This document shows, piece by piece, positions 1-64,000 of a stretch of 64,000 nucleotides of DNA. The first letter of the stretch is position 1. Every line of letters begins with the position of its first letter. Source of the DNA: Octopus sinensis. Taxonomy: Eukaryota. The position numbers were made by a program, and so were the translations under genes. The notes under the pieces were generated by a model. That model saw only the letters and a program-made list of their open reading frames with translations, was not told the origin of the DNA and did not search any database. The stretch covers positions 89,900,001 through 89,964,000 of the forward strand of contig NC_043004.1 of the NCBI RefSeq assembly GCF_006345805.1, in the 5' to 3' direction.

Positions 1-756
1 GCAATAAGGCGTATGTCACTGGTGAACTGAAAAATGAAGTCCAAGTATGACTTCGGTGAGTAATTCTCCGACTTGGATTGTAGCGCGAATATGAGCGATT
101 AATGGTTCGTGAATATCGTGAACTCTTTGCCTTCAAGGGGATGGTGGAAGTGTCTCACAGCAAGATAAACAGCTAGCAGTTCTCCATCGAAAGTGCTATA
201 CCGTTACTCGGCTGGTCTCAGCTGGCGTAAGAAACACGCTAGTGGTTGAGTCTGGTGGTTGAATGTCTGTTGCAATACAGCGCCAGTACCAACATTTGAT
301 GCATCAACGGTTAAGGATAGTTCTGCGTTCGCTATAGGATGAGAGGTGAGAAAGGAAACTTAAGCAAGATGAGATTTGACGGATTCAAAAGACTGCAAAG
401 CGTCGGAAGAAAGAGAAACAGGAGAATCTTTCTTTTTCTTGTCCTTCAAAAGCTGAGTGAAGGGAAACAACTTGTTCGCACGGCGAGGAATAAAACGACG
501 ACAGAAGTTGATTAACCCTAGGAACTGACGTAACTGTTTTAAGGAGGTGGGGTGAAAGTTGCTGAATCGCTTCCACCTTCACCGGCAGAGGCTGAATGCC
601 TTCAGATTCTATAAGATGTCCCAGGAACTCCAGTGAAGTTGAACCAAATACACACTCTGCCCGGGTTGACCTTGACATTGTACAACAGGAGACACTGGAA
701 CGACTGAGATAGGTGTTGATGATAATGTTCAGCTGTGTCACTGGCTCGGTTGGTTT

Positions 757-867
757 TGTAGCGGTAGCATTTTAGCCATTTTGAAATGTGGCGCGAATTG
801 GCAAAGACACTACGTCATATTGCCAATTCGTGCCACATTTCAAAATGGCTAAAATGCTACTGCTACA
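757..867. repeat. Fold-back palindrome (about 48-bp arms, 15-nt loop), probable TA-target MITE inserted in Gypsy pol
   Basis: tgtagcggtagcattttagccattttgaaatgtggcgcgaattggcaa ... ttgccaattcgtgccacatttcaaaatggctaaaatgctactgctaca; 2 mismatches between arms. Confidence 0.85.
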
Positions 868-1392
868 GTTTAAACGACAAATCAGTAAGCTCCGGAAAAG
901 AAGCAAGCAATGCGTGGTACGGGTTTCTTGAGGCAAGACGGACTTACAGGAGCGACAGTAGAAATCTTCGTAGGAGTCGATAAGGAGGTGATATCATCAA
1001 GAAGCCGCTGCCTTCTCACACCAACCAATAATGAGTAATGGTGTAGAAAGTCCGCGCCCAATATTGGAAAAGGCAAATCCGCGATGACGAAAATCTATTT
1101 AAAATCTAAGGAAATCTGTCCGTAGGTCCGGATAGTAGAGTGGTTAACAGCATACAGAGAAATATCGGAAGGTTGAGGCCTAGTCGTGGTGAAACATAAG
1201 GGCCAAATACTGACGCTGGCTCCTGTGTCGACCACGAAAAGCTTAGAGGAGTTGACGTCTCTAACAAAAAATGCACGATGAGGAGTAGAACGAAGCAAGG
1301 GGACGGCTGACGGGTTCAGGGTCTCCCGGTCTAGTTTACCTGTGGAGAGTAGAAGCAAGGCTGTCTACATTGACGGTACCTTATTCCCAATA

Positions 1393-1620
1393 GGCGAGCT
1401 GACAGAAAGGTTAGCACGCCGGGCGAAATGCGTAGCCGTATTTCGTCTGCCGTTACGTTCTGAGTTCAAATTCCGCCGAGGTTGACTTTGCCTTTCATCC
1501 TTTCGGGGTCGATTAAATAAGTACCAGTTACGCACTGGGATCGATATAATCGACTTAATCCGTGTGTCTGTCCTTGTTTGTCCTCTCTGTGTTTAGCCCC
1601 TTGTGGGTAGTAAAGAAATA
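1393..1620 (+). mobile_element. tRNA-derived SINE family A inserted in the Gypsy gag/pol junction
   Basis: ggcgagctg...gagttcaaattcc (A/B-box-like head), gcctttcatcctttcggggtcga core; TSD ggtaccttat(t/c)cccaata at 1375-1392 and 1621-1638. Confidence 0.92.
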
Positions 1621-2887
1621 GGTACCTTATCCCCAATACGGCGTGTCAGACGAAGTAATGGCACGCTGGCGAGAAGAAGAACGATGGCTAAAACGATTCC
1701 TGGAAGAAGACGATCAGGAAGAAGAGGAACGCACAGGACACAACCGCAAAACCTGTTGCGCTAAATCGTTAATTGCCCCATCGATCGAAGAAGAACCCCG
1801 GGTATCTGTGGATAAAGTGATAGATACAGTGGTCGAGGAAGACTTGGAGAATTCCAGTATCTTGTCCGGAGACGTAGCTATTTGTTCAAGAGAGTTAACC
1901 CCCACCCCTTCATGGTCGCTAGGATGGACTGGACATTGGGTGGAAGCTGAGAGAAAAATAGTTCCTTCATGATGAATTTTCTTCTGTTGCGCCGTCGGCC
2001 AACTCGCGAATTCTGCGTAAAATTTCTGTTGAGGTTCTATCCCCCAAATGTTCGTCCTCCAAGAGTGTACGAAAGCGACTCTCGGAGGATTTAGAATTCC
2101 TGCGAAGGATCTCTGCTTTTATACTATCGTAGGAAACATCTGGTGGCGTGTCTGTGATTAGGTCTCTGACGATGAGTGCTAAAGGCGAAGGAATCCCACT
2201 CAATACGATGTGCAATCTCTGTTGAGTCGACTGAATGTTTTTGGATACGAAGTATAATTCCAGCTGGGCAAATCACATCTTAGAACAGCCATGATAGTGG
2301 GGCAGAGTGATGTGGCTCATCTTCGGCGGGAAAACAGAAAACGCGTCTAGAAGGAGGAAGAACGAGCTGGACGTGACCAAAAACAAGAAAAGATACGTCG
2401 AAGAAAATTCCACATGTGGGGTCGAGTAAACAGGATAACGTTCTGACATAGCGGTGTCAGGACGAGGATAAAAGAAAACGCAAAGAAACCTAACAAAGGA
2501 AAATATGACACACAGTGAAATATGGAGTTCGCAACAGAGAGGTTCGCGTGAGTCGAACACACAGACACTGCTGTTTAGCAGCTATCGAACACACGAACAC
2601 AGTTCGACGTCGCCAGTAGGAGAAAATTTTGCGTGGTAAAAATGGTAGTAAAAGTGAACATTGGTTGGTCAAAGAAATGCTTCATAGAGAAATTCCACAC
2701 GTCGGGTAGTTCGAATTTGGAGTCGACTCGGGTTATGCATTTCTTCTCGTAAAACCTCTTCGCGCCATGTCTTTTCAGAGAGAATCTTTTCCGCCAAAAG
2801 GTGACGTAGAAATTTTCTCATAACCAAGAGGCATGGCTTTTTTCCTGACCGGAATCACTACTGTAGCGAATTGGTCACTGGTGTAGG

Positions 2888-3300
2888 GGATCTTTTCCTT
2901 TTGAATAGCACATGTCAACACAATTTCTAGTTAACTAAACACCTTTAAACTTCGTATACTGGTAGAATGTGTTTATAAAACATCATTTTTTCTTGGCTTT
3001 ATTGAGAAAATTCTATATGTTGTAACATATTTCCACTTTAATTTCAAGCAATTCGGCAATTTTAACCAATCGCTGACTTCCATTGACGTAAGCAACATTC
3101 CGTGCTGTATGAATATGTCCCTCGTTTAAGAAACAGATTGAGTTTATTTACATTTGCGAAGAAAAAAGATACCCTTCCTCCACCCCTAACCCTAAATCTA
3201 AAATAGATTGAAATGCAATAGATCGATACTAGGGTTATAATTGTGGGTGACAATTTCATACGACACCGCTACGGAAAATGGGATTTTTTTCTAGCAGTGT
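2888..3300. mobile_element. Non-autonomous DNA transposon fragment
   Basis: Terminal ggatcttttccttttga...ctagttaactaaac...aaacttcgtatactggtagaatgtg recurs in reverse orientation at about 23950-24024; internal ccctaaccctaa motif. Confidence 0.55.
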
Positions 3301-4265
3301 CAAATGAAAATGACACTGGAGTTAACCTAGCCGGACAGTCGACACAGAGGTAGATGAATCGCACTTTGATCTTCATATTACAGTTCCCCAAACTACACTG
3401 TGCATAGTGTTTTTTGTGTTGATCTTTGAATGACGAATACAAACAACAATTTATACACAGAGTGAGAGAAAAAAAACTGTTATCTATGACAAAATAGCTG
3501 GTGCATATAGATCTGTGGCTATGCTTTCGCAACTGGAGGAATATTGTGCTAAATTCATGACAGCAAATCTGTTCTTTTCTGCACGGCTGGAGAATGGAAG
3601 CATGGGTATAGAGTTATTAAAACAACTATTCGGCATTCTATATTTGCAAACAGCTGGTTGATGAAAATGAGAATGGAGTTGTCACCGCAACAGCTTCGAC
3701 ATTCTGAAATTAGCACCAAAAATTCGGCGAGTAAAATATAGGCATATTTAACGTGCAAAAACAGCGATTTTCTAAAATATTTTAAAGTGATGTAGGGGAG
3801 ACAACTATTGTGAGATGCTGCCTTAAATACTCAACAAAGCAATTTCACAACTTATCTTACTATTTATTTAGTTATAAGATAAGTGAACGAGGAAGTAATC
3901 GTTTTTAACAGCCAAATTTTCCCCCACAAATCCATAAAAGAGCAAGCATATATTTAGATCGAAATTTTCTGTCAAATTTCCACTATAATCAGAGGATAGT
4001 CGTGGTTAAAACGCGCTCAAATATATTTGAACTGGCCAAAATAATATCTCAAAATTGTCATCACCGGAAACTGAAATTTTAATCACATTTTTTCTCGGAA
4101 TATTTTTTTTATTTATATATAATATTCTGTGCATTTACTACGTCAACCCTTAATTATTCAATAACATCGCTTTTCCCATACTGACTCTTTTACAACCCTA
4201 AGTAAATTCCTGCAACACGACTGATAATCAGAATGCTGTTTCCTCTTACTCTGCCGTAGGTATAA

Positions 4266-4635
4266 GGCGGCGAGCTGGCAGAACCGTTAGCACGCCGGGC
4301 GAAATGCTTAGCGGTATTTTGCCTTTCATCCTTTCGGGGTCGATAAATTAAGTACCAGTTACGCACTGGGGTCGATGTAATCGACTTAATACCTATGTCT
4401 GTCCTTGTTTGTCCCCTCTGTGTTTAGCCCCTTGTGGGTAATAAAGAAATAGGTATTTTGCCTGCCGTTACGTTCTGAGTTCAAATTCCGCCGAGGTGGA
4501 CTTTACCTTTCATCCTTTCGGGGTCGATAAATTAAGTACCAGTTACGCACTGGGGTCGATGTAATCGACTTAATACCTATGTCTGTCTTTGTTTGTCCCC
4601 TATATGTTTAGCCCCTTGTGGGTAATAAAGAAATA
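4266..4635 (+). mobile_element. SINE family A, internally deleted copy followed by a tandem second copy
   Basis: Two repeats of gcctttcatcctttcggggtcgataaattaagtacc...gtgggtaataaagaaata; flanking taggtata duplication. Confidence 0.9.
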
Positions 4636-4956
4636 GGTATAGTGGCTCTAATCCACTACCTGGCTAATCTAGACTCACCGCCACTCAGGCACTTCTAACT
4701 CACTCATTTCTCTGTTCATCATCCGTGTTGTGTCTACAACCCACCCTAAGCTCCCTACTTTACCCATGGTCAGTCTTCCATACTTAAAATGTCAGCTCTC
4801 TAGAATTCTCTCCCCAGCGAATATTTCTCTTGCAGCCTTCAAATGGCATGTTTCAATGTTGCCAGTGCTTTTATCTCTTTGATCTCAAAGAGACTGCCAT
4901 GGCAATGGACCCAGACTCTCTTTCAAACTACACCAATGAAAAAATTAAAATTACAT

Positions 4957-5280
4957 CGACTGGCCTCCGTGCCGGTGGCACGTAACAAACACCATCCGAT
5001 CGTGGCTGTTGCCAGCCTCACCTGGCCTCCGTGCCGGTGGCACGTAAAAAGCACCCTCCGAGCGTGGCCGTTCGCCAGCCTCGTCTGGCGCTTGTGTCGG
5101 TGGCACGTAAAAAGCACCCACTACACTCACGGAGTGGTTGGCGTTAGTAAGGGCATCCAGCTGTAGAAACACTGCCAGATCTGACTGGCCTGGTGCAGCC
5201 TTCGGGCTTCCTAGACCCCGGTCGAACCTTCCAACCCATGCTAGCATGGAAAGCAGACGTTAAACGATGATGATGATGAC
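4957..5280 (+). repeat. Family C dispersed repeat (RTE-LINE 3'UTR-derived, internal about 60-nt tandem units, (GAT)n tail)
   Basis: Repeated gtgccggtggcacgtaaaaagcacc units ending ccaacccatgctagcatggaaagc..acgttaaacgatgatgat; the same sequence follows an RTE ORF2 end at 45720-46250. Confidence 0.85.
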
Positions 5281-5567
5281 ATTACATTACATTAACATAT
5301 AAGCATAGCATATGACAGAATTATTGGAGCACAAAACCATATTTAGTTATGCATCATCACATTCTAAGTTCAAGACCTGTCAACCTTCTAAAGTTTATAA
5401 AACACCAACCAAGTTTATGGCAGATTTAATCTACTCCTCCATACCTCATAATTTGTGGTTATGTGCTAATGTTAGAAATCAATATTCATTATTTCTGTAA
5501 ACTTTCAACGGTGTGTCTGTTAATGCTTGTTTTTGTGTTGAGTTACAACAAAAGCAATTTAATATTA

Positions 5568-6157
5568 CAGTAATCCTTCACCAGAATGCAGTTCACCTAT
5601 CGTGGTTCACCTATCATGGTTTATTATTTAAGCTTATTTCGATTCCTCCATGATGTTGTTTTGTATTTATAATAAAAGAAATGGAGTGGCTGTGTGGTAA
5701 GTAGCTTGTTTACCAACCACATGGTTCTGGGTTCAGTCCCATTGCGTGGCACCTTGGGCAAGTGTCTTCTACTATAGCCCCGGGCCGACTAATGCCTTGT
5801 GCATGGATTTGGTAGACAGAAACTGAAAGAGACCCGTCGTATATGTGTATATATGTATGTGTGTGTGTTTTTGTCCCTCTAGCATTGCTTGACAACCGAT
5901 GCTGGTGTGTTTATGTCCCCCGTCACTTAGCGGTTCGGCAAAAAGAGACCGATAGAATAAGTACTGGGCTTACAAAGAATAAGTCCCGGGGTTGAGTTGC
6001 TCGATTAAAAAAAAAAAAAAAAAGGTGGTGCTCCAGCATGGCTGCAGTAAAAAAACTGAAACAAGTAAAAGAGTACAGTACTGTTTCTACTTTGCAGATT
6101 TTCACCTATCGCAGGGGGTTTTGGAACGTAATACCCGCAATAGTCGAGGGATTACTG
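5568..6157. mobile_element. Tigger/pogo-like MITE containing a nested SINE B
   Basis: TA|CAGTAATCCTTCA...CGAGGGATTACTG|TA: imperfect TIRs with TA duplication at 5566-5567 and 6158-6159. Confidence 0.75.
5682..6073 (+). mobile_element. tRNA-derived SINE family B
   Basis: ggagtggctgtgtggtaag...gggttcagtccc head, gcaccttgggcaagtgtctt core, internal (TA)/(TG) tract, tail ggtgctccagcatggc...ctgaaacaagtaaaagagt. Confidence 0.9.
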
Positions 6158-6221
6158 TAAACTGAAGAAATTACTCATACTCTTTGTAGAGTACATTTTT
6201 ATCATAAACATTTATTATGAA

Positions 6222-6553
6222 CATTATTGAGCACGCAGACACAATGTACATGTTTTCTTATTCACCAGTGGGCTGACTTGAGGCAATGGAAATGACACTC
6301 TCAAACCGCCGGGTATTAGAAGTCATGGTTATAGACAGGCAAGACAACTCACCCCGGATCACATTCAGGAGCAATGGACATTGATGTTTCACCATTTTTG
6401 TAATTTATCAACATTATGTGTCTCGCCTGTCTATGACTGTGACTTTCAGGTATTTTAACACCCAGCACTTCAAGAGCGTCATCTTCATTGCATCAAATCG
6501 CAGCCAACAGGTGAATAAGCAAAGTACATTCTTTGTGTATGTGTTCTATAATG
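6222..6553. mobile_element. Old MITE with about 125-bp degenerate inverted arms; extra right-arm copy at about 7235-7385
   Basis: cttattcaccagtgggctg...gcaatggaaatgacactct...atagacaggcaagaca pairs with tgtctcgcctgtctat...agagcgtcatcttcattgc...cagccaacaggtgaataag. Confidence 0.65.
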
Positions 6554-6564
6554 CCTACAACACT

Positions 6565-7167
6565 TACGCAGCTTTGTCTGTCGTTACGTTCTGAGTTCAA
6601 ATTCCGCCGAGGTCGACTTTGCCTTTCATCCTTTCGGGGTCGATAAATAAAAAGTACCAGTTTCGCACTGGGGTCGATGTAATCGACTTAATCCCTTTGT
6701 CTGTCCTTGTTTGTCCCCCTCTATGTTTAGCCCCTTGTGGGCAGTAAAGAAATATAATTTATATTAGAATTCCTATGTACACATCATTCAGGCACACCAG
6801 CAGATGCTTTTTACACCATTTTATATAAAATCATGGATAGGCGTGGCATCTTGGCAAGTGTCTTCTGCTATAGCCCCAGGCCAACCAATGCCTTGTGATT
6901 GGATTTGGTAGACAGAAACTGAAAGAAGCCTGTCGTATATATGTATATATATATATATGTATGCGTGTGTTTGTCCCCCGTAGCATTGCTTGACAACCGA
7001 TGCTGGTGTGTTTACGTTCCCGTCACTTAGCGGTTCGGCAAAAGAGACCGATAGAATAAGTACTGGGCTTACAAAGAATAAGTCCCGGGGTCGATTTGCT
7101 TGACTAAAGGCGGTGCTCCAGCATGGCCGCAGTCAAATGACTGAAACAAGTAAAAGAGTAAAGAGTA
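6565..7167 (+). mobile_element. 5'-truncated SINE A (about 6565-6753) and 5'-truncated SINE B (about 6845-7167)
   Basis: Direct similarity to the full copies at 11485 and 12147. Confidence 0.88.
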
Positions 7168-7427
7168 GGCTATTCAATTTGCCTCCAGTTCAGTTCAGGT
7201 ACATGATGTTGATAATCCTGAATGGTATTTAGGATAAGTTGTCTTACTTGTCTATGACGATGACTTTCAGGTATATTTTAACACCCAGCACTTTGAGAGG
7301 ATCATTTCCATTGCCTCAGATCTCAGCTGACCAGTAAACAAGCAAAGCACGTAAATTGTGTGTGTGTGTGTGTTGGATAATGTTTCTAACACTTATGTTG
7401 CTTCTAATTTGCTTCAGTTCTTCTGTT

Positions 7428-7638
7428 CTTTTACTCTCAATCATTTGACTGCAGCCCATGCTGGGGCACCACCTTAAAGGGTTTTAGTTGAAGAAATCAA
7501 CTCCAGGACTTATTCTTTTTGTAAGCCTGGTACTTATTCTATTGGTCTCTTTTGCCAAACCTCTAAGTTATGGTGACATAAACACACTAGCATCAGTTGT
7601 CAAACAATGGTGGGGGACAAACAGACAGACAAACACAC

Positions 7639-7690
<52 letters not shown>
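7428..7690 (-). mobile_element. SINE B 3' half ending in (AT)n
   Basis: tcatttgactgcagcccatgctggggcaccacc...ggggacaaacagacagac, then (AT)n. Confidence 0.8.
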
Positions 7691-7691
<1 letters not shown>

Positions 7692-7692
<1 letters not shown>

Positions 7693-7730
7693 TAGCAGCT
7701 AAGCCCGGTTTCACCTGGTCAGTTTGGATG
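7692..7730 (-). mobile_element. Helitron 3' terminus (CTAG plus subterminal hairpin)
   Basis: a|CTAG cagctaagc ccggtttcacctgg; same architecture as 23309 and 49626. Confidence 0.6.
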
Positions 7731-8489
7731 GTGTGGCATAATCTATAACAGCGTTTCTCAACCTTATCATTTCGGGTCCCCTGTTTCGATTGGAGCCTCC
7801 AGCTATAAGAAAATTCCCTGATTCTCTCCCATCCTTACCAAAAAACAGCTTCAGGAGTTGTGAAGAACGAATTTGTACGTAGTCTGTTTCTGAGAGCTAT
7901 TCGATTGGACCTCTGTCTAATCATTAAAACATTGATTTACTTATGAACATAGACAGAAATTATACATTAATCCCTATTTTTGTGAGCAGTTGTATCCGTA
8001 AAAATTTTATTTGCAGAGAGCAGAAATTGAAAGAAGATATATGAAATGGACATGTGTGTGTGTCTGTGTATGTGCGTGCATGCTTGGTTATGCGTGTGTA
8101 TACCTTTCAAGGCTACCCTAGTTGAAAAGAGAGAGATGGGGGGAGAGGGAGAGATGGGGAAGATGTGTCAGATGCACTCTCAAGTTACAAGGATGGGTAT
8201 ATAAGTGAGGCAGTACAGATGATTGGATAGGATGGGTAGGCGAGTTCATGAGAGGCTGAACACAAGTGAGGGAGGGAGTTTAAGAAGATGAGTTGCAGGG
8301 AAGAGAGACCTGTCAGGGATAGATTGTGCACAGGTAAGTTCGCAAGTAAACAAAAGATGAGTGGGAGATAGAAGGAAGGAGAAAGTAGTGAACAGTGAAC
8401 ATAGGAGGGAAGGGTTTAAGGAAGATGTGTTGTTGGGAAGAGGGGCAGAGACATAAGCAATATACCTTTAGGGCCTCATTTTTACTTAG

Positions 8490-9300
8490 ATACATGGATC
8501 TTCCCAAGCACAGCAAGTTACCGATCACCTCGGTCCAACACATTTATACTTTGTTGTACATGCACATTGATATCCAGTAGAGCATGCTAGGTTCATTCCT
8601 TTTGAGCCTTTACATGTCCTCCATATTCACAGTCCACATTTAACTACCATGTAGCATTGCTGTTCATACACAAGCATCATTTACAATTTGTCTTTCACTC
8701 TGAGGGAGAAGCTCTTTGTCACCAACAAAGATAATAGCTCTCTGAAGTTTCCCCAATTTCTGAAATTTCTAGTCACTATGCTTTCAGGGCATCCTCTTCC
8801 GCTGTTAACTAGGTCACTTAGATAACAGAAACTATCCACTACTCAAGGAAACTCCTGGGCATTTGAAGAAATCTTATTTCTTGAGTGTTCTTAGTGTTTA
8901 TTGCTCCAGCACATGTCACAAAGACTACTTTCCCTGTTAATCTTTCTGTAATTCCACTGCATTTCTTATGCGACAATGGCTTGCACTGAGTACACCATAC
9001 AGAATTTCTTCTTACACCTTTTCTGCATATTGACCAGGGCCATTTCCTTGGAAGGATTAGTAATTTGTGTGCCTTTTTGCTTACTAGGACTTTGGTCTAT
9101 GCTATATTAACTCTAATGCCCTTTGAATCCAGGCCACACTTGAATGTTTTTCTCAAATTCTAGTATAAATTCAGCTATAAGGACCAGGTCATCAGCATAT
9201 GTATGCTCCCAAAGGCAACCAGTTTTAAACTATTCTATTATGGCCCAATGGATTATGATAAATAAGAAAGCGCTTTGAACAAAGTCTTGATGGACTAAAT
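8490..9300 (-). pseudogene. Decayed RTE-clade LINE ORF2 (RT and C-terminus)
   Basis: Minus-strand WEHTYADDLVLIAE; homologous to the RTE pieces at 15229-16245 and 31400-33000; many stops. Confidence 0.75.
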
Positions 9301-9618
9301 TTGTTGCTGCTCAATGGCACCAGAAAGGTATGAATGGAGACATAATAAAGTTCTCAAATTCTCTGTAGTGCTGCCAAAAAGTGGATGGAAATTATTACAA
9401 GAAACTGAAGAAGAATGGCATTAGTTCGTCAGGGTCAAGAGGGTTTCATTTTTGTTTTGTTTTCTTTTATGTAATTCTTTAAAAAAAAAGCCTCCCTTTT
9501 TGTTTGTTTGTTTGCATTTAGATTTAAAAAAACAAACTATTCAATTGTCACGGTTCCCGTATCAACGTAACAGAATGTTTATGAAATCAACGAAATTGTC
9601 TTCATTTTCAACAAAACT

Positions 9619-9632
9619 GTTGTCATGGCAAC
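9619..9632. promoter_or_regulatory. RFX X-box motif (GTTGTCATGGCAAC) in a candidate promoter region
   Basis: 13/14 match to the palindromic X-box GTTGCCATGGCAAC, in a unique stretch (about 9400-10700) lacking the window's common repeats and relatively CpG-rich. Confidence 0.55.
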
Positions 9633-10802
9633 CGTAGCAGCAACCAGTTTTGATTTCCGTTTGTGACGACACTGGACTCATTTCATTGCCTAAAAATACT
9701 TCTATCTTGTTTATCATTAATTTTTTGAAAAAGAAAATTTATTGCTACTGCCATACCCGACCCAATATTCGGAGATGAAAAATTGCAAATGATGGGGAAA
9801 CGCGATATTCGTCATCAGCCTGCAAAACTACGCCTGAATGGAAAATTTGATAACAATCCGTTTAGAATCGAAAAAATCTTCAAGAAAACAAAAAAAGGAC
9901 CAGGTGTTTCCATTTTAAAGTTTAACTCTACGACTCTGAATTCTGTAGAAGGTCTGTCTGCAGAGATCAATTTAAAAATCAGATTAAATAAGATAACATT
10001 TAAGGATTGTATTATAAGTAAAGATAATGCAAGACAAATTGTTAAGCAGAATATTTAAAGTATAGATTAAAACAATAAGTCAAAAAAAGGGAAAAGGTGA
10101 GATCTGAAAATGCGTTAGATCCAACGTTAGTAAAATCCTAAAGTACCCCGAATTGGCAAGGTGCTTCGAATAATGAATAAATTGATATCCGGTTGGAAGA
10201 AGGGAAATAACTTTTGAACATTTCGTCATTGAAAACCTATTAAGAAGTCTCTCTGCCAAACAACTGTAAGTACATTTTGAATAATACGGTGTCGTTTTAA
10301 CTTTTTACAGTATACTAACCCTAATGATGACTTCTTATAATTATCGTTAAAAGTCTCTGTCAAACTCGAGCCGATAAAGGAGCACAGAACGTTGACACTG
10401 ATGTGCTAGAAATGGCAGCCAAAAAGTTGTTCAAACAACACCCTGCGGTCTTTGAAAAAGCTGTATACAATAGATTATGTAATCCTAGGTACACTTGTTT
10501 AAATAAAAATAGGATGATAACTTGACGTCTGACCGCCTGTTCAAGAAGAAGGGATGTTACACATTCATATTCTACACATGTATACCTACGTATACACATA
10601 GATATGAATGTGTAACACCGCCGTCTAGAAACTTTAATATAACAATTGAAACATTAATTTTGCTCTGAAAGTTGCTTACCTTGAAAATAACTTATCTGCG
10701 AGAATACGTTTCATACTTATATCATGCCTATGCCTTTTGTTGTCTAATAACCTTACTTATGGTTGCTAAAGTTTGAGGTTATGATGTTCTTATGACCTAC
10801 AC

Positions 10803-11397
10803 CTGAGGGTGTCTTGGCATCACTCAGCAAGACTTTTGTTAGCCGCTCTCCAGCCATCTATTTAAAACTGTATACAGCTATGGTACGACCACACTTGGAA
10901 TTCGCATCATCAGTTTGGAATCCCTATCTTGCTCAGAACATTGACCTCCTGGAATCTGTTCAGAGACGTGCAACCAAACGCATACCCTCCAGACACCTAC
11001 CATACTCTGAGCGCCTGGTTTCCCTGGGCATGGATTCACTGAAGCTCCGGTGTCTGGCGATGGACTTGGTAAACACCCACAAAGTTATCAACCACCTCAC
11101 CAACAACAACACTGAACACCTTTTTGATCTCCATGTGTCTAACACACGTGGACATGCCTACAAAGTCAGAAAACAACACAGCTCCCATGACTTTCGGAAA
11201 CATTTTTTCACGCTCAGAGTTGCTGAAGCATGGAACAAACTGCCTGCGTCAGTTGTTGACTGCCATGACACTGCATCCTTTAAGGCCCTCATGCTTTCCG
11301 AAATCCGCCGAAACTACACCTGATTATACATACACTTTAGATGAATTGTAGTGCACCTGAGCACTGTACACAATGTTTTTTTTTTATTATTTTATTA
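10803..11397 (+). mobile_element. 5'-truncated CR1-clade LINE (ORF2 C-terminus, 3'UTR, (TTA)n tail)
   Basis: LYTAMVRPHLEFASSVWNPY...VQRRATK...NTRGH...RKHFFTLRVAEAWNKLP; tail gtgcacctgagcactgtaca followed by tta repeats. Confidence 0.92.
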
Positions 11398-11484
11398 CAC
11401 TGATTATATATATTAGGTATTAAATTTGCGTTAATTTCCGAGTGGAAATACTGAATGGCTTGAATTCAGCGGTTAGTTGTTCAA

Positions 11485-11715
11485 GGCGGCGAGCTGGCAG
11501 AAATGTTAGCACGTCGGGCGAAATGCTTAGCGGTATTTCGTCTGCCGTTACGTTCTGAGTTCAAATTCCGCCGAGGTCGACTTTGCCTTTCATCCTTTCG
11601 GGGTCGATTAAATAAGTACCAGTTACGGACTGCGGTCGATGTAATCGACTTAATCCGTGTGTCTGTCCTTGTTTGTACCCTCTGTGTTTAGCCCCTTGTG
11701 GGTAGTAAAGAAATA
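11485..11715 (+). mobile_element. Full-length SINE family A
   Basis: TSD ggttagttgtt(c/t)aa at 11471-11484 and 11716-11729. Confidence 0.93.
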
Positions 11716-11739
11716 GGTTAGTTGTTTAATATAGTTGAG

Positions 11740-13920
11740 TGTGGAGGGGTTGTAACGAAGAGTTCACCATCCCCACTCACTACCACTCGATGGTCTGGTT
11801 CAGAAGAGTCGCCTTACGTATTTATAAGTGTAGCAGTATCAAGTTCAAGAGCGTTCTGAAGCATCATTTGTTCGTGGGGCTCGGATACTACTGCTTTAGA
11901 TACAAAATTGGAAGAGAAATCTCCATTTGGAACCGTGTTTTAATGAAACTGGACATACAACTACCAATGAATCTGATATCCACAAAGTGAGGGTTCAAAA
12001 TTCAAAGGTTTCACTTCATCCACTAAAGGGTCATATTTATTCTGGAAGTTGTGACGGCTCAAGAACACCCCGTTACTCAGTGACGAGGGCCATGAAGAGA
12101 CTGACCGCCTACTTGAAGATTTGCGATAATTGTTAAAAAGACATTCAGGCGTGGCTGTGTGGTAAGTAGCTTGTTTACCAACCACATGGTTCCGGGTTCA
12201 GTCCCACTGCGTGGCACCTTGGGCAAGTGTCTTCTACTATAGCCTCAGGCCAACCAAAGCCTTGTGAGTGGATTTGGTAGACGGAAACTGAAAGAAGCCT
12301 GTCGTATATATGTATATATATATATGTATGCGTGTGTGTGTTTGTGTGTCTGTGTTTGTCCCCCTAGCACTGCTTGACAGCCGATGCTGGTGTGTTTATG
12401 TCCCCGTTACTTAGCGGTTCAGCAAAAGAGACCAATAGAATAAGTACTGGGCTTACAAAAGAATAAGTCCCGGGGTCGAGTTGCTCGATTAAAGGCGGTG
12501 CTCCAGCATGGCCGCAGTCAAATGACTGAAACAAGTAAAAGAGTAAAAGAGAGAGAGAGTATGTGTCATTTGTTGAAGTCAAGAGTGAAATTGAAGTTGA
12601 GAGCTAGTTCCTTTTCTAAAGGTTTCATGTGTCACAATTTCAGGGCTAATGATATTGGCTCCAAATTACTCCATTGAATTGTTCTGTTTGTCCATTCCCT
12701 TGTGGGCTGTAAGGAATAGTTCTCTTAGTAGCTATACTTTGCTGGTGCAAGAATTGTTATAAATCCTTCAACATGAAAGATGCACCACAATCAGAATGAA
12801 TATATAACAGCACTCCAAAAATTGAGAAGAGTTTTGGTAAGCACTTAATTATAGTTTCAGTAGCCATATCTGCACATGGGAAAGCAAAAAGGAACTTTGA
12901 GAATTCATCCACAATGGTTAGAAGATATTGGTTCATTTGTAGCTGAGAGGAGAGGTCCATAAAATTAAGGCCCAGTCTCTTAAAGGACTGAATAGCCTTT
13001 ATCACATGAGTTAGTATTGGATTGTAAGGTCTTAGTTCTATTTTAGCACATTTAGAGTGTGTAGAGATCATTCTTTTGACTTCCTCTACAGAATATAAAA
13101 GATTTGGGGGAGGCATGAAATGAAGCGTTCATGTAATGCTGGGATGGCACACATCCTTATAAAATACAACCATCTCATTACAGTACAAATTTGGAAAGGT
13201 GAGTTAGCAGCAGTATTGACTTTCTCTAACCTATATGTCACAGTGCAGGCAAGACAGTTTTATATATTAAAGATTTATTTTCTTGTTCTTTATTTTATTA
13301 CTCCATATATTATCAAACATGAAAGCACCTGATCTCTGATCTGGAATTGGAAGCTAAGCAGATAATCTTCCCACTACATTAAAGACTCTAAAATAGCATA
13401 GGTTTCTCTTTCCACAGAAGAATGTCTGCTCACAAGGTGAACATGTTCTTGAAAAGGAAGACACCAGGCATCTCAACAGACATAGGATGACAGCAAATGG
13501 CGTGACCTGAAGCATTAGTCTCAACCACCTGTAGCACAGCTGAATCAGTAATTTTCACTGCAGAGTTGGTAACGTCCTACTTTAGAACTCTTAGAAGCTT
13601 TCTGTGTTGAAGAGAAGGGAAAGCATTTCATAGTAACCAAACAATGGAGCTTCTCAGAAAATTTTAGAATCTAACATGAGTAGTAGGTAAACATGTTAAT
13701 TATATGCTTGAAAGATGTCATGTTTTCTGGTTGATGAAGATCACTTGTATTTTAGATCTATTCTAATTAATCCAATATCAATCATGAAGCAAATTAAATT
13801 AATAACTTTAGAAGAAAATGCCTTCTTTGTTTAAAGTAAGGTTGTTCACTACACCTAAGAATGTCAAGTTGTGATCTTGGGTATTCTGGTTATGTCCATA
13901 AGCATTATCAGCAAATGCAA
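11740..13920 (-). mobile_element. Decayed Gypsy pol (RNase H and integrase) interrupted by a SINE B
   Basis: Integrase core YLLTIVDEFSKFLFAFPC...FSIFGVLLYIHSDCGASFM (12757-13116); RNase H-like KETYAILESL near 13385-13415. Confidence 0.8.
12147..12552 (+). mobile_element. SINE family B, full length
   Basis: Complete head, core, microsatellite and (AAGAGTA)-type tail. Confidence 0.93.
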
Positions 13921-13926
13921 AGGTGG

Positions 13927-14153
13927 TTACTCTTACTCTTTTACTCTTTTACTTGTTTCAGTCATTTGACTGCGGTCATGCTGGAGCACCGCCTTTAATC
14001 GAGCAACTCGACCCCGGGACTTATTCTTTTGTAAGCCCAGTACTTATTCTATCGGTCTCTTTTGCCGAACCGCTAAGTGATGGGGACATAAACACACCAG
14101 CATCGGTTGTCAAGCAATGTTAGGGGGACAAACACAGACACACAAACACACAC

Positions 14154-14250
<97 letters not shown>

Positions 14251-14412
14251 GACGGGCTTCTTTCAGTTTCCATCTACCAAATCCACTCACAAGGCTTTGG
14301 TTGGCCTGAGGCTATAGTAGAAGACACTTGCCCAAGGTGCCACGCAGTGGGACTGAACCCGGAACCATGTGGTTGGTTAGCAAGCTACTTACCACACAGC
14401 CACTCCTGCGCC
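13927..14412 (-). mobile_element. SINE family B, full length, expanded (AT)n
   Basis: Reverse complement of the 12147 copy. Confidence 0.93.
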
Positions 14413-14784
14413 TAAATTTTTTTTTATTATGCCATCAATTATATACTGAAAGCTAGTGATACCATTAGTGATTCCAACCTCATTAGTAATTGACAACCTC
14501 ACTAGTGCTGGTGGCATGAAAAAGCACCCAGTACACATTGTAAAGTGGTTGGCATTTGGAAGGGCATACAGTTGTAGAAACCATGCCAAAACTGGCATGG
14601 GGCATGATGCAACCCTGCAGCTCTTGTCAAACTACCAAACCCCATATCAATAAGGAAAACAAACACTGAATGATGATGGTGATTATATATATATATACAC
14701 CCCCATGTATCCATCCATCCATATTAGTGGTGCTATACGTACCCCAGGTACACTATATTATCTGTTATGCTTACAAACGTATAT

Positions 14785-14987
14785 CTGTTTCTTTATTGCC
14801 CACAAGGGACTAAACATAGAGTGGACAAACAAGGACAGACAAACGGATTAAGTTGATTACATCGACCCCATTGCGTAACTGGTACTTAATTTATCGATCC
14901 CGATAATTTGAACTCAGAATGTAACGACAGACGCAATACCGCTAAGCATTTCACCCGGTGTGCTAACGTTTCTGCCAGCTCACTGCC
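14785..14987 (-). mobile_element. SINE family A with internal deletion
   Basis: tttctttattgcccacaaggg...gctaacgtttctgccagctc. Confidence 0.85.
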
Positions 14988-15189
14988 TTATTACAAATGT
15001 ATATCTACTATCCTATAAGTATATCAGAATCACTCTAACACAAGTATACTATGAGAAACATCAACCACAGTGTCTGATAGTCACCCTGTCCATTGGTCTC
15101 ATACCTGGATACATAAATATTTTGCAGACATCCACACATCCAGGCATGCAACCACACACATGTCTCAATGTTGTGGTAGTAGTGATGGT

Positions 15190-16245
15190 GATTTTTGTCT
15201 GTGTCACTAGTCATTGCCACTGTGAGGCTCAAAGTTCAAAGATCATACTTACCACTTTGTCCCATGGCTTCCTGGGTCTACCTCTACCACAGGTTCCCTC
15301 CACAGTTAGAGATAGGCACTTCTTTACACAACTGTCTTCCTCCATATGCATCACATGACCATACCAGCGCAGTTGTCTCTCTTGCACACTACATCTCATG
15401 CCTCTTATGCTCAACTTTTCTCTCAAGATACTTACATTTTGTTGAACATGCACACTGACATTGCACATCCAGTGAAGCATACTGGCTTCATTTCTCTCAA
15501 GCCTACGTATGTCTTTGGCTCTCACAGCCCATGTTTCATTGCCATGTAGCATGGCTGTTTGCACACAGGCATCATACAGTCTGCCTTTCTCTCTGAGAGA
15601 AAAGCCCTTTGTAGTCAGCTGAGGTAGGAGCCCTCTGAACTTTGCCCAGCCTAATCTTATTCTCACAGATATACTCTCTGAGCATCCACTCTGCTACTAA
15701 CTTGGTTACCTAGATAATGGAAGCTATCTACTGCTTCTAGCTTCACCCCCAACCCCAACAGTTGATGAAGTCTATTTTCTGCACATTTTCAGTGTTTATT
15801 GTACCTGTGTACATTCTACATACTAGTTTCCCTGTTAACCTTCCTCTGATATTGCTGCTCCTTTTATATGTCCAAAGGTTATACCAGGTGCATCTTATGA
15901 AGTTTCTGCCTATGCCTATTCTACAGATCAAACAGGGCCATCTGCCTGAAGGGATTTGTGATTTGTCTGCCTTCCTACTTACTAAGACTTTTGCTTTTGC
16001 TTGGTGAACTCTAAGGCCCTTCAATTCTAGACCTTACTTCCATACCTGGAACTTCTTCTCTAGTTCTGTTAGTGATTCAGCTATAAGAACAAGGTCATCA
16101 GCATAGAGGAGCTCCAGGGGCAGCCTGTCTTAGATTCCTTTGTTATTGCCTGGAGGACTATGATGAACAAGAGAGAGCTGAACACCAATCCTTGGTGAAC
16201 CCCAACTTGTACTCTGAATTCTTTGCTGTACTTATTGCCAACCCT
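15190..16245 (-). pseudogene. RTE-clade LINE ORF2 3' fragment
   Basis: GVHQGLVFS, PLELLYADDLVLIAES, RIRLGWAKFRGLLP...QLRWYGHV...GRGRPRKPW. Confidence 0.88.
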
Positions 16246-16560
16246 CACCTAACCGGTGAAGGAGGTCTTCTGGTACAGAAGCGAGGTAGATCCTTGTAGG
16301 GGTTTCTGGTATTGAGAATAGATTTCCTGTATAAGTGGTGGGGGCAGGAATGGTGGGCGCATCGTGGATAAGCAATGGTCAGTTTACTATTATTGGGGAG
16401 AGGAACATGGCTAACAGTGAGAGACATAAGTAAAACAAGAATGCGTACATATTTTAGAGAACAATGGCAAAAACATTATGAAACTGGGACGGAGAACTAA
16501 GATTTTAGGGAATTTCAGTTTGAAGGTTATTTGAAGAATTAAATAGTTACAGGTTACAAT
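16246..16560 (-). mobile_element. Possible Penelope-like element fragment
   Basis: Cys/His linker PRCAHHSCPH resembles the segment preceding the GIY-YIG domain in some Penelope-like elements; weak. Confidence 0.3.
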
Positions 16561-17039
16561 TATACATGTTAGTATTACAGGTTAGATGAATGGGGTGATT
16601 TAAAAATAACAAGGAAAATTCTTAGCTATGCATATCGTGAAACTAGTGAATCAAACGGTGTGGATATCTAAGAAAACATGTGCTAAAGGTCCTTTATGAG
16701 AAGCACAGCCAGAAGTTGCAAAATAAGATGGCCAGTTTTGCCACAGGAAACCAAAATATGAGCAAGTAGTCATTGTGAAGAGAGAGCTTTGGCCAGTTTA
16801 CTATACGACCCTCACTTTTTAAAGTTAAAAATATGTAACATATTCTATCCTGTTATATAATGTAACCACTGAGTGCAACCATGGTTATTTATACTTTTTT
16901 AAAGAAACCAATGTAATACTGCTGCAAATTTTAAAACAAAAGAAACAACATGAATATTTAAACTGGTTTGATTCTTGCTTTTTCTTATCATTTGCTTTAT
17001 ATAGGCTGAAGCACAGGTTTAATGGAGAGTTATTGTTTA

Positions 17040-18200
17040 TGAAATGAATTTATCTCTTAAAGCCATCACTGTCTTATTCATCTGATTTTTCAAATATCTG
17101 TCCAATCTTATCATCTCATCTTCATCTAAATTTACAGTGGTGTTTGTAGTTGCATCTTGATCATTCCACAGTAGTGTAAGGCCTTGTTTTCTACTACAGT
17201 AGGTTATCTTCTGTTTCATCTAATTTATTATCAATGCCAGTCTTTAAAAATCTCTTGGAACCCATATGTTCTAATAAAATATTTCAAGCTACTTTTAATC
17301 CAGCTGCATTAATAGCAAAGCCAGGCTTTTTGAGATTACCTCCTATTTGTACTTCAGTTGACATCCATGATATCCAAAAATCAATGAATTGAAGAGCATT
17401 CTTCAAACTACAGGGGGTTACAACTTGAGTTTTCATATCTTTTAAGATGTGTTCCATTGGCTAAGTAAGGTGAACTCTAAACTGGTCCCATACCAACATT
17501 ACAGGTTTCTTTTAAATTATTCTGGGCTGTTTATTCCATTCATTTCTCAGCCATATTCCTAGACTTTTCCCATTCATCCATACTGTGGGAAGGCATTGAG
17601 GAATAATTCCAGAAAGAATTTTTTTTACATTTTGGAATATGCTTCTTTTTAAAATAACCATGGGATTTAGCTAGGTTTCATTGGCTAGGAAACACAAAAC
17701 TGTAGTAAAATGTTGATTTTTTATTTCTTGTTGCTCTAACATAGTTTTAGTTCCTATTTTGTGTTCTGATCCCTAGCTTGTCATAAATACTGAGTTCCCA
17801 ATTTTATTCAGTTCAAAATCATTCTACTTTTTCAGTTTATTATAAAACCATAATTTAAGTACAAGCTTCTGTGAAATTTGTGATTTCTGATGTAAAGCTA
17901 AAAAAAAGTTCTTTTGGAAAATCTCTGGCACCTTTCATTTGAAAATAGAGAGGTTAAACTAACTCATGTTTCTCATCTTTACAAGCAGAGTTTTTACAAT
18001 ACAGTAATTTTTCCTCGTCTTCTTCACTCATTCAGCCAATTCTTACACCAGTTCTGGACAGTGGGCTTTCTTTCCAATTAGAGATGATATACTATTTGGT
18101 ATTTTGAGCTATTGAGCTTTCATCTTTCTTCAAAACCTAAAGCTTCTCTCAAAGGCATCATAATTCCTAATGACTGTACAGTTGTTATTCTTAGAAAATT
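17040..18200 (-). pseudogene. pogo/Tigger (DDE_1) transposase fossil
   Basis: Minus strand reads VWMNGKSLGIWLRNEWNKQP..KKPVMLVWDQFRVHLT*PMEHILKDMKTQVVTPCSLKNALQFID, matching the pogo pattern GWM...W...W.KRP....LLVWD.FRAH....LQPLD. Confidence 0.75.
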
Positions 18201-18694
18201 CTTTGACATTTATTTTAAGTTTTTCACATCCATATTTTTATTTTAAAAGTGTTAACTGAAGATTTTTAAAAGCTATTAGTGTCTGCTGTTATTTTCACAT
18301 TTTAATATGTAATCTTTTAAATTAAACAATCACTTTAAAACAATAAAGTATAGACAGTGAAATGTATACATTATTCAGTCTCTGTGTTACCACTTTCACT
18401 ATGTAATTATGTTAGTTACATTAACTAAATAAAATTTAACTTCTCTCTTTAAGTTCTCCTCTGGTGGAATACTTTTTTGGCATTCTAGCTGATCCATTTA
18501 TTGCTTTGCTTTTTGTTTTTAATATTGATATACTACAAAGTGTGTATTCAATGAATTCAATTATTAACACTGATTTGATCTGACTGGCCATTGCAATACC
18601 ATCATGTATGGTTTACTTAAAGACATTCACTTGCAAAAAGAAGAAATTCAATAAATTATTCATCAAAGTAAATTTTATTTTGCAGGGTGCTGGG

Positions 18695-18961
18695 ATGTGG
18701 CCATTGATTATACATTTTGCTCGGACATATGCAGTTTATATAACATGGCCAATTGCTGCAACTGTCGGATTTATTGGTTACAACCTTGAAAGCAAGTTTG
18801 GTAAAAATACAAGTGCTGTTGGCAGATCTGTGACCATCCAGGAAAGCAGAAATGAAAGAAATTTAGAAGAAATTACCTCCAGTGATAGTACTAATGTAGC
18901 AAGTTTGAAGTCTAAAGTAGATTTCCCTAAGACTATTCTTGGAAGAAATGATCCCCATTAA
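18695..18961 (+). CDS. SMIM12: Small integral membrane protein 12 orthologue (88 aa, single coding exon)
   Basis: MWPLIIHFARTYAVYITWPIAATVGFIGYNLE...IQESRNERNLEE...TNVASLKSKVDFPKTILGRN matches the recalled SMIM12/UPF0767 pattern (MWP...RTYAPY.TFPVA.VVG..GY.LE...ERR..R.L.E...V.SLK.K..F...VL.RN). One TM segment, intact frame. Splice acceptor ttttattttgcag ends at 18685, 9 nt before the ATG. Confidence 0.93.
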   Translation: MWPLIIHFARTYAVYITWPIAATVGFIGYNLESKFGKNTSAVGRSVTIQESRNERNLEEITSSDSTNVASLKSKVDFPKTILGRNDPH

Positions 18962-19249
18962 CTAAAACCAACATATGGGCAATTTATGAAGCATCCTACC
19001 TCCATGCTGGCAACAAATTTACAGCCTATAATATACTATTTCAATTATTTCTGTATAAAATTCAATGATGAAATTGTTAAAAAAAGATATTGATGTTGTT
19101 ATTATTGTATGTATGTATGTGTTGCATTATCATCTAAAAGTATGAAGTAAAGTAGTCCTTGATGTAAACATTATCTTAAAAAATTTGAATCCAGGATCTA
19201 TTATATTGGACCTCTAACCCTTCCATTTTCTGACTTATATCTCCAATAC

Positions 19250-19515
19250 ATCATCATCATCATCATCATCATCGTTTAACGTCCATTTTCCATGCTAGCA
19301 TGGGTTGGACGGTTCAACTGGGGTCTGGGAAGCCAGAAGACTGCGCCAGGCCCAGTCTGATCTGGCAGTGTTTCTATGGCTAGATGCCCTTCCTAACGCC
19401 AACCACTCCGTGAGTGTAGTAGGTGCTTTTTACGTGCCACCTGCACAGGTGCCAGACGAGGCTGGCAAACGGCCATGATTGGATGGTGCTTTTTACGTGC
19501 CACTGGCACAGGGGA
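19250..19515 (-). repeat. Family C repeat
   Basis: (CAT)n tail followed by the reverse complement of the 4957 family. Confidence 0.85.
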
Positions 19516-20031
19516 CAGTCTTCTTTTATTATTACTAAATTTATTTATTTTCTAATAACAGTCATTCCTCCATTTACTTTTCCTATCTGAAACTTATCTT
19601 CCATCTTTTATCTTTCACTCAATGGATCGTGGCCATACTGGGGTACTGCCTTGAAAGGCTTGGTCTAACAAATCAACTTTTTTTTAAGTCTGGTACTTAT
19701 TCTATCAGTCTCTTGATGAACCACTCGCTCACAGGGACATAAACAAACCAACACCAGCTGTTGAGCAGTTATGAAGACAAACACAAATCACAAGTACACA
19801 GTTTTATATGTATATCTGACAAGCTGCCACAGTTTCCATTTCCAAAATTCCCTTGAAGAGCATTGGTTGGCCCAGGTCTATAGTAGAAGGCATTTTCCCG
19901 AAGTGCCACATGGTGGAACTGAACTCACAAGCAAGCTTCTTACCACACAGCCATGCCTGTGCCTATATATATATATAGGCACACACACACACACATATAT
20001 ATATATATAGTTAGATAGATAGATAAAACTT

Positions 20032-20260
20032 ACCGTAAATCCTCGAGTATAATCTGCATTTATTTCCCAAAATTTAAAGGTCTAAATCCCTAGTGCATAC
20101 TATATACAAGGTTAAAAATGAAAATTATTTTCTAAGCAATGTCCAAGTCTCTATTTACTGTCCAGCAATGTTTATTCAGATGCATTTTGTGATGTCAGAT
20201 GCGAAAATACCTTAAGTAAGCCTGAAAGCAATGAAGTCATAAAAGAACCATCCATAACTT
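20032..20260. mobile_element. Tc1/mariner-pogo-type terminal fragment
   Basis: TA|CCGTAAATCCTCGAGTATAA start typical of pogo/Tc2-like TIRs; partner TIR not found. Confidence 0.45.
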
Positions 20261-20438
20261 GCAGTAAGCAACATTTATTAAACACTAGCATTATGCCCCG
20301 TCATTGCCGGGTCATAGTGCTAGTTCATGTATATATGTGTATATATATGTGTCCATATTACATGTACATCTATATATATATATACATCTACACATAAAAT
20401 ACAAAGTTATATCTTGATATCGCTAGTGATAACAATAC

Positions 20439-21100
20439 TCAAAATATATAACAGACTGGAATTGTAGGCCCGTCTCTTGCAATTTCGATCAATTGTATCT
20501 TGTCCTCCCTCTTGTATAGAAGTGTAGCTACAATCCAGCCTACCTCTACTTCTGGGGGGACATTTTTAATTTTTATCCGGGACGTCCTATGTCCCAGATA
20601 TAAAGGTAAAAATAAAATATTTCCACTTTGCAAGGTTCGAGTCGAGTACTCTCTTGCATGCTCCGTTGACTCAAACCTTGCTTCTATTGTGGCAAATTTA
20701 CCGCCTCTGGTTAGATATCTTTCATAGTCGCACCAAGACACTTTTCGATGGTGCTTTCCTCCAGGTGTTCAAATCTTTTTTTTCTCTACATTGTATACTT
20801 TATAGACAATAGTCTTTTCTTTAATTTAATTTTTTATTTCGTTTGGTGGTGTTATCCTAGATTCACTGTCTTTGTCGGTGATCAATCCGAAATAGGTTTG
20901 TATTTCTTCCATTTTAATTTTAATGAGTTCACGGCTGCAGCGAAATTCATTTTTGGACTTTCTTCTATCGAAGGCATTCTAACAAAAATGCTTCCGTATA
21001 AACGTTGAAAATATTGTCAATTTTCCCAAACAGGGACACAATTCAATTTTTAAACAATAACCAAAGCTCCTTCTCCCAAAGGGGAAGGGTTACAGTTTAC
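20439..21100 (-). pseudogene. L1/Tx1-like LINE ORF1 fragment
   Basis: ...IEARFESTEHAREY...LFLPLYLGHRTSRIKIKNVPPEV...IVATLL, resembling RRM-type LINE ORF1; frameshifted. Confidence 0.55.
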
Positions 21101-22099
21101 AATTATTTAACAAATGCATATCAATCAAGAAAATCATCCAAACACACATTCATGGGAAATTAGGCTTAAACAATAATGTAATTTGTCTGTAGAAATTTTA
21201 AGATTTTTACTAGTTTTCAAGTAGAATTTTAAGAAAACATTCTGGTCTTAAAGGAAAGTCAATTTCTATATCTGTTTGTAATTTATGCCTAGTTCCTCAA
21301 GCTGTTTTATTGATAAAACTTTGAAATTCTATGGATCCAATATCTTGAAATTTTGATACAATGGTAATAAATGGATGTCATTTTTGGAATCAGTGTGTCA
21401 AAAAGCCCCTAGTTCAGGTCCAAATTTTTTGACAACACAAAAGAGAGAGAGTTGACATGCTGTTGAGTAGGTTGCAGGAATGGATGGGGAAGAAAGAGAG
21501 ACACGTGTACTGTATGAGGAGAGTGAGACCTGGTGGTGGTGGGGGTAATTTGGTGATATAGTAGGGGTGGTGATCAATAAAAGAGTGTGTAGTGAGAAAA
21601 GTAGATTAATGGATAACAAGTGAAGTGATTTGGGGTAGGTGTCAAGGAAGAACTGCAGCTAGGGAAATGATGAATGGTGGTGGTTGTCTTGAGGATGAAA
21701 ATTGGGCAAAGGGCCCAGTTGTGCATATATATGTGTGTGTGTCTTGGGTATATCTTTAAACTGCATGTAGTAGTGGAGCCCTTGTTTGCAAGTTCCATGA
21801 TTTTGAGGAGTGTAGAACCACCTCTTAGCCATTACTGTTCCTAGATCTACTCTGACCCATAGTAGCATTTGTCAGGGTCCCAAACTATAGATTAATTAGA
21901 ATTAGCTACCAAGAGTGAAAGACCCCTTACTGATGTCACATCCTCCTCCTAGGAAAGGAACACTCTATAATTTCACATCATTAGTGGTCATCTCACTTCA
22001 GCCTGTCACTGGGTACAAATCACAGGTACTCAGAGAGTGGGGCTCGTGTTGTACAAGCTTTTATCACTATAATTAATGACATACAGATATCTCTTTATG

Positions 22100-22500
22100 A
22101 TGACCTCATTTGTCATTCCATTTATTATTGAAAGTCCTACAGCAATGGAAGAGTGGCACTGTATGCAGACCTACTAGTTGGAAGCACTCAGTTACAAATC
22201 TGCACATAGGTAGCAAAGGTCTTATCCTAACGTCTTATCTTGTCTTTCCATGACAGGGACCAACTCCTGTGTGGTGATTCTTGTGATTAAGCAGCCCTTT
22301 TCAGGGAAAGCACTGCTCCCCCAAAGAGGAAGATGCTAGATAAGTTGCATTGAACCAGTGAAGGTAACAACTTTTGTCTGTCACCTATGCTTCAAACCAT
22401 GCAGATCTACAGCAGGACTGAATAGTCATCTGAGAGGTCATAAACAGAAAATCAAATATGTCATTTGCAAGGAAGCACAGAGAGACAGCAATCATCTGTG
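22100..22500 (+). pseudogene. Old RTE LINE ORF2 end with terminal C2H2 finger
   Basis: TFVCHLCFKPCRSTAGLNSHLRGHKQK at about 22370-22450. Confidence 0.6.
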
Positions 22501-22521
22501 AAAATGAAGCTATATATATAA

Positions 22522-22900
22522 TCTTTTACTCTTTTACTTGTTTCAGTCATTTGACTGCGAGCATGCTGGAGCACCGCATTTAGTCGAGCAAATCGACCCC
22601 GGGACTTATTCTTTATAAGCTCAGTACTTATTCTATCGGTCTCTTTTGCTGAACCGCCAAGTTACAGGAATGTAAACACACCAGCATCGGTTGTCAAGCA
22701 ATGCTAGGGGAACAATCACAGACACACACACATATATATATATATGACAAGCTTCTTTCAGTTTCCGTCTACCAAATCCACTCACAAGGTATTGGTCGGC
22801 CCGGGGCTATAGCAGAAGACACTTGCCCAAGATGCCACACAGTGGGACTGAACCCGGAACCATGTGGTTGGTTAGCAAGCTACTTACCACACAGCCACTC
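22522..22900 (-). mobile_element. SINE family B
   Basis: Reverse-complement match to the family consensus. Confidence 0.9.
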
Positions 22901-22950
22901 AAGAATTTCGTTGAAGAGAATTTCCCCACGTGATGAGTTGTAATGAAAAA

Positions 22951-23308
22951 ATATATAATAAAAGAAGGTAAATGCACACACTTTATAAATCTTTAATATA
23001 TTTTAAGGAATTGAATATTATGATAGTCTACCACTTTCACATTTCGCTACTCATGACATTGAAATTGGTGAAAATATTGCAATTTCATATTTTCTTGAGA
23101 AGTTTTTAGTCCGTGTTGTTTGTATGGGAGTTAGTAAATAAATCAGCATGGAGAAAAAATCTAAGGGGAGGTGACTGGTGACTGTTATCATTCGAGACAG
23201 GGGAGGTGATTGCACAAACGCGAAACTGGTAAACTATCATAATAGTCTATCCTTTAAAGTATATTAAAAATATATAAATTGTATGCATTTTCTTTCTTTT
23301 ATTATATA
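22951..23308. mobile_element. AT-rich MITE with about 95-bp degenerate TIRs
   Basis: tatataataaaagaaggtaaatgcacaca...tattatgatagtctaccactttc versus gaaactggtaaactatcataata...tgtatgcattttctttcttttattatata. Confidence 0.65.
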
Positions 23309-23703
23309 CTAGCAGTATCGCCCGGCGTTGCTCGGATTTGTAAGGGAAATAACTATATAAGCATTTTAAGAGAGTTATAGCCAAAAAATAGCAAAAAAAT
23401 GCATTAAAAATGGAAAAAATATGATGGTAATTTTTTTTTTAAATCGTTGACTCATCGTAGACATTTTTAGAGAGTTACTTCCCTTATATTTAAAAACATG
23501 CATTAAAATGGAAAAAAAATTATGGTAAATTATTTTTAAAATCGTAGACTCATCGTAGACGCGCGCTAATACCCAGAAGGGCTCGATATGAATCACGACT
23601 ATAAGATACCCGGTTTTGGTTACACTGCACCGCAAAATGTGGGAGTAGTTAGGAATCTAAATCGAAGGAGACAGACACACAACTTCACTTTTATATATAA
23701 AGA
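23309..23703 (-). mobile_element. Complete non-autonomous Helitron
   Basis: Minus strand A|TCTTTATATATAAAAG...ccgagcaacgccgg hairpin...CTAG|T; inserted in an AT site with no TSD; internal tandem duplication. Confidence 0.85.
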
Positions 23704-24359
23704 TTTATTCATTACACACACACACACAGCTCTGCTAGAACTCAGTTTCACTGAGGTGGGTAAGTTTTCTCATGAACCACATATTACCAAGTCCTTGGTG
23801 TCATCTCCCTGAAGTTGAAGGTCCTGGGATCAGTATACGTACATTCATGTGTGTGTGTGTGTGTGTTATATGCAATAGAAACAGTAATGGTTCTGAATAG
23901 CATTCTGTATATTTTACTAAATATTAAGTGAAAAGAATGTTTTCTTTTCACACATTCTACCAGTATACGAAGTTTCAAATTGTTTAGTTAACTAGAAATT
24001 CCGTCCATCAAAAGGAAAAGATCCAATATTAAAATTTGCTATAGAAAGCTCAGAAGTACGTCACCAGCAAATGAAAACCGTCCAACTGCAGCAGTGGTAA
24101 GATTGCCAACTAATGACTTCTGAGTCTTAGCATCCACTGTCAACTACAAATTTCACTGCTATTGATATAGAAAAATAATAGTTAACAAATCATTTGTGAT
24201 ATTTAATATATACAGAATTTAAATATGTGCTACTATAAGTTTCATGCCTCTGATAATTCAGTGCAGTAGTTAGTTGGCATTGGGAAAGGCATCCACCCAT
24301 AGAAACTATACCAAAACTGCATTTGGAGCTTCACATGGCTCCATAGCTCACCAAATACT

Positions 24360-24584
24360 TATTTCTTTACTACCCACATGGGGCTAAACACAGAGGGGAC
24401 AAACAAGGACAGACAAACGGATTAAGTCGATTACATCGACCTCAGTGCGTAACTGGTACTTAATTTATCGACCCCGAAAGGATGAAAGGCAAAATCGACC
24501 TCGGCGGAATTTGAACTCAGAACGTAATGGCAGACGAAATACGGCTACGCATTGTGCCCAGCATGCTAACGTTTCTGCCAGCTC
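24360..24584 (-). mobile_element. SINE A inserted in an old family C copy (about 24265-24652)
   Basis: caccaaatact duplicated on both sides. Confidence 0.88.
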
Positions 24585-25246
24585 ACACCAAATACTGTCA
24601 AACTGTCCAAGCTGGGTGAACATGGAAAATGGACATTAAATGATGATGATGATAGACAGACGAGCTTGTATATATTGAGCTATGTATTACTGAGCAACCA
24701 TCCAGGCTCAAAATACAACATTGTTGCTCTCGGAGGAAGAGTGAAGAAGAACGAGAAAGAATGAGAGGAAAAGTGTAAACTCAAAAAGAAATAATAAAAG
24801 AGCATTGAGAGAAGGGAGTTAAGAGTTGTGTCCCTTTGGCCTGTTAGCCTGAGAATGAACATAAGTCAATGCTACGTGGATTCCCCAAAACAAAAAAGAT
24901 TGAGAGAAGCTATTTAAGAAAAAAAAAGATTTACATTTTTAGTTTATTTAGCTAAGTTATATTTCATTTCCAGTCACAATAATATAATATATGATTTTAA
25001 AATTTACCCGTTATACATTTTATATTTCTCTCTTTCTCTCCACCTCTTCAACAAACTTTTTAGCCATGTAATTCCCCTCTTCATGTCTTTAATATTTCTC
25101 TCTTTCTCTTCACCTCTCACTTCCACTAACTACATGAGTGACAGCATAATGCATCGGCTGGTTATCTGCTCTCTCACTCACTCTCATATTCCCTCTTATT
25201 CTCTCACTCCACCTCCTCCTCCTTTCTAACAAACTAAAGTGTAAAG

Positions 25247-25464
25247 CAGTGCTTTTCAAACTTTTTGCTGGAGCGGAACCCCAAGGAAACATTCCACTGG
25301 CTCGGGGAACCCCTGTGCAATAATTTAATAGTCTTATGCACACATATCTGCACAGGAGAATTAAAAATTACTGCCGATTTTAGCAGTTTTTAACTTCTTG
25401 CGGAACCCCTGGACTGTACTGGCGGAACCCTAAAGTTCCGCGGAACCCTGGTTGAAAACCACTG
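25247..25464. mobile_element. hAT MITE
   Basis: CAGTGCTTTTCAA...TTGAAAACCACTG TIRs; perfect 8-bp TSD gtgtaaag (25239-25246, 25465-25472); internal cggaaccc motifs. Confidence 0.93.
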
Positions 25465-25669
25465 GTGTAAAGTGTGAACAAAGGGGTATATTTTTCACTA
25501 TCAATACACCACCACTACCACCATCATCATCACTATAGTTTTCAGTGACGAAGCTCATTTCGTCTCAGTCCAGCTAGCTGTTTGTTTATATCTACTTCTT
25601 GCTGTCAATGTTGAATCATTTGAGAAGGGAGAAAATTAGGTTGCTTGATTCTTATTAAACTGTTGATCT

Positions 25670-26092
25670 TTCTCTTTTACTTTCTCTTTTACTTTCTCTT
25701 TTACTTGTTTCAGTCATTTGACTGTGGCCATGCTGGAGCACCGCCTTTAGTCGAGCAAATCGACCATGGGACTTATTCTTTGTAAGCCCAGTACTTATTC
25801 TATCGGTCTCTTTTGCCGAACCGCTAAGTGACGGGGACGTAAACATACCAGCATCGGTTGTCAAGCAATGCTAGGGGGACAAACACAGACACACAAACAC
25901 GCACATATATATATATATACATATATACGACAGGCTTCTTTCAGTTTCCGTCTACCAAATCCACTCACTAGGCATTGGTCGGCCCGGGACTATAGCAGAA
26001 GACACTTGCCCAAGATGCCACACAGTGGGATTGAACCCGGAACCATGTGGTTGGTTAGCAAGCTACTTACCACACAGCCACTCCTGTGCCTA
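25670..26092 (-). mobile_element. SINE family B
   Basis: Full reverse-complement copy with expanded tail repeat. Confidence 0.92.
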
Positions 26093-26698
26093 TGTTTATG
26101 AAAAGAACAATGTTCATGAGAGGGACATATTCCTTGGAGAGGGACATATCTGTGCTATATGAATGGCAGTTTGATTATATAGTACTGAAGAATAATCAAG
26201 CCAATCTCAATAATTAGCAATGCTTGTTAAGTAATATATAATTGATTACAACACCAAGTGCACTGTAAAATCTAAGTAGTGTTTCACCCATACCATTTCC
26301 CAAATATTCCTTTGACTATTGTAATAATACGATTGTTATGATACGTATGGTTTCCTAAAATCTAGTTTTTAATATCAGTGTATTTGTGTTCACTATAGAT
26401 TGAGTCTTGAAACAAAATATGCTTATCCAAATTTTGCAATTGTCTTGCAAGTCATTATATATATATATATATATATATATAACTAATGTAGGATAAAATC
26501 TTTTTCAGGAAAAAAATTTTATCAATGGCCAGCATATCAAAAAATACCTTTAAAGGTTAAATTTATAAATAATTTACAAAATTAGGGCAAAATAAAAATT
26601 CTAATGCCAATTATGCCAAAAAAAGACAAAATTGTCAATAACCATTATAATTTATGCGTCTCAAAACAAACCGACAAAAATTTTTTTTAAATCTGTTA

Positions 26699-26759
26699 TT
26701 ACCGTATTGGTCCCAATTTCGGGGTTAATTCATAAGAATTTTCCCCTCTTCAGCGATAA
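26699..26759 (-). ncRNA. Type I hammerhead ribozyme (family H1)
   Basis: Minus strand: TTATCG-CTGAAGA-GGGG(aaaattcttatgaattaa)CCCC-GAAA-TTGG(ga)CCAA-TA/CGGTAA. Confidence 0.85.
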
Positions 26760-27178
26760 ATATGTGAGATATAAGTTAAATACTTACTCATACCCATGGA
26801 AAAAGCAAGTACTAAGTCCTGAGCAGACCTAAGTACCCCAAATATATCCAAAATAGAAAGTCTTCGGCACATCTCGAGAAACGTGTGATTTGAACTAGAA
26901 ACTTTCACAGAGTGAGAGAATCCGGAAGTGAACACTATTCAATTTATAAATAATGTAGGATAAAATTTTTTTGGGGAAAAAAATTTTATCAATGGCCAGC
27001 ATATCAAAGAATACGTTTATAAATAATCTGTGAAAGTTTCTAGTTCAAATCACACGTGTCCCAAGATGTGCCAAAGATTTTCTATTTTGGATATATTTGG
27101 GGTAATTAGGTCTGCTCAGGACTTAGTACTTGCTTTTTCCATGGGTATGAGTAAGTATTTCACTTATATCTCACGTAT

Positions 27179-27239
27179 TTATCGCTGAAGAGGGGAAAAT
27201 TCTTATGAATTAACCCCGAAATTGGGACCAATACGGTAA
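27179..27239 (+). ncRNA. Type I hammerhead ribozyme (family H1)
   Basis: Stem I TTATCG/CGGTAA, CTGAAGA 27185-27191, stem II GGGG/CCCC, GAAA 27218-27221, stem III TTGG/CCAA, AUA site with predicted cut after 27233. Confidence 0.87.
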
Positions 27240-27367
27240 TAACGGATCTTTTAGAAATTTCTATCGGTTTGCTTTGAGATGCATAAATTATAATGGTTAT
27301 TGACAATTTTGTCTTTTTTTTCAGCATATTTGGCATTAGAATTTTTATTTTGCTCTAATTTTGTAAG

Positions 27368-27404
<37 letters not shown>

Positions 27405-27449
27405 ATAAAATCGAAATCGATCAACATCAATGGAATTTGTAGTCGTGGT

Positions 27450-27817
27450 ACCAGTGCCAGTGGCACATAAGAGAACCATCTGAACATGGCCGTAGCCAGC
27501 ACCGCATCGACTGGCCTCCGTGCTGGTGGCACGTAACAAACACCATCCGATCATGGCCGTTGCCAGCCTTGCTTGGCCTCCATGCTGGTGGCACGTAAAA
27601 AGCACCATCTGAGCGTGGCCATTCACCAGCCTCGTCTGGCACCTGTGTCAGTGGCACATAAAAAGCACCCACTACACTCACGGAGTGGTTGGCATTAGGA
27701 AGGGCATCCAGCTGTAGAAACACTGCCAGATCTGACTGGCCTGGTGCAGCCTTCGGGCTTCCCAGACCCAAGTTGAACCGTCCAACCCATGGAAAGCGGA
27801 TATTAAACGATGATGAT
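27450..27817 (+). repeat. Family C repeat
   Basis: Tandem gtg(c/t)cggtggcacgtaa units and (GAT)n tail. Confidence 0.85.
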
Positions 27818-28965
27818 ATATATATATATAAAAGCTGGTGGGCTGCAAAATAGAAAATTAAAGTATTATAGACATTTTTTAAATAAAATAAACATATTTT
27901 ATAATATTAATTATTTCCAATGACCTAAAATCATATATTAAAATATAATGAGTTGAATTGAATTAATTTCTTTCATTCTTCTAAAGTTTGGAATGTAAAA
28001 TTTTGTATCAAACAACAATTTCCTTGCATTAAATACAAGGTTACATATTTATAAGAGAAACATGTAATTGAGTCAACCCAAAACATTACTGTTACTTGTT
28101 AAAATGAAGAACAAAGACTACTGAGTGGTTCTCAATTTAAAATATGAAGTTGTAACAAAATAATACAAGCCTGCCAGCCACTTTCCTTTGGAAAAAATGG
28201 GAAAAGTTCATGAACTGTAGAAAATATGGCTAGAATTGCTCAGATAAGACCACACTATAATGGAACTGGGTAGTCAGACATTAAAGCAATGAATTTTGTA
28301 GTGAAATACTTTATCAAAAGCTTTGTTGCCATTTGCCTAAATGTACTTGGAGAAAAAGGAGTTTGCATTCATCGATGCTGAGACATAGAATCTTAGAAAA
28401 TGGATTTTCAGAACTAAATACTTGAGAAACTATACTGAAACATGTTATTGCTGCATAGAAATCATCTGTCATAGTTCTAAAAATACATTAATCACAATGT
28501 TCTGAGAAAATTTGTTCTTCATAGGTAATAGTTTTAATATGCTCTTTCATTTTTCTATAGTTGACAAGATTTCTAAATGCAGATAAATGGCTAGTTTCCT
28601 CATTGAACCCCCCCCAAAAAAAAAAACCCTCACCTTATTTCAAAGTCTAAAGAAATTTCACATCTTCCTACAACTATTCAAATTTTCACAAAATATGATT
28701 ATTAAAAAAAAACAAAAAAACTTGATTACAGAGGAATCAAGTCATGTATGATAGCTTTAACATGCAAAATGTAATCATGATAAGACCTGAATGTAATTAG
28801 AATATGTATTATCTTGCATAAACCATTTTGTTATTGCCAGTATTGTTTTAATCAAGTCAGAGAATTAGTTCACCATGATATTTGTTATAAACAGATTGAA
28901 TAGACTATTTCTTTTCAAAGATATATAATACAGGGTAGCAATTCTAAACTCTTTGAACAAAATAA

Positions 28966-29038
28966 TAACCACAAAGTGGGGGTGTTACTGTAGCTTTTTT
29001 TTTAAAAAAGCTACAGTAACACCCCCACTTTGTGGTTA
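28966..29038. repeat. Perfect 35-bp inverted repeat, 3-nt loop
   Basis: taaccacaaagtgggggtgttactgtagctttttt-ttt-aaaaaagctacagtaacacccccactttgtggtta. Confidence 0.95.
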
Positions 29039-29142
29039 GCCATATTGAGATGGCTTTTATACTTTACATTGTCGAGCGGTTGCTGTTTACATCTCGCTCT
29101 GAGATTTAATAATAAAATAATAACCATTTCAATATTATAAAC

Positions 29143-29361
29143 CAGTGCTTTTCAAACTTTTTGCTGGAGCGGAACCCCGAGGAAACATTCCACTGGCTCG
29201 AGGAACCCCTGTGCAATAATTTAATAGTCTTATGCACACATATCTGCACAGGAGGCTTAAAAATTACTGCCGATTTTAGCAGTTTTGTAACTTCTTGCGG
29301 AACCCTTGGACTGTACTGGTGGTACCCTAAGGTTCCTCGGAACCCTGGTTGAAAACCACTG
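29143..29361. mobile_element. hAT MITE (same family as 25247)
   Basis: Same TIRs; TSD ttataaac/ctataaac. Confidence 0.92.
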
Positions 29362-29969
29362 CTATAAACAAATGATTCGTTGGTTATTAAGGATTTTTTT
29401 TCCTTAATACTAAAATAATGTTCAAATTTTGTTCAGATTCCTTGAGGCACAAGTCTGAATTACACTATTTTTTACATATTATAAGTGAAGGACAGATATA
29501 GCTGAAATAGGAAGTAATTTTGCATTGTCACATTTTCTCTTTCCAAAAGTAATTAGCAAACAAATAAATAGATAAAAGCAATGAATAGCAGTTGACTGTT
29601 AGGATTTTATTAGTTTGGTTATGTGTTAGTATAAGGCAACATAAGTATGCAGGAGGAAACTGGGATATTGATGCTGATGCTTTCTGAGGACATCAGTGAA
29701 ACAAATTAGCTCCTTGCACTATAGCACTCACTATTGCTATTTATAGGCCAGCAATGGTGCCATTTTAATACAGTTATAAATACTTTCAGTATATTTAGTT
29801 TCATTAATAAAGGAATAAGCCATTATTTTTTTGGTCAATCTTCTCAATGACAATATTACAAATTTAACCCTATTAAGTCAACTGATTTCATGACACAGAG
29901 TTTTTTTAAATAATTAAATCATTATGATTTAATTTTAAAAGACCATGCTTTTAAGGATCATTTCTTAAG

Positions 29970-30230
29970 TATGTGTCACAACGGTATCCGATTCCTTTGA
30001 TCGGTCAACAACATCACGATGATGCGAGATTGTATTGAGTCCTGAGCGTGAAGCAGGATCTCCTGTATCGTTCGTTACTCTGCCTTCAACGAACGTGAGG
30101 AATCCATTGAAGATCGTTCTTGAGAGGTTTAATAACTTCTTAAAGAGGGACTCGATACTTTCTGAGTGATTATAAGAAATGGCGGTGCCCCAGCATGGCC
30201 ACAGCTTGTGAGCTGAAACTAGATAAAAAT
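29970..30230 (+). mobile_element. Probable LINE 3' end sharing its tail with SINE B
   Basis: Unique body followed by ggcggtgccccagcatggccacagct-tgtg-agctgaaactaga; the same tail occurs at 48197-48240 (-). Confidence 0.5.
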
Positions 30231-31399
30231 TTAAAAAAAAATTTTTTAAATGATCATTTTACATCTGCTTTCCATGCTGGCAAGGAATGGATAGTTTGAT
30301 GAAAACTGACAAGCTGCAGGGCCATATTGAGCTCCATGGCTTGATGTCCTTCCTGGTGCCAATAACTTTACAAAGTGTACTAGGTGCTTTTTTCATGCTT
30401 CCAACACTAGTCAGTTTGCCATCTAATGCACAAAACAGAAAAGAACAGGGAAAAAGGAAAGGGAAGTTCCCACTATTAAGAGGAAGTATTTGAGAGGGAA
30501 GGTGGAGGTGGGTGGATTTATGCCAGGTGTTGAAAGGCTAAAGTATGATAGAGGGAAACGCACAAGTGTCCGGCTAGAAAGAAGATACATGCCTAAAGGG
30601 GATAAAAGGAAAGTAATGATGGAATGCTAGAGTAAACCCTCAAGATACAAGGCAACCCTCAAGATACAAGGTGGGAGTGCAGATGATGGGAAATACCTGT
30701 ACGTAGAGAGGTAAAGTGAGAGATATGGAAGTGGCTCTCCACGAACAGAATAGAACAAAAGCAGTGGGATGATGTGCAAGGTGTAGGAGCAGTGGAGTGG
30801 GATATATAGGAGTACACAAGGGGATATAGTAGATGGGTCATGATGGTAGACATGAGAGGTTTTTGAGGATGATAGAAGATAAGAGTTGTTTAGAATGGAT
30901 TATAGTAAAGGGGAGAAACAGCAATGGCTGAAGGTACAGAAAAGAGATGATTGATAGAAATAATGTGGTTTGGGAAGATGAGAAATAGAAGTAGTTCCAG
31001 AGTGTAGTGACCATGTAATATGTGCCAGTTCTGCTCCTAGGTGACTATAGTAGATAGAGGAGGGATGAAAATGTGGGGTAATGCTTGATGTGTTAGAGAG
31101 AGGGGAAAGAAGAAGGTTATACAAGGCCCCATACATACGAAGGGATGCTGAAAAGTTTCTACCGAAAGACCTAGTTGGAGGCCCAACTTACTAAGTTCTT
31201 TTACAGGGCTTAAAAAAACTGAAGGATTGCTGCAATAAGTGTGTGAATCTGAGAAGGGAATATGTTGAATAAAATCATAATTAACTGATCCTCCTATACT
31301 TTCTTTTATCCAAAGCCATAAATTTTTCCAGCACCCCCTCATACAAGCAGACTAATATCATACACTATCATCTGCATTGTAATGGGTGGGTCTTCTTAA

Positions 31400-33010
31400 G
31401 CACAGCAAAATGTCAATCATTGCAGGCCTTTGTCATCTCCTCGTTAATGTTCAGCCTTACATAATCAACCTTCAATACATCATACTGTGGCTTCTTGAGT
31501 CTTCTTCTTCCATAAGTTCCATCCATTTCAAGCAATCAACACTTCTTTATGTGACTGCCCCCATCCATATACATCACGTGACCAAATCAATGTAGTCTTC
31601 TCTCTTGCACAGTACACCTAATTCCCCTTATACCTCACCTATATCTCAATACATTTGCACTTTGTCATATATGTACAATAGCATTGCACATCCAGCAGAG
31701 TGCACAGGTTTCATTCCTCTCTGGTCTTTGTATGTTATTTACATTCAGGGCCCATGTCTCACTACAATGTAACATTGCTGTGCATACACAAGCATCATAC
31801 AATCTGCCTTTCACTTGGAATGAGAGAACTTTTGTTGCCAACATAACTGTCTGAACTTATTCCATCCTAGTCTTATTCTTGTGACTACACTTTCATAACA
31901 TCCTCCTCCACTGCTAGTTAGGTCATCTAGGAAACAGAAATTATCTATTACTTCTAGGGAGCCTCCAGGGCATTTGAGAAAATCAATTTTTATTTGACCT
32001 TGGACTTCGTGGCACCTTGTTTTCTTCCACATACAAAAACTACTTTCTCCATTAACCTTCCTGTAATTCTACTGCACCTCTTTTGCCTCCATAGTTTGCA
32101 CTGGGTACACCACATGGAATTTCTGCTTAAACTTTTCCTATATATATTGAGGGTACCCCCTGAAGAGGGTAGCATCCTATCTATTTTCCTGCTTACTAGA
32201 ACTTCAGTCTACTGCTTCAGTTAACTGCTTCCACACATGGAATTTATAATTCTGTTACAGATTCCACTATGAGAACAAGTTCATCAGAATGTAGTAGTTC
32301 CCAAGGGTAGCTAGTCTTGAATTCCTCAGTTATGGTCTGGAGGACAATGATGAATAGGATGGGACTGAGAACTGAGCCCTGGTAAACTCCTACTTGTACA
32401 CTAAATTCATCACTGTACGCATGGCTAACTCTCACCTCACTGACAGCACCCCTGTACATGGCCTGTACAGCTTTCACAAGCCATTTGTCTACCCACAGCT
32501 TCCTCAGTGACCACCATATCACTGAGCAAGGGACTTTGTCAAAGGTTTTCTCTAGGTTTACAAATGCCAAGTATAAAGATTTACTCTTAGCTAAAATTTT
32601 CTCTTGCAGTTGTCTGATTAAGAAAATAGTAATCAGTATTACTTGTGCCCAGGACAAAAGCAAACTGCATTTCATCTAATTTTGTTTCTAATTAATTTGG
32701 CTATAATTATTTCAGTAACTTTCATTACCTAGTTCAGAAATATGATACTACTGCAATTACCTTTGTCTAAGGCATCCCCTTTACACTTGTAATAGCTGAC
32801 TATAATGCTGCTATGCCAGTCATCAATGATGACACATTCTTGAATAAACTGATTAATTACTCAGATGACCATTCTATCCCTATCCATTAGATATTTTAAA
32901 TATCACTGCGGTAATTCGTGATGGACAAGAGGCTTTCCTTGTCTCCATATTTTTAATTGCCTTATCATACTGCTGTCAACTAGGATATCTGGTCCCTCTG
33001 CTGGTTTCAC
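31400..33010 (-). pseudogene. Decayed RTE LINE ORF2 (RT)
   Basis: IFLIRQLQEK...LAFVNLEKTFDKVP...GVYQGSVLSPILF...ELLHSDELVL. Confidence 0.88.
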
Positions 33011-34639
33011 ATTGAGAAAACGTTGATATGCACTTTAAAAGTCTTTGAAAGAAGCAGAGAGTAAGGTACTCTCCATCTATTGTCAACTTCAAATTTTCCT
33101 ATGGTTAAGGTTAAGCCTCCGTCGTATGGCTTCCTATCTTGCAAGCTAAATAGTCACCTCACTAGTGCTGGTTCCACACAAAAAGCACCCAGTACACTCT
33201 GTAAAGTAGAAGGCATTTAGAAGGGCATACAGCGTAGAAACCCTGCTAAAGCAAATATTGGAGCACAATGCAGTCCTCAGACCCATTGGGTCTTGTCAAG
33301 CCATCCAATCTATGCAAATATGGAACATGGATGTTAAAAGATGATAATAATGATGATCAAGCAGATAATCAAAAGTTTAAGTGGGTATGCATCTCAGTGA
33401 GTCATGTTAAGGTATTGCAGTGTCATTAGATATTCAACTCAGGAATGTTTATCTCAATACTACAACTATATTTACAGATAATTGCCTAATTCTGAATTAA
33501 AATGGTATCTGTCAGTACTGGATTGTGGTGGTCAAGTGCTTATGTACAACTTTTATTAAACTGTTTTAACAGCACAAACGTGGTATCATACGATTGTAAA
33601 ATTATAATAGAAGGTTACTTGTCTTGAAATAAGAGCACTGTTAAGTAAAAGGATTAGTGGAATGAACCTGATATAGGGAAATGATTGAGAAATGAAGACA
33701 GATAAGACAGACTGGATATAACATTACATTCTCTCCTACAAGAGAATTTCTGTTTGTGATTCACTATCTGATGTCAATATTCATGAGCTTACAATTCATT
33801 GTATGCAGGCATCATGTCAGAATTTATATGACTTCATGGAATGATATATTACTAAATTTAGAAATATCAAACTAGTTGGTTGGGGCCCATGGATAATTTT
33901 CAAAAATCCTTTGCCTGACAGGGCTATTAGTGCCTATAAGGCATGGAAGTGCCATCATCTAGGCATGCCCAAGATGCATGGAGAGTGATGAAACTGTTCT
34001 ACATGCACTCATCCACTGCCCAAGCATTGCTGACTTGTGAGTTTATGTGGAAGACTTGCTGTTGCTTGCAGAACACAACTGGCTGCCAGTTGAATCTACA
34101 GTGAAGACTGTCTTGCTGCCTTCTTTTGGCCAGAAGGGATAGGCAGTGTTTGAATGATGGCCTGGGCAAAAGAGATTGTGTGGTGGACCAGAGTGAAATG
34201 ATTGAAGACAGACTTCTTCCTGTTTGGGCAAGCCCTCATCAGCTTTTTACAAGTTTCACTTGAAAAGGAAAGTGAGAATAGAGAGGAAAGTGCAGTCTTC
34301 CAGTAAGTTTGTTGAGAGGTCAATGACAATGGTGAACATGATCCAAGTGAACAGGCCTAAAATGAGCATCTTCCCATAGACCAACGGAGGATAACAGGGA
34401 GAAGGTACTTTCCCTTGCTGACAGAGTGACAGTGGTTTTGTGGGGTTTCCACATGCAGCCCTTGGAAGTATCCCTTGTGTAGGGAATCTTTTCTTGTTTG
34501 AATTATTTTTCTGTTTCTTTGCTTTCGTTATTTTACTGTTCCCATGTCCCCATGTAACTCTACATCATATCATATTGCATTGTATCATCCTGTACCATCC
34601 TTGCTCTTTATGTAAACCTTTAGTGGTTCATAAAGAAAT

Positions 34640-34659
34640 TATTATTATTATTATTATTA

Positions 34660-34725
<66 letters not shown>
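34640..34725. repeat. (ATT)n microsatellite
   Basis: Direct reading. Confidence 0.95.
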
Positions 34726-34726
<1 letters not shown>

Positions 34727-36671
34727 GCATTCCCAGATTACACACGCAAATTCACAGGTAAAATATATATTTTAAAAAAAATAAATAAATAAATAAATTC
34801 ATGAATGGATGTTGTCTTCACAGCGATAATTCTCTTCTCAGTACATGAGTCATTCCAGTAAACACGATTTTTTGCACTTCCTGTAGGGCTGGTAAGCCTG
34901 GTATCATTTTCAAATAGGTTTCAGTACCTTTTTTTATCATTCCTAGAGCTCCTACAATCACTGGTACTGTAGTCGCCTTGAGATGCCACATTTTTTCAAT
35001 TTCTATTAGCAAGTCTTTATATTTACTGATTGTGTCAAATTCTTTCGCCGCTATATTGTGATCGCAAGGAATACTCATGTCAATTAATAAACACATCTTT
35101 TTTGTCTGATCTTTTATAATAATATCCAGTTTATTAGCTTTTATAGTCTTGTCGGTGTGTACGGGGAAGTCCCATAGAATCGACACATTTTCTCCCTCAG
35201 TCACAGCTTCAGGATGGTGTTTATACCATTTGTCGGCAGTTTTGATTTTATAATGCTGACATATTGTCCAGTGTAAATACTGGCCAACTCTGTCATGTCT
35301 TGCTTTATATTCTACAGTTGCTAAAACTCTACACCCTGAGATTAGGTGGTCTGTAGTTTCAATCTCATCGTTATAGAATCAGTATTTTGGGTCAGCTCCA
35401 TTTTTTATCACATTGGCTTGGTAGTTCCGGGTTAATAAGCTTTGGTCATGAGCAGCTAATATGAAACCTTCACTCTCTGCTTTTAGCCCTGAGCTTCGTA
35501 ACCATTGGTGCGTGTGTTTCTGGTCGACATCAGCTTGTTTGCTACGGGCCACATACTTGCCATGGAGAGGTTTCTGTTCCCATCTGCTAGCTAAATTTTC
35601 ATGTGCTTTTGTCTTTGCAATTAATTTTATTTTCTTTGCAGCTGCAGTTGGCGCATTTCCTTCAGCCTGATCAACCAGGTGGGTATCTAAGAGATCAGCC
35701 GCGAATTTTTTGCTCTCTTTGAGAATGGAGTGAAGTTTTATCGGTCTTTCATGTTTTCAACAAGTTTTAGCATCCAATCGTTGGTTGCTTCAAGGTATTT
35801 GGCCAATCCGATTGAGGTGGTTCTGTATGTAAGTTCAAGCTGGATCAAACCTCGACCTCCCTGAGCTCTGGGAAGGTAAAGGCGATCCACGTCTGCCTTT
35901 GGATGGTGCATCTTATTAGAAGTCAGTAGCTTGCGGATTTTTCTGTCAATTTTCATTATTTCACTGGTATTCCAGTTAAGCATATTGAAGCTATAAAGAA
36001 CAACTGGGACTGCTAAGGAATTTATGGCTAACACCTTATTATATGCATTCAGTTCAGACTTCAGGATTGCTTGAACTCTTCTATAACATTCCTTCCTAAC
36101 CTTCTCTTTCATGTTTGCATGCTGGATACCAGAGCCTTCATTTATTCCTAGGTATTTATAGGTTTGTTCCTGCTCAAGCTCCTGTATTATTGTTTCGGCA
36201 TCTAATTCGATTGAACTAGACTTTACCGATTCCCCTTTCTTAAAAGTGGCTTTGTCACACTTTTCAAGGCCAAAATCCATCCCGATAACATCACTGAATC
36301 CTTTCACAGTATGTAGTAGTCCTTCAAGCTCTTCATCATCTTTGCCATATAGTTTTAAATCATCCATAAAAAATAGATGGCTTATTTCCCTGTTGTCAAT
36401 TCTGTAGCCATATCCTGTTCTATTCAGTTCCCTTGAGAGTGGTATTAGTGCTATGCAGAAAATTAGTGGTGAAAGTGAGTCACCTTGGAAAATTCCACAT
36501 TTTATGCTAATGTTATTTGAGCGCAATACTCCATTAGAATGATATAATTGGAGCTTCGTGTTCCATAGTGACATATTATACTTTAAAAAATCTGTAGTCA
36601 CAGGAGAAATTTTGAAAATGTCCAGCAATTTCAGAATCCACGAATGTGGTATGCTGTCAAGGGCTTTTTTT
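34726..36671 (-). mobile_element. 5'-truncated RLE-type LINE (R4/Dong-like): RT, decayed CCHC, restriction-like endonuclease
   Basis: RT motifs KKALDSIPH, GIFQGDSLSP, HLFFMDDLKLY, YKYLG, RLYLPRAQGGRGL; ETTDHLISGC knuckle; endonuclease ILWDFPVHTD...KLDIIIKD...LLIDMSIP...KYKDL...VPVIVGALG. Confidence 0.9.
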
Positions 36672-36937
<266 letters not shown>

Positions 36938-37048
36938 GGCGAGCTGGCAGAATTGTTAGTATGCCAGGTGAAATGCTTAGCAGTATTTCATCTCATTCTC
37001 TCCCCCAAAACAGCTGCCCTTGTGGAAAAATTTGAAACTATGATGATG

Positions 37049-37087
<39 letters not shown>

Positions 37088-37643
37088 TTGCTGGCAGAAT
37101 TGTTAGCACACCAGGCAAAATGCTGATCAGTATTTTGTCTGTCTATGTTTTGAGTTCAAATTCCACTCTTGTCCTTTTAGGGTTGATCAAGTATGTACCA
37201 ATTGAGCACTGGGAGTGATGCAATCGACTTGTTCCCCTCCTTTAAAATTGCTGGCCTTGTGTCAAAATTTGAAACCTTTATTATTATTATTGTTATTGTT
37301 ATTATTTATTCATTATTATGCTAAAGCCAAAATGCATTACACTGTCACATGATTGGGTGAAGGGTAAGGCGAAGAGCAAGGGAGAAAGAGGGAGAGAGAA
37401 AGAAGTGGAGGGAAAGAAAGAAAGAAAAAGAAGAAAGAGGATGAAAGAAACATAGTGTCAGTGACCTGAGGTAGGGGAAACAATATTTATTATGCGGTTA
37501 AAAAGTTAGTTCAAGCAAGTGATACAAAGGAAGTTTAAAATACGTTTGGTAGAGGGGGTGATGTTTTGATGGTGAGGTTAAAAAAAGGCAGAGAGAGAGA
37601 GAGAGAGAGAGAGTAGTGGCGTCATTGCCAGCCATTGCCTTAA

Positions 37644-37830
37644 CCCTTTAGTGTTTAAACCGGCCATATCTGGCCCAGATATTCTACATGTTTTATATTC
37701 AAACTGTCAATATCTAGCCTCTCACACCTAATCTACAATGTCATTCGAAATATAAACTATCACATCATTGAAACCTCAAAACTATAAGATAATGCATGAT
37801 TAATTCAAAACAATTTGAGTGAAAAAGTAT
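37644..37830. mobile_element. piggyBac MITE fragment (family of 39721)
   Basis: TTAA|CCCTTTAGTGTTTAAACCGGCCATATC is the reverse complement of the 39942 end. Confidence 0.75.
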
Positions 37831-38263
37831 TACATACATGTGGTTAGTGGAAGTGTGAAGTGAATAGAAAGGGAAAGAGAGAAATCATAGTAACATGAGG
37901 TGGGGGGGAATGTCATGGTTAAAAAATTGAGACAGAGAAAGAAAAATAAAGTGCTTTGCAGGGGGAAATTTTAAAGATCATAATTTATTGTGGTTGACAA
38001 GAAAATAACATTTTAGTATTCAGGATTTCTATTTTCTGTCAATCTATTTATCTATCCACATTGATAAATACATTGATGGGTGGACAAAAGAGGGAATTAA
38101 AGCTATAAACTTAACATAGGAAAATAGATTTTTCAATGAAACTTAGCAAAATAGCCATGGATGTTATTATTTTTTAAAATTGTTATTTGAACTCTGTATT
38201 AACAGCAAGAAAAGCAGTTATAAACAAACAGTTGAACTGGAATGAAATAATTTTGATTATCAG

Positions 38264-38421
38264 AAGTGGCTGTGTGGTAAGTAGCTTGCTTACGAACCAC
38301 ATGGTGCCGGGTTCAGTCCCACTGCGTGGCACTTTGGGCAAGTGTCTTCTACTATAGCCTCGGGCCGACCAAAGCCTTGTGAGTGGATTTGGTAGACGGA
38401 AACTGAAAGAAGCCCGTCGTA

Positions 38422-38464
<43 letters not shown>

Positions 38465-38690
38465 ATGTTTGTGTGTTGTGTTTGTCCTCCCCTCCACCCC
38501 AACATCGCTTGACAACCGATGCTGGTGTGTTTATGTCCCTGTCACTTAGCGGTTCGGCAAAAGAGACTGATAGAATAAGTACTCGGCTTACAAAGAATAA
38601 GTCCTAGGGTTGATTTGCTCGACTAAAGGTGGTGGTCCAGCATGGCTACAGTCACATGACTGAAACAAGTAAAAGAGTAAAAAAGTAAAC
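38264..38690 (+). mobile_element. SINE family B
   Basis: Family consensus match. Confidence 0.92.
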
Positions 38691-38737
38691 AACTCAAATT
38701 GAGTTTTGTTACTGAAAACTATAATGATGATGGTGGT

Positions 38738-38813
38738 GGTGATGGAGGTTGCAGTGGTGATGGAGGTTGCAGTGGTGATGGAGGTTGCAGTGGTGATGGA
38801 GGTTGCAGTGGTG
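38738..38813. repeat. 18-nt minisatellite (ggtgatggaggttgcagt) x4
   Basis: Direct reading. Confidence 0.9.
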
Positions 38814-38909
38814 AGTGAAGAATGAAAAACCTTTTTTTTTACTATAATCTTTTAATACCACCTATCAAAAGTGCAATTATCTATTTTTCGTTCACTTGAA
38901 AATTGATAT

Positions 38910-39323
38910 TTACTCTTTTACTCTTTTACTTGTTTCAGTCATTTGACTGCGGCCATGCTGGAGCACCGCCTTTAATCGAGCAACTCGACCCCGGGACTTA
39001 TTCTTTTGTAAGCCCAGTACTTATTCTATCGGTCTCTTTTGCCGAACCGCTAAGTAACGGAGACATAAACACACCAGCATCGGTTGTCAAGCAATGCTAG
39101 GGGGACAAACACAGGCACACAAACACACACACGCATATATATATATATATACATATATACGACGGGCTTCTTTCAGTTTCCGTCTACCAAATCCACTCAC
39201 AAGGCTTTGGTCAGCCTGAGGCTATAGTAGAAGACACTTGCCCAAGGTGCCACGCAGTGGGACTGAACCCGGAACCATGTGGTTGGTAAACAAGCTACTT
39301 ACCACACAGCCACTCCTGTGCCT
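38910..39323 (-). mobile_element. SINE family B, tail-to-tail with the 38264 copy
   Basis: Nearly identical to the 12147 and 13927 copies. Confidence 0.93.
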
Positions 39324-39720
39324 ATTTATTTATGAAATATGGATGACAGATGATGTAAGCTAAAAAGAGAAAGAATGAGATGGTATAGGGCAATGACATA
39401 AAGAAAAACAGAAGTTCGAATCACTAGAAGAAACACGGGAGCATTAACATGTAGAAAGGAAAAAATTACAGCCAATAAGGGAACATGTTCAAGATAGACT
39501 ATAAAATGAAAATAACAAAGAACATCAAAAAAACTCTAAACATATGGTTGACATGAATATTCTCTGTAATCATTGTGAATCTCTCAGATTTATAAACTTC
39601 TGAAGTACTGAGAGAATAGGAAAGTCGTGCTCCCTCAATTACAGAACTGGAAGGTGTTTTTAAATGAAAATAATGCAGAATATACAATTTATAAAGGAAG
39701 ACTAATTTTTATGGCTTTAA

Positions 39721-39942
39721 CCCTTTAGCGTTCACATTATTCTGCCAAAAATTAATCCTTTTTTATCCACTTTGTTTTGAACTAATCATGCATTATCTTG
39801 TAGCAATGAGATTTTGATGAGGTAGCTGTTAATTTTTAAAACGGTATTGTAGGGTTAGTGTGAGAGACCAGATCTGTCCAGTTTGAACATAAAACAGGCA
39901 GAATACTTCTGGCCGGATATGGCCGGTTTAAATGCTAAAGGG
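39721..39942. mobile_element. piggyBac MITE
   Basis: TTAA|CCCTTTAGCGTT...AATGCTAAAGGG|TTAA. Confidence 0.92.
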
Positions 39943-40524
39943 TTAAACTTACAACCACCTAAAAAATTTTGTATTTATCGTGGAATTCCTACATGTGCTG
40001 CTGGTTATCATTATTGTTGTTGTTGTTGTTGTTGTCATCACCATCGTTGTTGTCATAGTAGTAGTAGTAGTAGTAGTAGTAGTTGTAGGTAGAATTGTTA
40101 TTTTTCATGTACTTCTATGAAAAATATAATGAAATTTACTCAAACATTTGCATAAAGGTATTTTTTTATTCCTTTCACTAACCAAAAAAAAAGTGTGTGA
40201 TGGCATTCATGAATACACATGGACAATAGACAGATATTGTGGCATGTATGTAAGAGAATATGCAACAAACACATCACTGAAAATGGCTGGAACTAAATGT
40301 CTTCTAACAAATGATGGATGTTTATGACATAACTAGTCATAGATTGCATTATTTATATTTACAGGAAGACAAAAATAACTGGATCGTTATGAAAAATAAT
40401 TATCTATTTTTCATTAGGGTACAAACTTTTATCAGCACCTTTACTAACCATTTCAAAAGGAGCTACTTTAATTCACCTTGTAAAATTTATTTAAAATCTT
40501 TTATAAATACATTGTCTGTTCACG

Positions 40525-40829
40525 GGCCTCCGTACCGGTAGCACGTAAAAAACACCATCCGATCGTGGCCGTTGCCAGCCTCGCCTGGCCCCCGTGCTGG
40601 TGGCATGTAAAAAGTACCATCTGACCATGGCCGTTTGCCAGCCCCATCTGGCACCTGTGCCGGTGGCACGTAAAAAGCACCCACTACACTCACGGAGTGG
40701 TTGGCATTAGGAAAGGCATCCAGCCGTAGAAACATTGCCAGATCAGACTGGGCCTGGTGCAGCCTTCTGGTTTCCCAGACCCCAGTTGGACCGTCCAACC
40801 CATGCTAGCATGGAAAGCGGACGCTAAAC

Positions 40830-40858
<29 letters not shown>
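40525..40858 (+). repeat. Family C repeat
   Basis: As 4957. Confidence 0.85.
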
Positions 40859-40861
<3 letters not shown>

Positions 40862-42135
40862 GTATAAATGTCCACATGTTTGAGAGTGGAAGCATATAAA
40901 GGCCAAATACAAACTGGTTGTTATAAAAGTCTGACTATTTCTGTATGGGTATGTACAAATTCCAACACATGATTAATGTCACAAAACAAGCATTATTGCT
41001 AAAACAAAATTATTCGTGCTTTATTGAAAGCAATTTATATAAAATTAGCATTTTGGTTTTAAGAATTAAACCAGTTTCCTTTTCTGCTAAAAGTTTCAAA
41101 TTTGAATGCAGGCGAGGAGTTCTTTAGCTCTGTTTTTTTATATAAAAATAACCCATGTAAATTACATACAGCATTTTTTAAATTAAAACTGTTAATATAT
41201 GAAAAAAATTATTTTTGAAAAATAAAATAATGTTTCTACAAATTAATACAATACATATTTATAACTACCATTCATAAATAAAGCAGGTCATACATAATTA
41301 CATTTACCAACGCTTTAAAACAAACACTGAGGACGTTTTTCTTTTCGCTATATATACACTATGATTTGCACTCCTGCCACATTGTCAACTTGGAAGAGAA
41401 TACCATTAACAGTATAATTCATGTACTTTATATATCTTATACAATTATTTATAGTAGTAATTTCAGGATTTCCCTATAAGTGATTTGTTGTTTATTATAC
41501 TACAATCTAAAAGAGTTGATAGCAATAGAAAACTTGCAATTACTTTAATTTTAAAAAAAACAGACAGAATACTTTCCTTAGTTGATATAAATATTGTAGG
41601 CAATAAGGCCAAGCTATTTAAATGAGGTGGACTAAATTACATTCTCAGGATATTTGTAAAATGACTCAGGTTGTCTTTGTCCCAGGTAACAGGCTGGAGA
41701 AGACAGAGGTCTATAAAAGAATTCTTTTAATGCTAACAAGTGCTAAGTAGGACATCTATTGTAAAGCTTCACTGAATAATATAATGTCAGTATTATTTTT
41801 GAAATAGTGTTTTGGAATATAAACGCCCACTAACCATCGACTTATGTCCTTTCAGACGTGTTTCACAGTCCTACGTAGACGCCCTGTTGAGTATAAATTC
41901 TGCATTATTTTATTGTTCCCATGAAAATAAATAAATGCATAAAACCTGACATGACTCGAATTACAAAATCAAAGGATTCCCAAATGCAGATTTATTGCTG
42001 TTATTGCTCTTTTAATTTTAAGTATTGTCAGATTATTGAGCTGGTTATCTAATTTATTTTGGTCAGAAGTATCCATCAATAGGTGTTCAGTCTAACTGAC
42101 TACTCTATGGAGTGAGGGGGGACAAAGCATACCTT

Positions 42136-42354
42136 GAGGACAAACAAGGACAGACAAACGGATTAAGTCGATTATATCGACCCCAGTGCGTAACTGGTAC
42201 TTATTTAATCGACCCCGAAAGGATGAAAGGCAAAGTCGACCTCGGCGGAATTTGAACTCAGAACATAACGGCAGACGAAATTCAAATTCCGCCGAGGTCA
42301 ACTTTGCCTTTCATCCTTTCGGGGTCGATTAAATAAGTACCAGTTACGCACTGG
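42136..42354. mobile_element. SINE A with inverted duplication (fold-back, 74-bp arms)
   Basis: 42183-42256 (ccagtgcgtaactgg...ggcggaatttgaa) is mirrored at 42281-42354. Confidence 0.9.
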
Positions 42355-42928
42355 TCAATACAGCAAGCCAAAAATATATTCATCGGGTTTTATATATACT
42401 CCCCCTGCTTACAACATAAAGTACTCTTCCCTCTGCTACTTATTAAAATGGCTGTTTTGTTATTAGTATCTTTATCTTGAACTCATTGCAATTGCTGGTG
42501 ACTGGAATACAAACTGTCAACTTTCTCAGGTCTAACTTGATCTCATGCATTCCCTAAAGTATAAAACAAAGTCATGAAAATATATTGCAATGAAACCAAA
42601 GCTTCATCTATGTGACTGGGTCACTTTCACGAATAGTAGAAAATTTATATTAGAACAAGAGAATGTATTAGATTGAGTACTTTTTACCTTTTTCTTGTAA
42701 TCATTCATGAAACTGTGGTCATGCTGGAGCACCACCTTGGAAATGTGCTACTTTTTAATAATAAAAATTTGTTTAAATATATTACTGCCTCATGTTTTGG
42801 ACAGCTTAAGTAGTAACTGGTGTGTATCAGCAGTCTGACAAAAGAAATTTTAAAACTCAATTCTTGCATTATGTAGTTTCATTTACATCTTTCAACTGTG
42901 TTGTTATTCAAATCAACCTACAGGTCTA

Positions 42929-43650
42929 GTTTAACTAGGTGTGTGTGTATGTGTCTCCCCCTCTCTCTTTCTCCGTATCCTCCCTCCAGCTCCCCCAACC
43001 CCCTCCAATCCCGAACCCACCACTCCTTTACCCCCCTGCACCCTCCACGGACCCCCACACACCCCACCCTGACTTTCCTACGCCTACCCCATCTTCACCC
43101 AACCATTCCAACTCTCCTCCCCACACCTCTGAACCCCCTCTTCCTGATCCCACTCATCCCACCACCCTGCTTCCTCGCACTGTTGTCACTATACCCCCCA
43201 ATCTCCCCCTCTCCGCTGCCGAGCGCTCTCTCCTCAATAAGGAACTCCGCTTCACGCCTCTCATGCGCCACTGTGACGAATTTGAGACCCGGACCGACGT
43301 CAACCAGTTCCTGTGCCGCCTCAAACTTTGCGCGTTTTTCCACGAGTCTACACAGCGTCAAGCATTCAAAATGTGACCGCGTGTGTACTGTTGGCGATTT
43401 TTTTTTCCTCTGTCTTCCCTTCTCAGGATCTTTCCTTCTCCTATGTTTCCGATGAAGAGCTCCGCTCGAAACGTTAAACCCTCCTTCTTTCCTTCTTTCC
43501 TGATCATCCAATAATACTATATTTGTTCCATGTCCTCGCGTTGTTGTGTTTTCTCTTTGTGTTTTGATGTTTGGATTAACTATATATATATATATATATA
43601 TACAGAGAGAGAGAGAGGGAGGAGACACATACACACACACCTAGTTAAAC
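42929..43650 (+). mobile_element. Penelope-like element remnant with 30-bp inverted ends
   Basis: TVVTIPPNLPLSAAERSLLNKELRFTP...DVNQFLCRLKLCAFF is the characteristic N-terminal LS..E.S.L.KGL.F.P...F.RRL.L..FF segment of Penelope-like element ORFs; gtttaactaggtgtgtgtgtatgtgtctcc inverted at 42929-42958 and 43621-43650. Confidence 0.75.
43445..43479 (+). ncRNA. Minimal (dimer-type) hammerhead motif with core variant, possibly inactive
   Basis: GTTT-CCGATGA-A-GAGC(tcc)GCTC-GAAACGTT-AAAC: stem I GTTT/AAAC, palindromic AACGTT stem III; CUGA changed to CCGA. Confidence 0.55.
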
Positions 43651-44604
43651 AAGAATAATCGACTGAAATTGTAAGGATAATCTGGTGCTTGACAGAGGAA
43701 AGAAAACTTCGAATGACCCGTCCTTGTTTTCTTTGTATCGTCTATCTGGATGTTTTGTTGTCCCTTTTTGCATCACCTAGCTGTCCAGATGTTTTGTGTT
43801 CTTGTCCCATTTTGTATATTTTATATATATATGTATATATATATATAGCGGCGTACATACACTTTGGTCTCTTATATGTAAGTACACATTTTTCTAAATC
43901 TTGTACAACTCTTTTCTGTCTATCAGCCCTTTCACACTTATTCATGCATTCCAGTCTTCGTTCTTTCGTTCCCCCTCTCTCACATTTCTTTGCCTCCTCA
44001 TCTTACTCACTTGCTCTCCACTTTTTACTTCACTGTGACCCTGTCATTTTTTCACACCCCTCCTTAATTCTTCTGTCCCTCTGCTTCTACTTCTCTTTCT
44101 TCTCTTCCCACATGACCACCTCGGCCAAGCCTGTTCTTTCTTTCTTGGTCTGACCATTGTCCATGCAACATTGATATTCTTCCCTGTGTTTGTGAAATTT
44201 TATATCTCTGCTGTAAGGCTTCATTTCCACATGTGCCAGCTTAATTCAATTTGTCCTTAGTCGAAAGACACCCGTTGTTATGTCCTGTTATTATTTTTAT
44301 TGTATTTTTTTTATTGTATTTATATTTGTGTAACATTGTCCGTTTTTTCCGTCCTTGTATACATTCGTTGCTTTCTTCCAAGGAATCTAATGCTCTTAGC
44401 TTAGTTTTTCCTTGAGGTTGGCCAGATTGGAGCAAACTCAAGAATAATCAGTCAAAATTGCGAGGATAATCTGGTGCTTAACTGAGGAAAGAAAACTTCG
44501 AATGACCCATCCTTGTTTTCTTTATATCGTCTATCTGGACGTTTTGTTGTCCCTTTTTGTATCACCTAACTGTCCGGATGTTTTGCGTTCTTGTCCCATT
44601 TTGT

Positions 44605-44640
<36 letters not shown>
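43651..44640 (+). repeat. Direct about 190-nt repeats (43651-43840, 44441-44640), pseudo-LTR-like, each ending in (AT)n
   Basis: aagaataatc...aggataatctggtgctt...gaggaaagaaaacttcgaatgaccc...ttgtcccattttgtatattt duplicated. Confidence 0.75.
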
Positions 44641-44652
<12 letters not shown>

Positions 44653-45199
44653 AGTTCAGCAAAAATTTAGATTCAGATGAATATGGTACTTAAGTTGAGG
44701 CACCAGATTTTAGTACAGTATTATCCATACAATATCAAAATAAGGTGATTAGAATCAAAATAAGCAACAAGGATATCCAGAGGTAATGCAGTACAATCAT
44801 TTCACACAACTCCATTTAATTGAACAATGCAACCATTACATCAATTTAAATGCAGAGCAATCCTCAGCTGCACAAAATTAAAACAGATGGACACATTAGT
44901 AAAATTTTAACTAAAATCTCCTAGAAGTTAAGGAGATATACAAAGAACATGCTTCCTTCACTTCCACCTAGAAGTTACTAAGGTATCAGGAAGAGAGACT
45001 TGTTACAGATTTTGCTTGTCACTGTTTTATGGGGTCAGTTTTAATTTATAGACTAATTTGATCAAATCCTTGTTTTGGTTGGATTGCAGCTATAAGTGCC
45101 ATGCAGTGAGACTGAACCTGGAAGCATGGGATTGGTAAGCAAGTTACTTACCGTGCAGCCACTCCTGCACCTATATGTATATATATAATATATATATAG

Positions 45200-46250
45200 G
45201 AAAAACTACAAGTAGTTGATAGCTTCAATTACCTAGGTGACCAAGTCAGTAGCAGGGGTGGATGCTCTGAAAGTGTAGCTGCTAGAATAAGAATAGCCTG
45301 GGCAAAGTTCAAAGAGCTCCTACCTCTGCTGGTGACAAAGATCCTCTCACTCAGAGTAAAAGGTAGACTGTATGACGCATGTGTACGAACAGCCATACTA
45401 CAAGGCAGTGACTGCTGACGACATGCATAAGCTTGCAAGGAATGCAGCAAATATGCTCCACTGGGTGTGTAATGTCAATGTGCATACACGACAGAGTGTA
45501 AGTGCCCTGAGAGAAAAGTTTGACGTAAGAAGCATCAGATGTGGTGTGCAAGAGAGACGATTGGTCATGTTTTGCATATGGATGAGGACAGCTGTATGAA
45601 AAAGTGTCACACCCTAGCAGTAGAGGGAACCTGTGAAAGAGGTAGACTCAGTAAGACTTGGGATGAGGTGGTGAAGCACGACCATTGGGATGAGGTGGTG
45701 AAGCACGACCATTGAACAGTGACCGAGACCTTTGGAGATATGCTGTGCCTGAGAAGACCCAGCAAGCCAAGTGAGACAGTAACCATGGCCTATGCCAGTG
45801 CAGCATAACTAGCCCAATTAAGAGTACCTGTCAATCATTGGGCAATAAACTGCGCTTGTGAAGAACTGTTGAGGCAAGTGAAATGATTGTTGTGGCCGAT
45901 GACAATACCGCCAGAGTGGCACTCATGCCTATGGCATGTTAAAAGCACCATTCAAGCGTGATTGTTGCCAGTGCTACCTGACTGGTTCCTGTGCTGGCAG
46001 TACATAAACAGCACCATTCAAGCGTGGTTGACGTCAGTACCGCCTGACTCGATTTGTGCTGGTGGCACGTAAAATGTGCCCTTTACACTCATGGAGTGGT
46101 TGGCATTAGGAAGGTGATCCAGCTGTAGAAACTTTGCCACATCGGATTGGAACATGTTACAGCCTTCTGGCTTACCAGCCCTCAGTCAAGTTGTCCAACA
46201 CATGCCAGCATGGAAAGCAGATGTTAAATGACAATGCTAATGATGATGAT
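45200..46250 (+). mobile_element. 5'-truncated RTE LINE with family C 3'UTR
   Basis: VVDSFNYLGDQVS..GGCSESVAARIRIAWAKFKELLP...; 27-nt tandem duplication at about 45659-45714; then family C units and (GAT)n tail. Confidence 0.88.
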
Positions 46251-46357
46251 TTATATAATATATATGTATATATATATAATATATATTATATATAATATAT
46301 ATATATATATATAATATATATTATATATAAGATAAATATTATGTATAATATATATAC

Positions 46358-46419
<62 letters not shown>

Positions 46420-46422
<3 letters not shown>

Positions 46423-46861
46423 CATAAAGTGCCTCAAATGGGCTGGAGTATTTCTATTTTGGATGTATTTGGGGTACTTAGTTGTGCTCATGACTTAGTA
46501 TTTGCTTCTTCAATGGGTATGAGTAAGTATCTCATTTATTTCTTTTGCCACATGTATCACTGACGAAGAGAGGGCTCTTAGTAGCTAACTCTGAAATTGG
46601 TCCGATATGGTAATAATGGAATTTTTTAGAAATTTCTGTCGACCTTTTTTCGAGTAGCATGCGTATTGTGAAAAAATTATATGGTTAATGGACAATATGT
46701 CCAATTTTTCGGCATATTTGGCATTAGAATTTTTTTCTTTTGCCCTCATTTATGAATTGTTTATAAATTTAACCGTTAAAGGTATTTTTTAATATGCTGG
46801 CCATTGATAAAATTTTTTTCGAGAAAATATTTTTTTTCGAAAAGAATTTTATCCTCACATT

Positions 46862-46863
<2 letters not shown>
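46420..46863 (+). mobile_element. Diverged copy of hammerhead element family H1 inside (AT)n
   Basis: tttctattttggatgtatttggggta...atgggtatgagtaagtat...atatgctggccattgataaaattttt homologous to 26484-27367. Confidence 0.85.
46555..46612 (+). ncRNA. Type I hammerhead ribozyme (H1 variant)
   Basis: TATCA-CTGACGA-AGAG(...)CTCT-GAAA-TTGG(t)CCGA-TA/TGGTA; predicted cut after 46607. Confidence 0.8.
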
Positions 46864-46901
<38 letters not shown>

Positions 46902-47002
46902 ATATATATATATATGTATATGATATATATATGTATAATGTATATTACATATAATATATATAATATATATCTATTATATATATATACATATATATATATA
47001 TA

Positions 47003-47827
47003 CGAGCAACCCCCACCGTCCAATGGACGGTGCTGAGTTGTGAAACATTTAAATCAAATTTTTGCAAAACAACTTGTCTGACCGTCCCATAGGCCTCCCC
47101 TTTGAGAAACACTGATTTAACCTAAATTTGAGACACCAGCAAAAGAAGAAATAAAGATACACTTTTTTTCTATTCCAAAGAAAAACGATTTTATTCACAC
47201 AAATATGCAACCGGAGATTTTAAAGTACCAGTAATGATAAGGCTGTTAACTGGGAGAACACAAACATGGTTTAAACAGTAAGCTTGGCAGGAAATAAATG
47301 TGCTTTTAATCAGTACAAAAACAACAAAAAACGGAAGGTGCAGTTATGTACAGGTTGATGGAAGAAAAGCAGGACAAAAACGATGCATGCAAATGGGTTA
47401 GCTGGAGGTAAATCTAGATGGAAAACCATGATGAATTTATGGGAACGTACCTGGGACAATGATAAGTTTATCCGATAAAACATGTAGGAAATCAACAACC
47501 TGGGGAACTAAGTAACTAATTTTAAGCTAACTTACTTTACGGGATGTTCTAGGGTATGGGCACAAACTGCACATGAATTTTTCTTGCATACGCATAGTAT
47601 CGATTGCAACAGCTGATGTACTTGCACGTACAAATGCACGTTTCCACGGCTTTATCGATCGCATTCTCACTTGGAATTGATTTTTGTAATTTTTTCAAAA
47701 CTTATACATGTCCTGATACCGTCGGTAATTCTAAATATCAAATTTGAGCGCAATTGGATGGAGGGTGCCCAAGATCCTAGAAGACACACACACAGACAGA
47801 CAGACAGAATGGATTTTATATAATAGA
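47003..47827 (-). mobile_element. Non-autonomous Helitron (CTCG variant 3' end)
   Basis: Minus-strand 5' A|TCTATTATATAAAATCC; 3' hairpin caccgtcca-a-tggacggtg, then CTCG|T. Confidence 0.7.
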
Positions 47828-47904
47828 TATATAATGTAATATATCAATTATATATAATATATATATATCTACTATATATAACATATATACAATATATATA
47901 TATA

Positions 47905-48165
47905 TCATCATCATCATCATCATCATCATCGTTTAACGTCCGCTTTCCATGCTAGCATGGGTTGGACGGTTCAACTGGGGTCTGGCAAGCCCGAAGGCTG
48001 CACCAGGCCAGTCAGATCTGGCAGTGTTTCTACAGCTGGATGCCCTTCCTAACGCCAACCACTCCGAGAGTGTAGTGGGTGATTTTACGTGCCACCGACA
48101 CAGGTGCCAGACGAGGCTGGCAGATGGCCACGCTCGGATGGTGTTTTCGGTGTTTTTCTTATGTG
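47905..48165 (-). repeat. Family C repeat
   Basis: (CAT)n tail plus reverse-complement body. Confidence 0.85.
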
Positions 48166-48236
48166 CCATATATATATATATGATTGATTGATTGATTCTA
48201 GTTTCAGCTCACGAGCTGTGGCCATGCTGGGGCACC

Positions 48237-48286
<50 letters not shown>

Positions 48287-48504
48287 CAATATAGGGTGGC
48301 AAAAAATTTTGTAGAATTTTTTTGCCACCAGCGGCCTAGTGGGAAAAAATTAAATAGTCATAGACCATTTTTAAGTTCAACATCACAATCAAGGAACGGC
48401 CATAATAGGCCATTCACCCACTAGAAATAACAGCCAAAAGCTTCAACCGCAAAATAACATCAATTCCGTAAACCAGGAGAAAATTAAAAAACATTTACCC
48501 TGTA

Positions 48505-48611
48505 ATTTCTTATACGATGCACCGTTTCATCTACTGTTTAATGGTAAACTAACCTGATTAAATTAAATCAAGCCAATCTACCATAGGCCCTTAGATTCAT
48601 CAGTAAGAAAT
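48505..48611 (-). ncRNA. Type I hammerhead ribozyme with long stem II (family H2)
   Basis: Reverse complement of 49185-49291. Confidence 0.85.
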
Positions 48612-49184
48612 AGCCAAGTCGGAACAGATATTTTTCACGAGGCATTCCCGTCCCTGCCTCGGCAATATCTGACCTAAAATTTTCAAATCATCGCACTCGC
48701 GCCAAATTTATCGGCAGCAAATATGGTAGATTGGCTTGATTTAATTTAATCAGGTTAGTTTACCATTAAACAGTAGATGAAACGGTGCATCGTATAAGAA
48801 ATTACAGGGTAAATGTTTTTTAATTTTCTCCTGGTTTACGGAATTGATGTTATTTTGCGGTTGAAGCTTTTGGCTGTTATTTCTAGTGGGTGAATGGCCT
48901 ATTATGGCCGTTCCTTGATTGTGATGTTGAACTTAAAAATGGTCTATGACTATTTAATTTTTTCCCACTAGGCCGCTGGTGGCAAAAAATTTCTACAAAA
49001 TTTTTTGCCACCCTATATTAATTAATTATGAATTTTCTGGTTAATTCCGTAATGGAATCGGCGGCTTATATTTATTTGCTGCCGATAAATTTGGCGCGAG
49101 TGCGACGATTTGAAAATTTTAGGTCAGATATTGCCGAGGCAGGGACGGGAATGCCTCGTGAAAAATATCTGTTCCGACTTGGCT

Positions 49185-49291
49185 ATTTCTTACTGATGAA
49201 TCTAAGGGCCTATGGTAGATTGGCTTGATTTAATTTAATCAGGTTAGTTTACCATTAAACAGTAGATGAAACGGTGCATCGTATAAGAAAT
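49185..49291 (+). ncRNA. Type I hammerhead ribozyme with long stem II (family H2)
   Basis: Stem I ATTTCTTA/TAAGAAAT (8 bp), CTGATGA 49193-49199, stem II ATCTA...TAGAT, GAAA 49268-49271, stem III CGGT(gc)ATCG, GUA site with predicted cut after 49283. Confidence 0.88.
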
Positions 49292-49412
49292 TACAGGGTA
49301 AATGTTTTTTAATTTTCTCCTGGTTTACGGAATTGATGTTATTTTGCGGTTGAAGCTTTTGGCTGTTATTTCTAGTGGGTGAATGGCCTATTATGGCCGT
49401 TCCTTGATTGTG

Positions 49413-49445
<33 letters not shown>

Positions 49446-49450
49446 ATTAC

Positions 49451-49519
<69 letters not shown>

Positions 49520-49520
49520 C

Positions 49521-49572
<52 letters not shown>

Positions 49573-49625
49573 TCATCATCATCATCATTTAGCATCCGTT
49601 TTCCATGCTAGCATGGGTGTATATA

Positions 49626-49660
49626 CTAGCAGAGATACCTGGCGTTGCCCATGTTACATG
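49626..49660 (-). mobile_element. Helitron 3' terminus
   Basis: a|CTAGcagagatacctggcgttgccc, similar to the 23309 end. Confidence 0.6.
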
Positions 49661-50669
49661 CAATTGAAGAATTAGACTTTTCTGTTATATTTTCTGTAAT
49701 GAACTGGAATATCTATGTTCTGAATTTCATCAAAACTACAGTCTTATTGAACCTGTTAAAAGGATTTTGCACCTGAAAAATGAAGGTCATGGAGCTCTAA
49801 AATGTGAGAGTTAAGGCCCTTATTGGGGGTGGGTGTCTTAATGTCAACCAGAGAAGTTGAATTGTTGATATTCAGAAACTCGAATCCGTGTGTATCATAA
49901 GTTGGAGACGGGAAGGATGGCTTCCCTTTGCAAATACTGATAGGGCACAGAAAGTGTGTCTATAGCCAGCTGGAGGAGGTGTCCTCTTGGGGCTACAAAC
50001 TACACTAGCATCCACCCTTAGGGGTTAGCCATATTTAAAAAGCAAATATACGTCACAAGTTTTATCAAGTTTTACCATTAAAGTAAAAAGGTGAAGTGGT
50101 TTCAACATAGAAGCAAAACTAAGTCAATGAGTCAATTCCTCATGGTATTAAAAGATCTTTACTAAAATTTCTTTCTATTATGCTCAATATTTTTGGTTAC
50201 AATAAAACAGTATAATATGAAATTTGGGGTTTCTAGAAATCGATTGAGAATCTAAAATTCACAACTAAATCAAAGTCTTGGTTCACTGAGAAATCCCTGA
50301 TAATGGCAGAAGTGATTGAGGGTAGGTCTATAAAGACATCTCACACCCAATAAGTAGAGTTGAACAAAAAGTTTGACATAAAAAGAAAAACTTCAAGTAT
50401 CAACCTCGATTTTTATATTACAGCACTGACAAAAGGTTTTGCTTTATATAAAAATTTGACACAGATGAGAGAACAAGGCACAAAGAGAAATGTTTCTCAC
50501 AAAAGGAAATTTTCTATAGAAATGCATACTGTTTATAAAAAGAGATTTGGGCTTATGTTATTATTTAATAAAGAATGTTGACTCATTGATGTATGTGATA
50601 TATGATAAATAACTACAAGGTATTACTTTTATTTAAAATGAGAGAAGGGTTTCCAATTAAAGAGAAGCA

Positions 50670-51056
50670 CTTGTTGTTGGCACTCCGTCAGTTATGACGA
50701 CAAGGGTTCCAGTTGATCTGATCAACAGAACAGCCTGCTCGTGAAATTAACGTGCAAGTGGCTGAGCATTCCACAGACATGTGTACCCTTAACGTGGTTC
50801 TTGGGGGAGATTCAGCATGACACAGAGTGTGACAAGGTTGGCCTTTTGAAATACAGGTACAACAGAAACAGAAAGAAAGACTGAGAGAAAGTTGTAGTGA
50901 AAGAGTACAGCAGGGTTCACTACCACCCACTGCCGGAGCCTCGTGGAGCTTTAGGTGTTTGTGCTCAATAAACACTCACAATGTCTGGTCTGGGAATCGA
51001 AACCGCGATCCTACAACCGCGAGTCTGCTGCCCTAACCACTGGGCCATTGCGCCTT
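50670..51056 (-). mobile_element. tRNA-derived SINE family D
   Basis: Minus-strand head ggcgcaaTGGCCCAGTGGttagggc...GGTTTCGATTCC (A and B boxes); (CAA)n tail. Confidence 0.8.
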
Positions 51057-51322
51057 CACTAAAGAGAAGCAACTTATCTCTTAAGGAAAAGATGCTTTTA
51101 TATGCTTATTTATTGCAATTCCTTCTAATCATATCACACATGTCCCAAAGACATTCCAGTCATAATCATTCACTCTTTTGTAATCAGGACTAATCAGGAC
51201 TATGTTATCCACTGTCAGGCTCAATTTGAAGAGAAGGTGTTATTTGAGGAAGATTTAGTGGCTATTTCTGGCAAGATGAATGACTATGTAGATGTGATTA
51301 AAGATATATACCACATATATAT

Positions 51323-51354
<32 letters not shown>

Positions 51355-52234
51355 CATGTACATATACATATAATAATAACTATCACTTCAATCATAAAGA
51401 GTGGAGCAAAACTATGTGCTTAGTCATAATGGCTTAAACACCTAAAATAATTGAAAGAACTATGCTGAGTGGTGAGGCTCCTGTTCAAGAATCTAAAAGT
51501 TTTGGAAAGTATGAAGTTATCCTTTAATCATTGCTATTCCTAGGTACACTGTAACCTTAGATGATAGTTCTTGTCAAGGGAAAACCCAGTTATGGATCAT
51601 ATAGCAGATGGTCCTGTGGCAAAGGTATACAAGACTCGGGCAAGGAATGGCTCTTAGACGTTTTTCACAGTCCCACTAGTATGTGGATATACCTTAATGT
51701 CATGTGATTTAGTCCCTCTGCCTAAGGGTTAAATAGTAAGCTTGGGAGAACAAGACACTAGTAGAGCAAACTGTAAATAAACCAACAGAAGATAATGTAA
51801 AAACCACTGATGTATCTTTCCCAAGAAAAAACAAGAATCTTCAGACTTTAGCACAAAGATTCCATGATCACTGATGCCAGTAGGCATAGTACATGAAAAT
51901 CCCTCTATGTGACACTTTAAGCATGCGATCTACTATAGCCTTGGGCCAAATAAAGCCTTGTGAGTGGATTTAGTCAGTGGAAACTGAAAGAAGCTTATCA
52001 TGTGTATGTATGTATGTATGTATATATGTATCTATGTTTCCGTGTCTTTGTGTTGGTGTTTATCCATGACTACTGCTTGACAATTGGTGTTGGTTTATTT
52101 ACATCTCTCTAACTTAATGGTTTGGCAAATAGATATTGATAGAATAAATACCAGGATTAGAAAAGCAAATATTGAGGTCAATTTGTTCAACTAAACCCTT
52201 CAAGGCAATGCTTATACACACACACACACACTAT

Positions 52235-52860
52235 AAGAACCCATAGTATGGTAGACGCCATAGCCACTCATAATAAGGAGTACTTGTGGAATGTCCCAGT
52301 GAAAACTTCAATAAAATGTAAACATAATAGACCTGACATAGTGATTTGGGATAGAGAAGAGAAACTGTGTACAGTTGGGGAAATCAGCTGCCTGGAGGAA
52401 GTTAACAAAAAGCTAAAGATCAGCGATAATGAAAATACCTATGCTAAACTATTGAGTAAATCTACGGTAACTCTACCCAGACTATGAGTTCAGGTTTATA
52501 CCCGTAATTATTGAGGCACTGGGATATGTAACACACTGAATAAGTACCAGTCTTGAGAAATTAGGCCTCTCAAAACCAGAAAAGAGAAAACTGGTTGGAA
52601 TCCATCATGGGAACTAAAAAATCTGTAAAACTTTCCAGAAGTTTACATTAAATATATATGAGCATATCTAGACATACAATTATATGCATGAGAAAACATA
52701 CATAAACAAAACATAAAAATCTGCACATATACATACACACATACAAAAATACCCTGTTGATGTTGTTTAAATTCCAATGAAGGAGCCTTGGATCTAGGTT
52801 AGAAAACAGCTCATTCTCTATTTGCAAGAAATCTTGATACAAACTGAATAATGACTGACA
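52235..52860 (+). pseudogene. RLE-type LINE 3' end (restriction-like endonuclease)
   Basis: WNVPVKTSIKCKHNRPDIVIWDREEKLCTVGEISC, followed by IPVIIEALG in another frame. Confidence 0.75.
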
Positions 52861-52880
52861 TACATACATATGTACATACA

Positions 52881-52912
<32 letters not shown>

Positions 52913-52947
52913 CATACCATTAAGTGTGGGGGTAATGCTCTGATTGG

Positions 52948-54037
52948 TGAGCTGGCAGAAACGTTAGCACGCCGGGCGAAATGCGTAGTCGTATTTCGTC
53001 TGTCGTTACTTTGTGAGTTCAAATTCCGCCAAGGTCGACTTTGCCTTTCCTCCTTTTGGGGTCGATAAATTAAGTACCAGTTATGCACTGGGGTTGAGGT
53101 AATCGACTAAATACCTATGTCTGTCCTTGTTTGTCCCCTACGTATGTCAGTTGATACCATCTCTGGCAAGGGCTTTGAAATAAAACCAAGAAGAAGTTCC
53201 AGACACCCAGCTGAGTACTTGACAGACACTGACTTTGCTGACGACATCGCTCTTATCAGTGATTCTCTCTCCAATGCCCAGTCTCTTTTACAATCTCTTG
53301 AACAAGCCTCAAATTGTGTATGTCTTTACCTCAATGAGACCAAAACTGAATACATAAACAAGTGCCTGTCCAACAGTGATTGCATCATCCACACTCTCAA
53401 CAGTGCACCTTTAAATATGGTTTCTGATTATAAATATCTTGGGTCATACATATCATCATCTGGAAAAGACTTTCTAACTAGAAAGGGTATGGCCTGGTCA
53501 GCCTGTAATGACATGCATAAGATCTGGTCATCAAATCTAAGTAGAGACTTCAAACTTGAAATATTCAAAGCCACAGTCGAACCAATCCTACTATATGGCT
53601 CAGAAACCTGGACGTTATCAAAGAAGCTTGAGAGGCGGTTGGATGGAACCTACACTCGCCTCCTTATGAGAGCTCAAAATCTCTCGTGGAGGCGCCATCC
53701 AACTAAAATGCAAATATATGGGAAATTACCACCTGTGTCATCTCTTGTGAAAGGTAGGAGAGTCCAGTTTGCTGGACATTGTTGTAGAGCTGAAAAAGAA
53801 GTAATTTCTACTCTTCTCCTCTGGAAGCCATCTACTCGCAACACCAGAGGGCACACACTCTCCTACCCTGATGTAATCTCCAGGGATACAGGCATCCAGC
53901 AACAGGACCTCCGTAATGCTATGATGAACCGTGAAGTCTGGCGCAACATGGTAAATTCCATTGTCTCGACCACGGTCGAACAATGATGATGATGATTGTC
54001 CCCTCTATGTTTAGCCCTTTGTGAGTAATAAAGAAAT
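52948..54037 (+). mobile_element. SINE A split by a LINE insertion
   Basis: SINE body 52948-53139 resumes at 53996. Confidence 0.88.
53140..53995 (+). mobile_element. Young 5'-truncated RTE-group LINE with open ORF2 frame
   Basis: LTDTDFADDIALIS, YKYLGSYI, ILLYGSETWTL, FAGHC; no stops over about 280 codons; stop merges into a (TGA)n tail; TSD ttgtcccct at 53131-53139 and 53996-54004. Confidence 0.92.
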
Positions 54038-54174
54038 TGGTAATGCTCTGACTAAAAACTCACTGAGATATTAATAGATATATAGAACTCAGGAGTAATC
54101 TCACAATGATTCATAGATGCTATAACAGTGCATTTGCATAAACAGAAAGGTAACAAATGTGAATGTGATAACCA

Positions 54175-55610
54175 TCATGACATCTCACTCCTTTCAATTG
54201 CTGAAAAAATCCTCTCAAGAATGATTTTAACTTGAACAAATTTTAAATAGAATAAATAGAACAAATTGCTGAACATTGTGTATCCTGTAAGTAGTGTGAT
54301 TTCAGGGCTGGCTGTGGAATAGCAGATATGATATTTAGCTGGCAGCAGGTGCAGGAAACGGTTCACAAATATGAAAAAGATTTCTCTGTAGTACTTGTTG
54401 ATCTCTCGAAAGCCTTTGACATAGTGTGTCAATAAGCATTATAATAATAATAATGAAATTATTGTATACAGTGCTCAGGTGCACCACAACTTGTCAGAAA
54501 GTGCATATATAAAGTACATGCAGTAATGTAGAAATGTCTGGAAAGTGAACATGCTTGTGTGTGTATCAAGTGTAGTGTTGGCGAATCTCAGGAAGCATGG
54601 AAGTTTTGAAGGATGCAGTGCTCCGACAACTAACAACCGATGCCGGCAGTTTGTTCCACGCTTCAGCAACTCTCAGCGTGAAAAAATGTTTCCTGAAGTC
54701 ATGGGAGCTGTGCTGTTTTCTGACTTTGTAAATATGTCCACGGGTGTTAGATGGGTGGAGTTTGAAGAGGTGCTCAGAGTTATTGTTTGTGCGATGGTTG
54801 ATAATTTTATGGGTGTCTGCCAAGTCAGCTGCCAGACGTCGGAGTTTCAATGTGTCCATGCCCAGGGAAGTAAGGCGTTCAGGATATGGCAAATGCCTGA
54901 TGGAGGGTATTCTTTTGGTTGCACGTCGCTGAACAGCTTCCAGACGATTGATGTCCTGGGCAAGATAGGGGTTCCAGACCGGTGATGCAAATTCCAGGTG
55001 AGGTCTTACCATAGCTATATAAAGCCGCAGATAGATAGCCGGAGAGCGGCTCACAAAGGATTTGGTGAGTGATGCCAAGACACCCTCAGCCTTCTTGACA
55101 ATTTTAGCGATGTGTTTTGTCCAACGCAAATCACTGTTGACAATAACACCCAGGTCACGTTCACTTGAAGACTTTTTGAGACTAGTGTTGTGGAGGGAGT
55201 AGGTGGACGCTGGGTTTCTCCTCCCAAAATGCATGGTGGTACATTTGTCCACAGCCAGCTTGAGTTGCCAGTCCATGATCCACTGCTGCATTGTGTCCAG
55301 GTCTGGAAAGTCTTATCTATACAAAAGTTGAATGTGATTATGGTATTGCATAGGGATATGAAACCCTTTGCTGTCTCAAATGGGGATCAACCACAGCAAT
55401 TTGAAGTGAGAAATTGTACAAAACTAGGATGCATGTTGTTGTTCACAAAGATTTTCAAACAGAAGAACAGAGATAAACGTTTTCTTCAAACTTTCATTTC
55501 ATATTCCCCAAAATATTCAGACAGTGGATATTTCTAAAGAAAACCAGGCTCAGTTTACCAGCTGATGATCAGAAATAAGTAGCTCTGAACATTGGAGTCT
55601 TCCACTTATA
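54175..55610 (+). pseudogene. Old RTE RT fossil split by a CR1 insertion
   Basis: ISLLSIAEKILSRMIL..FRAGCGIADMIF..VDLSKAFD (54175-54430) continues as LHRDMK...FEVRNCTKLGCML (55320-55450). Confidence 0.7.
54436..55310 (-). mobile_element. 5'-truncated CR1-clade LINE
   Basis: 241-aa open frame WQLKLAVDKC...ERDLGV...VRPHLEFASPVWNPY...WNKLP; 3' tail gtgcacctgagcactgtata plus (TTA)n. Confidence 0.92.
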
Positions 55611-55639
55611 ATGTATCAAAGAATACTCTCTCTCTCTCT

Positions 55640-55706
55640 CTGTATCTATCTATCTATCTATCTATCTAATCTATCTATCTATCTATCTATTTATCTACCT
55701 ACCTAC

Positions 55707-55738
<32 letters not shown>

Positions 55739-55778
55739 TCATCTACCTGTCTATCTACCTACCTACCTACCTACCTAC

Positions 55779-55817
<39 letters not shown>

Positions 55818-55826
55818 CCTACCTAC

Positions 55827-55862
<36 letters not shown>

Positions 55863-55894
55863 TCATCTACCTGTCTATCTACCTACCTACCTAC

Positions 55895-55928
<34 letters not shown>

Positions 55929-55930
55929 CT
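55640..55930. repeat. (CTAT)n/(CTAC)n compound microsatellite
   Basis: Direct reading. Confidence 0.95.
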
Positions 55931-55939
55931 ATATATATA

Positions 55940-56396
55940 GCATCATTATCATCATCATCATCATTGTTTTACGTCCACTTTCCATGCTGGCATGGGTTGG
56001 ATGGTTTGACTGAGGACTGGTGAGCCAGAGGCTGCACCAGGCTCCAATCTGATCTGGCAACGTTTCTGCAGCTGAATGCCCTTCCTAATGCCAACCACTC
56101 CAAGAGTGTAGTGGGTGCTTTTACATGCCACCGGCACGAGGGCCAGTCAGGCGGTTCTGGCAGCGACCATGCTCAAAAGGTGTTTTTACGTGCTACCTGC
56201 ATGGGAGCCAGTTCAGCAGTACTGGCAATGACTACGCTTCAATGTTGTTATTCCCATGTCACCAGCACATGTGCCAGTAAAGCGACACAGGCAACGATCG
56301 TGCTTGAATGGTGCTTTTCACATGTCACACCGGCACAGGAGCCAATTTGTAGTCCTGGCAACGATCAGGCTCAGATGTGCTTTTAACATTCCACTG

Positions 56397-56436
<40 letters not shown>

Positions 56437-56661
56437 TTCTTTACTGCCCAGAAGGGGCTAAACATAGAGGGGACAAACAAGGACAGACGAAGGGATTGAG
56501 TCGATTATATAGCCCCCAGTGCGAAACTGGTACTTTATTTATCGACCTCGAAAGGATGAAAGGCAGAGTTGACCTCGGCGGAATTTGGACTCAGAACATA
56601 ATGACAGACGAAATACCGCTAAGCATTTCGCCTGGTGCGCTAATGTGTCTGCCAGCTCGCC

Positions 56662-56662
<1 letters not shown>
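55940..56662 (-). mobile_element. Older family C repeat (55940-56398) and SINE A (56433-56662)
   Basis: Reverse-complement matches to both families. Confidence 0.82.
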
Positions 56663-56693
<31 letters not shown>

Positions 56694-57199
56694 CACACAC
56701 ACACACACACATACACAGACTGTTAGAGATACATACTAAATATCTGAAGCATTGAGACAGTGTATGTATGTATGGATAAGTTGCAATAGGTTCCCATGTG
56801 TATGTTTGCTAAACATGCATTCAGCCTCATGGTTCTCTACTTAGGATGGGTTGAGAACAAGTCATTTATTTTTGATTGACTATTGCTGTCTTATCAAGAA
56901 TGTATACAAATATTCAATCTACTTATGAAAATTGCTACAAGTAAGAGGCAAAGCTTCTACTCATTTGTATATGAATACTTTTGCTGGCAGTTGAAAGTAA
57001 TTGCAATAACTCATCAACTTCCAAATTTTTGACTCATTTTGAAATGATTAAAAGTGCAACACAAGACCAAAGATCAGTGAATCAAAAATAAGTTTGTTTG
57101 GAAAATCATTTTAATTCTTGAGTACGTTCTATGGAGAGAGCCCTGAGATTTAACATTAGGATCTATTTACACAGTGAGGTTGAATGTATTGAGATATTG

Positions 57200-57527
57200 A
57201 GACCCCCTTCAATCATGACTGACCATGGGATTGCACCTAGAAAGTTATCTTCCCAGGCACAAGTCCGGCCAAGGTTGCTTATGGAAGACCAGCAGTTGCC
57301 CATGCATACTTGTCTCCCCTCTCCATGTCACCAGTGTTATCCAAGGGAAAGGCAAAGGGGTTGATACAGCTTGGCACCTGTGACGTCGCAACTCATTTCT
57401 ACAGCTGAGTGAACTGGAGCAACTTGAAATAAAGTGTCTTGCTCAAGAACACAACATGCAGCCCGGTCCGGGATTCAAACTCACAACCTCACGATCGTAA
57501 GCTCGATGCTCTAACCACTGAGCCATG
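57200..57527 (-). mobile_element. tRNA-derived SINE family E (V-SINE-like central region)
   Basis: Minus-strand TGGCTCAGTGGttagagc...GAGTTTGAATCC boxes, then tgttgtgttcttgagcaagacacttta. Confidence 0.75.
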
Positions 57528-58096
57528 AATGTATACTTATAAGATATTTGTATGTGACTTTGTGAACTTCTTTACAATGTGTGTGTGTGTGTATGTGTGT
57601 GTGTGTGTGTATGTGTGTGTGTATGTGTGTGTGTGTATTTGTGTATGTGTGGGCGTGTGTATGTAAGAGAGCGAATAGCTTTAACAATAAAAAATATAGT
57701 TCAACAATAAAATATTCTTCAGCTTAATTCTGAACAATATATTGACTCTCATACAAGATAGCAAATTTTAAGAATACTGCATCATTGTAGCAACTATAAA
57801 TAATTCCTACATTCAGTACTTCAACAATAACCTCTACAAACCTTACATAGACTATTGCTGAGAGTGGAAGTAAAGTACAATAAAAATATCACTACTTCTG
57901 TGACCAGCAACAACGTGAGCTGAAATACCACCCAGTGTATTTGATCATTAGTCACATGTCATTCCAGCTAAGCCATTGCTTTCTGTTATTCTATAAGAAA
58001 ACAGTAATATCATGTAACTTCAACATTAGGTGGATACTCATCATAAAACTTGAGTAGTAAAAATGAAATAAATTACTGAGATCAGTTATTGAAATA

Positions 58097-58320
58097 CCTA
58101 TTTCTTTACTACCCACAAGGGGCTAAACACAGAGGGGACAAACAAGGACAGACATAGGTATTAAGCCGATTATATCGACCCCAGTGCGTAAATGGTACTT
58201 ATTTAATTGACCCTGAAAGGATGAAAGGCAAAGTCAACCTTGGCGGAATTTGAACTCAGAATGTAACCCCTGACGAAATACGGCCATGCATTTCACCCGG
58301 CGTGCTAACATTTCTGCCGC
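58097..58320 (-). mobile_element. SINE family A
   Basis: Family match. Confidence 0.88.
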
Positions 58321-59608
58321 CATCCACATGAAAAACAATAGTTAAAATTTGGTATTAAAGCTAACTGGAAATAATTATAGAGTTAAGAAAAAAAATAGGT
58401 ATCAAAATTAGCATATTTAAAAATAAATTACTGTAGTGTCTCTGAGTAATTATCTTGCAAGTTGTTTTTAAATATGCTAATCTTTTATGCCAACTTATGT
58501 ACAATACTGAACATATAATTAGCAATTCTCGCATCACTACTTTGTGAAATACAGTAAGTCTTTGTTTTACTAAAGTGGTCTTTGTTTTACTGAGGTGTTT
58601 TACTGAGGTGTTGTTGTTGCTTATCAGAATGAAATAAAATTTGACTCATGGAGTTAATGTCTTTTCCTTATCTCATAAATATTTCTAATTAGATTTTGTT
58701 ATGCTCTCTGCATTAAATTTGGTTTTATAGGTTGTAATATGTTCTATTCTGAAATTCTTATGTGATATTTATGACAAAAATTGTGTGAAGAAAATTACTA
58801 GGCTATTGCCAAGCATCTCTAAAATGATAATGGCACTAGTTTGCATTTAAACTTTGTTGCAGTTTCTGATAAACTCAAAATCAAAAAATAATAACATGCA
58901 TATTTATTGTGACAGAACAGCACTGCAGTTTGCATACAATTTTCACTTCTGAATCAAGTCCCTGATGTTCGAAATACAATACAGTAACTTAGTGGAAAAT
59001 ATGTTATGTTCTGCTTAGTAATCCTTGTGTTCTGGTTATCAACATTATTTTTGACAATATTATCAGCTCTGACAAAATAAGACTAATGTTTGTTGTTACA
59101 TATTTAAATATATATTTCTTTCTTATCACTCACTGTAATAAATCACACATCTAAATTTGTAATATCAATATGATCAGTGACAACATATTTTCCATGAACT
59201 GTGGACTGCAATCAATACTTTCCAATCCCAAGTTTGAATAGCCACTTCATTCTTCCAAGAACTAGTATCTATTCCTTATTCAACTAATTCTACACAGGAA
59301 TTCTATGAAATCCATCAACATTAAATGTCTTCTTTTTGTGTTTGGGAAATTTATATGTAATTAATGAAATCACCAAATGATTAATCCTTACTGTAACCAT
59401 TTCTGATACCCTACAACAAGGTTCCAATAACCAGTTTATGGTTTGTAGATCATGTTTAAAAAGCATTCATTTGAGGGACTTCCATGTGAGATAGTTAATC
59501 TTGATCTGTGTTAGTACCCTGGTTGCAGAGCAAACAGCAACCTCACTACTCACAATTATTTTCCATTCTCTGATTTAATACAGCTCTAAAATATTAATTT
59601 GAAGCAGT

Positions 59609-61103
59609 CAGGGCTGGCCTTAAGCCAACTGGACTGATTACTGCCAATCAGGCCACATGTCAAAGGGGGCCCTGCGCTCATGAGGGCCACATTCTATACT
59701 GCAAAAATTTCATAAAAATGGTCTCCCTGAAGTCTTTAAAAAAAAATCTATATTGTCTTTCAAAAAGAAAAGTAAAAGCATACTTTCTACACTTCAGCGA
59801 TACAAGATATCAAAAGATAAACCCATATTGGATGAGATCTCACAGCAGCCTTTGCCATCTCCGAGACTGGAGCGAGATCTCATCCAATATGGCACTGACT
59901 GCTTGTGCTGCTACAGTGTCATTCGCCCCCTTCTGAAAACTGAATGCAAAAATATCTTTATAAACAATATTCATTTCAAGTATAATTGTGACGTATATCA
60001 GATTTCAAATTATAGTCCCATACACTGTTTCATGCTACTTCTTTATATCTCCCTTCATACAAGACAATGCCACAGAAACGAAAATCGGCGCTCAGACAAA
60101 ATATAAGGCATGCTGCCACAGTGCACAACAAGCAGTCAACTGATGATTTTAGAGAGGATGAGCAAGAAAAAATACACAAGCACAAAGTGTAAAGCGGAAA
60201 AACATACAAGTAAGAGCTGCCAAGCAGGAAAAAGACACTGAAGCACAAGAGTTCAGATGGAGAAATCCTGCAGAACAACAACTAAATACCCATGCACATG
60301 AAGTAAGGAGGACAGATCCAGTAGTTACAGCTGCAGAGCAGGAAAAAGTACCCAATCACGTCAACTATGGAGAAAAGACCCAGTACTTAGAGCTGAGGAG
60401 CAAAGTAGGAGAATAATCAAAACTCACCATTATTTATATTCTGTTACATTTCCCATGCCATATTTCAGTATAAATATATTCATGCTTAAAGTTGTTATAC
60501 TTTTCCACCCTCCTTTCATTTCCCATCACAGATGGATAGGTTTGCTAGTACTAGAAATAGCAGTTATTGTTAGCCGCTCTCCAGCCATCTATTTAAAACT
60601 GTATACAGCTATGGTACGACCACACTTGGAATTCGCATCATCAGTTTGGAACCCCTATCTTGCTCAGAACATTGACCTGGAATCTGTCCAGAGATGTGCA
60701 ACCAAACGCATACCCTCCATCAGACACCTACCATATTCTGAACGCCTTGTTTCCCTGGACATGGATTCACTGAAGCTCCGGCGTCTGGCGACGGACTTGG
60801 TAAACACCCACAAAGTTATCAACCACCTCACCAACAACAACACTGAACACCTTTTTGATCTCCATGTGTCTAACACACGTGGACATGCCTACAAAGTCAG
60901 AAAACAACACAGCTCCCATGACTTTCGGAAACATTTTTTCACGCTCAGAGTTGCTGAAGCATGGAATAAACTGCCTGCGTCAGTTGTTGACTGCCATGAC
61001 ACTGCATCTTTTAAGACCCTCATGCTTTCCGAAATCCGCCGAAACTACACCTGATTATATATACACTTTAGATGAGTTGTAGTGCACCTGAGCACTGTAC
61101 ACA

Positions 61104-61139
<36 letters not shown>

Positions 61140-61349
61140 TTATAAACATACAAAACAGCCACTATTATAATGATGCTGCAAAGGGGAAAAAAGTCCTCTG
61201 CAGTATATTTGGAGGCAAGAATAGTTGATAGCACCTGAAAACAAAACAAGGGAAAAAACATAACTCCAAGGTGGGCAGGGGAGGGAATTTCCAAGGTGTA
61301 TGTTGGCTGGGGAAAAAATTGGGCCCCGCACCTCCTAAGGCCAGCTCTG
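59609..61349. mobile_element. Non-autonomous hAT element carrying cargo and a nested CR1
   Basis: TIRs CAGGGCTGGCCTTAAG / CCTAAGGCCAGCTCTG; 8-bp TSD gaagcagt (59601-59608) / gatgcagt (61350-61357). Confidence 0.8.
60567..61140 (+). mobile_element. 5'-truncated CR1 LINE, near-identical to the 10803 copy
   Basis: Same ORF end and 3'UTR; (TTA)n tail. Confidence 0.92.
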
Positions 61350-62800
61350 GATGCAGTATAGATGTGCAAAGCCTGCTATAATTAATAAATTTTTAGACTC
61401 ATCAATATACTGCTCTTGACATATGTCCTATTTTCTTTAGGTTCCCTAAAATAGTGCTCTTGACACTTGTCCTAAGTTTCTGCAGAGCAGTGACTGATGC
61501 AAATAAATTCCGCCTCAAGGGGTGACATTCATAAATAGACCTAAAGATCATTCCTTGGTATTTTTGTAGTATATTTTGCTTGCTGGACAGTTGGAAAATT
61601 CTCTCAAAGAGTAGAATAATTAGAAACAACATAATGAATGATGACAACTATCATGATACAGAGAAGTTGTACATGAAAAACTGTTAATTGTTGCTCAAAG
61701 AATTCCAGAAAATTGGGAACTTTTTCAAATCTTTCAAAATGTTTAAAATTATGATGTAAAATCTACTTTGAACAATTACAAATTCAACCATTAATACAAT
61801 TGCTCATATCTTTAAGACAATATTTCTGGCAAAAGTCTTCAGTTATGATGAGAAGAAATATTAATTTCATTTTCCATTACCCTAGAGTCCACTGTAACTT
61901 TTAATCCTTTGCCTACCAGAAACACTTTCAACATCTTTTGAGTCACCAGTTGTCTTGAAATTTGTCACCATGACATGGTCCAGTCAACTTCACTGGAATC
62001 TGTGCCACAAAGAGGCACAGATTATCAGTGAAAATAGCAATATCATTGTAGAATGGCATTTTATAAACTTGAAATGGTGAGTTCAGTTTCTCCTACAGAG
62101 TAAAGAATGCTATGAGAATCCACTTTGGATTTTCACTTCTATAGAGACACCAGGATTTGTCAAAATTTACCAGTGATCTTCCGTAGTAAATATATCATAT
62201 ATAAACACAATTCTTTCTGAATCTGAATAAAAAAGAAACCTATTTGTAATGTTAATATCATTCCAACCATAAAACTGTTTATATTTGAATAAGTTTCTTA
62301 ATTTAGGGTAATATGAAATGATATCTTATAACATTCATATCAAAAGAATTAACATCATTAGTGATGTGAAATAATTTCAACAGCACAGCTATCTCAGTCC
62401 TCTGTGAGATTAACTCTTAATCCAAACAACTCATCATCATACATATTCTTGACACTTTTTAAATAGTAAAAAAAAGACAAAAAAAGATTAATTTAACAAA
62501 AAACAGTTTTGTTTGGAAAATTATTTTAATAGCAAAAATAATAGTAAATAAAATGTTTATTATCAAATAAAATTTCAATCTAGTTTTCATATCAAGCAAA
62601 TATACAAGTAAACAGGTATAATACAGCAATGAAATGAACAGTGTTCAACTGATTGTTTGTGTATTTATTGCCAATTACTTTATTCATCAAAATAATATTC
62701 ACACACTCAAATATACATACACTGTACTATCGTACAGTTAAAATTTTTCATTTTTTCTATGAATATGAATTTGCATGTTTGTGGATGTAAGTTCATATTC

Positions 62801-62859
<59 letters not shown>

Positions 62860-62863
<4 letters not shown>

Positions 62864-63280
62864 TGATTGAATATAAAGCTCACCTTGCAACCAATTAGTT
62901 TCAGGTAAAATCTTACTGCACAGCACCTTGGGCAAAGGTCTTTTACCATAGCCCTGGATCAACCAATGCCCCGTGATTGAATTTGGTAGATAGAAACTGT
63001 GCGAAAGACTGTTTTGTGTGTGTGTGTGTGTATGTGTGTGTGTGTGTGTATGTGCATGCGCAAATGCATGTGTGTCTGTTCTTGTCCCTCACTCACTACT
63101 TAACAACTGGTGTTGGTTTGTTTACATCCCAGTAACTTATCAGTTTGGCAAAATAGACCAAAAGAATAAGTACCAGACTTAAAAAGTAAGTACTGTGGGG
63201 TTGGTTTGTTTGGTTAAAACATTGCAAGGTGGTGCATCAGCATGGCCACAGTAAAGTGACTGAAACAAATGAAAGATAAA
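62860..63280 (+). mobile_element. Old diverged SINE B
   Basis: gcaccttgggcaaag core, (TG)n, agcatggccacagt...actgaaacaa tail. Confidence 0.75.
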
Positions 63281-64000
63281 AGATGTGTGTATGTGTACAT
63301 ACATACATACACACATCTTCACATACATGTGCATGTATGTATGAATGGATACATGCATAAAACATATCCATAGAAAATTGCATATTTGTGTGTGAGCAGG
63401 CATATGTGAATGCATATAAAAATGAAACTAAGTTGAGTCAGATTGTAAATCACATAAATCAAATGATTAGCAATAACAAGCAAAATGATTTTAACTAGAT
63501 TGAACAGAATTCACAGTATATGAAGATGGAAAATAATTTTACATTATAAACATTTGTTTCAACATAACTTGGGAAAGGAGATCAAAAATTCTTCATACTA
63601 CAATGATAACTGATTTTGTACATAGCATGTATAAAAAAACAAATCCAATTTACACACTTTTATTCATATATATCTGGGAATAAGGCCAAGCAAGAGATTC
63701 AGAATAAGTATAGGAATGAAAGATCATTTCCATGAATTTATGTATCACTTTCTTTTCGATATTAAAAAATAGAATAATGTTTCATCAATGACTTCACATA
63801 TCATACAAAAAATAAAATATAAAAGGATTGCATTAGAATATAGAACTCTAAAAGACAGAGACTTTGGGGATTTGTAAAGCTAAAAGAAATAACAGAAGCA
63901 TTGGATTTACAATATTTATCATCATGAAGATGACATAGTTTGGAAAAATGAAACAAATAGGTGAGATACTTTAGGGTCAATGTATTAGAGAAAAAAATGT

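Follow-up and report, generated by a model that had tools for sequence, protein, structure and literature searches.

Structure of the locus

At positions 26455–27399 of the window, by which we mean the whole stretch of 64,000 nucleotides of Octopus sinensis DNA analyzed here, lies a 0.9-kb stretch that is composed of two copies of a 467-nt non-coding repeat, joined head-to-head. The repeat family is referred to as H1 in the following. The coordinates of its features are collected in Table 1, together with those of a single copy of a sister subfamily, H1b, that is found elsewhere in the window.

Table 1. Features of the H1 locus and the H1b copy in the window
Feature	Position	Strand	Remarks
(TA)n microsatellite, left flank	26455–26482	.	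likely target site
Full-length H1 copy, 1.15 units	26484–27019	−	unit period 467
Repeat A, copy 1 (78 nt)	26475–26552	−	3′ tail of the unit; hairpin arms within 26492–26523
Type-I hammerhead motif, left copy	26699–26759	−	predicted cut between 26705 and 26704; identical to the right-arm motif
Repeat A, copy 2 (78 nt)	26942–27019	−	forms a pseudo-LTR-like partial tandem at the 5′ end of the left copy
Second H1 copy, inverted, joined head-to-head	27027–27367	+	5′-truncated, starting at unit position ∼109; short 3′ end without repeat A
Type-I hammerhead motif, right copy	27179–27239	+	predicted cut after 27233; model R1 score 96.3 bits
(TA)n microsatellite, right flank	27368–27399	.	read from the sequence
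H1b copy, single, sister subfamily	46425–46870	+	∼77% identical to H1; (TA)n flanks; hammerhead 46555–46612

In RNA sense (minus strand), the left copy is organized as repeat A, a 5′ segment X, a body B with the hammerhead and again repeat A, which forms the tail next to (TA)n. The two copies of repeat A are 91% identical and spaced by 467 nt, in agreement with the 467-nt period on the minus strand that a first-pass annotation of this DNA had reported. The H1 unit has a GC content of 30% and its longest open frame comprises 75 aa. The inverted arms were found to be 94% complementary over 294 nt (26618–26911 versus 27027–27320), and an extension (26558–26631 versus 27309–27382) brings them to ∼355 nt in total. 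The inverted arm of ∼340 bp described earlier was thus recovered, as were the (AT)n flanks and the two identical hammerhead cores on opposite strands, which proved to be identical 61-nt motifs.

Alignment of the arms gave differences in 27 of 356 columns. The longest difference-free run (27176–27243) covers the hammerhead, in line with the earlier statement that the arms differ elsewhere while the ribozyme segment is identical. However, the argument is weaker than it appears: clean runs of 55 and 40 bases are also present elsewhere in the arms, and by our own arithmetic a clean run as long as the one over the hammerhead would occur somewhere in the arms with a chance of ∼0.09. Both arms have five derived bases in common (0.86 expected), which is consistent with one event from one source. 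The other hammerhead family of the window (48280–49415) has the same tandem-plus-inverted layout; as annotated before, it has no detectable sequence similarity to H1 (best blastn E-value 1.5).

We also inspected sequencing runs, all 24 of which consist of contigs, and compared four of them (X1, X2, X10 and X18) with the H1 unit. The unit was covered, and head-to-tail H1 joints (26949 to 26484; 'goes back 466') occur in contigs of X2 and X18, and these contigs are of uncertain RNA or DNA nature. H1-like sequence is also present in related species (organism labels A–D). In the U3 control region X18 is DNA-like; the U3 contig has foreign 5′ and 3′ flanks, so that RNA and low-pass DNA are indistinguishable for X1, X2 and X10.

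The hammerhead motif and its counterpart in H1b

The conserved core of hammerhead ribozymes comprises C3 U4 G5 A6 N7 G8 A9, G12 A13 A14, the A15.1-U16.1 pair and H17, which is not G. In the H1 motif, helix I is followed by CUGAAGA, helix II, GAAA, helix III, U and A, and the predicted cut is located before the next C. All core bases are present and can be read directly at 27185–27233, and they agree with a type-I hammerhead. Around them a three-helix junction is predicted in which only helix I is open, the helices comprising 6, 4+5 and 4 bp; helices II and III are closed, and helix II is long and contains an internal loop. A hammerhead descriptor yielded five motifs in the window compared to a mean of 0.1 over 100 first-order shuffles, nine of which contained any motif. 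The motif is predicted to cut the element's own RNA.

With the Rfam hammerhead models we obtained no match at gathering score, nor at E ≤ 10 for the 86-nt motif stretch alone. These models also missed four other descriptor-positive motifs of the genome and the other hammerhead family of the window, and the negative result for H1 is thus a test of low power in this genome. Computed folding placed the hammerhead fold of H1 at −13.8 kcal/mol versus −19.8 kcal/mol for the minimum-energy alternative; the corresponding values for H1b are −6.3 and −13.2 kcal/mol. The computed fold of a circular H1 monomer is rod-like to no more than a modest degree (60% paired, z −2.4). At the predicted cut site, no pile-up of 5′ ends was seen among genomic H1 copies; a small 5′-end cluster (5 of 49 copies in one set) lies ∼15 nt downstream of it.

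The subfamily H1b, with 1179 first-look candidates in the genome and an array of four units at one locus (L064), keeps every hammerhead core base of H1 except the free position 7. While the flanks are ∼77% identical, six two-sided compensatory stem changes distinguish H1 from H1b, distributed over helices I, II and III, which argues that the hammerhead is under selection. In a covariation alignment that derives mainly from three lineages and was itself fitted to the model, 92% of the cells are paired and 15 of 19 pairs show changes on both sides; none of 500 shuffles reached this, and slid-register controls gave 32–39% paired. In H1b the pair closing helix II is A-U, not G-C, and an A-U pair at this place lowers activity in other hammerheads.

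Within the H1 family, no excess conservation of the hammerhead over its flanks was found: the majority-base frequency among copies is 0.941 for the hammerhead versus 0.961 and 0.943 for the flanks, and a second copy set is similar. The expectation of the first-pass annotation that the ribozyme would be conserved above background, which it had named as one of the points on which its proposal could fail, was thus contradicted. However, because retroposon copies decay neutrally after insertion, this comparison is uninformative, whereas the comparison between active subfamilies is informative and supports a ribozyme. The descriptor is still passed by 16 of 32 unselected H1 copies that span the hammerhead.

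Copy number and insertion anatomy of H1

A search of the genome with an 81-nt hammerhead query returned 1622 first-look candidates, among which at least 42 matches were listed, with 96–100% identity. An exact H1 50-mer occurs 76 times, compared to zero occurrences of a reversed control. H1 is a high-copy interspersed family with well over a thousand copies, and the earlier proposal of a real hammerhead-bearing repeat family is supported.

We then characterized insertion anatomy in a sample of 85 other H1 loci with 141 copies. The 3′ end (unit position ≥450) is kept in 133 of the 141 copies and the 5′ end (unit position ≤70) is reached in only 29. Most copies are single and 5′-truncated, and solo copies often carry a short (∼15–100 nt) inverted H1 stub at the 5′ junction, most often derived from the element's 3′ end. 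Of 52 solo copies, nine begin within unit positions 40–74, and their upstream flanks have no sequence in common beyond (TA)n and H1 stubs. Partial tandems with one common 78-nt repeat A were found at 12 of the 85 loci. Of 133 3′ ends, 92 have (TA)≥5 at a distance of at most 40 nt, compared to 169 of 1700 random 40-mers (∼10%). Head-to-head inverted pairs are present at 43 of the 85 loci and tail-to-tail pairs at none, with junction points that vary among loci. Among 34 classifiable pairs, 30 have repeat A as a tail on a single arm; from the observed end frequencies we would expect (own arithmetic) ∼47% of pairs. In the typical pair, which the locus in the window reproduces exactly, the 78-nt tail terminates one arm, whereas the second arm falls short of it by 74 nt.

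The tandem-plus-inverted layout had been interpreted as a device by which transcription in either direction would meet a ribozyme and produce long dsRNA. A functional module of this kind, for example a small-RNA source, could draw on the read-through transcript of the locus, for which a near-perfect hairpin of ∼340 bp (−537 kcal/mol) was computed, and long hairpins can feed small-RNA pathways. However, in this hairpin both hammerheads would be base-paired to their complements instead of folding. The layout is moreover variable and asymmetric among loci, about half of the loci lack it, and the copies decay neutrally. As the inverted pairs at the 85 loci are exclusively head-to-head, junctions vary and most copies are single and truncated, the layout is an integration scar. 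We infer that the inverted arrangement is an insertion by-product without a function of its own, and we give the module very little credence.

The long inverted arms and the (TA)n flanks in the window would also fit a DNA transposon derivative whose hammerhead-like motif arose by chance. Such a derivative would be a foldback element or MITE, with the long inverted arms as its own, or else a non-autonomous Helitron at an A/T site. Helitrons have 5′-TC and 3′-CTRR ends and a subterminal hairpin, and they insert between A and T; H1 is reminiscent of them in a 14-bp hairpin ∼9 nt from the tail end and a T directly after the end. However, H1 ends read TTAG or TTGA instead of CTRR, truncation is on the 5′ side, and the hairpin-bearing tail is absent from 50 of 133 3′ ends, so that H1 does not follow the Helitron rule. 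The majority of copies consist of a single arm that lacks terminal inverted repeats and has lost sequence from just one end, and the arm junctions differ between loci. A chance origin of the motif is difficult to reconcile with its survival in a 77%-identical subfamily via six compensatory changes and with five motifs in the window where 0.1 would be expected. Taken together, a DNA transposon origin appears highly improbable.

LINEs and SINEs, too, show truncation at the 5′ end and simple repeats beside the 3′ end. We also considered a SINE-like element mobilized by a LINE, whose inverted pairs would arise via L1-style twin priming and in which the hammerhead would be a passenger; a partner of neither kind, LINE or PLE (Penelope-like element), was found for H1. 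In L1 twin priming the inverted segment is the upstream part of the same RNA. In contrast, both H1 arms carry the element's 3′ region, and the compensatory changes argue for selection on the hammerhead. Furthermore, PLE behavior as published in the accessible text of PMC8557442 is matched by the (TA)n bias, by a tail that is present on one side only and by partial tandems with a common terminal repeat. We regard mobilization by a LINE as unlikely.

Resident Penelope-like elements and comparison with known systems

The combination of 5′ truncation, head-to-head pairs, partial tandems and 3′ ends at (TA)n means that H1 matches the published insertion signature of PLEs: we found 5′ truncation, the partial tandem, the adjacent inverted 5′-truncated copy, the one-sided tail and the microsatellite target. 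PLEs are abundant in the genome. Searching it with PF01541 gave 5029 GIY-YIG first-look candidates, with at least 147 matches among those listed. The PLE open frames (775–883 aa) combine RVT_1 with a C-terminal GIY-YIG domain, and one resident PLE family, like H1, ends at (TA)n and forms partial tandems. H1 contains neither an RT nor a GIY-YIG frame and is therefore at most a dependent of PLEs, not a member.

For comparison with PLEs we used 30 GIY-YIG loci with 1.5-kb flanks, five loci of 8 kb, one region of 30 kb and eight loci of 10 kb. H1, H1b and the second hammerhead family had no significant similarity to the 30 GIY-YIG loci. In the longer PLE loci (n = 12, a small sample of PLE diversity) the sole match to H1 or H1b was a nested H1b-like copy beside a PLE (locus L113). 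The 3′ ends of H1 and H1b are no more alike to the sampled PLEs than shuffles are, and end homology of H1 to the pLTR of an autonomous PLE was not found in the 30 + 12 loci, which represent a small part of the PLE families. The H1b-like copy that flanks a PLE at C1:207.47 Mb was considered as its pLTR and rejected: it is a nested insertion at a (TA)n junction, since the insert is absent from ten further copies of that PLE family.

These comparisons bear on the question of whether H1 copies are the 5′-truncated tail ends (pseudo-LTR region) of a longer autonomous PLE instead of a separate non-autonomous family. Such tails would show the same insertion architecture, and heavy 5′ truncation would leave mostly tails; only 42 PLE loci were compared, against the 5029 candidates, and one H1b-like copy does lie inside a PLE tandem junction. 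However, that insert is nested, as its absence from the other copies of the PLE family indicates, and none of the PLE loci compared is similar to H1. With repeat A at either side, the H1 unit also closes upon itself after 467 nt, and the solo copies that start near the 5′ end have nothing but (TA)n and H1 stubs in common upstream. An origin as truncated PLE tails is, in our judgement, improbable.

In our preferred interpretation the locus is probably a single insertion into (TA)n of two head-to-head copies of the non-coding retroposon H1, each with a predicted hammerhead. H1 is short, non-coding and low in GC, it carries a type-I hammerhead and head-to-tail repeats were found, all of which correspond to a non-LTR retrozyme unit; we classify it as a retrozyme-type non-autonomous retroelement that was likely spread by Penelope-like retrotransposons. 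Integration may proceed by PLE-like target-primed reverse transcription, started from both nicked target ends. Given the integration behavior described for PLEs, a resident element with RT and GIY-YIG domains would be the likely source of the enzymes. Multimeric transcripts would be cut to unit length by the hammerhead, and circularization might follow, as proposed for animal retrozymes; selection on master copies would keep the hammerhead intact.

A more specific scenario is tentative: H1 and H1b might be free-standing hammerhead parasites of PLEs whose insertion scars preserve a record of how they integrate. Of the two broken target ends, one would prime reverse transcription at the hairpin-bearing 3′ tail and the other at a TA-rich tract 74 nt upstream. 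The ribozyme would be retained along with an inactive fold that competes with it and serves as a switch once unit-length RNA has been processed. Priming at two places of the RNA would explain why 30 of 34 pairs bear a tail on one side only. We consider this scenario possible, but rather doubtful in its entirety.

For the short hammerhead repeats of animals, mobilization by PLEs has been proposed mostly on circumstantial grounds, and H1 provides a clean case. H1 and H1b are two young sister subfamilies with more than a thousand copies each, whose ribozyme motif is preserved through compensatory changes, and their insertion scars (head-to-head pairs, partial tandems, one-sided tail and (TA)n targets) can be counted and match the PLE pattern. 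H1 could be used to study how inverted copies arise in PLE-type integration and whether spread needs self-cleavage. In the annotation of this genome, a common class of long inverted repeats, and of hammerhead-like matches that Rfam models miss, is explained by the family.

Several known systems invite comparison. The LTR retrozymes of plants are likewise non-autonomous retroelements in which hammerheads delimit a unit-length RNA, but they carry type-III hammerheads in true LTRs, have PBS and PPT sites and a higher GC content, and are presumably mobilized by Gypsy elements; none of these features applies to H1. Our literature search for hammerheads or retrozymes in cephalopods or octopus found nothing specific; a squid genome paper gives, in its accessible part, 235 Rfam Hammerhead_1 matches (PMC6962438).

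Animal non-LTR retrozymes are described by Cervera and de la Pena (2020, PMC7229834), in the text available to us, as low-GC, non-coding, tandem-capable units with a quoted size of 150–450 bp. Like them, H1 is non-coding and AT-rich, measures a few hundred bases, carries a type-I hammerhead, can be arranged head-to-tail, occurs in thousands of copies and coexists with PLEs. In contrast to what that text reports, the H1 unit, with 467 nt, slightly exceeds the quoted range; its copies are for the most part dispersed as singles, truncated or paired in inverted orientation instead of forming long arrays, and the hammerhead has a long helix II that contains an internal loop. Li, Clavereau and Pollet (2026, bioRxiv 10.64898/2026.07.22.740005) argue, in the accessible portion of the preprint, from pLTR phylogeny that vertebrate retrozymes are non-autonomous PLE derivatives. 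Our interpretation agrees with theirs in that hammerhead repeats depend on and derive from PLEs; however, the case of H1 is built on insertion anatomy in an invertebrate-like genome, with no sequence relation to a pLTR found.

The PLE insertion units themselves, as far as the accessible text of Craig et al. (2021, PMC8557442) describes them, comprise a pseudo-LTR, an inverted 5′-truncated copy, a one-sided tail, a (TA)n bias and a hammerhead in the pLTR. H1 differs from PLEs in that it encodes nothing and has no detectable sequence in common with the PLE copies sampled; relative to the values in that text, its tail is longer (74–78 nt versus 30–40 bp) and helix III of its hammerhead comprises 4 bp, compared to the minimal form reported for PLEs. 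All five structural hallmarks of these units were nevertheless measured in the H1 family.

Interspersed, 5′-truncated copies

Genome searches in line with the copy census proposed in the first-pass annotation revealed H1, the hammerhead-carrying repeat with a 467-nt unit (GC 30%, longest frame 75 aa), to be a large interspersed family. Queries against the 2.72-Gb genome from which the window is taken yielded at least 1622 first-look candidates for 81 nt around the hammerhead, with 42 matches listed at 96–100% identity, at least 868 for a 91-nt downstream piece and at least 189 for a 115-nt 3′ piece; exact matches to the motif's 50-mer number at least 76, compared with 0 for the reversed control. 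For H1b, a sister subfamily ∼77% identical to H1 and represented in the window at 46425–46870, at least 1179 first-look candidates were obtained, at 99–100% identity. All these candidate and match counts are lower bounds. Related sequence was found in runs under four organism labels, so the family is common to relatives.

Three DNA queries gave 28, 28 and 29 loci, 85 in all and non-redundant, after removal of two overlapping loci and of those within the window itself. We mapped them to a 536-nt reference unit, R, taken from the minus strand at 26484–27019. The 3′ end lies at R450 or beyond in 133 of 141 H1 copies (50 at R455–463, 80 at R527–536) and only 29 of the 141 reach R70 or lower; the copies are thus 3′-anchored and 5′-truncated. 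At least five TA units follow within 40 nt of 92 of the 133 3′ ends; random 40-mers drawn from those loci had them in 169 of 1700 cases. At 12 loci, adjacent units form partial tandems that have one 78-nt terminal repeat (A, the tail) in common. One H1b locus (L064, C434:1–2419) carries four units head-to-tail, spaced 475–503 nt apart, and then an inverted unit. Among 49 H1 copies of one unselected set, five begin not at the predicted cleavage site but ∼15 nt further downstream (unit positions ∼331–337, window ∼27249–27255), which might mark a preferred place for cDNA ends or junctions.

Head-to-head pairs with a one-sided tail

Across 26455–27399 the plus strand of the window reads (TA)n, A, body, a 30-nt segment, A, reverse-complemented body and (TA)n. 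Since partial tandems of the family share one A, the left copy, with A at both ends, is a 1.15-unit partial tandem. The inverted arms comprise 294 nt at 94% complementarity and a 74-nt extension at 85%, and differ in 27 of 356 columns of a global alignment. Repeats, arms and motifs bear out the tandem-plus-inverted layout with two identical hammerhead cores on opposite strands that had been described from the sequence. The arms had also been said to differ elsewhere but to be identical in the ribozyme segment: identity over the motif holds, but it is only weakly unusual (∼0.09 by our own arithmetic). Five bases common to both arms depart from the family majority, with 0.86 expected by chance, and as shared derived bases they fit one event from one source RNA. 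Elsewhere in the window, a gene at 29939–30170 (plus strand) encodes U3 small nucleolar RNA, matching Rfam RF00012 over its full length at 125 bits, and a GC-richer repeat, recognised by eye, lies in opposite orientations at 27420–27800 and 47930–48160; it terminates with (CAT)n/(ATG)n and is probably SINE-like and abundant.

Features of the H1 locus and of other hammerhead-bearing sequences (window positions unless a locus is named)
Feature	Position	Strand	Remark
Segment A, first copy	26475–26552		78 nt
Body, left	26558–26911		∼354 nt
Segment A, second copy	26942–27019		91% identical to first A, 467 nt downstream of it
Reverse complement of body	27027–27382		TA repeat from 27368 on
Hammerhead motif, left arm	26699–26759	minus	61 nt, predicted cut after 26705 on minus strand
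Hammerhead motif, right arm	27179–27239	plus	61 nt, same as left-arm motif, predicted cut after 27233
Second hammerhead family	48280–49415		arms 99–100% identical, 204-nt direct repeat 489 nt apart, (TA)n flanks
Second-family motif	48505–48611	minus	107 nt, identical to plus-strand partner
Second-family motif	49185–49291	plus	107 nt, identical to minus-strand partner
Hammerhead-like motifs, other sequence families	L008 1329–1373, 1802–1844; L037 (rc 547–589); L027 (rc 827–889)		
Hammerhead-like motifs, other sequence families	L114 7015–7059, 7339–7421; L084 2614–2685		

A minus copy abuts a plus copy with the 5′ ends facing at 43 of the 85 loci (stubs of at least 18 nt counted); tail-to-tail order was found at 0 of 85. 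Junction points vary between loci and between both arms of one pair. Many seemingly solo copies show (TA)n and then an inverted stub (∼15–100 nt) at the 5′ junction, mostly from the element's own 3′ end. In 30 pairs one arm carries the tail (R536) and the other does not (R462), two pairs have it on both arms, two on neither, and nine contain an arm with another end. Mixed pairs therefore make up 30 of 34, compared with ∼47% expected (own arithmetic from end frequencies), and the window's locus, with a tail on the left arm and none on the right, has the same form. This countable asymmetry is the main point of interest of H1. The inverted layout is a scar left by insertion. The earlier suggestion of a functional device is not supported, because a whole-locus transcript is predicted to form a ∼340-bp hairpin in which neither hammerhead would be able to fold.

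The hammerhead motif

Direct reading and a descriptor found all core bases present in the H1 motif. Helix I has 6 bp (UUAUCG with CGGUAA) and is followed by CUGAAGA; helix II is built from paired stretches of 4 and 5 bp, separated by a 2×2 A-rich internal loop and capped by a tetraloop, and is followed by GAAA; helix III has 4 bp, then U, A and the predicted scissile bond. The plus-strand cut predicted from the sequence falls where the first-pass annotation had placed it. The descriptor found five motifs in the window, compared with a mean of 0.1 over 100 first-order shuffles. The H1b core equals that of H1 except at the free position 7, and between the two there are six compensatory changes, all two-sided (one adjoining the cut in helix I, two each in outer and inner helix II, one in helix III); in H1b two distal pairs are gone and one has turned into a wobble. 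In an alignment of 17 distinct sequences, which was fitted to our own model, includes two weakly matching rows and is underlain by about three lineages, 92% of cells are paired versus 32–39% with slid partners, and 15 of 19 pairs changed on both sides; the observed values were reached by 0 of 500 shuffles.

Rfam hammerhead models gave no match to the H1 motif, and the scans likewise missed the window's second family and four more descriptor-positive motifs of the genome. This second family has an H1-like head-to-head and partial-tandem layout and no sequence similarity to H1; it is evidently very young. The motifs of other sequence families (see table) were chance finds in locus flanks, one a 43–45-nt minimal form in an inverted pair, and none was picked up by Rfam. 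The genome seems rich in hammerhead-like elements.

For both H1 and H1b, the structure predicted to have the lowest energy is not the hammerhead but a competitor that exceeds it in stability by 6–7 kcal/mol. In these models (27174–27244 and 46549–46618) the 5′ flank would base-pair to helix III, on its 3′ strand, and to the cut site, and the C-to-U change of H1b at position 1.1 would also preserve a pair of the alternative stem. The two folds might constitute an on/off conformer.

Copies that were not selected through the hammerhead showed no excess conservation of the motif, either per 20-nt bin (0.94–0.98 versus 0.92–0.98 in the flanks) or in a second comparison (0.941 versus 0.961 and 0.943), and the descriptor is still satisfied in 16 of 32 of them. 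Conservation equal to background, which the first-pass annotation had taken to count against its reading, is thus what we found among family copies. It is also what dead-on-arrival retroposon copies should show; as the copies behave in this way, selection on the hammerhead would be readable solely between master lineages.

Penelope-like elements and the proposed insertion route

Judged by profile matches, the genome is rich in Penelope-like elements (PLEs): PF01541 gave at least 5029 first-look candidates, with 147 matches listed. Frames of 775–883 aa contain RVT_1, just below or at the curated cut-off, together with a C-terminal GIY-YIG domain above it. In an abundant family with a 781-aa frame the copies terminate in (TA)n, and at L123 a 3′-fragment lies directly upstream of a full copy. 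Its members (L113, L119–L123 and others, on several contigs) encode RT and C-terminal GIY-YIG with an upstream 479-aa frame; the copies are 97–99% identical, with (TA)n ends and partial tandems, and the family was apparently recently active. The stretches examined contained no descriptor-valid hammerhead. An H1b-like copy within a 5.9-kb PLE tandem on contig C1 was considered as part of the PLE; it is absent from ten other copies of that PLE and is therefore a nested insertion at a (TA)n junction. A ∼260–280-nt repeat starting with (TA)n (L116–L118, C1:207464000–207493999; L111, L112, L126) is found repeatedly next to PLE copies and to H1b copies, in one orientation or the other, and is another element that targets (TA)n.

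No similarity was found between H1, H1b or the window's second family and 30 GIY-YIG loci plus 12 longer PLE loci, and the 3′ ends of H1 and PLEs are no more alike than shuffles. These 30 + 12 loci are a small set, which leaves some room for H1 being the truncated tail of an autonomous PLE; we regard this as quite improbable, as the unit closes on itself, 5′ ends cluster at R40–74 and the copies have no common sequence upstream.

The copies establish the family structure and insertion anatomy of H1. We consider it likely that the locus is a genuine non-autonomous retroelement of the retrozyme type that carries a hammerhead with predicted cleavage and was inserted in PLE style. The cut (TA)n target would offer two 3′-OH ends, each priming reverse transcription on H1 RNA, one at the tail and the other at a TA-rich tract 74 nt upstream, and the two cDNAs would meet and be joined at arbitrary points. 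Because of the partial tandems, the template would be longer than one unit, multimeric or circular. The predicted hammerhead would shorten this RNA to 467 nt, and by analogy with retrozymes the RNA may circularise; 5′ ends of the copies do not mark the predicted cut site.

Craig et al. (2021, PMC8557442) describe PLE insertions as highly 5′-truncated, often with partial tandems as pseudo-LTRs, an inverted 5′-truncated copy often adjoining at the 5′ end, a short tail often on one end only and a (TA)n bias in some clades; canonical clades carry hammerheads in their pseudo-LTRs. Animal non-LTR retrozymes, according to Cervera and de la Pena (2020, PMC7229834), are 150–450-bp AT-rich tandem units with type-I hammerheads; they are expressed in the form of circular RNA, and PLEs are their suspected mobilisers. 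A 2026 preprint (10.64898/2026.07.22.740005) argues the same for vertebrate hammerhead repeats. H1 matches both the PLE insertion (PMC8557442) and the animal retrozyme (PMC7229834) descriptions.

Follow-up and report, generated by a model that had tools for sequence, protein, structure and literature searches.

Positions 46429-46874 of the 64-kb window (the whole 64,000-nucleotide stretch of Octopus sinensis DNA analysed here) represent a dispersed, 5′-truncated copy of a 503-nucleotide, protein-free repeat, a likely non-LTR retrozyme that carries a covarying type I hammerhead. The features of this copy, and of the second locus with which it was compared, are collected in Table 1. The copy itself is solitary, and the unit length was taken from tandem arrays, in which units measure 503 nt with a 475-nt variant. 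Contig C434 holds four direct units of 475-503 nt each, plus inverted ones, and further arrays are found elsewhere. The unit is non-coding, with a GC content of 33% and a longest ATG frame of 54 aa. When 2.72 Gb of genome was scanned, a tight motif pattern gave 2,190 matches versus 54 for the reversed control, and an exact 19-mer from the 3′ half of the unit gave 2,936. The repeat is present in more than 2,000 intact-core copies genome-wide. No paper on the 503-nt family was found in the literature; the supplements of PMC7229834 and bioRxiv 10.64898/2026.07.22.740005 may include it.

Table 1. Features of the window and of the hammerhead-bearing copies (window coordinates).
Feature	Position	Strand	Basis or remark
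5′-truncated repeat copy	46429-46874	+	unit positions 57-502 of 503 nt; 95.7% identity to tandem-array unit
(TA)n tract, 5′ side of this copy	46252-46421	.	
(TA)n tract, 3′ end of this copy	46864-47002	.	
Possible 10-nt inverted partner	46419-46428		reverse complement of 46749-46758, read from sequence; chance possible
Type I hammerhead motif	46555-46612	+	sequence pattern
Stem I with predicted bulged extension	46549-46618	+	extension derived from the same sequences
Stem I extension pairs	46549:46618, 46550:46617, 46552:46614, 46553:46613		predicted
Core CUGANGA	46560-46566	+	N7 = C here (A, G or U in other subfamilies)
Extended stem II	46567-46592	+	4 bp, 46567-46570/46589-46592
Stem II, distal part	46573-46576/46583-46586 (4-bp distal helix)		with 2x2 purine internal loop and 6-nt loop
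GAAA, stem III and AUA triplet	46593-46607	+	stem III 46596-46599/46603-46606, 3-nt loop
Private C to T change at CpG	46598	+	creates U·G pair; sister-copy comparison
Predicted cut	between 46607 and 46608	+	hammerhead consensus in available text of PMC4209133; NUH rule
Comparison copy, other subfamily	27027-27365	+	hammerhead 27180-27238; ends in (TA)n 27369-27402
Inverted partner of comparison copy	26482-27019	-	more than one unit; hammerhead 26700-26758; ends in (TA)n 26456-26481
U3 snoRNA	29939-30170		Rfam, 125 bits; only Rfam match in window
Arrays of 62-63 nt unit, another dispersed repeat	4960-5119, 27460-27640, 40530-40681		
Open frames resembling LINE-type reverse transcriptase fragments	53111-53983 (+), 35741-36955 (-), 54569-55312 (-)		by eye

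The window contains three hammerhead motifs, starting at 46555 and 27180 on the forward strand and at 26700 on the reverse strand. The complete core (CUGANGA...GAAA...UH) is found in the 46555 copy, in 12 of the 13 subfamily majority sequences and in 75 of the 90 flank-anchored copies. Three helices surround it, with helix I open, on which pair counts and branch-wise nulls agree, and double changes occur in each helix. The cut site is placed by the hammerhead consensus and the NUH rule. Stem II has a conserved purine internal loop and stem I a bulge, and the two may touch. Mussel retrozyme hammerheads are described as being without canonical loop contacts in the available text of PMC7229834. 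Rfam returned no hammerhead at the gathering score in the 64-kb window, nor at E values up to 10 within 46400-46800; this is a test of the library and not a mechanistic feature. A GTAAGT at 46523-46528, 32 nt 5′ of the core, resembles a splice donor and is retained in most subfamilies, and no spliced joint from it is present in the contigs covering the unit.

The sequence-only reading had compared the 46555 copy with that at 27180 and proposed that their differences compensate one another within the stems. These differences are present in the sequence. The closing pair of stem I is changed (TATCA/TGGTA at 46555-46559/46608-46612 versus TATCG/CGGTA at 27180-27184/27234-27238), stem II reads AGAG/CTCT in the 46555 copy versus GGGG/CCCC in the 27180 copy, the variable core base differs (CTGACGA versus CTGAAGA), and the core bases said to be untouched are indeed identical at 11 positions. 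Further compensations had been overlooked, in distal stem II (46573-46576/46583-46586) and at the stem I extension pair 46550:46617, where G-C becomes A-U. Between these two subfamilies alone, 8 stem changes leave all 12 motif-defined pairs intact, an outcome reached in 1.8% of 200,000 random placements. Stem III had been said to keep its pairing through G-U. The pair U46598·G46604 does exist in the 46555 copy but does not characterise its subfamily: among the 49 best-matching sister copies, 2 have T at 46598, which lies in a CpG context. Because the other 47 carry C, the G·U is a private change of the 46555 copy. In all, this copy has 5 differences from the majority sequence of its subfamily, and 3 of these are T in place of C. 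The actual stem III change between the subfamilies is from U-A to C-G, a full compensation. A CpG change in one genomic copy can mimic a G·U "compensation", and caution is needed on this point.

Copies for a larger alignment were picked by their flanks only, which avoids a choice based on the core; this gave 785 matches, with places taken from the first 100 listed. With one chimera and four near-duplicate tandem copies set aside, the alignment consisted of 88 flank-selected copies and the 2 window copies. Over 22 pairs and 90 copies, 95.1% of 1,907 cells are paired, compared with 88.5% when shuffled and 24-43% with slid partners. A tree built without the ribozyme columns still sorts the copies by ribozyme type (bootstrap not fully settled). 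Thirteen subfamilies, defined as clusters of at least 4 copies and holding 254 of 281 copies, were then represented by their majority sequences; the old ones among them share 65-70% identity with the unit. On the subfamily tree, 39 changes are located in the stems (0.93 per site) and 21 at unpaired ribozyme sites (1.05 per site), whereas the 11 core sites have 1 (0.09 per site). Individual copies may themselves be constrained: core differences occur at 3 of 819 non-CpG cells in the best-scoring copies versus 523 of 22,385 in their flanks, but at 12 of 986 cells in the flank-anchored copies.

The stem changes were compared with a null in which the same changes were re-placed branch-wise at random among the stem columns. 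Across 22 pairs and 13 subfamilies, 7 of 286 pair cells are broken (null 70.8 ± 11.1, minimum 23 in 5,000 runs), and 12 of the 22 pairs have a double change (null 3.9 ± 1.5, maximum 9 in 5,000 runs). With only the 12 pairs given by motif geometry, 4 cells are broken versus 41.5 ± 11.9, and with the old subfamilies also removed, none is broken versus 17.0 ± 4.7; in both cases 0 of 5,000 runs came as low. The double-change count in the young subfamilies alone is weaker (96 of 5,000 random runs). Random placement falls far short of the pairing that the stem changes preserve, and the selection on RNA structure that the sequence-only reading had suggested for the source elements is therefore upheld on the larger alignment. 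It should be noted that such covariation speaks of a selected fold, not of cleavage, and is silent on the activity of the 46555 copy. Whole subfamilies have G·U at the first pair of stem II or at the third pair of stem III, and all 13 have G-C at the second pair of stem II (46568:46591).

At the level of single pairs, the same expectation of covariation is borne out only marginally. Our per-pair test was an R-scape-like script of our own with a tree-aware null, not R-scape itself. With 87 sequences, 46569:46590 alone among the 22 pairs passes; with 166 sequences, including the old subfamilies, two of 22 pass, at E 0.004 for the fifth pair of stem I and at E 0.05 for 46569:46590, and nothing passes among all 3,655 column pairs. 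RNAalifold recovered only 4 pairs from the alignment, all in distal stem II. Single pairs are weak because most of them changed once.

Energy prediction gives a different picture of the RNA. The hammerhead fold is predicted at -3.8 kcal/mol in the 46555 copy and -5.9 kcal/mol in a sister copy, versus minimum-energy folds of -14.7 and -17.5 kcal/mol, respectively. It is the lowest-energy fold in none of the four copies folded, and stem III pair probabilities are 0.00-0.10 in all four. A single-sequence fold does not stand out from shuffles (z = 0.26). We take the failure of folding programs to give the hammerhead as uninformative on cleavage and not as a refutation. Folded as a circle, the whole unit reaches -122.7 kcal/mol versus -96.8 ± 4.8 kcal/mol, none of 40 shuffles being as stable, and the monomer is 65% paired by prediction. 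The predicted circle fold also has a hairpin at 46465-46505, 5′ of the ribozyme, which appears to vary between subfamilies with its pairs retained.

The ends of the copies follow a regular pattern. A (TA)n tract follows 55 of 97 segment ends, another unit follows 19, and the remaining 23 border on other sequence; 51 of the 55 (TA)n ends fall in two zones of the unit, 390-399 and 490-503, each beside a TATAAA. Ends within (TA)n tracts would conceal any target-site duplication, which in non-LTR retrozymes, where there is one, exceeds 4 bp. The locus at 26482-27365 is an inverted pair with (TA)n at either end. Rare variants are shared at 0.58 per 100 nt within one place versus 0.04 between places, about 15 times more often, as one template per insertion would lead one to expect. 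Partial tandems, inverted 5′-truncated partners and (TA)n targets are all found in the repeat, and the same three features are described for Penelope-like elements, in particular those of the Neptune and Hydra clades, in the available text of PMC8557442. The 5′ ends show no enrichment at the predicted cut, with 22 genome-wide matches, about 16 of them true junctions, versus a rough expectation of 9-16, and the test is no proof of cleavage. Copies run through the predicted cut site. Taken with the missing pile-up of 5′ ends, this makes a re-ligated circle or an uncut multimer the likely template.

Penelope-like elements are present in the same genome. In a GIY-YIG search, 150 places were scored out of 14,154 candidates, and 50 loci were compared with the unit; among these 50, shared sequence was confined to the locus from which the query came and to two short AT-rich hits. 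One locus (L145) has an intact 781-codon frame with reverse transcriptase and GIY-YIG, in an element that ends in (TA)n. This Neptune-type element (L145:59-2401; G000:C1:207475531) has a linker between the two domains and, by eye, a hammerhead-like motif with a U3-A8 core variant in its 3′ UTR. It is flanked by two 99% identical stretches of 1.15 kb, each with one copy of the 503-nt repeat. Elements like those of the Hydra clade are also found, with RWK and CxCX5C motifs and a hammerhead-like motif of their own ahead of the (TA)n end. In L240-L259, the 3′ UTR of such elements exceeds 1 kb and contains a hammerhead-like motif whose stem II is long; the 3′ end takes either of two alternative positions, both leading into (TA)n. 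Penelope expansions in coleoids have been reported, ribozymes being unmentioned in the available text of PMC8967140. A Penelope-type enzyme likely copies the repeat.

It could be argued that the repeat is the pLTR of an autonomous Penelope-like element, that its copies are the 5′-truncated remains of that element and that the hammerhead serves it. The shared insertion anatomy (PMC8557442) would agree with this, as would the resemblance of Xenopus retrozymes to pLTRs (bioRxiv 10.64898/2026.07.22.740005) and the Penelope-type protein similarity in 5 of 60 four-kb flanks of the repeat. Two of these five flanks were read in sequence, and in both the coding element is an insertion separate from the unit. 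The L145 element terminates about 400 nt before the unit, in a (TA)n tract of its own, and was rejected as part of the repeat; the L122 element lies about 2 kb off. A fragment near L063 was also rejected, being a neighbour only. A reverse transcriptase and GIY-YIG frame between terminal repeats would place coding sequence ahead of the unit start, and this is seen in 0 of 30 loci (28 places) chosen by their unit start, where the preceding sequence is the end of a previous unit in 27 and an inverted partner in 3. Given also the dissimilarity of the unit to the GIY-YIG loci compared, we consider the pLTR explanation improbable. Equally improbable, in our view, is that the fold has been selected while cleavage is weak, dimer-dependent or no longer under selection, the RNA serving perhaps in recognition by the reverse transcriptase or in RNA stability. 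This would accommodate the alternative predicted folds, which bury the core or the cut site, the lack of a 5′-end pile-up at the predicted cut, and the first stem II pair, which in the old subfamilies, three in number, is A·A and elsewhere may be A-U or G·U. Penelope-type hammerheads are moreover described as poor at cleavage in vitro (PMC4209133), and 8 of 9 Xenopus elements were uncleaved (bioRxiv 10.64898/2026.07.22.740005). What speaks against it is that conservation is highest at the unpaired catalytic positions, whereas all four bases occur at N7, which is known to be free, and that position 17 has A or U but no G across all 13 subfamilies. A conserved core, a free N7 and A or U at position 17 are the pattern of the catalytic rules.

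The covariation itself might be thought a two-lineage artefact, in which many one-branch changes landed on paired columns by chance. Indeed, most double changes sit on one or two branches and fail the per-pair test, and the stem extensions were derived from the same sequences. Random placement nevertheless never matches the observed pairing, with all pairs or with 12, and with or without the old subfamilies. The subfamily tree also requires four two-sided changes at 46569:46590, which flips between A-U and G-C, and this pair comes first among 3,003 column pairs. We therefore regard such an artefact as very improbable and largely refuted.

A retrozyme cycle would bring these results together as follows. 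Tandem copies would be transcribed, the ribozyme would cut the transcripts to unit length, and ligation of the ends would give circles. The enzyme of a Penelope-like element, acting as helper, would then reverse-transcribe the RNA, priming at a nicked (TA)n site. Selection would act on the templates, and inserted copies would drift, as in the CpG change at 46598. A working fold would be required of templates that found new subfamilies, which would explain why compensatory change is seen between subfamilies. The pairs survived dozens of sequence changes, so that cutting of their own RNA was likely a condition for the source copies to spread. Contigs cover the unit in three sequencing runs guessed to be RNA and in one likely DNA run, and none of the runs containing the unit is on record as RNA; contigs show neither ends nor circles, and we give these runs no weight as evidence. 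Over 46563-46711, one variant contig with a depth of about 230, which differs from the 46555 copy, dominates two presumed-RNA runs from two studies, possibly a sign of strong expression from one locus.

In coral, mussel and axolotl, non-LTR retrozymes have been described that combine a type I hammerhead with low GC content and circular RNA (PMC7229834), and a link between retrozymes and Penelope has been argued in vertebrates (bioRxiv 10.64898/2026.07.22.740005). The octopus repeat shares several traits with metazoan non-LTR retrozymes as described there: every unit contains a type I hammerhead, copies occur both singly and in tandem, GC is low, a coding frame is lacking, the predicted circle is strongly self-paired, copies run into the thousands, and Penelope-like elements are present in the same genome. 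Unlike them, it has a unit of 503 nt versus 170-400 (PMC7229834), a length within the range of 51-972 given in bioRxiv 10.64898/2026.07.22.740005. Its stem II is lengthened by an internal loop and a distal helix where others have a short loop 2, and its stem III has 4 bp. Circles are described for metazoan retrozymes; for the octopus repeat, circle and cleavage are predicted. No cephalopod family appears in the available text of the two papers, and the main text of PMC7229834 does not mention octopus. Compared with the hammerheads of Penelope pLTRs in the available text of PMC4209133, the repeat has a full, not a minimal, stem III and no RT-GIY-YIG frame, and unlike the Neptune- and Hydra-clade elements of PMC8557442, it encodes no protein and has no sequence in common with the elements sampled in the genome. 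In vitro, 1 of 9 predicted Xenopus retrozymes was cleaved (bioRxiv 10.64898/2026.07.22.740005). A general hammerhead consensus is available (PMC3088659), and covarying hammerhead families inside one genome have been noted (PMC4209133). Thus, the repeat is a new family in a known class, with a covariation that is real and well supported. It would not surprise a specialist, because hammerhead retrozymes and within-genome covarying families are already published. Its value is as material: it parts selected change, between subfamilies, from drift, within copies, and keeps natural G·U intermediates. Its clean insertion ends bear on which enzyme and which form of RNA spread retrozymes.

More tentatively, the extended stem II and bulged stem I might define a distinct tertiary-contact subtype of the type I hammerhead, and the ladder of subfamilies might be a fossil record of the compensatory path of the RNA, with G·U intermediates fit enough to spread; we hold this possible but doubtful. 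Stem II has an internal loop in the 503-nt family, in its old subfamilies and in no fewer than three further repeat families. Natural series run through A-U, G·U and G-C at the first pair of stem II, and through C-G, U·G and U-A at the third pair of stem III. If the ladder is such a record, each compensatory step could be assayed from natural copies.

Other hammerhead repeats were also encountered in the genome, where a loose hammerhead pattern gave 3,744 matches versus 130 for the control. A second hammerhead family (L181:5905-6275; G000:C1:48952082), with 237 candidates, is about 60% like the 503-nt repeat over 188 nt; its stem II starts from a U·U at the base and follows the same internal-loop design, and its stem III is palindromic. 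Two more families with an internal loop in stem II of their hammerheads are found at L290-L300 (G000:C1, e.g., 1345936 and 1854733), one of them tandem with a period of 485 nt. Another hammerhead repeat, at L222 and L131, combines a short stem II with a unit length of roughly 430 nt, and its unit ends in (TA)n.

Follow-up and report, generated by a model that had tools for sequence, protein, structure and literature searches.

Animal non-LTR retrozymes are tandem repeats of type I hammerhead ribozymes that give rise to circular RNAs, and Penelope-like elements have been proposed to mobilize them (PMC7229834; 10.64898/2026.07.22.740005). In the accessible parts of both sources, the case for this mobilizing enzyme has so far been argued through co-occurrence and sequence kinship. 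Penelope-like elements are described as inserting with inverted arms, with a 30- to 40-bp tail often found at one end only, and with a bias toward microsatellites (PMC8557442; PMC3846280). For the inversions, the available text of PMC3846280 suggests that an antisense template is copied by self-priming, and does not settle the mechanism. A Penelope-like protein that is predicted to dimerize cleaves and extends both DNA strands in vitro, and reverse transcription starts at two internal RNA sites bounding the tail, with no strand difference between them in the available account (PMC11167929). Two linked questions follow from this literature: how the inverted and tailed structures of Penelope-like elements originate, and which enzyme moves animal retrozymes.

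The locus described here bears on both. It lies at 48280-49414 of the window, the 64-kb stretch of Octopus sinensis contig NC_043004.1 that was analyzed, and consists of two head-to-head arms of a non-coding 489-nt unit, inserted in (AT)n (locus L069, family H2; Table 1). Unit numbering begins with the first base past the hammerhead cut (u1 = 48795). Two copies of the cleavage-site text CGTA/TAAGAAAT are present, ending 489 nt apart at 48794 and 49283. The stretch 48722-48925 recurs as a direct repeat at 49211-49414 (204 nt, no mismatches), and the inverted arm (444 nt) differs from the plus unit by three mismatches. An earlier note on this DNA had claimed the spacing, the inverted and near-identical arms, and the flanking (AT)n, and all were confirmed. 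Its observation that no reverse transcriptase (RT) ORF is present also stands: the longest ATG-initiated ORF in a trimer of the unit encodes 66 aa, and tblastn with two Penelope-like proteins found no match in the window. The 489-nt monomer has a folding z score of -8.1, with equal stability in none of 100 shuffles. Target-site duplications are unreadable within (AT)n, and the junction of u131-133 with (AT)n is present in contigs from three of four independent sequencing runs. Elsewhere the window contains a full-length U3 snoRNA (29939-30170, plus strand; 125 bits), stop-free stretches that by eye resemble fragments of LINE-type ORFs (10796-11320, 34821-35378, 53111-53983, and 54569-55312), and, throughout, numerous SINE-like repeats and microsatellites.

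Table 1. Features of the two-arm insertion (window coordinates) and positions of copies of a second hammerhead family, H1
Feature	Position	Strand	Basis
Left (AT)n target tract	48240..48278		
B arm (u279-489, then u1-233, read 48723 to 48280), ending at fixed site B beside (AT)n	48280..48723	-	
Complete type I hammerhead in the B arm; cut predicted between 48513 and 48512	48505..48611	-	motif scan
Head-to-head arm junction, 2-nt overlap, microhomology-like	48722..48723		
A arm (u417-489, one full unit u1-489, then u1-131), ending at fixed site A beside (AT)n	48722..49414	+	
Hammerhead 3′ half without the upstream CUGAUGA; GUA cleavage site at 48794	48774..48802	+	
Complete 489-nt monomer, from one cleavage site to the next; hairpin-rich, 36.8% GC, all ORFs ≤66 aa	48795..49283	+	
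Near-palindromic hairpin, then AU-rich stretch predicted unpaired: internal copy of priming site B (u229-239)	48978..49033	+	
Complete type I hammerhead; CUGAUGA at 49193, GAAA at 49268, predicted cut after 49283	49185..49291	+	
Right (AT)n target tract	49413..49570		
H1 copies	26475-27382, 46420-46862; L115:7185-7946; L200-L219		

H2 is a family of several hundred young copies of a protein-free, 489-base ribozyme repeat. A search of the 2.72-Gb assembly returned 991 candidates, of which 39 were scored, and an exact 32-mer across the cleavage site (the ribozyme half-motif) occurs 899 times genome-wide. Exact 3′ ends followed by (AT)n, counted once per site on the forward strand, number 305 for end A and 435 for end B, so that genome totals are roughly 600 and 870. 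We mapped 99 loci, namely, the 39 best-scoring ones and 60 of the 64 loci on the first 133 Mb of contig C1 whose A or B end matches exactly; the other four, going by position, are divergent A/B pairs. Arrays contain up to 16 full units, joined as seamless 489-nt multimers. With hundreds of dispersed copies that differ in their internal junctions and share the same two ends, a single-copy locus, chance, or a single-locus artifact is excluded. None of the 99 mapped loci runs into an ORF or forms its terminal repeat, and these copies are not the LTR ends of an annotated Penelope, the other outcome against which the earlier note had set its proposal. Penelope-like ORFs near loci L032 and L161 were considered as linked partners and rejected, with (AT)n microsatellite or unrelated sequence intervening. 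H2 is likewise not itself an autonomous Penelope-like element, as an RT and GIY-YIG ORF is absent within it, nor a plant LTR retrozyme, as its motif is type I in head-to-tail multimers rather than type III in two LTRs. Each tandem unit contains one type I hammerhead, without LTR organization and with a GC content below 50%. On every membership feature that sequence can address, H2 behaves as an animal non-LTR retrozyme.

A hand-written motif scan found complete type I hammerheads on the plus strand and on the minus strand of the locus (the latter with CUGAUGA at 48603) and none at the first plus site, where the parts present are the 3′ strand of stem II, GAAA, stem III, GUA, and the 3′ strand of stem I. 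The H2 hammerhead comprises an 8-bp stem I, CUGAUGA, a 5-bp stem II capped by a 19-bp hairpin, GAAA, and a 4-bp stem III with a palindromic UGCA loop, with the cut predicted after GUA. Rfam, run on the whole window at E ≤ 1, did not list a hammerhead, probably because of the 68-nt stem II domain; families with long-stem-II hammerheads that Rfam overlooks are therefore probably undercounted. In the 12 core columns (62 to 88 loci per column), two cells deviate, whereas N7 is free to vary (T in 55, A in 15, and C in 12). Four base pairs, two in each of stems I and II, are altered on both sides. In a compensatory test on 21 recurrent haplotypes (of 141 distinct haplotypes, 27 recurred, and four of the six left out were indel variants), both-side changes filled 18 cells, as many as in 0 of 500 shuffles; the number of such pairs was not significant (125/500), and given the kinship of the haplotypes the 18 cells reflect about four events. 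In one subfamily the loop III palindrome has changed from UGCA to UAUA, with palindromy kept. Together, these patterns indicate that the hammerhead structure of the unit has been conserved under selection.

The first plus unit does lack CUGAUGA, as the earlier note had seen. Its further step, that this locus would need trans-cleavage to release a monomer, is not strictly required: the lone CUGAUGA is predicted to be able to pair alternatively with the upstream half-site, through an open-stem-II fold of similar energy (-218.7 versus -220.4 kcal/mol for the two alternative folds; free MFE, -227.8 kcal/mol). Many other H2 loci contain at least two whole ribozymes. In the predicted, unconstrained 489-nt circle, stem III is mostly unformed (p about 0.02) and the active fold is 2.5 kcal/mol less stable than the minimum, a prediction that counts against the mechanism proposed below. 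The unit was found as contigs in four runs guessed to be RNA; these contigs carry no strand, end, or circle information and are not taken as a sign of expression. In one sequencing run (X1), the window interval 49275-49305 is represented by a loose-end consensus from two contigs with five clustered A-to-G changes over the cleavage site. The cluster hints that double-stranded RNA formed by the inverted arms may have undergone A-to-I hyper-editing, in a run that is not on record as RNA.

The strongest regularity of the family lies in its 3′ ends. BLAST detected two arms at 80 of the 99 loci, and 74 remained once six that extend beyond the fetched stretch had been set aside. At 71 of these 74, one arm stops at end A (u126-137, about 131 nt past the cleavage site) and the other at end B (u229-241, about 235 nt past it), a spacing of about 104 nt. 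There were no A/A and no B/B loci, and the other three have one atypical end each, at u182 (which looks interrupted), u445, and u118. Against an independent 50:50 choice of ends, and with the three atypical loci scored as failures, the A/B rule has a p value of about 4e-18. Among the 19 single-arm loci, five show by eye a B arm of 10 to 20 nt facing a long A arm. The 5′ starts, on the other hand, are scattered across the whole unit, with a modest excess in u1-16 (14/179 versus 5.9 expected; p = 0.002, for a window picked post hoc). The circularly permuted endpoints suggested by the earlier note are accordingly found among the 5′ starts, which vary, and not among the 3′ ends, which are fixed at two sites; and its inverted 5′ piece is likely a second primed arm with a fixed end of its own rather than a by-product. 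Its broader proposal, a young, non-autonomous, multicopy hammerhead tandem with Penelope-type architecture, copied from multimeric or circular RNA, is supported. A TTGATT motif precedes end A, end B, and the rare u445 end of L056 by 5 to 9 nt, and a hairpin lies immediately 5′ of A and B. Two further ribozyme families described below (H1 and H3) and the tail of an autonomous Penelope-like family have ends with similar CCT..ATT..AT text. The TTGATT and hairpin text near the ends is a candidate recognition signal.

We propose, with a confidence of roughly 60%, that the two-arm repeats in (AT)n were inserted by a Penelope-like RT/GIY-YIG enzyme that used both strands of a single DNA cut as primers on one RNA molecule, probably a circle. 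In this proposal, tandem arrays would be transcribed, and the hammerhead would excise 489-nt monomers that are ligated into circles. A Penelope-like protein, probably a dimer, would bind the RNA around u130-235 and nick both (AT)n strands. Reverse transcription would begin at A from one 3′ end and at B from the other, and each cDNA would extend a variable distance, often several turns, which would yield homogeneous multimers. The two cDNA ends would then be joined head-to-head, often through microhomology of a few bases, with fill-in to follow. The A-B interval would correspond to the Penelope "tail," at about three times its usual 30 to 40 nt. Among 80 internal junctions, 46 overlap by at least 1 nt, 4 are blunt, and 30 are gapped; the gapped junctions count against twin priming, as do 81 private alleles confined to one arm and one B/B locus in family H1. 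We are more tentative, and would put it somewhat below even odds, about the specific form in which an RT dimer on one ribozyme-made circle nicks both strands of a microsatellite and runs two simultaneous rolling-circle reverse transcriptions, one from each DNA strand, that begin at fixed sites roughly 100 nt from each other. If this is true, the Penelope tail and the inverted pseudo-LTR would be products of a single obligatory twin-priming event, and circles of about 470 to 540 nt (at least three families here) would be its minimal natural substrates. Twin priming is known from LINE-1, where both target strands prime cDNA on one RNA and the resulting head-to-head inversion is joined by microhomology; the poly(A) end serves the first primer, whereas the second pairs with the RNA at an internal position that varies. 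Unlike LINE-1, H2 has two fixed internal sites, and its arms may overlap and run for several units.

That both arms derive from one template is consistent with their similarity. At each of the 53 loci where the arms share 100 or more columns, the arm-to-arm distance is smaller than the median distance to other arms, and median divergence is 0.3% between arms within a locus versus 2.2% to the arms of other loci. Twenty locus-private alleles are common to both arms (16 loci), compared with the 81 found in one arm only. Gene conversion or assembly polishing could partly account for the similarity. Units within an array diverge by a median of 0.5%, versus 1.9% between arrays, and divergence is lower within in 42 of 42 arrays. 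This low within-array divergence suggests repeated passage through a monomer, fitting the copying of monomer circles. A reading we consider unlikely keeps twin priming by a Penelope-like enzyme but makes the template a linear read-through transcript of the array, with homogeneity and length arising from unequal crossover. Of 15 arms with at least four full units, six are without shared variants; in others, shared variants recur with a period of three units (L032 plus arm, through nearly three turns), the pattern expected of a trimeric circle, or of two (L033, L139, and partly L039), or fall in neighboring units (L034, L037, L120, and L062). Such sharing could come from oligomeric circles, read-through transcripts, or later unequal crossover. 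It counts against a pure monomer circle, as it needs oligomeric templates or later unequal crossover, and in L032, L033, L039, L120, L139, and L062 it favors the linear transcript. So does the fact that some arms begin right past the cleavage site, where a ribozyme-cut linear RNA would have its 5′ end, and so does the insertion in vitro that, in the available account, had no need for hammerhead cleavage (PMC11167929). Against a linear template, subfamily arrays as far as 9 to 10% from the family median are only about 0.5 to 1.3% divergent internally, and arrays copied solely from arrays should shrink through 5′ truncation in each round.

A second alternative, which we regard as improbable, is that just one of the two ends is a reverse transcription start; the cDNA would then continue on an antisense template, either antisense RNA or one reached by self-priming, and the endonuclease would make the other fixed end by cutting the copy there. 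Self-priming of this kind has been proposed for head-to-head inversions of rotifer Penelopes (PMC3846280), and the available text of PMC8557442 ascribes the tail to endonuclease-mediated resolution. Both H2 ends contain ATT-like motifs, which match the cut preference in vitro, and in 14 of 71 loci the arm starts nearly coincide modulo 489, as expected from a hairpin fold-back. Were one cDNA to fold back on itself, however, one arm would fit inside the other. Such containment is possible at 44 of 71 loci and fails at 27, including the locus at 48280-49414, so that a simple fold-back of one cDNA is rejected for these 27; at some loci, e.g., L147, L155, and L169, the arms do not overlap at all. 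Moreover, the longer arm can be either one (medians, 471 and 527 nt; Spearman coefficient, 0.39), and both tail boundaries are reverse transcription start sites in vitro in the part of PMC11167929 available. The near-strict rule of one A and one B, together with arms that could not have formed as fold-backs, argues for coupled priming on both DNA strands. Finally, it is very improbable that the H2 unit is the terminal repeat of an unseen autonomous Penelope-like element, or a DNA-level satellite, that carries the ribozyme along. In favor of this idea, few of the GIY-YIG candidates were scored in the partner search (150 of 5,029), Xenopus retrozymes are, in the accessible text, often homologous to Penelope terminal repeats, and eight of nine dimers tested in that study failed to cleave in vitro (10.64898/2026.07.22.740005), but none of the 99 loci continues into an ORF, the units form seamless multimers, dispersed copies with fixed (AT)n ends and variable 5′ truncation are unlike a satellite pattern, and the hammerhead has undergone compensatory change.

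With coupled priming by a Penelope-like enzyme as the preferred reading, the genome can be considered for candidate partners. The GIY-YIG search recovered many Penelope-like copies. Fifty GIY-YIG loci from the scored candidates were compared with the H2 unit, and no DNA homology above chance was found, apart from the B-end motif of about 20 nt that H2 shares with another non-coding ribozyme family (H3, below); the lack of a homologous autonomous element among these 50 counts against the proposed mechanism. Intact RT and GIY-YIG ORFs of 781 aa and 775 aa, ending in (AT)n, occur in the same genome and carry the CxxC linker that clade descriptions in the available text of PMC8557442 assign to Neptune/Nematis. 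The 781-aa family (L104-L109) is young, with copies 98 to 99% identical; its ORF is preceded by an overlapping 479-aa ORF without a Pfam match, and motif scans found no hammerhead in it. It has two (AT)n ends 42 nt apart, with 438 and 135 exact matches. On contig C1, 40 short ends and 13 tail ends were counted, and all six divergent close pairs are short/tail. Among 20 loci fetched, 13 are single-armed or tandem, 4 are short/tail, 1 is short/short, and 2 have a non-canonical second end. That the best enzyme candidate family is mostly single-armed, with exceptions, counts against coupled twin priming.

Two other non-coding ribozyme families share the layout. H1 has a type I hammerhead in a unit of about 470 nt, two arms in (AT)n, and ends about 155 and 238 nt past the cleavage site; 11 of 20 fetched loci are two-armed, 10 of them A/B and 1 B/B, and an exact pattern for its A end had three matches, too few to be informative. 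H3 (L106/L107:6860-7975) has a unit of about 535 nt with a long stem II and a CAATTG loop III, two arms, and two ends, and its B end shares a motif of about 20 nt with the B end of H2. The left flank of L041 looks like an H3/H2 chimera. The end rule holds less strictly in H1 and in the intact RT/GIY-YIG family than in H2. Further Penelope-like families (L102, L111, L073, and L161) have minimal hammerheads with a palindromic loop III in their 3′ repeat, and unrelated long-stem-II hammerheads occur at L102:8021, L102:8416, L107:1351, and L116:2615. At L080 (contig C12467), an SLX1-like GIY-YIG stretch contains several in-frame TAA and TGA codons; this contig may be foreign, with another genetic code, or the stretch a pseudogene.

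The retrozyme class and each ingredient of H2 are already known. In literature searches covering titles and abstracts outside subscription journals, we did not find an H2-like family, a counted one-of-each end rule, or a retrozyme with Penelope-type paired ends or a tail of about 100 nt. Like animal non-LTR retrozymes, H2 consists of non-coding tandems, from dimers to long multimers, with one type I hammerhead per unit and low GC (37%), and its hairpin-rich monomer occurs alongside Penelope-like elements in the genome. Its 489-nt unit exceeds the range of 150 to 450 bp given in the accessible part of PMC7229834 and falls within the 51 to 972 bp given in that of 10.64898/2026.07.22.740005. Unlike animal retrozymes, it holds a 68-nt domain in stem II. 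Two-arm insertions, fixed paired ends, and a microsatellite target are not described for retrozymes in the accessible text of either source, and the word "inverted" does not occur in that of PMC7229834. Circles and cleavage have been demonstrated for animal retrozymes, whereas for H2 both are predicted.

The closest match in insertion structure is to the Neptune-type Penelopes, with a C-terminal GIY-YIG domain, as far as their available descriptions go: head-to-head, 5′-truncated arms, partial tandems, microsatellite targeting, a hammerhead located before the 3′ end, and a choice of two 3′ ends, the extension being described at one end only. H2 differs from them in having no ORF, in the wider spacing of its ends (about 104 nt versus 30 to 40 nt), and in being mostly two-armed, with both arms possibly multimers. 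The one-of-each pairing counted here (71/74) is noted as optional in the same descriptions of Penelopes. Chlamys MRC1 (PMC8557442) is likewise non-autonomous, Penelope-type, and inserted as multicopy head-to-tail arrays, but in the accessible account most of the Chlamys elements have no hammerhead, and their 3′ ends are similar to those of the autonomous partner, a kinship not found for H2 among the 50 GIY-YIG loci compared. The ends of H2 bear the Penelope signature, and the family thereby supplies insertion-level evidence on the origin of Penelope inversions and tails and on the enzyme that moves animal retrozymes. A 489-nt RNA, two mapped start sites, an (AT)n target, and intact candidate enzymes, all in one genome, make it a small system for testing in vitro.
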